Below are positions 1-13,383 of a stretch of DNA of 13,383 nucleotides, in pieces. This stretch comes from Clostridia bacterium. GTDB lineage: Bacteria > Bacillota > Clostridia > Christensenellales > Aristaeellaceae. The stretch is taken from the NCBI GenBank assembly GCA_045599485.1, contig JAZRWA010000117.1:1-13383 (forward strand), written 5' to 3'. Under the pieces are notes generated by a model. It had not been told where the DNA came from, searched no databases, and worked only from the letters and a program-made list of their open reading frames with translations. Positions within the stretch are counted from its first letter, which is position 1. Every line of letters starts with the position of its first letter. A program made the translations under genes and the position numbers.

Positions 1-421
1 CATCGGTGAAGGAGTAGAATGCTTCCTGAATGACGGAAGGGAAAGGGGATGTCTGCTCGTTCAATCCGGACGCGTCATAGGGAACAGGCTGTCCCTCGAA
101 GTACTCGGGGTAAAGAATGGCCAGCGTGACGGTGGGACGAAGGATGCCGGAAGCGAGAAAGTCAGCGGCGGCAGAGGCATCGCTGACAGCAGAGACAGCG
201 GTTTCGCCGTTCAGCGAAGGATAAGTGATACCAATGGTACGGTAGAGTGTGGGGCTGCTGTCGTGATCGACAAAACGAAGTTCCACATTGTTTTCGAACT
301 ACTCGGGAACGATGATACGCATGGTATTCCAGAGGGTGTCACAGACTGAAAGATCCTACGCGAAGGCGGGAGAAGCTGCCAAACAGAACAGCAACAGAAT
401 CAGGAACAGTTTTGTTTTCAT
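1..421 (-). CDS. Secreted hypothetical protein (N-terminal ~140 codons; C-terminus lies beyond the window start), read through two in-frame TAG codons at 356..358 and 299..301
   Basis: ATG at 421..419 is followed by MKTKLFLILLLFCLAASPAFA, a typical Sec signal peptide with an A-x-A site. I checked the same frame (plus-strand triplets starting at position 2) codon by codon. It holds no TAA or TGA down to position 2, only the two TAGs. It is absent from the ORF track because TAG splits it and it is open-ended. No protein family recognised. Confidence 0.5.
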
Positions 422-453
422 ATGAGCCTGCCTTTTTGAGGATGTTGCGGGAA

Positions 454-1962
454 TTAATCGACGGGGTAGGAGTAGCCGAACATGCTGGAAAGATCACGAC
501 ATTTGTCGGGATTGACGTTGGCCGCACGGTTGATCATATCGCCCATGAACCACATGAAGGTGCTTCCGCCGCCGTCCAGATTGAGCGCCTGCGTGCAGCC
601 CATGCCAAGCATGTGGTTGGCGAGCCAACGGAAGGTGCAGCCGTTGGAGGTGGAGATACGTCCCTGTACCAGAACCGCCCAGTAATGGCAGGGTTCAACC
701 ATACCAAGGGCCATGCGCGGGTTTTTGTCGTTGTTAAGCACATTGCTGATGGAAAGGCTTTCGTTGACGATGCCGTCTTCAATGAGGATAGGACCGAAAG
801 CGAACGTATCGGTGACGCCCATCTGCAGGTATTCCTCGGCGGTGAGCTCATCACTGTCATAGACTCGCATGGTGCCGTCGTTGAACAGCGCCAGTACATC
901 AAGCGGCGGGAAGTTTTTGTTGCCCTTGGGTCGGGTGACGGTGGAGATGATCTCGCCGCCGCGGATGATGATGCCTTCGGGCAGTTTGTTATAATGACGG
1001 ATGCCGAAATAGTCGTCGCTGAAGGCAAACAGCGCGTTGTACTGCTTGACAATATCAAAGGGACCGATCAGATTGTAGCCGTCCGCCTTGCGTCCTTTGC
1101 CGAGCATGGCAGAAGGCAGCGAGTTGGGAGTGCAGTAGATTTCTGCTTCGAACCATGTCATCAGGGGGCTCTTGGTGGAGTAACGGCGGATGGCGATGGA
1201 AAGATCATGGCTGATGTAATACCACTGACCGTCATCCCGGTTGGAGTAGGAGAAGGGTTTGGCGGATTCATCCGCCAGGAAGTGCTCCTCATTCAGTTCG
1301 GGAAGTTCCACCTGCTTCTGGGGCCCCTTGGGGGTTGCAGTCACCTTGGGCGTCGGGGTAGGCTTGGGAGTGGGAGACGGCGTAGGGGAAGGCGTGGGCA
1401 GCGTGAAAAGCAGCTCCTGTTCCCCGGCGGTCAGATAGCCGGTCTGCTCGTGACCGAGATACGACTGAAAGGACTTGGTTGCGGTGATCAGGGTCTTGTT
1501 GTAGGTGCCCGCGGTAGCGGTGGAGTTGAAATAGCGCCAGAGGATCAGCTGCTTCTTGGCTGCCAGCACATCATCACCGCTGCATCCGTCATAGAAATCA
1601 CGGTAGCTGTTGCCGGTATATTCGGGCAGCGTAACAGATTCGCCGTTCAAAGCAGCAGAGAGCTTCCGGCTGTAGGCATTATCCGAATAGATCAGCGTTT
1701 GCAGCTCCTGCGTGGCGATACCTGTCTCGGCAAAGCCGCAATCGGATTCAAACTGGCGGATACGCTTTTCGGTATCGGAAGTGAAATCCTCTGTGAACTT
1801 ATTGGAAGTGAAATATCCCAGTTCGTACAGACGCTTTTTAAGCGCTTTGACGTCATCACCGCTGCTGCCGTTTTTGAGGGTACGGTAAGTGCCCTCCGCG
1901 GAGGCAAAGCTCAGAAGGAACAACAGCAGGAAGGTTACGATAAGCAGAATTGTTTTTTTCAT
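454..1962 (-). CDS. Secreted cell-wall-associated protein: signal peptide, two peptidoglycan-binding (PG_binding_1-like) repeats, Pro/Thr linker, C-terminal phosphodiester glycosidase (NAGPA/DUF2233-like) domain
   Basis: 502-aa ORF. N-terminus MKKTILLIVTFLLLFLLSFASA|EG. Two repeats of the G..GDDV..L...L...GY pattern (SSGDDVKALKKRLYELGYF, CSGDDVLAAKKQLILWRYF). TPSPTPSPTPKPTPTPK linker. C-terminal ALNLDGGGSTFMW motif typical of the phosphodiester glycosidase family. TAA stop at 454..456. Confidence 0.85.
   Translation of the reverse strand: MKKTILLIVTFLLLFLLSFASAEGTYRTLKNGSSGDDVKALKKRLYELGYFTSNKFTEDFTSDTEKRIRQFESDCGFAETGIATQELQTLIYSDNAYSRKLSAALNGESVTLPEYTGNSYRDFYDGCSGDDVLAAKKQLILWRYFNSTATAGTYNKTLITATKSFQSYLGHEQTGYLTAGEQELLFTLPTPSPTPSPTPKPTPTPKVTATPKGPQKQVELPELNEEHFLADESAKPFSYSNRDDGQWYYISHDLSIAIRRYSTKSPLMTWFEAEIYCTPNSLPSAMLGKGRKADGYNLIGPFDIVKQYNALFAFSDDYFGIRHYNKLPEGIIIRGGEIISTVTRPKGNKNFPPLDVLALFNDGTMRVYDSDELTAEEYLQMGVTDTFAFGPILIEDGIVNESLSISNVLNNDKNPRMALGMVEPCHYWAVLVQGRISTSNGCTFRWLANHMLGMGCTQALNLDGGGSTFMWFMGDMINRAANVNPDKCRDLSSMFGYSYPVD
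1318..1401 (-). repeat. Low-complexity Pro/Thr-rich linker-coding repeat inside the 454..1962 CDS
   Basis: Encodes LPTPSPTPSPTPKPTPTPKVTATPKGP. On the plus strand this appears as reiterated GG(N)G(T/A)(N) units (ggcgtcggggtaggcttgggagtgggagacggcgtaggggaaggcgtggg). Confidence 0.6.
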
Positions 1963-2067
1963 CTGATTTTTTTCCTAAATCGCATTCGTGCATTTACGAC
2001 AGCACGCCCCGAGCCCGAAAACAAAGCATTTCCGGGCCCGGAGCGGGCAGAAAAAGCATAGAAATAA

Positions 2068-3108
2068 TTATTTGGCGTTTTTGACCTGATCCCAGAAGGT
2101 GTTGTAGAGGCTCAGGGTCTTATCATCCAGGTCGTGATAGAATTCGCAGCGGGCAATCACTTCGTCGGAGGGATTGATGGTCTCGTTTTCGGTATACTCT
2201 TCACCCATCAGATCGATGGCACCCTGGTTGGGGCTGGAGTAGAAGATGTATTCACAGTTCATCTGGGCGATGTCGGGACGGCAGAGGAAGTCGATCAGCT
2301 TCTCGGCGTTTTCCTTGTTCTTGGCATCGGCGGGGATGACGAGGGGATCGATCCAGATGTTGCTGCCTTCCATGGGCACCACATAGTCAAGGTCTTCGTT
2401 GCCGTCCATGGCGTACAGCGCGTCGCCGCTGTACACAACAGCCAGAGCGGCCTCACCCTTGATCATAGCGTCCTTGGTTTCATCCACATAGTAGGCTTTG
2501 ACAAGGGGTTTCTGTTCCAGGAGGGAGTTTTTGGCTTCGTTGAGCTCTTTGATGTCGGCACTGTTGGCGCTGTAGCCATTGACTTTGAGGCCGATCAGCA
2601 TCGCGTCACGCAGAGAGAGCATCATGAAGATCTGGTCGGCATACTGCTCGTCCCAGAGAATCTTCCAGGAGGAGGCGTCCTCAGCGCTCACTTTGGTGGT
2701 ATCGAAGAGGATGCCCAGCGTGCCCCACATGAAGGGGACGGTGAACTTTCCTTCCGGATCGTAGTCGGCATTGCGAAGATCCTCACGGATATAGGCGAAG
2801 TTGGGGATGTTGTCAAAGTTGATCTCCTGAATGAGCTCTTCCTTGATCATGCGCTCTACGCAATAATCGGAAGGTACGACCAAATCGTAGCTGCCGCGGC
2901 TGGTGCGCAGGGCAATCATCATGTCTTCATTTTCGGTAAAGTACATACAGTTGACCTTGATGCCGGTTTCGTCGGTGAACATATCGAGAACGGCGGGATC
3001 CATGTAGTCGTACCAGTTGAAGAGATTGACTACTTCTTCAGCGGATGCGACAGAGAGGAGGGAGATGAGCAGCAGCGCTGCCATGAGCAGGGAAACGAAT
3101 TTTTTCAT
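2068..3108 (-). CDS. potD: Spermidine/putrescine ABC transporter substrate-binding protein
   Basis: 346-aa ORF with a cleavable signal peptide (LLSVASA|EE). PotD-like sequence throughout (NLFNWYDYMDP..., FTVPFMWGTLGI, SNIWIDPLVIP). GGAGG RBS upstream of the ATG at 3108. Last gene of the regulator-potABCD string. TAA stop. Confidence 0.93.
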   Translation of the reverse strand: MKKFVSLLMAALLLISLLSVASAEEVVNLFNWYDYMDPAVLDMFTDETGIKVNCMYFTENEDMMIALRTSRGSYDLVVPSDYCVERMIKEELIQEINFDNIPNFAYIREDLRNADYDPEGKFTVPFMWGTLGILFDTTKVSAEDASSWKILWDEQYADQIFMMLSLRDAMLIGLKVNGYSANSADIKELNEAKNSLLEQKPLVKAYYVDETKDAMIKGEAALAVVYSGDALYAMDGNEDLDYVVPMEGSNIWIDPLVIPADAKNKENAEKLIDFLCRPDIAQMNCEYIFYSSPNQGAIDLMGEEYTENETINPSDEVIARCEFYHDLDDKTLSLYNTFWDQVKNAK

Positions 3109-3157
3109 TTGACTGTCCTCCGTTTTTTAATATGCATAAGCCATATGGCCGGATGCC

Positions 3158-3934
3158 TTATTTTTTTTCGTCTGCTGTCATGGTGCGGCGATTGACAACA
3201 ATCAAAAGTACCAGCATGACAACAAACATGATACTGCTCAGGGCGTACATGGTGGGCTTGATGCCCTTGCGTGCCTGAGAATAAATGAGGGTGGAAAGAT
3301 TCTGCACCAGCGGCGAAGTGGTGAAATAACTGATGGTGAAGTCGTCCAGAGACAGGGTGAACGCGAAAATGGCACCGGTGACCACGCCGGGCATGATCTG
3401 CGGAATGATCACGTGGCGAAGTGCGTAGGACGGTGTTGCACCAAGGTCAAGCGCGGCCTAATACGTGTTCTGATTCATTTGCGACAGCTTTGGCATGACT
3501 GATACGATGACATAGGGGATGTCAAAGGTGATGTGAGCCAGAAGCATCGTGACGTATCCGCGTTCCACTCTCGTGAAGATGAAGAGCAGCATCAGCGAGA
3601 TACCTGTAACAATGTCGGGCATGGTCATGGGAATGTTGTTGAGGGCCAGCATGAGACCCTGCGGACGCTTTTTCATCGCATGGATGCCGATGGCGGCAAG
3701 GGTGCCAAGAAGGGTGGCGAATACCGTAGCCAGAAGAGCGATCGTGACGGTGATGAAAAGTGCCTGCATGATATCGGCATTACCGAACAGTTCACCATAC
3801 CAACGGAAGGAGACGCCTTCAAATTTGGCACGGCTTGTGCCGCTGTTGAAGGAGAAAACGATCATGACGATGATGGGGATGTAAAGCAAAAGCAGCAGCA
3901 GCGCCAGATAGATGCGTTTAAGTGCTTTTGTCAT
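3158..3934 (-). CDS. potC: Spermidine/putrescine ABC transporter permease, full length only if the in-frame TAG at 3458..3460 is read as sense
   Basis: ORF-track pieces 3458..3934 and 3158..3412 share one frame (both starts are 2 mod 3). The stretch between them translates as ...SQMNQNTY-[TAG]-AALDLGATPSYALRHVIIPQIMPGV..., the ABC-permease EAA loop. Total 258 codons, a normal PotC length. ATGA start/stop overlap with potB at 3931..3934. TAA stop at 3158..3160. Confidence 0.85.
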
Positions 3935-4995
3935 ACGGCACCGCCTCCTTCTCCCTCGGGATCGACTTTGCGCAAAATTCCGATGGAAATGAGCATCAAA
4001 ATCATCATGATCAGCGACATGGCGCTGCCGGGGTTCCAGTCGGAGATCGTGGCGGAAAGGAACTTGCTTTCAATCAGATCGCCGAAAAGCTGCACCTTGC
4101 TGCCGCCAAGCAGTCGGCTGATGTAGAAGGTCGTCACAGCGGGCATGAAAACCATGGTAATACCGCTGACCACGCCGGGAATCGAAAGAGGCATGGTGAC
4201 TTTGTAGAACGTCTGCCATTTGTTGCAGCCCAGGTCCATCGCCGCTTCGGAGAGCTTGTAGTCCATTTTGTTAAGGACATTGTAGATAGGGAAAACCATG
4301 AACGGCAGGAAGTTGTAGATCATGCCGAACAGTACGGCACCGGAGGTGTTGAGCAGCTTCAGACGACCAATGCCGATCCATTCGAGGAAGCTGTTGATGA
4401 TACCGTTGCTTTCCATCAGTTCCATCAGTGCGACGGTACGCAGCAGGAAGTTCATCCACATGGGAACGATGAAGAGCACGATCAGTACAGGACCGGCTTT
4501 GAAGCCGCGCTCCGTCATGAAATGCGCTGCAGGGTAACCGAGCAGCAGGCAGGCGACTGTGCACAGGAACGCCATCCACACGGAGAACACAAGCGTGGAA
4601 ATATTGACGGCACCGTAACCGAGGCCGAGGTCTTCGGCGGTGATACCCATTTCGGCATATACGGCAAGGTCATCCGCCATATTTTTGCGGGCCAGATAGT
4701 TGCTGTCCCAGAAAGCGGCGAAATTATCCAGTGTCAGGGCGCCGTTGACATCGGTAAAGGCGTAATAGGCCACCAACAGACACGGAACGACCGTGAAGAT
4801 GATGATCCACAGTACATAGGGGGAAGCGAACAGGGGGCGATTGACGCCGTGATTGTGCTTAACATACCCGGCAACGAGTACAATGAAGCCAATCAGGCCC
4901 AATCCCATCAGCAGATAGGCCCAGATGGGCAGCTCAAACGTTGTCAACTGCGACCGCACCTCCCGCTGCATAGGGATTCCAGTCCTCGGTGGCAT
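3931..4995 (-). CDS. potB: Spermidine/putrescine ABC transporter permease
   Basis: 354-aa ORF, multi-TM, with the EAA loop [28 protein letters not shown]. The true start is more likely the ATG at 4971..4969 (GAGGA about 11 nt upstream) than the one at 4995, which has no RBS. Overlaps the 3' end of potA. TGA stop overlaps the potC start. Confidence 0.9.
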
Positions 4996-6028
4996 GCATG
5001 ATGTGAATGTTGAAGGGGACGATGCTCAGACCAACGCGGCTTCCTTCAGGCTGCATCGTGGTGGAATGCACCTTCCAGGTGGAGTGGCCGGCGTCAATGA
5101 TCATTTCATAATGTACGCCCTTGAACAGTACGCTCTTGACAGTGCCGGTGATCTGACCGATATCTTCGCCCACGACCATGATATCTTCGGGTCGTACAAC
5201 AACATCCACGGGTACATTTTCTCCAAAACCGGAGTCAACACACTGGAAGCGGGTGGAACAGAATTCAACCAGCTCGTCACGGATCATGGTGCCCCGGAAA
5301 ATGTTGGATTCGCCAATGAAGTTGGCGACGAAGGCATTTTTGGGTTCATCGTAAATATCCTTCGGCTTGCCGATCTGAAGGATTTTGCCGCTGCGCATGA
5401 CCACGATGGTATCACTCATGGTCAGGGCTTCTTCCTGATCGTGCGTCACGTACAGGAAGGTGATGCCCAAGCGCTGCTGCATGTTTTTGATCTCCAGCTG
5501 CATGTCCTTGCGGAGCTTGAGATCCAGGGCCCCCAGAGGTTCATCCAGCAGAAGCATTTCGGGCTCGTTGACCAGCGCGCGGGCAATGGCGATGCGCTGC
5601 TGCTGACCGCCGGACAGAGAATCGACATCACGTTTGCCGTATCCCTGAAGGTTGACCAGGTCAAGCATTTTGTTGACTTTTTTATCGATTTCTCCACGGC
5701 TCATTTTTTTGATCTTCAGGCCGAAAGCAATGTTGTCGTGGACGTTCAGATGTGGGAAAAGCGCATACTTCTGAAAAACGGTGTTGACGCGGCGCTTGTA
5801 GGGAGGAAGACCGACGATGTCCTTGCCTTCGAACATGACCTGACCGGAGGTAGGAGACTCGAAGCCGCCGATGATGCGCAGCGTGGTGGTTTTGCCGCAA
5901 CCGGAGGGCCCCAGCAGGGTGACAAATTCCTTTTTGCGGATATAGAGGCTGATATTGTCCAGAACCGTAACGCCGTCATAGTCCTTGCAGAGGTTCTGAA
6001 GATGAATCATATAGGGTGAATCGCTCAT
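4934..6028 (-). CDS. potA: Spermidine/putrescine ABC transporter ATP-binding protein
   Basis: 364 aa. Walker [13 protein letters not shown] signature LSGGQQQR, Walker B LLLDEP, C-terminal TOBE-like regulatory domain. AAGGAG RBS 9 nt upstream of the ATG at 6028. TGA stop. Confidence 0.95.
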
Positions 6029-6052
6029 GAAGGCAATCTCCTTTATATTTTA

Positions 6053-6598
6053 TCAGAAGCTTGGGGGATTGGAGACCCAGATGACTTTGGCAGGGCGTTT
6101 GCCGGTATTGATCAGCCGGTGCGGCGCGGTCGGGTGAATACAGAAGCTGCTGCCGCATTTGACACGGTGCCGCTGCTCGCCGAGCTTGAGCACAACGCTG
6201 CCGGAGAGAACATAACCGAATTCCTCTCCTTCGTGCGGAGGAAGTTCGAAGGACTCTCCTCCGGGACCGATCTAAAGCAGGATGGGTTCCATGTCGTTTT
6301 TCTGAGCGCTGGGTACCAGCCAGACAACGCTGCCCCGGAGTGCTTCTTCATCGGTTTTTTCAAACATGTCGACAGCGTCAAATACAATTTTTTCGTCATC
6401 GTCGTTTTCTGAAAAAAAGGTTTTGAGATCACTGCCGAGGCACTCGAGCATATCAGTCAGCGTAGCAATGGAGGGCGACGCCAGGTCGCGCTCCACCTGC
6501 GAAATGAAGCCTTTGCTCAGTTCACAGCGGTCGGCCATTTCTTCCTGAGTCAGGTTGCGCTGCAAACGCAGACGGTGCAGCTTTTCACCGATGTTCAT
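6053..6598 (-). CDS. XRE-family HTH + cupin transcriptional regulator (PuuR-like architecture), full length only if the in-frame TAG at 6272..6274 is read as sense
   Basis: N-terminal HTH (MNIGEKLHRLRLQRNLTQEEMADRCELSKGFISQVERD). After ...MEPILL-[TAG] the same frame continues IGPGGESFELPPHEGEEFGYVLSGSVVLKLGEQRHRVKCGSSFCIHPTAPHRLINTGKRPAKVIWVSNPPSF, a complete cupin barrel. It ends at TGA 6053..6055, 24 nt before the potA start. 181 codons is the normal length for this family. Confidence 0.85.
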
Positions 6599-6656
6599 GT
6601 TCTGCCTCTTTGATGCGTGAAGTTTAGTAAAAGTAAATTTTGTGTGAAAGTCCGGA

Positions 6657-6673
6657 GTTTAGAATTACTAAAC
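6657..6673. promoter_or_regulatory. Candidate operator: inverted repeat GTTTAG-N5-CTAAAC, with a further GTTTAGTAA copy at 6622..6630
   Basis: Perfect 6-bp arms separated by aatta. The arm plus flank (GTTTAGTAA, read on the minus strand) recurs on the plus strand at 6622..6630. Both lie in the leader of the XRE-cupin/pot operon, downstream of its putative -10. Confidence 0.3.
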
Positions 6674-6688
6674 AGGCGAACGCAAATA

Positions 6689-6717
6689 AGTAAACCATAA
6701 AACATGGGAGATGTCAA
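6689..6717 (-). promoter_or_regulatory. Putative sigmaA promoter for the regulator-potABCD operon
   Basis: On the minus strand: TTGACA (6717..6712), 17-nt spacer, then TGgTTTACT (-10 at 6694..6689, 4/6 match with an extended TG). Position and orientation fit the ATG at 6598. Confidence 0.35.
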
Positions 6718-6739
6718 TATGATTTTTATTAACAATTTG

Positions 6740-6768
6740 TTGCAAAGCGACTGGAATTCTGGTATAAT
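6740..6768 (+). promoter_or_regulatory. SigmaA promoter of the ctsR-mcsA-mcsB-clpC operon
   Basis: TTGCAA (6740..6745), exactly 17 nt, then TGgTATAAT (perfect -10 at 6763..6768 with an extended -10 TG at 6760..6761). Lies 50 nt upstream of the ctsR ATG. Confidence 0.7.
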
Positions 6769-6774
6769 AGCAAT

Positions 6775-6791
6775 GGTCAAAGTTAGTCAGT
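6775..6791 (+). promoter_or_regulatory. CtsR operator (direct heptad repeat)
   Basis: GGTCAAA-GTT-AGTCAGT compared with the published CtsR box RGTCAAA-NAN-RGTCAAA. The first heptad is perfect and the second matches 5/7. It sits immediately downstream of the -10 and overlaps the expected transcription start, as in autoregulated ctsR/clpC operons. Confidence 0.7.
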
Positions 6792-6818
6792 GAACAGCAT
6801 TGACCGGAGGAAGCCTAT

Positions 6819-7310
6819 ATGCGTTTAAGTGATGCAATCGAACAATTTATCAAAGAAATGATGCAGGCGGGAGAGCAGCCCGGCATTGATCTGAAAAGGA
6901 ATGAGCTGGCAGATTATTTCCATTGTGCGCCTTCGCAGATCAATTATGTGCTCTCAACCCGCTTTACACCCGATCATGGGTATGTGACCAGCAGTCAGCG
7001 CGGCGGCGGCGGTTATATCCGTATTGTGCGGATCGTACGCCGTCCGGAGGAACAATTGAACTATCTGCTCAACGAGCGGATCGGCAATGCCATTACCGCT
7101 GCGGACGCAATGATACTGTGCGGGCAATTGTTGGAAAATGATGTGATTACCGAGGATGAAGCTTTGCTGATGAAATCTGCGGTTTCGCAGGCAGCATTTG
7201 CGGTGCCCATTCCTGAGAATGTAAAGGACGCGGTGCGTGCCAAGGTGCTGCGCAGTATGCTGCTTGAAGTAATGCAGAGAAAGGACGGCGGGCGAGATGA
7301 TGATGTGTGA
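6819..7310 (+). CDS. ctsR: Class III stress-gene transcriptional repressor CtsR
   Basis: 163 aa. MRLSDAIEQFIKEMM... N-terminus and the diagnostic ...SQRGGGGYIRIVRI glycine-rich winged-HTH loop. GGAGGA RBS 8 nt upstream. First gene of the operon. TGA stop. Confidence 0.93.
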   Translation: MRLSDAIEQFIKEMMQAGEQPGIDLKRNELADYFHCAPSQINYVLSTRFTPDHGYVTSSQRGGGGYIRIVRIVRRPEEQLNYLLNERIGNAITAADAMILCGQLLENDVITEDEALLMKSAVSQAAFAVPIPENVKDAVRAKVLRSMLLEVMQRKDGGRDDDV

Positions 7311-7824
7311 AGAATGCGGAAAGCGTCCTGCGATCTTGAACGTTACAGTGCTATTTGCTGGGAAAAAGATCAGCCGCAGTCTTTGCCCTGTGTGCGCGGC
7401 CAAAATGCAGCGCGGGGACGCGGCGGGCGCCCAGAGCGCGGTCATGGGGTCTTTGCGTACAGAGGAAAGTGTTCAGCACCTCAGCTGCCCTCAATGCGGA
7501 ACGACCGGAGAAAAGCTGCTGAAGGAGGGCCGGGTCGGCTGTGCAGAGTGCTATAAAACCTTCAGATCGATTCTGAAGGATGTTCTGATGAGCCTGAACG
7601 GTGTGGATCATCATGTGTCGGACGGATGGGAAGAGGATCATTCGGATGCTCCGGAGGAAATTCAGCTGGAGGTCGCGCAGATGACCGAACCGTCTGATGA
7701 AGAGAAAAAAGCGGCTTCACTGCGGGAAGCTTTGTTTGAAGCGGTGCAGAGAGAAGATTTTGAGGAAGCAGCAAGGCTGCGGGATCAGATCCGCGCAGCG
7801 GAAAGCGTGAAGCATGAAGGATGA
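7297..7824 (+). CDS. mcsA: McsA (protein-arginine kinase activator; zinc-finger + UVR motif protein)
   Basis: 175 aa. Paired CxxC motifs (CEECGKRPA..., CPVCAAK, CPQCG...GCAECY) and a C-terminal UVR motif (REDFEEAARLRDQIRAAE). Overlaps the ctsR stop. Three consecutive ATGs at 7297..7305 leave the start ambiguous by up to 2 codons. TGA stop. Confidence 0.88.
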   Translation: MMMCEECGKRPAILNVTVLFAGKKISRSLCPVCAAKMQRGDAAGAQSAVMGSLRTEESVQHLSCPQCGTTGEKLLKEGRVGCAECYKTFRSILKDVLMSLNGVDHHVSDGWEEDHSDAPEEIQLEVAQMTEPSDEEKKAASLREALFEAVQREDFEEAARLRDQIRAAESVKHEG

Positions 7825-8800
7825 AATCATCAACGGTTCTGTCACGCTGAGAAGAAATTATGCCGATCTTCCTTTTGACGCGTTGAAAAACAGCGATACC
7901 GCCCTGCCAATCCTGACGCGCGTGACGACGCGGCTGCAGCAGGAAGAAGAGACATGGATCGCACTTCCCGAATCACGCATGGACGAAGAAGGAAAAAGGG
8001 TTTTTCGATTTCTGCGGTTGATCAGCAACGATATTGACGATGCTGTGAATGCACAGCTGTTTGTGCTGAAAGGGGACAGCGCAGCGGTACAGGCCGCGGC
8101 AGCGGATCATGTGGCGGTGACTGTAACTCGTTCTGCTGATGATCTGGAGTTTTCCTATAATAAATGCAAAGATATCATTCGAAAACTGGAGGACAGTCAT
8201 CCCTATGCAAGAACGGGGGAATTAGGTTATCTGACAGCACGCCCCTGCGATGCGGGAAGCGGACTGAGAGCTTCCCTGCTGCTGCATTTGCCAATGCTTC
8301 AATTCTCCCGGCAGCTGCCGATGGCGATGAAGCTTTGCGGAGACAAAGGACTGCTTTTGCGGCCTGAAACCGTAGCGATGCCGGGTCAGGCGCCGGCACT
8401 GTACCTGATATAGAACCGGGTTACCATGGGCAAAACCGATGAGGAGCTGATGACGGCTGTAAAAAAAGGCGCGGAAGTTCTGATAGCACTTGAACGAAAA
8501 CAACGGGAAGAAGCCCGGGTAAAGCAATCGGATGGGCCGCTTGATGCCGTCTATCGTGCGTATGGAGAGGCACGCTATGCCCGCCGATATACACGGGCGG
8601 AATGTGGGGTGCTGTGGTCCAGAATGACGCTGGGGTATTCATTGGGCGTCATGCTGGTGCGTCCGCCGGAGCTGGATAAGCTGTGGAGCATGGCGTTTGA
8701 AAACCAGCGGGAATGGAAGGCCGCGGCGGCTCAGCAGGCAGTCAGCGAGGATGTACTGCGGGCCAGAAAAATCAGAGAATTACTGAGCGGAGGTGCCTGA
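7814..8800 (+). CDS. mcsB: McsB-type protein arginine kinase homologue (divergent), full length only if the in-frame TAG at 8411..8413 is read as sense
   Basis: ORF-track pieces 7814..8413 and 8426..8800 share one frame. The junction reads ...GQAPALYLI-[TAG]-NRVTMGKTDEELMTAV..., matching the conserved McsB ...QISNQxTLGxSE... segment. The phosphagen-kinase signature GYLTARPCDAGSGLRASLLLHLP is present upstream. 328 codons. Sits between mcsA and clpC as expected. TGA stop overlaps the clpC ATG. Confidence 0.85.
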
Positions 8801-11202
8801 TGGCAACCTATAACAGATTGAATGAAAAAGCAAAGCGTGTTCTGGAAACGGCGCGTACGGAAGCGGCAAATCTGATGCAAAACTGTATCGGTACAGAGCA
8901 TTTGCTGCTGTCACTGCTGATTTGCGCCCCGGAGGATGTGCCGGAGCTGCCGGAGAGCCTGAATCCCGAAATGGTACGCTCCGCCATTCGCATTCTGAGC
9001 GCGGGCAACGGACAAGGTGAGCTGCCGGATGAGCTGACGCCAAACGCAAAAAAAGTGCTGGATAACAGCTATCGCATTGCCCGCCAGTTTCAGCAGAACT
9101 ATGTGACCGCGGCGCATTTGTGGCTGGCGTTATTGGATGAAGAAGAGGGCATGGCCTCACGCATTCTGAACGCACCCGGCATTGACCGAAAAAAGCTGCG
9201 GGAAAATGCTGCACGGAAGGCTGCGGGGGAAAACAATGCGCCTTCCAAAGAAAAGGAAGAAAAGACACTGCTGGATCAGTATGGTATCGATCTGACGGAA
9301 AAAGCGCGTTGCAACGAGCTGGATCCTGTGATTGGACGAGATCGTGAGACTGAGCGTATCATTCAGATCTTATCCCGCCGTACCAAGAACAATCCGGTAC
9401 TCATCGGCGAACCCGGTGTGGGAAAAACGGCTGTCGCAGAAGGACTGGCTGAAAAAATCATCAGCGGACAGATTCCCGAGACGCTGGTTGGAAAACGGCT
9501 GATCAGCCTGGATACCGGTGCGTTGATTGCGGGTACCAAGTTCCGCGGAGAGTTTGAAGATCGGCTTACGGGGCTGATGCGGGAAGTGAAAGAAGCCGGC
9601 GATGTGATTCTGTTTATCGATGAACTTCAGAACATCGTCGGCATGGGCAAGGGTGAAGGCACGATGGACGCAGCCAATATCCTAAAGCCCATGCTCTCCC
9701 GCGGTGAGCTGCAGTGCGTCGGCGCTACTACCACAGATGAGTATCGTAAGCACATTGAAAAGGATGCAGCGCTGTCCCGTCGCTTTCAGCCTGTCATGGT
9801 GGACGAACCGACCGAGGAAGAAGCGGTCATGATCCTGAAGGGACTGCGTGATAAATACGAAGCGCATCATCGTGTGCACTTTACCGATGAAGCCCTTGAA
9901 GCGGCAGTGAAGCTGTCCGCACGCTATGTGGCAGACAGGTGCATGCCCGATAAGGCGGTGGACCTGATGGACGAGGCAGGCTCCAGGGTACGTATTGCTT
10001 CCTTTACGCCTCCGCCCGATCTTAAGGAGCAGGAAAGTTCACTGCAGGCAATATCCCGCGAAAAGCAGGAAGCCATCGACCGTCAGGATTATGAGCGTGC
10101 CGCGGCTTTACGGGATGATGAGCATGCCATCCGGGCTGAGATGGATCGAAGCAGAACGGAATGGGAGAACAAGAAGCTATCTTCGGTTGGTGTGGTCAGC
10201 GAAGAGGATATTGCCGCTGTGGTATCCGCGTGGACGGGTATTCCGGTACAGCGGATGACAGAAGTGGAAAGTGAAAGGCTTTTGCACTTGGAAGAGATCC
10301 TGCATCAGCGCGTGGTGGGACAGACCGAGGCGGTTTCGGCAGTATGCCGGGCGATCCGCCGCGCAAGGGCAGGCCTGAAGGACCCCAAACGCCCCATCGG
10401 CAGCTTTTTGTTCCTCGGTCCGACAGGCGTCGGAAAAACGGAGCTCAGCCGGGCCCTGGGCGAAGCGATGTTCGGGGATGAAAACGCGCTGATCCGCCTG
10501 GATATGAGCGAGTACATGGAAAAGCATACCGTATCCAGAATGGTAGGCGCACCGCCCGGCTATGTAGGATACGAAGAGGGCGGTCAGCTGACGGAAGCAG
10601 TACGGCGCAGACCCTATTCAGTGGTGCTGTTTGACGAAATCGAAAAGGCGCATCCCGATGTGTTCAATATGCTGCTGCAGGTATTGGAGGACGGACGCCT
10701 TACCGATAATAACGGGCGCACAGTCAGCTTCCGAAATTGTATTATCGTCATGACCTCCAACGCGGGTGCGCAGGCGATCAACGAAAACCGCGTGCTTGGC
10801 TTTGGCAGCAGCGGCGCGGCGGATTATGATCGTATGCGCGACAGCGTGAAGGATGCGCTGAAGAGGATGTTCAAGCCGGAGTTTTTGAATCGAATCGATG
10901 AAACGGTGATCTTCCATGCGCTGACGAAGGAAGAGATCAGGCAGATCGCTGCCCTGATGCTGGAACAGATGAGAAAACGCCTAAACGAAAAGGGAGTGCG
11001 GCTCAGCTTCAGCAACGAAGCCATAGCACTACTTGCTGACGGGGGATTTGATGAAAAGCTCGGTGCGCGTCCGCTGCGCCGGGAAATTCAACGGAGCGTA
11101 GAGGACAGCCTCAGTGAAGAGCTGATCGCAGGCAGGCTGAAGCTGGATGATAGCATCCGCATGTATGTAAAAAACGGAAAGATCGCTTTTAAAAAGCAAT
11201 AA
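8800..11202 (+). CDS. clpC: ATP-dependent Clp protease ATP-binding subunit ClpC (class III stress AAA+ unfoldase)
   Basis: 800 aa starting [22 protein letters not shown] (Clp_N repeats). Walker A motifs GEPGVGKT and [11 protein letters not shown] linker ([12 protein letters not shown]). C-terminal ClpB_D2-small domain. I prefer the ATG at 8800 (TGATG overlap with the mcsB stop) to the track start at 8713, which lies inside mcsB. TAA stop. Confidence 0.95.
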
Positions 11203-11237
11203 AAAACAGCCCCGAAGGCAGCACGCTTTCGGGGCTG
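11201..11237. terminator. Bidirectional intrinsic terminator between convergent clpC and the HD-hydrolase gene
   Basis: 13-bp GC-rich stem CAGCCCCGAAGGC / GCTTTCGGGGCTG (11207..11219 pairs with 11225..11237, one G-U pair) with a 5-nt loop. An A6 tract at 11201..11206 gives a U-tract for the minus-strand transcript. Confidence 0.75.
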
Positions 11238-11249
11238 TACATTATGGAA

Positions 11250-11894
11250 TTAATGTTCTCCGTCCCACTACAGCAGGAATTCATCAAGGAAAGTATGCAT
11301 GAAACGATCGCGTTCCGCGGCAATGCGGGCGGCGGAGGGGGTGTTCATCATGTCCTTGAGGAGGAACAGCTTTTCGTAAAAGTGATTGACTGTGGAAGAG
11401 ACAGAACGACGGTATTCGAAGGCGGACATGTTGGCTGTCGGCGGTACGGCCGGGTCGTGAAGCGGGCGGTTGCGGCTGCCGCCGAAAGCGAAGGCTCTAG
11501 CGACACCGATTGCGCCGATGGCATCCAGACGGTCAGCGTCCTGCACGCATTTGCCCTCGAGTGTTTTCGGCGTGACGGAATCGGTACCGCGGAAGGAAAT
11601 CTCGCCGATGATCTCAAGGATAGCGTTGGCGGTATCCTGTATTACGTCATTCTATCGAAGGAAGGACGTCGCACGCAAAAGCCCCTCGTGCGTGTCGGGG
11701 GAAAGCTTGAAATCATCCACATCATGAAGGATTGCTGCAAGCGCGGTGATGAACGGGTCGGCACCTTCCTGCTTTGCAAGTGTCAATGCCAAGCGGTAAA
11801 CACGCTGAGTATGGCTGAAATCATGCCCGCTGAAGTCATTCACGAAAACGCTTTGCGCAAAGGAGAGCGCTTTTGAGATGAGTGCGTCTCCCAT
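11250..11894 (-). CDS. HD-domain metal-dependent phosphohydrolase (YedJ/YpgQ-like), with an in-frame TAG at 11652..11654 and a second TAG at 11268..11270, six codons before a TAA
   Basis: ORF-track pieces 11652..11894 and 11268..11546 share one frame. The gap translates [35 protein letters not shown] and leads into [21 protein letters not shown] motif ...AAILHDVDD and the DADRLDA motif are present. If TAG is sense the frame continues -WDGEH- to TAA at 11250..11252, 12 nt from the terminator stem. If TAG terminates here the end is 11268. Confidence 0.8.
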
Positions 11895-11895
11895 T

Positions 11896-12441
11896 TTAAA
11901 CCTCTAACGTATGATAGACTTCGCCGTCAAGGTTCTTCCACTCGAAATGGCAGTTGTCCATGATCATGTAGCTATGGGCAGTGTTCTCCTTCGGCAGGGA
12001 TACGGAACCGGGGTTGAGATACAGATTGTGATTGCCAAAATCCAGCCATGAAGGCACATGCGTGTGACCGTGCAGCAGAATGTCACCATTTTGCAGCGGC
12101 GGCGGCGTCATGGTGTTGAATACATGACCATGAGTGGCGTAAATCAGACGGGAACCGGCTTCAAAAATGGCGGTATCGCTCATGATGGGGAATTGCAGTA
12201 CCATCTGATCCACTTCTGCATCGCAGTTGCCGCGGACACAGATGATACGGCTCGACAGTGGATTCAGCATGGCAATGACGGATTTGGGAGCGTATTCCTC
12301 AGGCAGGTCGTTGCGGGGACCGTGATACAGGATATCACCGAGAAGCAGCAGCCGATCGGCATTTTCAGCCTCAAAGCGCTGAAGGAGTTGACGGCAATAA
12401 TATGCGGAACCGTGGATATCGGATGCAATCATCAGTTTCAT
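11896..12441 (-). CDS. yfcE: YfcE-family metallophosphoesterase (MJ0936-type phosphodiesterase)
   Basis: 181 aa. [12 protein letters not shown]..., [24 protein letters not shown] and GHTH motifs, collinear with E. coli YfcE. GGAGG RBS 6 nt upstream. TAA stop 1 nt before the HD-gene ATG, which suggests translational coupling. Confidence 0.9.
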
Positions 12442-12480
12442 GGGAGACCTCCGGAAAAGTAAATAAAAAAAGTCCTTTCA

Positions 12481-12510
12481 ATTATAAAGCAGCAGAGAGG
12501 GAAAAGTAAA
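12481..12510 (-). promoter_or_regulatory. Putative sigmaA promoter for the yfcE/HD-hydrolase pair
   Basis: On the minus strand: TTTACT (12510..12505), 18 nt, TATAAT (12486..12481), about 40 nt upstream of the yfcE ATG. Confidence 0.4.
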
Positions 12511-12523
12511 GGAAAAACTGATT

Positions 12524-12552
12524 TTGACAGTTCGTACTCAAAATGCTATAAT
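12524..12552 (+). promoter_or_regulatory. Consensus sigmaA promoter of pdp
   Basis: TTGACA (12524..12529), exactly 17 nt, TATAAT (12547..12552). A GAGAGGAA RBS precedes the ATG at 12580. Confidence 0.7.
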
Positions 12553-12579
12553 AAAGTACCATGTTTGAGAGGAATCGAT

Positions 12580-13383
12580 ATGAATATCATACAGATTATT
12601 GAACACAAGAAGAATAAAATGGTGTTGACGGATCAGGAAATTGATTATTTTGTCAAAGCAGCGGCGGACAGGGAGCATTCTCCGGTGATGGATTATCAGC
12701 TGGCGGCACTGCTTATGGCCATCCGGCTTAATGGTATGACGCCTGAGGAGACGACAAGATTGACGATTGCCATGCGTGATTCCGGCGATGTGGCGGATTT
12801 GTCGGGCATTCCCGGCATAAAGGTGGATAAGCATTCCACCGGCGGCGTTGGCGACACAACTACGTTGGTGTTAGCTCCTTTGGTAGCAGCCTGCGGAGTG
12901 CCCGTGGCGAAGATGAGCGGTCGGGGATTGGGACATACCGGCGGCACATTGGACAAACTGGAATCGATTCCGGGCTTCAGCGTTGATATTGATGAAGAAC
13001 GATTTGTAACACAGGTGACGGAAATTGGCATTGCGGTTGTTGGTCAGACAGGGCATCTTGCCCCCGCGGACAAGACCCTGTATGCATTGCGGGATGTTAC
13101 CTCTACGGTAGACAGCATGCCGCTTATTGCTTCTTCCATCATGAGCAAAAAGCTGGCTTCTGGTGCGGATGCCATCGTGCTGGATGTAAAGACGGGGTCG
13201 GGTGCGATCATGCGTACGCTGGATGATGCCATTGCTTTGGCCCAGGAGATGGTACAGATCGGAACATTGGCCCATAAACCCGTGATCGCTGTTGTGACGG
13301 GGATGGAACAGCCGTTGGGAACGCATGTCGGCAATGCGTTGGAAGTAAAGGATGCCATCGAAGTGCTTGCGGGAAAAACAAAG
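12580..13383 (+). CDS. pdp: Pyrimidine-nucleoside (thymidine) phosphorylase, N-terminal 268 codons; continues past the window end
   Basis: Not in the ORF track because it has no stop in the window. My manual translation found no stops: [25 protein letters not shown]...[25 protein letters not shown]...[25 protein letters not shown]...[21 protein letters not shown]...SSIMSKKLA. These are diagnostic glycosyl-transferase family 3 / Pdp motifs. Confidence 0.93.

Follow-up and report, generated by a model that had tools for sequence, protein, structure and literature searches.

Probable reading of UAG as glutamate in an uncultured Clostridia bacterium of the Aristaeellaceae and its close relatives

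Introduction

Is TAG a stop codon or a sense codon in the genes of an uncultured Clostridia bacterium, and if it is translated, as which amino acid? The question is raised by contig JAZRWA010000117.1 (assembly GCA_045599485.1; Clostridia bacterium, Aristaeellaceae), which was analysed at its whole length of 13,383 nt and is referred to below as the window. The organism is a gut-type member of the Clostridia (Bacillota) that is known solely from metagenome assemblies. The lineage is of the free-living type and has a GC content of 53%. From a comparison of the window with related sequences we suggest that UAG is read as glutamate by this bacterium and its close relatives and that TAA and TGA still terminate translation; we put the probability of this reading at roughly 0.8.

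Results

In-frame TAG codons in the window

The window encodes 14 genes comprising 4,286 codons. Seven in-frame TAG codons (7/4,286) are found in five of these genes, and the genes for a secreted hypothetical protein and for an HD-domain phosphohydrolase carry two each (Table 1). All seven had been listed in the original prediction and were found again at the same coordinates and between the same flanking codons. Its count of no in-frame TAA, TGA or frameshift in about 4,300 codons also held: there is none in the 4,286 codons of the 14 genes. The operons of the window, potABCD and ctsR-mcsA-mcsB-clpC, are chromosomal housekeeping operons.

Under random nonsense mutation of the window codons, the probability that seven of seven interruptions are TAG is 0.005-0.01. 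The 12 genes that are complete in the window end in TAA (six genes) or TGA (six genes), and none ends in TAG. It should be noted that, given the 10-12% share of TAG-ended genes in reference Clostridia loci, the absence of TAG among 12 terminators has a P of approximately 0.22-0.28 and is not significant.

When the TAG codons are read through, PotC, the XRE-cupin regulator, McsB and the HD protein all have lengths that are normal for their families (Table 1), as previously claimed. The same frame was also said to continue into conserved sequence, and the Pfam matches agree with this. BPD_transp_1 covers PotC residues 74-247, ATP-gua_Ptrans covers McsB residues 40-229 and HD covers residues 26-125 of the HD protein, each as one match running across the TAG (at 159, 200 and 81, respectively). 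In the XRE-cupin regulator, Cupin_2 covers residues 109-175 and starts at the TAG itself.

Table 1. Genes with in-frame TAG codons in the window, the TAG codons and their surroundings. Protein lengths are with TAG read through.
Feature	Position	Strand	Remarks
Secreted hypothetical protein	2..421	-	Signal peptide MKTKLFLILLLFCLAASPAFA; runs past left contig end; two in-frame TAGs
TAG in secreted hypothetical, GCG-TAG-GAT	356..358	-	Directly follows the predicted signal-peptide AFA site
TAG in secreted hypothetical, GAG-TAG-TTC	299..301	-	
potC, spermidine/putrescine ABC permease	3158..3934	-	258 aa
TAG in potC, TAT-TAG-GCC (NTY-TAG-AALDLGA)	3458..3460	-	At the E of the EAA loop
PotC peptide across the TAG, Glu placed there			...MNQNTYEAALDLGATPSYALR (predicted from sequence)
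XRE-HTH/cupin regulator	6053..6598	-	181 aa
TAG in XRE-cupin, CTT-TAG-ATC (MEPILL-TAG-IGPGG)	6272..6274	-	First strand of the cupin domain
mcsB, protein arginine kinase	7814..8800	+	328 aa
TAG in mcsB, ATA-TAG-AAC (ALYLI-TAG-NRVTMG)	8411..8413	+	
McsB peptide across the TAG, Glu placed there			...GQAPALYLIENR (predicted from sequence)
HD-domain phosphohydrolase	11250..11894	-	214 aa
TAG in HD, CGA-TAG-AAT (SFLR-TAG-NDV)	11652..11654	-	Inside the HD domain
TAG in HD, CTG-TAG-TGG (EFLL-TAG-WDGEH)	11268..11270	-	Five codons ahead of the TAA stop

The secreted hypothetical protein matched no Pfam family and gave no homologue in two homology searches, and its two TAG codons are unaligned. Its reading frame is a single one, open save for the TAG codons. 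Codon-usage log-odds are positive in all three TAG-separated segments (0.43, 0.18 and 0.29), and the other two frames score lower, with negative values in five of six comparisons and 0.17 in one.

A scan of the window against Rfam gave no match. A simple count of stop codons lying between long open stretches gave no distinction between the window and 80 reference loci, and this measure, which is dominated by non-coding frames, was discarded.

Conservation of the TAG codons in relatives

Relatives of the window were found in the datasets Logan ERR11637140, SRR27361835 and SRR17543910 and in ENA ERZ27247129 together with Logan ERR6929691, that is, in at least four other sequencing datasets assembled with different assemblers. 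They are 87-92% identical to the window at the nucleotide level, with a dS of approximately 0.6. In all, the evidence comes from the 13.4 kb window and approximately 18 kb of contigs from relatives, and the comparison took in the mcsB, XRE-cupin, potC and mcsA sites. Contig L090 ends before the potC TAG site.

The mcsB TAG is present in all four relatives that cover the site (L081, L082, L083 and L084) and the XRE-cupin TAG in both relatives that do so (L082 and L083). Database clusters of McsB fragments are cut at the same position, in all seven N-terminal and all 12 C-terminal members (19 fragments). The outgroup contig L086 has the synteny of the window; its McsB and XRE genes are uninterrupted, and it has E at the McsB site. 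XRE homologues P0164-P0167 (77-82% identity) are likewise uninterrupted at the site where the clade has TAG. A scan of genome contigs with ClpC as query was swamped by the universally conserved Clp motif, and none of the relatives it retrieved exceeded 59% identity.

At every TAG site tested, the in-frame sequence on the 3' side shows strong purifying selection. For mcsB, comparison of the window with L082 gave an omega of 0.107 upstream and 0.118 downstream of the TAG. Downstream of the XRE-cupin TAG the same two sequences have 26 synonymous and no non-synonymous differences, and downstream of the potC TAG the omega between the window and L088 is 0.023.

The amino acid inserted at TAG

Five TAG sites of the window could be aligned with homologues and, together with two polymorphic sites (potC and mcsA), inform the identity of the amino acid. 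In PotC the TAG column holds E in 29, D in nine and S in one of 39 homologues. The McsB column has E in 13 of 20 homologues, which are the 13 nearest full-length ones. In the XRE-cupin regulator E is found in 24 of 36 homologues, Q in two and K in one; E is lacking in the four closest outgroup homologues, where the residues are N, N, S and Q. The internal site of the HD protein is mixed (E 8, S 8, K 3, D 3 and G 1 in 23 homologues), with E in all five nearest homologues. At its C-terminal site all 23 homologues have E, the invariant E of "EWxG" in a conserved EW[DNE]G C-terminal motif. A search with a concatenated HD, XRE and hypothetical protein query matched mostly long HD fusion proteins.

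Glutamate is thus the most frequent residue in each of the five columns, sharing this rank with Ser at one site of the HD protein. A Codetta-style product of column frequencies gave a log-likelihood of -2.95 for Glu versus -13.2 for Ser, and a posterior for Glu near 1. The chance that E is on top in five random columns is approximately 3e-6 to 1e-5, and random mutation would give five of five TAG codons from GAG with a probability of 2e-4 to 3e-5. Counting TAG as a glutamate codon, the window has 7 TAG, 186 GAA and 107 GAG codons, TAG being 7/300. Since GAA is commoner than GAG, the same G-to-T change should yield TAA more often than TAG, yet the interruption is always TAG and never TAA.

Sequence differences within the clade point to the same amino acid. 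Where the window has TAT-TAG-GCC in potC, the relative L088 has TAT-GAG-GCT. In mcsA, L083 and L085 have CTC-TAG-GTA, whereas L084 and L081, which are 98% identical, have CTC-GAG-GTA. With 100% identity, L083 and L085 are probably from one sample, so that the mcsA TAG allele represents one population. Both swaps pair TAG with GAG, and none pairs it with CAG or AAG. Based on these comparisons the trait appears to be clade-wide, with TAG interchanging with what would be a synonymous GAG among the members. The original prediction had left the amino acid open and cited Gln and Pyl as precedents. Its sense reading of TAG is strongly supported, and the aligned columns and GAG swaps now indicate Glu.

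Alternative explanations

Standard annotation and protein databases list the interrupted genes as split fragments (P0001, P0287, P0306 and P0457-P0460), as would be expected if the TAG codons were true stops, either in pseudogenes, as assembly or sequencing errors, or in split genes that yield two polypeptides. We regard this as most improbable, as identical TAG codons occur in at least four independent datasets from different assemblers, purifying selection on the downstream parts is strong and acts in the same frame, and 4,286 codons hold no TAA, TGA or indel. The breaks would moreover fall inside single domains, namely in the EAA loop of a membrane protein, where a cupin barrel begins and in the HD domain, and between one HD TAG and the real stop lie only a few codons, which open with a conserved WDG motif. 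Gene decay would be expected to leave mixed nonsense types, indels, relaxed selection and unshared lesions, whereas we found TAG only, no indels, a downstream omega of 0.00-0.12 and lesions shared across a dS of approximately 0.6. The retention of the TAG codons in diverged, independent assemblies, with purifying selection downstream, is in line with the earlier claim that UAG is translated and does not mark decay. A modified-base or motif-specific miscall was ruled out, also in agreement with that claim: the eight TAG contexts have no motif in common, none of the 107 GAG codons is affected, and the TAG codons recur across datasets and assemblers.

If UAG is translated, it could stand for pyrrolysine or glutamine, the only residues with prokaryotic or phage precedents for sense UAG. 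In Bacillota, a suppressor derived from tRNA-Gln would first be charged with Glu, could then be amidated to Gln and could by this route end as a glutamine tRNA. E prevails in the columns, among them the invariant HD position and the EAA-loop position of PotC, and this speaks against both residues, as do the rare occurrence of Q (at the XRE-cupin site only) and of K (there and at one HD site) and the swaps, which are with GAG and not with CAG or AAG. No pyl or methyltransferase gene is present in the window, and pyrrolysine sites would not be expected to be tied to one standard amino acid, whereas the sites here are specifically Glu. Either residue is therefore very unlikely. A phage with recoded TAG was ruled out as the source of the window by the chromosomal operons, whose synteny is common to L086, and by the presence of Q in only two of 36 homologues at one site. 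A dual meaning of UAG deserves somewhat more weight, even if we still consider it unlikely. Here a suppressor tRNA would insert Glu efficiently, RF1 would be kept and UAG would still end some genes, as an ambiguous code or constitutive suppression. TAG terminators elsewhere in the genome are compatible with the window, as the absence of TAG among 12 terminators has a P of approximately 0.25 under normal usage. The rarity of TAG is what an early or intermediate stage would give, and ambiguous amber usage is described as retained in Pyl-encoding methanogens (PMC12626013). Against a dual meaning, TAG occurs in five of 14 genes, twice in two of them, with the core genes potC and mcsB included, so that decoding must be efficient. 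The mcsB and XRE TAG codons have been retained over a dS of approximately 0.6, and fresh GAG-to-TAG changes are still tolerated.

Discussion

Proposed mechanism

We think it likely that throughout its genome the clade has fully reassigned UAG from stop to Glu, having gained a dedicated tRNA(CUA) that accepts Glu and lost RF1. Read as Glu, UAG would be a rare third codon for this residue; one G-to-T change in GAG produces it, and it is retained under selection. For decoding, a dedicated tRNA would be required that has a CUA anticodon, is charged with Glu and works efficiently. One possible origin is a tRNA-Glu whose anticodon changed from CUC to CUA. In Bacillota, Gln-tRNA formation starts with a non-discriminating GluRS, so that another possible source is a tRNA-Gln (CUG to CUA) that receives Glu and is not amidated by GatCAB. 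RF1 would be lost or blind to UAG, and termination at UAA and UGA would fall to RF2.

The 13.4 kb window and the contigs of the relatives hold no tRNA gene, and ARAGORN found no CUA tRNA in 44 loci that included contigs of relatives. Searches of JGI metagenome contigs with a tRNA-Glu(CUA)-like pattern (anticodon arm and T-loop) and with a clade-specific 22-mer gave no match; the clade is absent from these contigs. The RF1 gene, prfA, is absent from the 13.4 kb contig, which is one contig of the genome.

Comparison with known codes

The nuclear codes of peritrich ciliates and Blastocrithidia (NCBI tables 30 and 31; UAR = Glu) likewise have UAG as Glu. UAG is decoded there by a tRNA-Glu with a changed anticodon (PMC12153298). 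These are eukaryotic nuclear codes that reassign UAA and UAG together and involve eRF1, whereas here a bacterium would reassign UAG only, and UAA ends half of the complete window genes.

Reassignment of UGA in bacteria (tables 4 and 25: Mycoplasmatales, Hodgkinia, Gracilibacteria/Absconditabacteria and Eggerthellaceae) is likewise a clade-wide change from stop to sense. It has been explained by a tRNA anticodon change together with loss of the codon-specific release factor (PMC13462651, PMC8629427). Those systems involve RF2 and Trp or Gly; the window clade would use equal logic with RF1, UAG and Glu. All bacterial stop reassignments known to Shulgina and Eddy (2021) involve UGA.

Sense UAG is seen in microbiome sequences in phages with recoded TAG (code 15-like, TAG = Gln), where it is ascribed to suppressor tRNAs (PMC10879173). 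In those cases the genomes are those of phages, the hosts use the standard code and the residue is Gln, whereas the window has chromosomal housekeeping operons and Glu. Decoding of pyrrolysine, in Pyl-using Bacillota and genome-wide in some archaea (UAG = Pyl), has the codon in common with the window clade. The archaeal genome-wide usage barely lowers coding density (gTranslate preprint). Pyrrolysine requires pylTSBCD, whereas in the window clade the TAG codons stand at Glu positions, one of them invariant, and alternate with GAG. In laboratory amber suppressors and the recoded, RF1-deleted E. coli C321.deltaA, UAG no longer serves as a stop, and a tRNA with a CUA anticodon reads it. Those are engineered, whereas the window clade would be a natural case, kept over a dS of approximately 0.6.

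Implications

We found no report of a UAG reassignment in bacteria, or of a bacterial change from stop to Glu, in the searchable literature. The bacterial stop reassignments that we found there all concern UGA, and sense UAG is described for phages (Gln), Pyl systems and eukaryotic nuclear or organellar codes. If true, a complete reassignment of UAG to glutamate would, to our knowledge, be without natural precedent for this codon in the chromosome of any bacterium, and codes that turn a stop into Glu would no longer be confined to eukaryotes. A natural UAG = Glu code in bacteria would make a new genetic code table. It would also offer genetic-code engineering a natural tRNA/synthetase solution for UAG = Glu.

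Pipelines using code 11 fragment about a third of the organism's genes, and the fragments named above are already in public protein databases. Since genes are split in this way, completeness, annotation and pseudogene counts will be wrong for such MAGs.

For gut communities, the finding, if true, would bear on the conflict between phage and host codes. For the organism itself it would mean that RF1-dependent termination is dispensable in a free-living-type member of the Bacillota with 53% GC, beyond the reduced or low-GC genomes.

Gene content and in-frame TAG codons

With only TAA and TGA taken as stops, the window, which is an entire NCBI contig of 13,383 bp, encodes 14 genes: a family-less secreted hypothetical protein, a PG-binding/NAGPA protein, potD, potC, potB and potA, an XRE-cupin regulator, ctsR, mcsA, mcsB and clpC, an HD hydrolase, a YfcE-like phosphoesterase and a pyrimidine-nucleoside phosphorylase. 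The seven TAG codons of the original prediction were all found with the flanking codons it quoted, two each in the secreted protein and the HD hydrolase and one each in potC, the XRE-cupin gene and mcsB. As it had also claimed, read-through translation of these five genes is free of TAA, TGA and frameshifts. TAG is the sole interrupter in 5 of 14 genes, with 0 of 14 interrupted in any other way. If nonsense mutations struck at random, genes of this codon content would show TAG in 7/7 cases with P = 0.005-0.01. Each of the 12 complete genes is terminated by TAA or TGA; the lack of TAG terminators (0/12) is not significant. In PotC, McsB and the HD hydrolase a single Pfam domain match spans the TAG, in the XRE-cupin regulator the Cupin_2 match begins at it, and in the secreted ORF one frame is gene-like in codon usage across both TAGs.

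Two further in-frame TAGs precede annotated starts (see table). If TAG is a sense codon the HD and NAGPA ORFs remain open further upstream, and the start codons called in this organism should thus be re-examined. The potB/potA overlap is shorter with the PotB start of the database gene call, MQREV (346 aa).

Positions of individual features in the window
Feature	Position	Strand	Description
TAG upstream of NAGPA protein	1986-1988	minus	5 codons before start
TAG upstream of HD hydrolase	11904-11906	minus	4 codons before start (IIR-TAG-RFKM)
potB	3931-4995		drawn from first ATG; 62-nt overlap at potA end
potA	4934-6028		
XRE-cupin/ctsR intergenic block	6648-6704		57 bp, 100% conserved in window, L082, L083 and L084; holds near-palindrome TTTAGAATTACTAAA
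CtsR-operator-like tandem heptad	6775-6793		GGTCAAAGTTAGTCAGT, directly upstream of ctsR
mcsB/clpC junction block	8762-8817		56 bp, fully conserved among relatives
Region compared with L088 3179-3682	454-1962		gene order diverges beyond potD

Conservation in relatives

A search with McsB matched a 195-aa fragment, 88% identical, from the Logan contig L081, where the same codon is TAG (ALYLV-TAG-NRVTMG; the window has ALYLI-TAG-NRVTMG). The cluster of these N-terminal fragments has seven members, each of 195 aa, and there are 12 matching C-terminal fragments. Longer contigs of relatives come from other datasets (L082, SRR27361835; L083, ERZ27247129; L084, SRR17543910). Their identity is 87-88% with the window and 91-98% among the three. 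The mcsB TAG is kept in all three and the XRE-cupin TAG in L082 and L083.

Against L082, dS (Nei-Gojobori) was ~0.4-1.2. The omega of mcsB was 0.107 upstream and 0.118 downstream of the TAG, and that of the XRE-cupin gene 0.022 upstream and 0 downstream, with 26 synonymous and no non-synonymous differences. For potC downstream of the TAG, omega against the relative L088 was 0.023. These low downstream values indicate that the post-TAG segments of all three genes are translated in the same frame. The original prediction had argued against both an artefact and decay, and this holds. A sequencing or assembly artefact is rejected because the same TAGs recur in relatives' contigs from other datasets, and gene decay because the sequence past the TAG is under purifying selection in the same frame. 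The TAGs have long been maintained in the clade.

L083 (ENA assembly) and L085 (Logan, ERR6929691) are 100% identical over 1,377 bp including an mcsA TAG; they are probably one sample assembled twice and were counted as one population. Beyond potD, L088 has a class-I glutamine amidotransferase-like gene (peptidase C26-like; by eye, from translation only), where the window has the PG-binding/NAGPA and secreted proteins.

The heptad lies within a 24-bp block that is unchanged between the window and three relatives. Outside the XRE-cupin/ctsR block dS is ~0.6; its near-palindrome may act as operator for the XRE-cupin regulator or as a shared promoter element. The mcsB TGA and clpC ATG have one base in common (TGATG), a hint at translational coupling.

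The amino acid at TAG

Read-through proteins were aligned to homologues and the residues in the TAG column were counted at five sites.

Homologue residues in the TAG columns
Site	Residues	Remark
McsB	E 13, S 5, N 1, A 1	13 nearest homologues all E
XRE-cupin	E 24/36	four nearest N, N, S, Q
PotC	E 29, D 9, S 1	E of the EAA loop
HD site 1	E 8, S 8, K 3, D 3, G 1	five nearest E
HD site 2	E 23/23	EW[DNE]G C-terminal motif

A Codetta-like score, the product of column frequencies smoothed by pseudocounts, gave a log-likelihood of -2.95 for Glu and -13.2 for Ser. This codon-to-profile-column inference, which the original prediction had proposed as a check, assigns TAG to Glu with a posterior of essentially 1 over the five sites. 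The probability that E is topmost in five random columns of the same alignments is ~3e-6 to 1e-5. Only 12-19% of TAGs from random mutation would derive from GAG, so that 5/5 has P = 2e-4 to 3e-5. In the outgroup contig L086, with the same gene order, McsB is uninterrupted and has E at the TAG site.

The potC site reads TAT-TAG-GCC in the window and TAT-GAG-GCT in L088, whose PotC has just 5 other residue differences in 258 (~98% identical). The mcsA site reads CTC-TAG-GTA in L083 (and L085) and CTC-GAG-GTA in L084 and L081 (both 98% identical to L083); the window and L082 have GAG. These two direct swaps confirm the interchangeability of TAG and GAG within the clade. Since these genes use GAA more often than GAG, the same G-to-T change would yield TAA more frequently; as no in-frame TAA occurs, selection tolerates TAG specifically. 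TAG makes up 7/300 putative Glu codons. The residue at TAG is, functionally, very probably Glu.

Decoding of UAG

We consider in-frame translation of UAG in this clade highly likely (probability about 0.9), which supports the original prediction and, through the homologue columns and the TAG/GAG swaps, narrows it to UAG = Glu. With TAG in 5 of 14 genes, and twice in two of them, decoding must be efficient. Leaky near-cognate read-through cannot supply such efficiency and was rejected.

The decoder of UAG as Glu would be a dedicated, Glu-charged tRNA with anticodon CUA. It may have arisen from tRNA-Glu by one change (CUC to CUA) or from tRNA-Gln (CUG to CUA). In Bacillota, a non-discriminating GluRS puts Glu on tRNA-Gln, so that a CUA tRNA derived from tRNA-Gln would keep Glu if GatCAB did not amidate it. 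RF1 would be lost or re-specified, in parallel to the loss of RF2 in bacteria that reassigned UGA (PMC13462651). No tRNA genes lie within the window or the relatives' contigs, and the clade was not found among JGI contigs. We lean towards a full, genome-wide reassignment that involves a CUA tRNA and the loss of RF1.

Comparison with known codes

Peritrich ciliates read UAR as Glu. UAR = Glu is also found in Blastocrithidia (PMC12153298), and UAG = Gln in phages (PMC10879173). The eukaryotic Glu codes share the new codon meaning with the clade. Known bacterial stop reassignments concern UGA (PMC8629427, PMC13462651), and the mechanism proposed here would be theirs with RF1 in place of RF2. The first UAG reassignment reported on a genome-wide scale in prokaryotes is UAG = Pyl in archaea (gTranslate preprint). 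No described code joins bacteria, UAG only and Glu as this clade would, and a literature search aimed at a natural bacterial UAG = Glu code found no report.

Genes of the window are already stored as fragments in protein databases. Gene calling under code 11 has left genes of the clade there as N- and C-terminal fragments (entries P0001, P0287, P0306 and P0457-P0460, and the P0002 cluster). Fragment pairs of this kind, with the cut at a Glu position, may offer a route to further lineages in which TAG is a sense codon.

Follow-up and report, generated by a model that had tools for sequence, protein, structure and literature searches.

The reassignments described in bacteria concern UGA, read as Trp or Gly, and the codons CGG, CGA, AGG and ACA (PMC8629427; 10.64898/2026.04.02.715157; PMC13462651), and according to Shulgina and Eddy every known bacterial stop change involves UGA (PMC8629427). 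In the UGA codes, namely table 4 (UGA as Trp in Mycoplasmatales and others) and table 25 (UGA as Gly in Absconditabacteria and Gracilibacteria), a bacterial lineage has taken over a stop codon across its whole genome, and the release factor that read it has classically been lost (PMC8629427, PMC13462651). A screen of about 2.7 million NCBI assemblies reported no bacterial code with UAG as Glu (10.64898/2026.04.02.715157), and the literature that we could search reports neither such a code nor any code change in Christensenellales. UAR is read as Glu in eukaryotic nuclei, in peritrich ciliates (NCBI table 30) and in Blastocrithidia nonstop (table 31), where UAG encodes Glu throughout ordinary genes and is decoded by a cognate tRNA-Glu with a mutated anticodon (PMC12153298). 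Gut phages read UAG as Gln (PMC9523058), and in those using code 15 (crAss-like, Lak) the in-frame TAGs are read by bacterial ribosomes via suppressor tRNAs (PMC9523058, 10.1101/2021.08.26.457843). UAG is also a sense codon in the prokaryotic chromosomes that use pyrrolysine, and for archaea a code has been proposed in which every TAG means pyrrolysine (10.1101/2024.09.30.615893). In RF1-free recoded E. coli, finally, UAG no longer terminates translation and has been assigned to a tRNA(CUA) (PMC11903333).

The DNA analysed here, referred to as the window, is a complete contig of 13,383 nucleotides with 53% G+C from a Firmicutes-type chromosome. It encodes a secreted peptidoglycan (PG)-binding protein, a NAGPA protein, potDCBA, an XRE-cupin regulator, ctsR-mcsA-mcsB-clpC, a metallophosphoesterase and a pyrimidine-nucleoside phosphorylase. 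Five in-frame TAG codons lie in four of its 13 genes (potC, the XRE-cupin regulator, mcsB and the secreted PG-binding protein), a density of 1.2 per 1000 codons. From comparison of these sites with related genomes we consider it likely that UAG is a sense codon in this organism, most probably for Glu, that PotC is made at full length and that the PotABCD importer is intact.

The proposed code resembles each of the systems above in part. As in the bacterial UGA codes, a stop would have been captured in a bacterial lineage, but the codon and its factor would be UAG and RF1 rather than UGA and RF2, and the amino acid is another one. Peritrichs and Blastocrithidia share the reading of UAG as Glu in ordinary genes, yet these are eukaryotic nuclei with eRF1 in which UAA is reassigned too, whereas here a bacterial chromosome is concerned, TAG would be the only codon affected and TAA still terminates. 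Code 15 belongs to phage genomes, often to late genes only, specifies Gln and operates in standard-code hosts, in contrast to the chromosomal potABCD and ctsR-mcsAB-clpC genes with TAGs pointing to Glu. Pyrrolysine systems need pylTSBCD and centre on methylamine methyltransferases, while the TAG columns here are Glu columns and alternate with GAG. The RF1-free E. coli is synthetic, had TAG first removed from all its genes and usually incorporates non-canonical amino acids at UAG; the corresponding tRNA(CUA) is, in our case, postulated. On comparative grounds (multiple genes, conserved sites, purifying selection and a consistent Glu signal) the lineage would thus count among the variant genetic codes, and as far as we could establish a bacterial chromosome reading UAG as Glu is new.

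The potC stop codon and its operon

The genes potA, potB, potC and potD adjoin on the minus strand, and this synteny is kept in the related loci L007, L013, L091 and L092.

3158..3934, minus strand: potC, spermidine/putrescine ABC permease, 258 codons, terminal stop TAA, one in-frame TAG
3458..3460, minus strand (plus-strand CTA): in-frame TAG at potC codon 159, the E of the EAA loop, located by translation
3401..3460, minus strand: EAA coupling loop, codons 159-178, [TAG]AALDLGATPSYALRHVIIP, read from the translation
3931..4995, minus strand: potB, intact, EAA loop LSEAAMDLG, stop TGA
4934..6028, minus strand: potA, ATPase, intact, stop TGA
2068..3108, minus strand: potD, binding protein, intact, stop TAA

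On the minus strand, the potC translation reads MPKLSQMNQNTY up to its single internal stop and AALDLGATPSYALRHVIIPQIMPGV from there on, the residues directly before the stop being SQMNQNTY. Compared with the consensus EAA-x3-G-x9-I-x-LP, the loop is [TAG]159-A-A-L-D-L-G165-x9-V175-I-I-P178, with all but the first position present (AALDLG...VIIP). The signature Glu of the loop is therefore in place in PotC only if the TAG is read as Glu, which would give the peptide MNQNTY[E]AALDLGATPSYALR. The Pfam domain BPD_transp_1 (PF00528; residues 74-247, E=1.5e-14) spans the TAG, and two hydrophobic segments (175-194 and 225-254) lie downstream of it. A preliminary description made from the sequence alone had placed the amber codon on the signature Glu of the EAA loop, had predicted that truncation there would remove the coupling loop together with the last two transmembrane helices, and had described potA, potB (with LSEAAMDLG) and potD as pristine; our translations and domain searches agree with it on each of these points.

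The column occupied by codon 159 is Glu in 120 of the 120 best database homologues (74-98% identity) and never Gln. In the structure of E. coli PotC (PDB 8y5f chain C), which matches the intact homologue P0001 with E=5.6e-48, the aligned residue is E160 within MLEAAKDLGAS; the preliminary description gives the loop as LLEAARDLGA, correct for the Glu itself but not for the surrounding string. P0001, the closest PotC at 98% amino acid identity, is uninterrupted; the three independent contigs that encode it (L001-L003, from ENA and Logan) share 89-91% DNA identity with the window, and all of them have GAG at codon 159. The TAG at this codon was seen in the contig of the window only.

Between the window and L001, the whole of potC shows 74 synonymous and five non-synonymous differences, and dN/dS for the gene as a whole is 0.016. 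In the part following the TAG there are 23 synonymous and two non-synonymous differences (dN/dS 0.023 at dS 0.40), and against the more distant L013 the same part has a dN/dS of 0.054 at a dS of 1.3. Comparison with L001-L003 revealed no frameshift and no additional stop 3' of the TAG, which together with the low dN/dS indicates that the gene is not decaying. The preliminary description had regarded close relatives with the same TAG and clear decay downstream as the pattern that would speak against its reading; instead the relatives have GAG and the downstream part of potC is under constraint. An internal stop that occupies an invariant residue, in a gene otherwise intact and under selection, is no chance feature.

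Codon 159 is nevertheless one site in one contig, and the stop might be put down to sequencing error or to a real nonsense mutation, with this potC copy inactive, given that the sister strains have GAG and that a single G-to-T change turns GAG into TAG. We regard this explanation as very improbable. Four other in-frame TAGs occur on the same contig, three of them confirmed at the same codons in independent assemblies, and a second TAG specific to the window, at codon 41 of the secreted-protein gene, is likewise derived from GAG; moreover, the excess of synonymous changes and the open frame downstream in potC run against inactivation. A cell that reads TAG in other genes reads the one in potC too, and since the lineage has conserved in-frame TAGs in many housekeeping genes, the potC codon is, judged from these alignments, almost certainly translated, and PotC and the importer are probably functional. 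If UAG is a sense codon, the potC TAG amounts to a synonymous-like replacement of an ancestral GAG and leaves a normal Glu in the EAA loop. The case for decoding leans mostly on sites beyond potC, namely the TAGs of the regulator, mcsB and the secreted protein and three alternations between GAG and TAG.

In-frame TAGs in other genes and related genomes

The other TAG-containing genes of the window are the following.

6053..6598, minus strand: regulator with XRE-type HTH and cupin domains (Pfam HTH_3 and Cupin_2), upstream of potABCD
6272..6274, minus strand: in-frame TAG at regulator codon 109, the same codon being TAG in L005, L006, L013 and L091
7814..8800, plus strand: mcsB-like ATP:guanido phosphotransferase, with Pfam ATP-gua_Ptrans (PF00217) at residues 40-229, across the TAG
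8411..8413, plus strand: in-frame TAG at mcsB codon 200, the same codon being TAG in L004, L005, L006 and L097
1..421, minus strand: secreted protein, first 140 codons with signal peptide, the gene continuing beyond the left end of the window
356..358, minus strand: in-frame TAG at secreted-protein codon 22, the first residue past the predicted signal-peptide cleavage site AFA
299..301, minus strand: in-frame TAG at secreted-protein codon 41, which is GAG in L095 and L096

The sister strains of the window show 85-91% DNA identity to it and come from different samples and assemblers, and the same TAGs recur in MEGAHIT and Logan assemblies of separate samples. Two more distant loci represent a different species: L013, the GTDB representative CALCTW010000064.1, and L091 from GCA_045628485.1, which is syntenic with the window; their identity to the window is 82% for PotC and 73% for the regulator. 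The regulator TAG is shared with both of them at a dS of about 2.5. In L005 and L006 all 72 residues past this TAG are identical to those of the window despite a dS of 0.46-0.80, which corresponds to a downstream dN/dS of 0, and the cupin domain starts, according to Pfam, exactly at the TAG. About 12 contigs, taken from NCBI, ENA and Logan, contain truncated gene calls of the regulator in both forms. For mcsB, a cluster of seven 195-residue variants is truncated at the same TAG, and dN/dS is 0.11-0.12 on both sides of it. The neighbouring mcsA has GAG at codon 125 in the window, L004, L005 and L097, and TAG at this position in L006 and a second variant. Full-length copies of the secreted protein, 292 residues long with PG_binding_1 at the C-terminus, are encoded in L095 (2298-3176) and L096 (2936-3814); both of these have TAG at codon 22, and in L095 a further TAG at codon 237 is spanned by PG_binding_1 (PF01471). 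Across the lineage we counted nine distinct TAG sites, and dN/dS downstream of the TAGs was 0-0.17 across the affected genes, equal to the upstream values. An all-against-all protein comparison in which TAG was translated as X was dominated by out-of-frame shadows that are conserved and by intergenic TAGs, and after filtering it yielded the L013 regulator site only.

Conserved TAGs in intact, selected frames cannot be accounted for by sequencing error, recent nonsense mutation or pseudogenisation. Pseudogenes were rejected on the basis of the downstream dN/dS of 0.023 for potC, 0 for the regulator and 0.11 for mcsB, with neither further stops nor frameshifts. An oxidative-damage or sequencing artefact was discarded because the same TAGs appear in independent assemblies and the stretches surrounding them share no common flanking sequence motif. 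We also considered translation of split genes from internal starts, but the regulator has no start codon downstream of its TAG, and splitting mcsB or potC would bisect the catalytic or the membrane domain. Rfam searches of the window and four related loci gave no match.

Identity of the decoded residue

Three sites vary between strains, potC codon 159, mcsA codon 125 and secreted-protein codon 41, and all three alternate between GAG and TAG. Given the usage of the eight sense codons one step from TAG, GAG would be the partner in three of three cases with a probability of about 0.0065. Both TAGs specific to the window, those of potC and of secreted-protein codon 41, are derived from GAG. Furthermore, six of the nine TAG sites align with Glu, for which p is about 8e-6 with Glu making up 7% of codons; no Glu signal was obtained for the remaining three, regulator codon 109, secreted-protein codon 173 and a TAG in a large surface protein of L091. 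Of the 18 McsB homologues that belong to the same "LENR" subfamily, 17 have Glu at the TAG column. P0296, the one intact distant homologue found for the secreted protein (41% identity), has E at the columns of codons 22, 41 and 237 and H at that of codon 173. In this alignment, the E at codon 22 lies beside a three-residue gap and the H at codon 173 beside an indel. The regulator column is variable among 120 homologues (E 59, S 18, D 12, Q 10). That the decoded residue is Glu or a close substitute, as had been proposed from the potC site, was borne out by these comparisons, with Glu favoured over Gln by the GAG alternations and the Glu columns.

Glutamine is the usual meaning of a reassigned amber codon in phages, and in the absence of RF1 it is a common near-cognate insertion at UAG. 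Decoding as Gln, by a tRNA-Gln(CUA) or by a near-cognate tRNA-Gln after loss of RF1, would place Q at the EAA Glu of PotC, and several observations fit it: at the TAG column of the regulator, its nearest relatives with a sense codon have Q, N or S, with Q in the closest ones; the TAG of the L091 surface protein, located in an extra repeat, aligns with a Q of the paralogous repeat; and the one LENR-type McsB that departs from Glu has Q. We nonetheless judge this reading unlikely. None of the three alternations between strains involves CAG, three of the four TAG columns in the secreted protein carry E in P0296, the McsB column is otherwise Glu throughout, and in PotC the change from E to Q would strike a residue invariant in all of the best homologues, in a gene with the very low overall dN/dS given above. 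A phage-type code 15 was rejected as well, the genes being chromosomal housekeeping operons, the columns Glu and the alternating codon GAG rather than CAG.

To our knowledge, pyrrolysine is the only established route by which bacterial chromosomes read UAG as sense, and this precedent is what recommends it here, whether in the form known from pyrrolysine-using Firmicutes or as in the proposed archaeal code with all TAGs meaning pyrrolysine. The TAGs of our lineage, however, fall on an invariant acidic motif residue and alternate specifically with GAG, Lys occurs at none of the nine columns, and neither a pyl gene nor a methylamine methyltransferase gene is found in the 13 kb window or on the contigs of its relatives. 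We consider pyrrolysine extremely improbable and retain Glu as the preferred meaning of UAG.

Possible decoding, termination and distribution

Reading UAG as Glu would call for a Glu-charged tRNA dedicated to this codon, with anticodon CUA, and for release factor 1 to be lost or weakened. The simplest source of such a tRNA would be tRNA-Glu(CUC) with a C36-to-A change, accepted by a glutamyl-tRNA synthetase (GluRS) tolerant at position 36. Non-discriminating GluRS enzymes accept both C36 and G36, which makes it plausible that the tRNA arose in one step, as a tRNA-Glu(CUC) with A36. Were the tRNA body of Gln type instead, GatCAB would convert the product to Gln. Neither a tRNA gene (ARAGORN) nor prfA was found on the window or the contigs of the lineage that we examined; among 44 loci ARAGORN identified no CUA tRNA and only tRNA-Ser(GGA) and tRNA-Arg(ACG) in distant MAGs, and a guessed anticodon-arm pattern of tRNA-Glu(CUA), CACCGCCCTCTAACGGCGGTA, had no match in JGI metagenomes.

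All 11 complete genes of the window end in TAA or TGA (five of them in TAA), and TAG ends none of these 11 genes and none of the approximately 13-16 genes each in L013 and L007. In related Christensenellales and Clostridia MAGs, TAG terminates about 14 of 323 crude gene calls, and since it is rare (about 4%) there anyway, the absence of TAG terminators weighs little as evidence. A crude codon-usage gene finder, which missed mcsA and mcsB and produced one likely false gene, was used for stop-codon tallies only. A plus-strand reading frame at 412..2061 that ends in TAG was dismissed as the antisense shadow of the NAGPA gene. The rarity of TAG as a terminator across the order may have eased the change and lowered the cost of losing RF1.

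UAG could alternatively have kept a dual meaning, with RF1 retained and a suppressor tRNA allowing partial or conditional read-through that tunes expression or yields two products, such as an HTH-only and a full-length regulator. The position of the regulator TAG exactly at the boundary of the HTH and cupin domains would suit such a role, this site has kept its TAG through saturated synonymous divergence with no drift to GAG or GAA, and the TAG of the L091 surface protein could be a true terminator. Truncation would be useless, however, within PF00217 of McsB, in the EAA loop of PotC or at the first residue past a signal peptide. Moreover, GAG codons at constrained sites continue to give rise to new TAGs, a process that inefficient decoding would make costly, and no TAG-terminated gene was found on the contigs of the lineage. 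We hold a dual meaning to be quite unlikely and prefer a code in which UAG regularly specifies Glu.

Judged by PotC, the nearest named genomes (74-83%) are MAGs from rumen and gut that bear the labels Clostridia, Christensenellales or Christensenellaceae, and the organism appears to belong to an uncultured Clostridia lineage with Christensenellales MAGs from rumen and gut as its nearest named relatives. L007-L010 and L092-L094, at a similar distance, have intact regulators, and their 13-20 kb of sequence contain no in-frame TAG. The reassignment may be confined to the clade that joins the lineage of the window with L013 and L091; alternatively, TAG could just be rarer in L007-L010 and L092-L094. 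No match was obtained when the GTDB species representatives and the JGI metagenomes were scanned with the N-terminus of mcsB; as searched, neither collection contains the lineage. On balance we lean towards the view that a clade of uncultured gut and rumen Clostridia near Christensenellales, comprising at least two species-level lineages, uses UAG as Glu genome-wide with a tRNA(CUA) derived from tRNA-Glu, and has lost RF1.

If true, a bacterial chromosome would for the first time have turned a stop codon apart from UGA over to a standard amino acid, and a code with UAG as Glu would for the first time be seen outside eukaryotes. Such a code would form, in a free-living bacterial lineage, a natural parallel to the RF1-free recoded E. 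coli, it would show that amber capture is possible in bacterial chromosomes, here one in which TAG terminators are already rare, and it would offer a natural pair of tRNA(CUA) and GluRS, together with a release-factor configuration, as parts for study. A host with TAG as a sense codon would also present a different target to standard-code phages and to TAG-recoded phages. For databases, the public gene calls would be wrong at these loci: the entries for PotC, McsB, the regulator and the secreted protein are truncated, and once an antisense reading frame had been annotated instead. The McsB of the window itself is stored in the protein database as the truncated call P0121.

Retention of TAG in the regulator and its rarity as a terminator

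The following genes carry TAG codons in the window or in its relatives.

Regulator TAG, at the exact HTH/cupin domain boundary: window 6272..6274; L013 7537-7539; L091 4178-4180
Unannotated secreted protein, signal peptide plus C-terminal PG_binding_1: window 1..421 (-); L095 2298-3176; L096 2936-3814
Surface protein of about 1640 aa with many SH3_3 repeats: L091 12124-17082; L013 15484-20412; database proteins P0305-P0308

In the regulator (XRE-HTH plus cupin), the window and the more distant L013 and L091 keep TAG over saturated synonymous divergence, with no drift to GAG or GAA. This retention may be due to chance, or it may reflect a function of the codon itself. As a terminator TAG is scarce: of 323 crude gene calls in the related Christensenellales and Clostridia MAGs (L014-L037), only about 14, or some 4%, end in it. 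Since TAG is so rare a stop among these relatives, the argument that none of the window's 11 complete genes ends in TAG is weakened. Scarcity of TAG terminators across the order may have acted as a pre-adaptation to the capture of the amber codon.

Secreted and surface proteins

The window copy of the secreted protein has two in-frame TAGs, and four distinct TAG sites are found across strains. Public gene calls at this locus record no more than the middle of the protein, as a fragment of 139 aa, or else an ORF of 259 aa on the opposite strand that has no Pfam match. Just past the position of the window's left end, the sister strains encode a SCIFF peptide (PF13165) together with the first part of its putative radical-SAM maturase (L095 3311-4072).

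Repeat number in the SH3_3 surface protein differs among strains; in L091 a TAG falls inside an additional stretch of about 390 nt. The gene of a third strain is broken into 375 + 1343 aa, and the repeat consensus at the break is Tyr.

McsB and gene calls in the window

By alignment, the window McsB (7814..8800) is assigned to a divergent McsB subfamily that reads LENRVT(L/M)G in place of the canonical (I/V)SNQ(V/I)TLG. In contrast, the L091 McsB is of the canonical type, despite the synteny of L091 with the window. In this lineage McsA and McsB evolve much faster than the pot genes, with dN/dS of about 0.11 or higher.

Downstream of potA, the longest potB ORF overlaps the potA end by 62 nt (4934..4995). 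potB more probably starts further in, at the ATG at 4971, and its annotated N-terminus is therefore uncertain.

The plus-strand ORF 412..2061 (549 aa, ending in TAG), without any Pfam match of its own, was rejected as a gene, being the antisense shadow of the minus-strand gene 454..1962, which has Pfam NAGPA and PG_binding_1 domains.

Follow-up and report, generated by a model that had tools for sequence, protein, structure and literature searches.

In an uncultured Clostridia lineage of gut type, related to MAGs named 'Clostridia bacterium', the codon UAG has probably ceased to act as a terminator and serves as a rare sense codon, most likely for glutamate. The analysis was carried out on a stretch of 13,383 nucleotides (contig JAZRWA010000117.1 of assembly GCA_045599485.1), referred to as the window, and on related contigs from public sequencing data. 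TAG is translated as one codon in many unrelated genes and across related strains, and none of the sampled genes terminates with it. Its presence in many conserved genes, its absence as terminator, its conservation together with purifying selection and the agreement of the homologous alignment columns on glutamate are the properties of a reassigned codon. That TAG is a sense codon throughout this lineage is regarded as highly probable.

In-frame TAG codons in the window

For the annotation of the window, open reading frames were combined with Pfam and PDB matches, resulting in 14 genes that cover 95% of the sequence. Seven in-frame TAG codons were found in five of these genes (Table 1). The genes mcsB, potC and the XRE-cupin regulator gene contain one TAG each, and the genes of the HD-domain protein and of the secreted PG-binding protein contain two each. 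All seven internal stops are TAG, and neither TAA nor TGA was found inside any window gene. The 13 complete genes, a small sample, end with TGA (7) or TAA (6) and in no case with TAG. Two further terminators of the lineage are the TGA of the secreted-protein gene, which is complete in the relatives, and the TAA of SCIFF in contig L089. With 7 occurrences in 4286 codons, the frequency of TAG is 1.6 per 1000 codons. The GC content is 53%, and no sign of gene decay was observed in the window.

Table 1. Positions of the TAG-containing genes and of the ctsR-mcsA-mcsB-clpC operon in the window.
Feature	Position	Strand	Remarks
Secreted 292-aa protein, 5' part	1..421	-	TAGs 356-358 (codon 22) and 299-301 (codon 41); runs off window
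potC permease	3158..3934	-	In-frame TAG 3458-3460, codon 159; first EAA-motif residue
XRE-HTH/cupin regulator	6053..6598	-	In-frame TAG 6272-6274, codon 109; peptide EPILL(TAG)IGPGG
ctsR	6819-7310	+	Ends TGA; without internal TAG
mcsA	7297-7824	+	Ends TGA; without internal TAG
mcsB-like protein arginine kinase gene	7814..8800	+	328 codons if TAG is sense (329 including stop); TGA 8798-8800
In-frame TAG of mcsB	8411-8413	+	Codon 200 of mcsB; in frame with ATG 7814
clpC	8800..11202	+	ATG overlaps mcsB TGA by one base; ends TAA
HD-domain phosphohydrolase (YedJ/YpgQ-like)	11250..11894	-	TAGs 11652-11654 (codon 81) and 11268-11270 (codon 209); TAA end

The peptides around the TAG codons are PALYLI(TAG)NRVTMG in McsB and NTY(TAG)AALDLGA in PotC, the latter of which would read NTY-E-AALDLGATPSYALR if TAG stands for glutamate. 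In the HD-domain protein, whose TAG codons had gone unmentioned in an earlier sequence-only reading, they are SFLR(TAG)NDV at codon 81 and EFLL(TAG)WDGEH at codon 209. The secreted protein, which carries a C-terminal PG_binding_1 domain, shows AFA(TAG)DL at codon 22 and VPE(TAG)FEN at codon 41.

When TAG is translated as a sense codon, the resulting protein lengths fit those of the homologues: 328 residues for McsB (homologues 316-331), 258 for PotC (255-264), 181 for the XRE regulator (181) and 214 for the HD-domain protein (213-214). The Pfam, NCBIfam and PDB alignments continue through the TAG codons. Frameshifting or hopping was also considered and rejected, since in the collinear alignments with homologues a single residue faces each TAG.

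Gene calling with code 11 splits mcsB into products of 199 aa and 116-124 aa. Entries cut at the TAG are present in protein collections for McsB (199 aa), PotC (158 aa), the regulator (108 aa) and the HD-domain protein (80 aa).

The mcsB gene and its operon

An in-frame TAG in mcsB, flanked by the peptide PALYLI(TAG)NRVTMGKTDEELMTAV, had been reported in a sequence-only reading of this DNA. Both were confirmed, as the peptide matches the translation at this site and the codon lies within the kinase domain. The Pfam family PF00217 (ATP:guanido phosphotransferase) spans residues 40-229 and hence extends across codon 200 (E-value 9e-25). The NCBIfam model of the protein arginine kinase, NF002194, covers residues 3-324 with a score of 134 bits, which is below the equivalog cut-off of 385, and the score of 112 bits for NF053707 is likewise below the cut-off of 500.

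The assignment to McsB is based on the phosphagen-kinase-type domain, the similarity over the full length and the place in the ctsR-mcsA-mcsB-clpC operon, with both NCBIfam scores below their cut-offs. The protein belongs to a divergent subfamily with LENRVTxG instead of ISNQxTLG and is predicted to be active as a kinase. Only a version of the CtsR box with 3 mismatches is present; the consensus box with up to 2 mismatches was not found.

Termination at the TAG would remove 128 codons and not 124 as first stated, a number that counts from the ATG at 8426. The described overlap of the mcsB stop and the clpC start was found again, with a shared A in the sequence TGATG (8798-8802). This overlap had been taken to be meaningful only if ribosomes arrive from mcsB. 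However, clpC has a strong Shine-Dalgarno sequence of its own (GGAGGTG, 8789-8795) at a distance of 4-6 nt from its ATG, so its translation need not depend on read-through of mcsB.

The ATG at 8426 is the next one past the mcsB TAG. No Shine-Dalgarno sequence was found before it, and a naturally split McsB therefore lacks support. Split orthologues, which had been named as possible counter-evidence, are absent as well: every McsB orthologue outside the lineage is one full-length protein, and a sense codon occupies the position of the TAG.

Conservation of the TAG codons in related contigs

Contigs of the same lineage were identified by protein searches and exact look-ups. They are short and share 83-91% nucleotide identity with the window. 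Four other samples are represented, namely ERR11637140 (L001), SRR27361835 (L082 and L090), ERZ27247129 (L089) and SRR28408121 (L092), together with a fifth, SRR17543910 (L091), which is not known to differ from the sample of the window. The protein used to find L091 is also encoded in GCA_024500545.1.

With the ClpC and CtsR sequences of the window, exact look-ups matched no further contig. No close relative was detected in metagenome contig scans with the N-terminal part of McsB and with ClpC. In a ClpC scan of the contigs of GTDB representatives, the best identity among the matches listed was 59%, and neither the lineage itself nor its sister clade (about 70% identity, see below) was among them.

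The TAG of mcsB is kept in L001 and L082 despite synonymous changes in its neighbourhood; the codons up to the TAG read CTG TAC CTG ATA TAG in one case and CTG TAT TTG GTA TAG in the other. The TAG of the XRE gene is kept in L082. For the secreted protein, each of the five contigs has TAG at codon 22. At codon 41 of the same gene, the window has TAG, and L089-L092, the four relatives covering this site, have GAG; the exchange probably represents one evolutionary event. Past the end of the window, the relatives' gene contains two further TAGs, at codons 173 and 237, the latter inside the PG_binding_1 domain.

Between the window and L082, dS ranges between 0.4 and 1.2. The dN/dS ratio of mcsB was found to be 0.111 before the TAG and 0.118 in the 128 codons after it. 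This is in agreement with the earlier proposal of a decoded TAG in an undivided mcsB gene; the retention of the codon in the relatives supports this proposal as well. In the XRE gene, 26 synonymous and 0 non-synonymous differences to L082 were counted downstream of the TAG. For the secreted protein, dN/dS is 0.15-0.2 in frame compared to 1.3-1.9 in the shifted frames.

The amino acid at the TAG positions

Homologues could be aligned for five of the TAG columns. In the 18 closest full-length McsB homologues (35-53% identity), the TAG column contains Glu in 17 sequences and Gln in 1. The Ser assumed at this position by the sequence-only reading applies solely to distant canonical McsBs with the ISNQ motif of B. 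subtilis. For PotC, the E. coli protein has Glu at the TAG column, and the sister-clade orthologues have the codon GAG. The suggestion that the mcsB TAG belongs with the potC TAG was supported, and both columns are Glu. At codon 209 of the HD gene, 120 of 120 homologues have Glu, followed by an invariant Trp.

The other two columns are variable. The HD column at codon 81 contains E (40), S (38), K (14) and A (13) among 120 sequences, and at codon 109 of the XRE gene T (36), E (17), K (7) and others were found among 82 sequences, E being the second commonest residue. PDB alignments were also tried as a guide to the XRE-cupin column and proved too distant for use. The TAG columns of the secreted protein (two, and three in the relatives) were left out because a joint search with the HD-domain and the secreted protein returned HD homologues only.

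A Codetta-style sum of log-odds over the five columns resulted in +9.5 for Glu and at most -1.7 for every other residue, although it rests on five columns, two of them variable, and overstates independence, each column being made up of related sequences. The next best values were -1.7 for Ser, when all McsBs were used, and about -4 for Lys. Gln was not among the six best-scoring residues in any of the log-odds runs.

It had been stated that the decoded residue cannot be read off by consensus, because the mcsB and the potC column appeared to differ. This does not hold, as Glu alone fits all five alignable columns. The column evidence and the independent exchange of TAG and GAG together make the residue readable, and it is most likely glutamate. 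On these alignments, decoding of TAG as Glu appears quite likely.

Local sequence signals and alternative explanations

No common sequence context was found within 18 nt on either side of the seven TAG sites. Over the 100 nt from the TAG onward, six of the seven sites fold no better than shuffled sequences (z -1.1 to +1.1), and the stretch of the seventh includes the bidirectional clpC/HD transcription terminator. A shared motif or RNA structure beside the stop, as expected for context-dependent recoding, was thus not detected at these sites, which argues for context-free decoding by a tRNA and against a SECIS- or PYLIS-type mechanism. No tRNA gene was detected in scans of the window and of nine related loci, nor is there one on L001, L082 or L089-L092. 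The RF1 gene prfA is likewise absent from the contigs covered.

UAG could still be a stop codon recognized by RF1 but a leaky one, at which a suppressor tRNA or near-cognate reading yields truncated and full-length products side by side. Ambiguous amber decoding has been described for Pyl-using methanogens (PMC12626013), and the low frequency of TAG in the window would be compatible with it. However, no sampled gene terminates with TAG, and the codons lie in ordinary housekeeping genes, at invariant Glu positions with a catalytic or structural role. Leaky termination would also have to act at sites lacking a common context or downstream structure. Moreover, the TAGs have been kept over a dS of about 0.6, which is hard to square with a costly partial truncation of five proteins. 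Leaky termination is accordingly considered unlikely.

The codon may also be read as glutamine by a supE-like tRNA-Gln(CUA), as in phages with code 15. A single transition turns CAG into TAG, natural amber suppression is classically the work of tRNA-Gln(CUA), and one McsB homologue has Gln at the TAG column. In addition, tRNA-Gln of the Bacillota is first charged with Glu, so that a suppressor derived from it would be mechanistically close to the glutamate model. Against this, the Gln counts at the TAG columns are low (1 of 18 for McsB, 0 of 120 for both HD columns, 1 of 82 for XRE and 0 of 3 for PotC). The exchange seen in the relatives is between TAG and GAG and not between TAG and CAG, and the sister clade uses GAG, GAA, AGC and CAC at the TAG positions, never CAG or CAA. 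Glutamine is for these reasons a clearly improbable reading.

Decoding as pyrrolysine throughout the genome would be the bacterial counterpart of the archaeal code 34. It concerns the same codon, genome-wide use of TAG for Pyl has recently been shown in archaea, and Pyl systems occur in some Bacillota. The TAG columns, however, converge on the standard residue Glu, including the column with 120 of 120, and Lys-like residues have poor log-odds (about -4 for Lys). TAG alternates with GAG in the relatives, and neither pyl nor methylamine methyltransferase genes were found on any contig, in a total of only about 25 kb of the lineage. A pyrrolysine code is therefore judged to be very improbable.

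Inactivating mutations of a decaying genome, sequencing or assembly errors or a naturally split McsB, as could be suspected from the two code-11 products and from the fact that GAG to TAG is one G-to-T change and as such a known oxidative-damage artefact, are the least credible explanation and are ruled out for practical purposes by TAG conservation and downstream dN/dS, given that these TAGs recur in assemblies made independently from several runs, with sequences 9-17% apart, that selection is equal on both sides of the codon, that 7 of 7 internal stops are TAG, and that the ATG at 8426 and the McsB orthologues speak against a split.

TAG terminators in the sister clade

ClpC homologues with about 70% identity were found in many MAGs that are named only 'Clostridia bacterium'. 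Six contigs of this sister clade (L083-L088) carry, in the gene order of the window, PG-binding/NAGPA, potD-C-B-A, XRE-cupin, ctsR, mcsA, mcsB and clpC, all of which are intact. At the positions of the window TAGs, potC has GAG, mcsB has GAA or GAG, and the XRE gene has a codon for Ser (AGC) or His (CAC).

Based on gene calls, 1 of 53 sister-clade genes ends with TAG, and this one is doubtful, being a 113-aa ORF without family match. The sample is small and comprises one genomic neighbourhood of few species. In other Clostridia-like loci, about 17% of the terminators are TAG according to a crude ORF count (44 of 254). At this rate, the chance of finding at most one TAG in 53 terminators is about 6e-4. 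The sister-clade ORFs that end with TAG in the crude ORF-based stop count turned out to be antisense artefacts.

The difference between 1 of 53 and about 17% elsewhere suggests that TAG terminators had nearly disappeared before the codon was captured. A similar situation has been described for UGA in the Eggerthellaceae, whose standard-code relatives already rarely use the codon as stop (PMC13462651).

Comparison with known genetic codes

The reassignment of a stop to a sense codon is familiar, but the proposal for this lineage brings together a codon, a domain and an amino acid in an unfamiliar way. Among bacteria, UGA codes for Trp (table 4) in Mycoplasmatota, some endosymbionts and Eggerthellaceae and for Gly (table 25) in Absconditabacteria and Gracilibacteria. 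As in these codes, TAG is a rare sense codon in ordinary conserved genes across the lineage, and the other two stops terminate. In contrast to them, the codon is UAG, RF1 and not RF2 would be expected to be lost, and the residue is probably Glu. The genome is also not AT-rich (53% GC), and the window is free of gene decay.

Natural stop reassignments described in cellular bacteria affect UGA only, which is changed to Trp or Gly (Shulgina and Eddy, 2021; gTranslate, 2026; PMC13462651, the Actinomycetota UGA paper of August 2026). Kivenson et al. (bioRxiv 10.1101/2024.09.30.615893) count three codes known in Bacteria. Amber reassignment has been described for phages (Gln), archaea (Pyl, code 34) and eukaryotes (Gln, Glu, Leu and others). 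In targeted searches of the literature, with papers dated up to August 2026, no report was found of a cellular bacterium in which UAG codes for one of the standard amino acids.

The archaeal code 34 concerns the same codon and is likewise a genome-wide reassignment in a prokaryote. It is known to be hard to detect, since coding density drops very little under code 11 (gTranslate, 2026). Unlike the present case, it is archaeal and needs genes for Pyl synthesis and charging, whereas the columns of this bacterium point to Glu.

In TAG-recoded phages (crAss-like, Lak and others; code 15), amber is made a sense codon by a suppressor tRNA, and a tRNA of corresponding function is postulated for the lineage. 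The phage code, however, is found in phage genomes, affects late genes and uses Gln, while the codons analyzed in this study are part of the chromosomal potABCD and ctsR-mcsA-mcsB-clpC loci, which are syntenic with standard-code MAGs, and point to Glu.

A change from stop to glutamate is also found in the eukaryotic UAR = Glu codes of peritrich ciliates (table 30) and Blastocrithidia nonstop (table 31). These codes employ tRNA-Glu with a stop-matching anticodon, the like of which may exist in the lineage. They differ in being nuclear and in the joint change of UAA and UAG; in the window, 6 of the 13 complete genes still end with TAA.

Engineered RF1-free E. coli strains (C321.deltaA; 'Ochre', PMC11903333) are comparable in that a bacterial UAG is freed for an amino acid via a tRNA(CUA). 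These strains are synthetic, with all TAG codons eliminated deliberately, and the lineage would be the natural equivalent.

Proposed mechanism and implications

According to the favoured model, mcsB would be one intact gene of 328 codons, in which the ribosome inserts a single residue at codon 200 and proceeds as far as the TGA. The decoding tRNA would have the anticodon CUA, could have arisen from tRNA-Glu(CUC) or tRNA-Gln(CUG) by one anticodon change, and would be charged with Glu. The GluRS of the Bacillota is usually non-discriminating and charges both tRNA-Glu, with an anticodon ending in C, and tRNA-Gln, with an anticodon ending in G. This tolerance at anticodon position 36 makes the charging of a tRNA with the anticodon CUA plausible.

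RF1 would be lost or inactive on UAG, leaving TAA and TGA, which are read by RF2, as the presumed sole stops. The change from GAG to TAG would then be synonymous, which would explain the location of TAG codons on conserved Glu positions. The full model, with UAG as Glu plus a dedicated tRNA(CUA) and the loss of RF1, is considered moderately probable.

In its widest form, the proposal is that the lineage, which is present in at least four other sequencing datasets, has a fourth bacterial code with UAG for Glu, in which RF1 is dispensable, and that it represents the first case of a cellular bacterium with a reassigned amber codon. An origin by codon capture is part of this proposal because the syntenic standard-code sister clade is already almost without TAG terminators. 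The evidence leans towards this wider proposal.

If correct, the lineage would add a new bacterial translation table, in a bacterium of free-living type with 53% GC, and would be a natural counterpart of the engineered RF1-free E. coli strains as well as a natural test of the dispensability of RF1. The sister clade would resemble an intermediate of codon capture. A natural pair of tRNA(CUA) and GluRS could be useful for code engineering, and the finding would bear on code conflicts between phage and host.

In public databases, genes of the lineage are split or truncated by gene callers that use code 11. Heuristics based on coding density can be expected to miss the code change, since TAG is so rare among its codons.

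TAG termination in the standard-code sister clade

The window from 454 to 11202 is syntenic with six contigs (L083-L088) of the standard-code sister clade, whose ClpC is approximately 70% identical. No in-frame TAG was found in these loci, and only one of the 53 called genes ends with TAG, compared to about 17% TAG terminators in other Clostridia-like loci. This single case is itself doubtful, as the ORF in L087 has an odd composition, lacks a family match and is probably not a genuine gene. With respect to TAG usage, the sister clade looks like a codon-capture intermediate.

Features in the window and in sister-clade contig L087
Feature	Location	Strand	Characteristics
Sigma-70-like promoter	window 6740-6791 region		upstream of ctsR; TTGCAA, 17 nt, TATAAT at 6763-6768
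CtsR-box-like direct repeat	window 6775-6791		degenerate; after the promoter; GGTCAAAGTTAGTCAGT
mcsB	window 7814-8800		divergent McsB subfamily (alignment A1)
mcsB/clpC junction	window 8789-8802		mcsB TGA, clpC ATG and Shine-Dalgarno sequence
Hairpin	window ~11208-11238		GC-rich, very stable, T runs on flanks; z = -5.9
HD-domain phosphohydrolase gene	window 11250-11894	minus	two in-frame TAGs
yfcE-like phosphoesterase gene	window 11896-12441
Sole TAG-ending called gene, L083-L088	L087 772-1113	minus	113-aa ORF

Expression signals and gene junctions

The repeat downstream of the ctsR promoter differs from the CtsR-box consensus by three mismatches. Within the operon, ctsR and mcsA overlap by 14 nt and mcsA and mcsB by 11 nt. 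The ATG of clpC overlaps the TGA of mcsB and is preceded, at a distance of 4-6 nt, by a strong Shine-Dalgarno sequence (GGAGGTG) belonging to clpC itself.

The hairpin is located between the convergent genes clpC (end at 11202) and HD (end at 11250) and is probably a bidirectional intrinsic terminator. Since the HD gene begins immediately after the yfcE-like gene, both probably form one operon.

McsB subfamily and database fragments

In the subfamily of the window McsB, the motif LENRVTxG replaces the ISNQxTLG of canonical McsB and phosphagen kinases (alignment A1). The protein scored 134 bits, which is far under the cut-off of 385 for the NCBIfam McsB equivalog. Given this divergent motif and the low score, an arginine-kinase activity is to be regarded as predicted from the sequence.

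In public protein sets, McsB (199 aa), PotC (158 aa), the XRE regulator (108 aa) and the HD protein (80 aa) of the window are present only as code-11 fragments (protein collection entries P0001, P0434, P0435 and P0436). For L082, a relative of the same lineage, the C-terminal portion of McsB was called as a distinct ORF of 116 aa.

Surroundings of the secreted PG-binding gene in relatives

The region past the left end of the window is represented in the relative L089 (3311-4072), where a SCIFF peptide gene (48 aa, ending with TAA) was found downstream of the secreted PG-binding protein gene. It is followed by the start of an unannotated ORF with no Pfam match on record, which probably encodes the radical-SAM maturase of SCIFF. 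The PG-binding/NAGPA protein of a further relative, L091, is identical to one encoded by the NCBI assembly GCA_024500545.1, which may be a source of further sequence from the lineage.

Follow-up and report, generated by a model that had tools for sequence, protein, structure and literature searches.

Reassigned stop codons are known from phages, eukaryotic nuclei, bacteria and archaea, and the systems closest to the one described here each share part of its features. In crAss-like and other gut phages, TAG is translated as glutamine under genetic code 15 (PMC9523058, bioRxiv 10.1101/2021.08.26.457843). As in our locus, the codon is TAG, the genes are split by standard annotation and a suppressor tRNA with the anticodon CUA is presumed; however, these phages recode mainly their late genes, and the host keeps the standard code. 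Nuclear codes in which UAR is read as glutamate occur in peritrich ciliates and in Blastocrithidia (PMC12153298). They resemble the probable change reported here in that a stop codon beginning with UA is reassigned to glutamate, but they are eukaryotic and nuclear, UAA shifts along with UAG, and eRF1 is involved. These UAR-to-Glu codes bear the numbers 30 and 31. Bacterial reassignments of UGA, to tryptophan in code 4 and to glycine in code 25 (PMC8629427, PMC13462651), are likewise lineage-wide chromosomal changes from stop to sense, presumably tied to the loss of the sole release factor for the codon, although UGA and RF2 are concerned there and UAG and presumably RF1 here. An archaeal code with every TAG read as pyrrolysine (bioRxiv 10.1101/2024.09.30.615893) similarly has TAG dropped as a stop and scattered in ordinary genes, but its residue is pyrrolysine supplied by pyl genes, whereas the TAG columns of our locus are canonical Glu columns. 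Finally, amber-suppressor laboratory strains and RF1-deleted recoded E. coli show that bacteria are viable with a tRNA(CUA) reading UAG and without RF1 (PMC11903333). This is the mechanism that we infer for the present lineage; those strains are engineered, whereas the lineage is natural and selection appears to keep TAG at functional Glu positions.

According to the 2021 Codetta screen, all known bacterial stop reassignments involve UGA (PMC8629427); a 2024 preprint counted three bacterial codes (10.1101/2024.09.30.615893), and a 2026 screen of 2.7 million NCBI assemblies reported CGG, CGA, AGG, TGA and now ACA, with no bacterial TAG reassignment (10.64898/2026.04.02.715157). Our literature search returned no report of a bacterial chromosome reading TAG as a canonical amino acid. 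Stop-codon reassignment as an event has precedents; what is new is the combination of codon, residue and domain of life.

We analyzed a stretch of 13,383 nucleotides (hereafter, the window), which is the whole contig of an NCBI assembly, and found evidence that an uncultured Clostridia bacterium has probably reassigned UAG throughout its lineage. In contrast to phage code 15, the TAGs of the window lie in chromosomal housekeeping genes (ctsR-mcsA-mcsB-clpC, potABCD) syntenic with those of standard-code Clostridia, and the inferred residue is Glu rather than Gln, with no Q in any of the family columns that correspond to a TAG. Unlike in the UAR-to-Glu codes, TAA is still a stop codon (6/13 genes), and the organism is a bacterium with the RF1/RF2 division of labour. 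Compared with UGA-recoded bacteria, the genome is neither small nor very AT-rich (52–53% G+C).

The starting point was the preliminary description, made from the letters of the window, of an HD hydrolase gene with two in-frame TAGs, the second followed by WDGEH-TAA. We located both on the minus strand, at codons 81 and 209, as follows:

11250..11894, minus strand: HD-domain phosphohydrolase gene, 214 aa with both TAGs read, ATG at 11894, stop TAA at 11252-11250
11652..11654, minus strand: first TAG of the HD gene, codon 81, in a variable family column, context ...ATSFLR-TAG-NDVIQD...
11268..11270, minus strand: second TAG of the HD gene, codon 209, in an invariant Glu column, context ...DEFLL-TAG-WDGEH-TAA
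11250..11267, minus strand: tail W-D-G-E-H and true stop TAA, with W210 and G212 conserved in orthologues

The protein obtained by reading both TAGs matched the Pfam HD family (E = 1.4e-9) and the solved structures 3djb (2.5e-56), 3dto (2.3e-49), YpgQ 5dqv (7.4e-32) and YedJ 3gw7 (2e-16). By its metal-binding motif and full-length similarity, it is assigned to the HD-domain phosphohydrolases of the 3djb / YpgQ / YedJ type (PF01966). Against the YedJ equivalog model NCBIfam NF007515 it scored 84 bits, compared with a cut-off of 286, and by this score it is a relative of YedJ and not an equivalog. For comparison, we used the best 119 non-lineage matches of thousands obtained from a search of 5.8 billion proteins (56–63% identity). 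Nearly all of these orthologues are 213–214 aa long, and they aligned end to end with the read-through protein, covering 97–100% of it. The residues H28, H57, D58 and D119-A-D-R-L-D-A are invariant in the 119 orthologues and present in the window protein. As had been noticed from the letters, the first TAG lies between the HD motif (H57 D58) and the invariant QDADRLDA (residues 118–125), so that a protein ending at this position would lack the latter half of its metal site. Its column is variable across the orthologues (E 40, S 37, K 14, A 13, Q 0).

The column of the second TAG, in contrast to this variable one, is Glu in 119/119 orthologues, and also in 3djb and 3dto; the next column is Trp (W210) in 119/119, and Gly212 is found in 116/119. 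The C-terminal end falls exactly at the position of the window's TAA in 114/119 orthologues. The family thus has an E-W-[DNE]-G tail, which the window protein has only when the second TAG is read, and the earlier proposal that a sense TAG restores a family-like x-W-D/N-G tail is supported by this alignment of C-termini. The acidic-Trp ending given in the preliminary description is real, since the solved Bacillus-type homologues end with the same E-W-N tail (...FMKEWNA in 3djb and ...FLSEWNGD in 3dto), but its attribution to YpgQ was not confirmed, because 5dqv aligns only to residue 204. The conserved E-W tail, together with the orthologue ends at the TAA, indicates that standard-code annotation mis-calls the HD gene, as had been anticipated. 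Indeed, in the sister genome SRR27361835, where the tail reads WDGKR-TAA, the gene is recorded as a 29-aa ORF and a 174-aa ORF, and the latter stops at the second TAG.

On the upstream side, the HD gene starts one base after the TAA of a metallophosphoesterase gene (11896-12441, minus strand). This layout is kept in the sister genome, and the two genes are, as judged from sequence, one operon. Downstream, RNA folding predicted a terminator:

11201..11238, both strands: bidirectional intrinsic terminator, common to the HD gene (minus) and clpC (plus)

The stem pairs 11238-11228 with 11216-11206 and is followed by a U-run. On the minus strand, the hairpin has a folding energy of –24.6 kcal/mol (z = –5.5; 0/200 shuffles folded as well), and on the plus strand, the clpC side, –29.5 kcal/mol (z = –7.2). 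The hairpin that had been described beside the TAA is therefore present and strong, but it begins 11 nt past this stop rather than 12 nt. It was not among the hits of a pattern scanner, because the apical part exceeds the scanner's loop limit, and was revealed by folding.

Beyond the scope of the preliminary description, an in-frame TAG also interrupts three other genes of the window:

7814..8800, plus strand: mcsB, 328 aa, in-frame TAG at 8411-8413 (codon 200), Pfam ATP-gua_Ptrans E = 9e-25
3158..3934, minus strand: potC-type ABC permease gene, 258 aa, in-frame TAG at 3460-3458 (codon 159), which is the E of the EAA motif
6053..6598, minus strand: HTH_3 + cupin regulator gene, 181 aa, in-frame TAG at 6274-6272 (codon 109)

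In each case, reading TAG as sense joins a pair of fragments into a normal gene; the fragments recorded in the NCBI assembly are McsB of 199 aa, PotC of 158 aa and a regulator of 108 aa. The window contains five in-frame TAGs in four genes (5/4171 codons), and with three further TAG sites in relatives, eight are known overall. At the TAG sites, decoding proceeds codon for codon, with neither gap nor frameshift. No in-frame TAA or TGA and no frameshift was found in the window genes, TAG being the sole interrupting codon. We also determined which codons end genes. The complete window genes end in TAA (6) or TGA (7), and none of the 13 ends in TAG. When 12 further genes from a sister contig were added, TAG ended 0/25 non-redundant genes of the lineage, whereas 34/214 long ORFs (16%) end in TAG in 21 other Clostridia/Bacillota loci (binomial P of about 0.013). 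The stretches that follow the four internal TAGs showed no RNA structure (z = –0.1 to –1.0), and the TAGs have no sequence context in common. ARAGORN detected no tRNA genes in the window, nor in those loci of the lineage and the outgroup that were scanned, and Rfam likewise had no matches in the window and the related loci scanned.

Two points on gene calling in the window may be added. The longest clpC ORF (829 aa, from 8713) overlaps mcsB over window positions 8713-8802, whereas the database call is 800 aa from 8800; the shorter call overlaps the mcsB stop by one base (TGATG), which suggests translational coupling and that the 829-aa ORF is over-extended. Spurious antisense ORFs are common in GC-rich coding DNA, and long ORFs run antisense to real genes at 412-2061(+), 2134-3195(+), 3922-5001(+), 4925-6019(+), 12538-12834(–) and 12871-13326(–); those that were tested had no Pfam matches. 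The candidates orf98 and orf151 (minus strand, 12538-13326) were rejected as artefacts, since they run antisense to a gene for pyrimidine-nucleoside phosphorylase on the plus strand (12463-13383), which runs off the contig.

We then compared the window with its relatives. A narrow lineage lies close to it, with contigs from at least four other samples: SRR27361835 (L082, L084, L086, including L001), ERZ27247129 (L083, L091), SRR21150938 (L085), SRR21150928 (L087) and a second NCBI contig; beyond this lineage, the next ClpC relatives have 71% identity. Among the matches listed by a ClpC scan of GTDB genomes, identity did not exceed 59%, even though relatives with 71% are available elsewhere, and the protein searches, including JGI, showed no lineage members in JGI proteins. 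Local tblastn searches of the ClpC loci for the regulator, PotC and LacI returned no matches. The sister genome SRR27361835, with 85–87% nucleotide identity over window positions 5880-13383, keeps TAG at codon 109 of the HTH-cupin regulator, codon 200 of McsB and codon 209 of the HD gene. At HD codon 30 it has TAG where the window has CAG, and at HD codon 81 it has CAG where the window has TAG. In L085, too, the gene call for the regulator is 108 aa long, which agrees with the calls in the window and in L082. A LacI-type gene on the sister contig carries a TAG at codon 271, a codon that is TAG in two genomes of the lineage and CAG in ERZ27247129. Overall, close relatives differ at 4/7 of the TAG sites that could be compared. 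Of the genes called on the 18.9-kb sister contig, 12/14 end in TAA or TGA, and in the other two, those of HD and LacI, the apparent TAG end is a TAG that is read through; a further 8.3 kb of sister contig and two 4-kb contigs contained no new TAG sites.

The sequences past the TAGs are under purifying selection. Past the TAG, the counts of synonymous/non-synonymous differences between the window and the sister genome were 26/0 for the regulator, 27/11 for McsB and 30/13 for the HD gene, in proportions that agree with those found before the TAG. Similarly, the 67 codons beyond the LacI TAG differ from those of ERZ27247129 by 15/0.

Two further observations were made in the relatives. In L083 (3311-4072), just past the left end of the window, a gene for the SCIFF peptide, a typical Clostridia marker, is followed by a partial ORF that has no Pfam record and is taken to be a putative radical-SAM maturase. 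A PotC homologue on a 1,113-bp ENA contig (P0320) joins an unrelated N-terminal half to a C-terminal half nearly identical to the lineage PotC and is probably a chimeric assembly.

Only TAG interrupts these otherwise intact, conserved genes, it is kept across samples, the codons beyond it are under purifying selection, and it is never used as a stop. From these observations, we consider with high confidence that TAG is translated in this Clostridia lineage. It is also likely that TAG no longer terminates at all and acts as an ordinary sense codon, with glutamate as the best-fitting residue.

The strongest rival concerns the residue, namely that TAG is sense but means glutamine, as in code 15, and is read by a tRNA-Gln with the anticodon CUA. 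Such an anticodon can arise from CUG by one substitution, the classic supE route, which speaks for Gln. Moreover, three of the four TAG swaps within the lineage are with CAG (HD codons 30 and 81 and LacI codon 271), the fourth being with Glu (PotC), and if TAG were Gln, these three exchanges among close relatives would be synonymous transitions. Given that raw E/Q replacements occur at a rate of only 1 in 296, they would at face value strongly favour Gln. We discounted them on two grounds: the T/C transition is the fastest single step (T/C differences at four-fold sites 17%, T/G 6.9%), whereas a standard Glu-to-Gln change needs a G/C transversion, and all three swap sites are in variable columns. 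This discounting is a matter of reasoning rather than of measurement.

The residues at the TAG sites point the other way. To identify them, we compared a fully syntenic standard-code outgroup (ENA ERZ1038426 + ERZ1060567, 59% G+C) in which all genes are intact, in the order NAGPA-potDCBA-regulator-ctsR-mcsA-mcsB-clpC; its 181-aa orthologue of the regulator likewise carries Cupin_2. The outgroup codons are GAG (Glu) at the PotC site, GAA (Glu) at the McsB site and AGC (Ser) at the site of the HTH-cupin regulator, and a nearer standard-code relative, L090 (57.7% G+C), has GAG (Glu) at LacI codon 271. With HD codon 209, the nearest standard-code residues at the five informative sites (PotC, regulator, McsB, LacI, HD209) are E, S, E, E and E, that is, Glu at 4/5; the Ser facing the regulator site counts against the Glu assignment. 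From 15 pairs of orthologues, we derived an empirical lineage-to-outgroup substitution matrix. Glu codons of the lineage are aligned with outgroup Glu in 248/349 cases, and Gln codons of the lineage with Gln in 107/173 and with Glu in only 9/173. Fisher's exact test separates the TAG sites from Gln codons (P = 8.5e-5) but does not distinguish them from Glu codons (P = 1). Over the five sites, Glu was the best residue, with likelihoods relative to it of 8e-4 for Asp and 1.5e-5 for Gln, corresponding to an advantage of Glu over Gln of ~7x10^4.

Family alignments agree with the matrix. The PotC site is E in 20/20 homologues, including the 98%-identical PotC from sister samples, and E. coli PotC also has E at the position of the window's potC TAG. 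No TAG site aligns with Gln in the outgroup or in the family columns (Q 0/119 at both HD sites and 0/20 in PotC). Under the glutamine reading, Gln would fall on the invariant E209 and on the Glu of the EAA motif while the 98%-identical sister keeps Glu. It is at constrained Glu positions that TAG has not been exchanged, which is expected if TAG means Glu and unexplained if it means Gln. Serine was also considered, given that 50/54 distant McsB proteins have Ser at the McsB site, and was rejected because the nearest outgroup has Glu there. Provided that TAG is translated, these comparisons make glutamate its likely meaning, and we regard glutamine as unlikely.

A second rival retains termination: TAG could be a stop recognised by RF1 and partly read through by suppressor or near-cognate tRNAs, giving truncated and full-length products. 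The rarity of TAG among the window codons and its quick replacement at more than half of the compared sites (4/7) would fit such a mildly deleterious codon. However, TAG ends none of the 25 genes, and the TAGs lie amid catalytic cores and in single-copy genes (mcsB, potC and the HD gene), the truncated products of which would be useless. In addition, selection past the TAGs is as strong as before them, and no read-through context or structure is held in common, so we consider a leaky stop very unlikely.

TAG is also the pyrrolysine codon, and some Bacillota carry pyl genes, which favours a reading of TAG as pyrrolysine or as some other non-canonical amino acid. This would be the bacterial equivalent of the code with all TAGs as pyrrolysine that has been proposed for archaea (bioRxiv 10.1101/2024.09.30.615893). 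Yet in our lineage, TAG occupies invariant Glu columns and swaps with GAG or CAG in near-identical relatives, which would be unexpected for a bulky lysine derivative. The TAG-bearing genes are those of the HD hydrolase, mcsB, potC, the HTH-cupin regulator and lacI, with no methylamine methyltransferase among them, and RNA structure is lacking downstream of the TAGs; this reading is thus highly improbable. Least credible of all is that the TAGs are nonsense mutations in decaying genes or sequencing or assembly errors: a standard-code gene caller does split each TAG-bearing gene, but the TAGs recur in independent assemblies from different samples, with which the repeated truncated gene calls agree, the interruptions are only ever TAG and never TAA, TGA or a frameshift, and the mostly synonymous changes downstream (26/0, 15/0, 27/11 and 30/13) contradict both pseudogenes and sequencing errors.

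The outgroup also bears on how glutamate may have come to be the meaning of TAG. None of 29 outgroup genes ends in TAG (ERZ1038426 = L088 and ERZ27279976 = L092), whereas ~16% would be expected; two TAG-ended long ORFs in a crude outgroup count were rejected as antisense artefacts. TAG may therefore have been abandoned as a stop before the reassignment. In addition, the G+C content falls stepwise, from 59% in the outgroup through 57.7% in L090 to 51–53% in the TAG-bearing lineage. The absence of TAG ends in the outgroup and the drop in G+C suggest the capture of an already unused codon, followed by G-to-T changes at GAG.

Two peculiarities of these loci stand apart from this question. The mcsB of the clade (window 7814-8800; L088 9044-10000) is unusually divergent, with 36% identity to the outgroup, compared with 71% for clpC, and at the position of the Ser in the Q-[IV]-S-N-Q motif, which is present in 50/54 other McsB, it has Glu or TAG; the function of this arginine kinase may have changed in the clade. 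The outgroup tyrS has an in-frame TAA (L092 5911-5913) where the 99.99%-identical L088 has AAA; either one nonsense SNP or a fault of the assembly accounts for it, and it has no bearing on TAG.

With glutamate as the preferred meaning of TAG, the following sequence of events can be proposed. In an ancestor, TAG stops would already have been rare, as in the outgroup, and the free codon would then have been captured; G-to-T changes at GAG would have made the present TAGs as the G+C content fell from 59% to about 52%. A tRNA with the anticodon CUA, charged with Glu, would be encoded elsewhere in the genome, and release factor 1 would be lost or blind to UAG. RF2 can serve TAA and TGA stops, and it would terminate at both in this lineage. 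Codons 81 and 209 of the HD gene would then each specify an amino acid, and the hydrolase would be a single protein of 214 residues with the C-terminus ...EFLL-E-WDGEH. In a variant of the decoding step, a non-discriminating GluRS would load the tRNA with Glu, and GatCAB would amidate only part of the product, by a route established in bacteria without GlnRS. UAG would then be read as a Glu/Gln mixture, and such partial amidation would reconcile the Glu columns with the CAG swaps. On balance, the comparative evidence inclines us to the view that this is the first natural bacterial code with UAG as sense, read as Glu by a tRNA(CUA), with RF1 dispensed with and the codon captured while unused in an ancestor of 59% G+C.

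As for consequences, public databases at present give all TAG-bearing genes of the lineage in split or truncated form. Genetic-code engineering could profit from a natural orthogonal tRNA that decodes UAG, together with its charging enzyme, from a Bacillota bacterium. The reassignment appears to be recent and still rare, with 5 TAGs in 4171 codons and standard-code relatives at 71% ClpC identity, so that codon-capture and ambiguous-intermediate scenarios could be tested against each other site by site. If the proposal is true, a free-living bacterium in which UAG specifies an amino acid would extend the list of bacterial codes and would provide a natural test of the dispensability of RF1.
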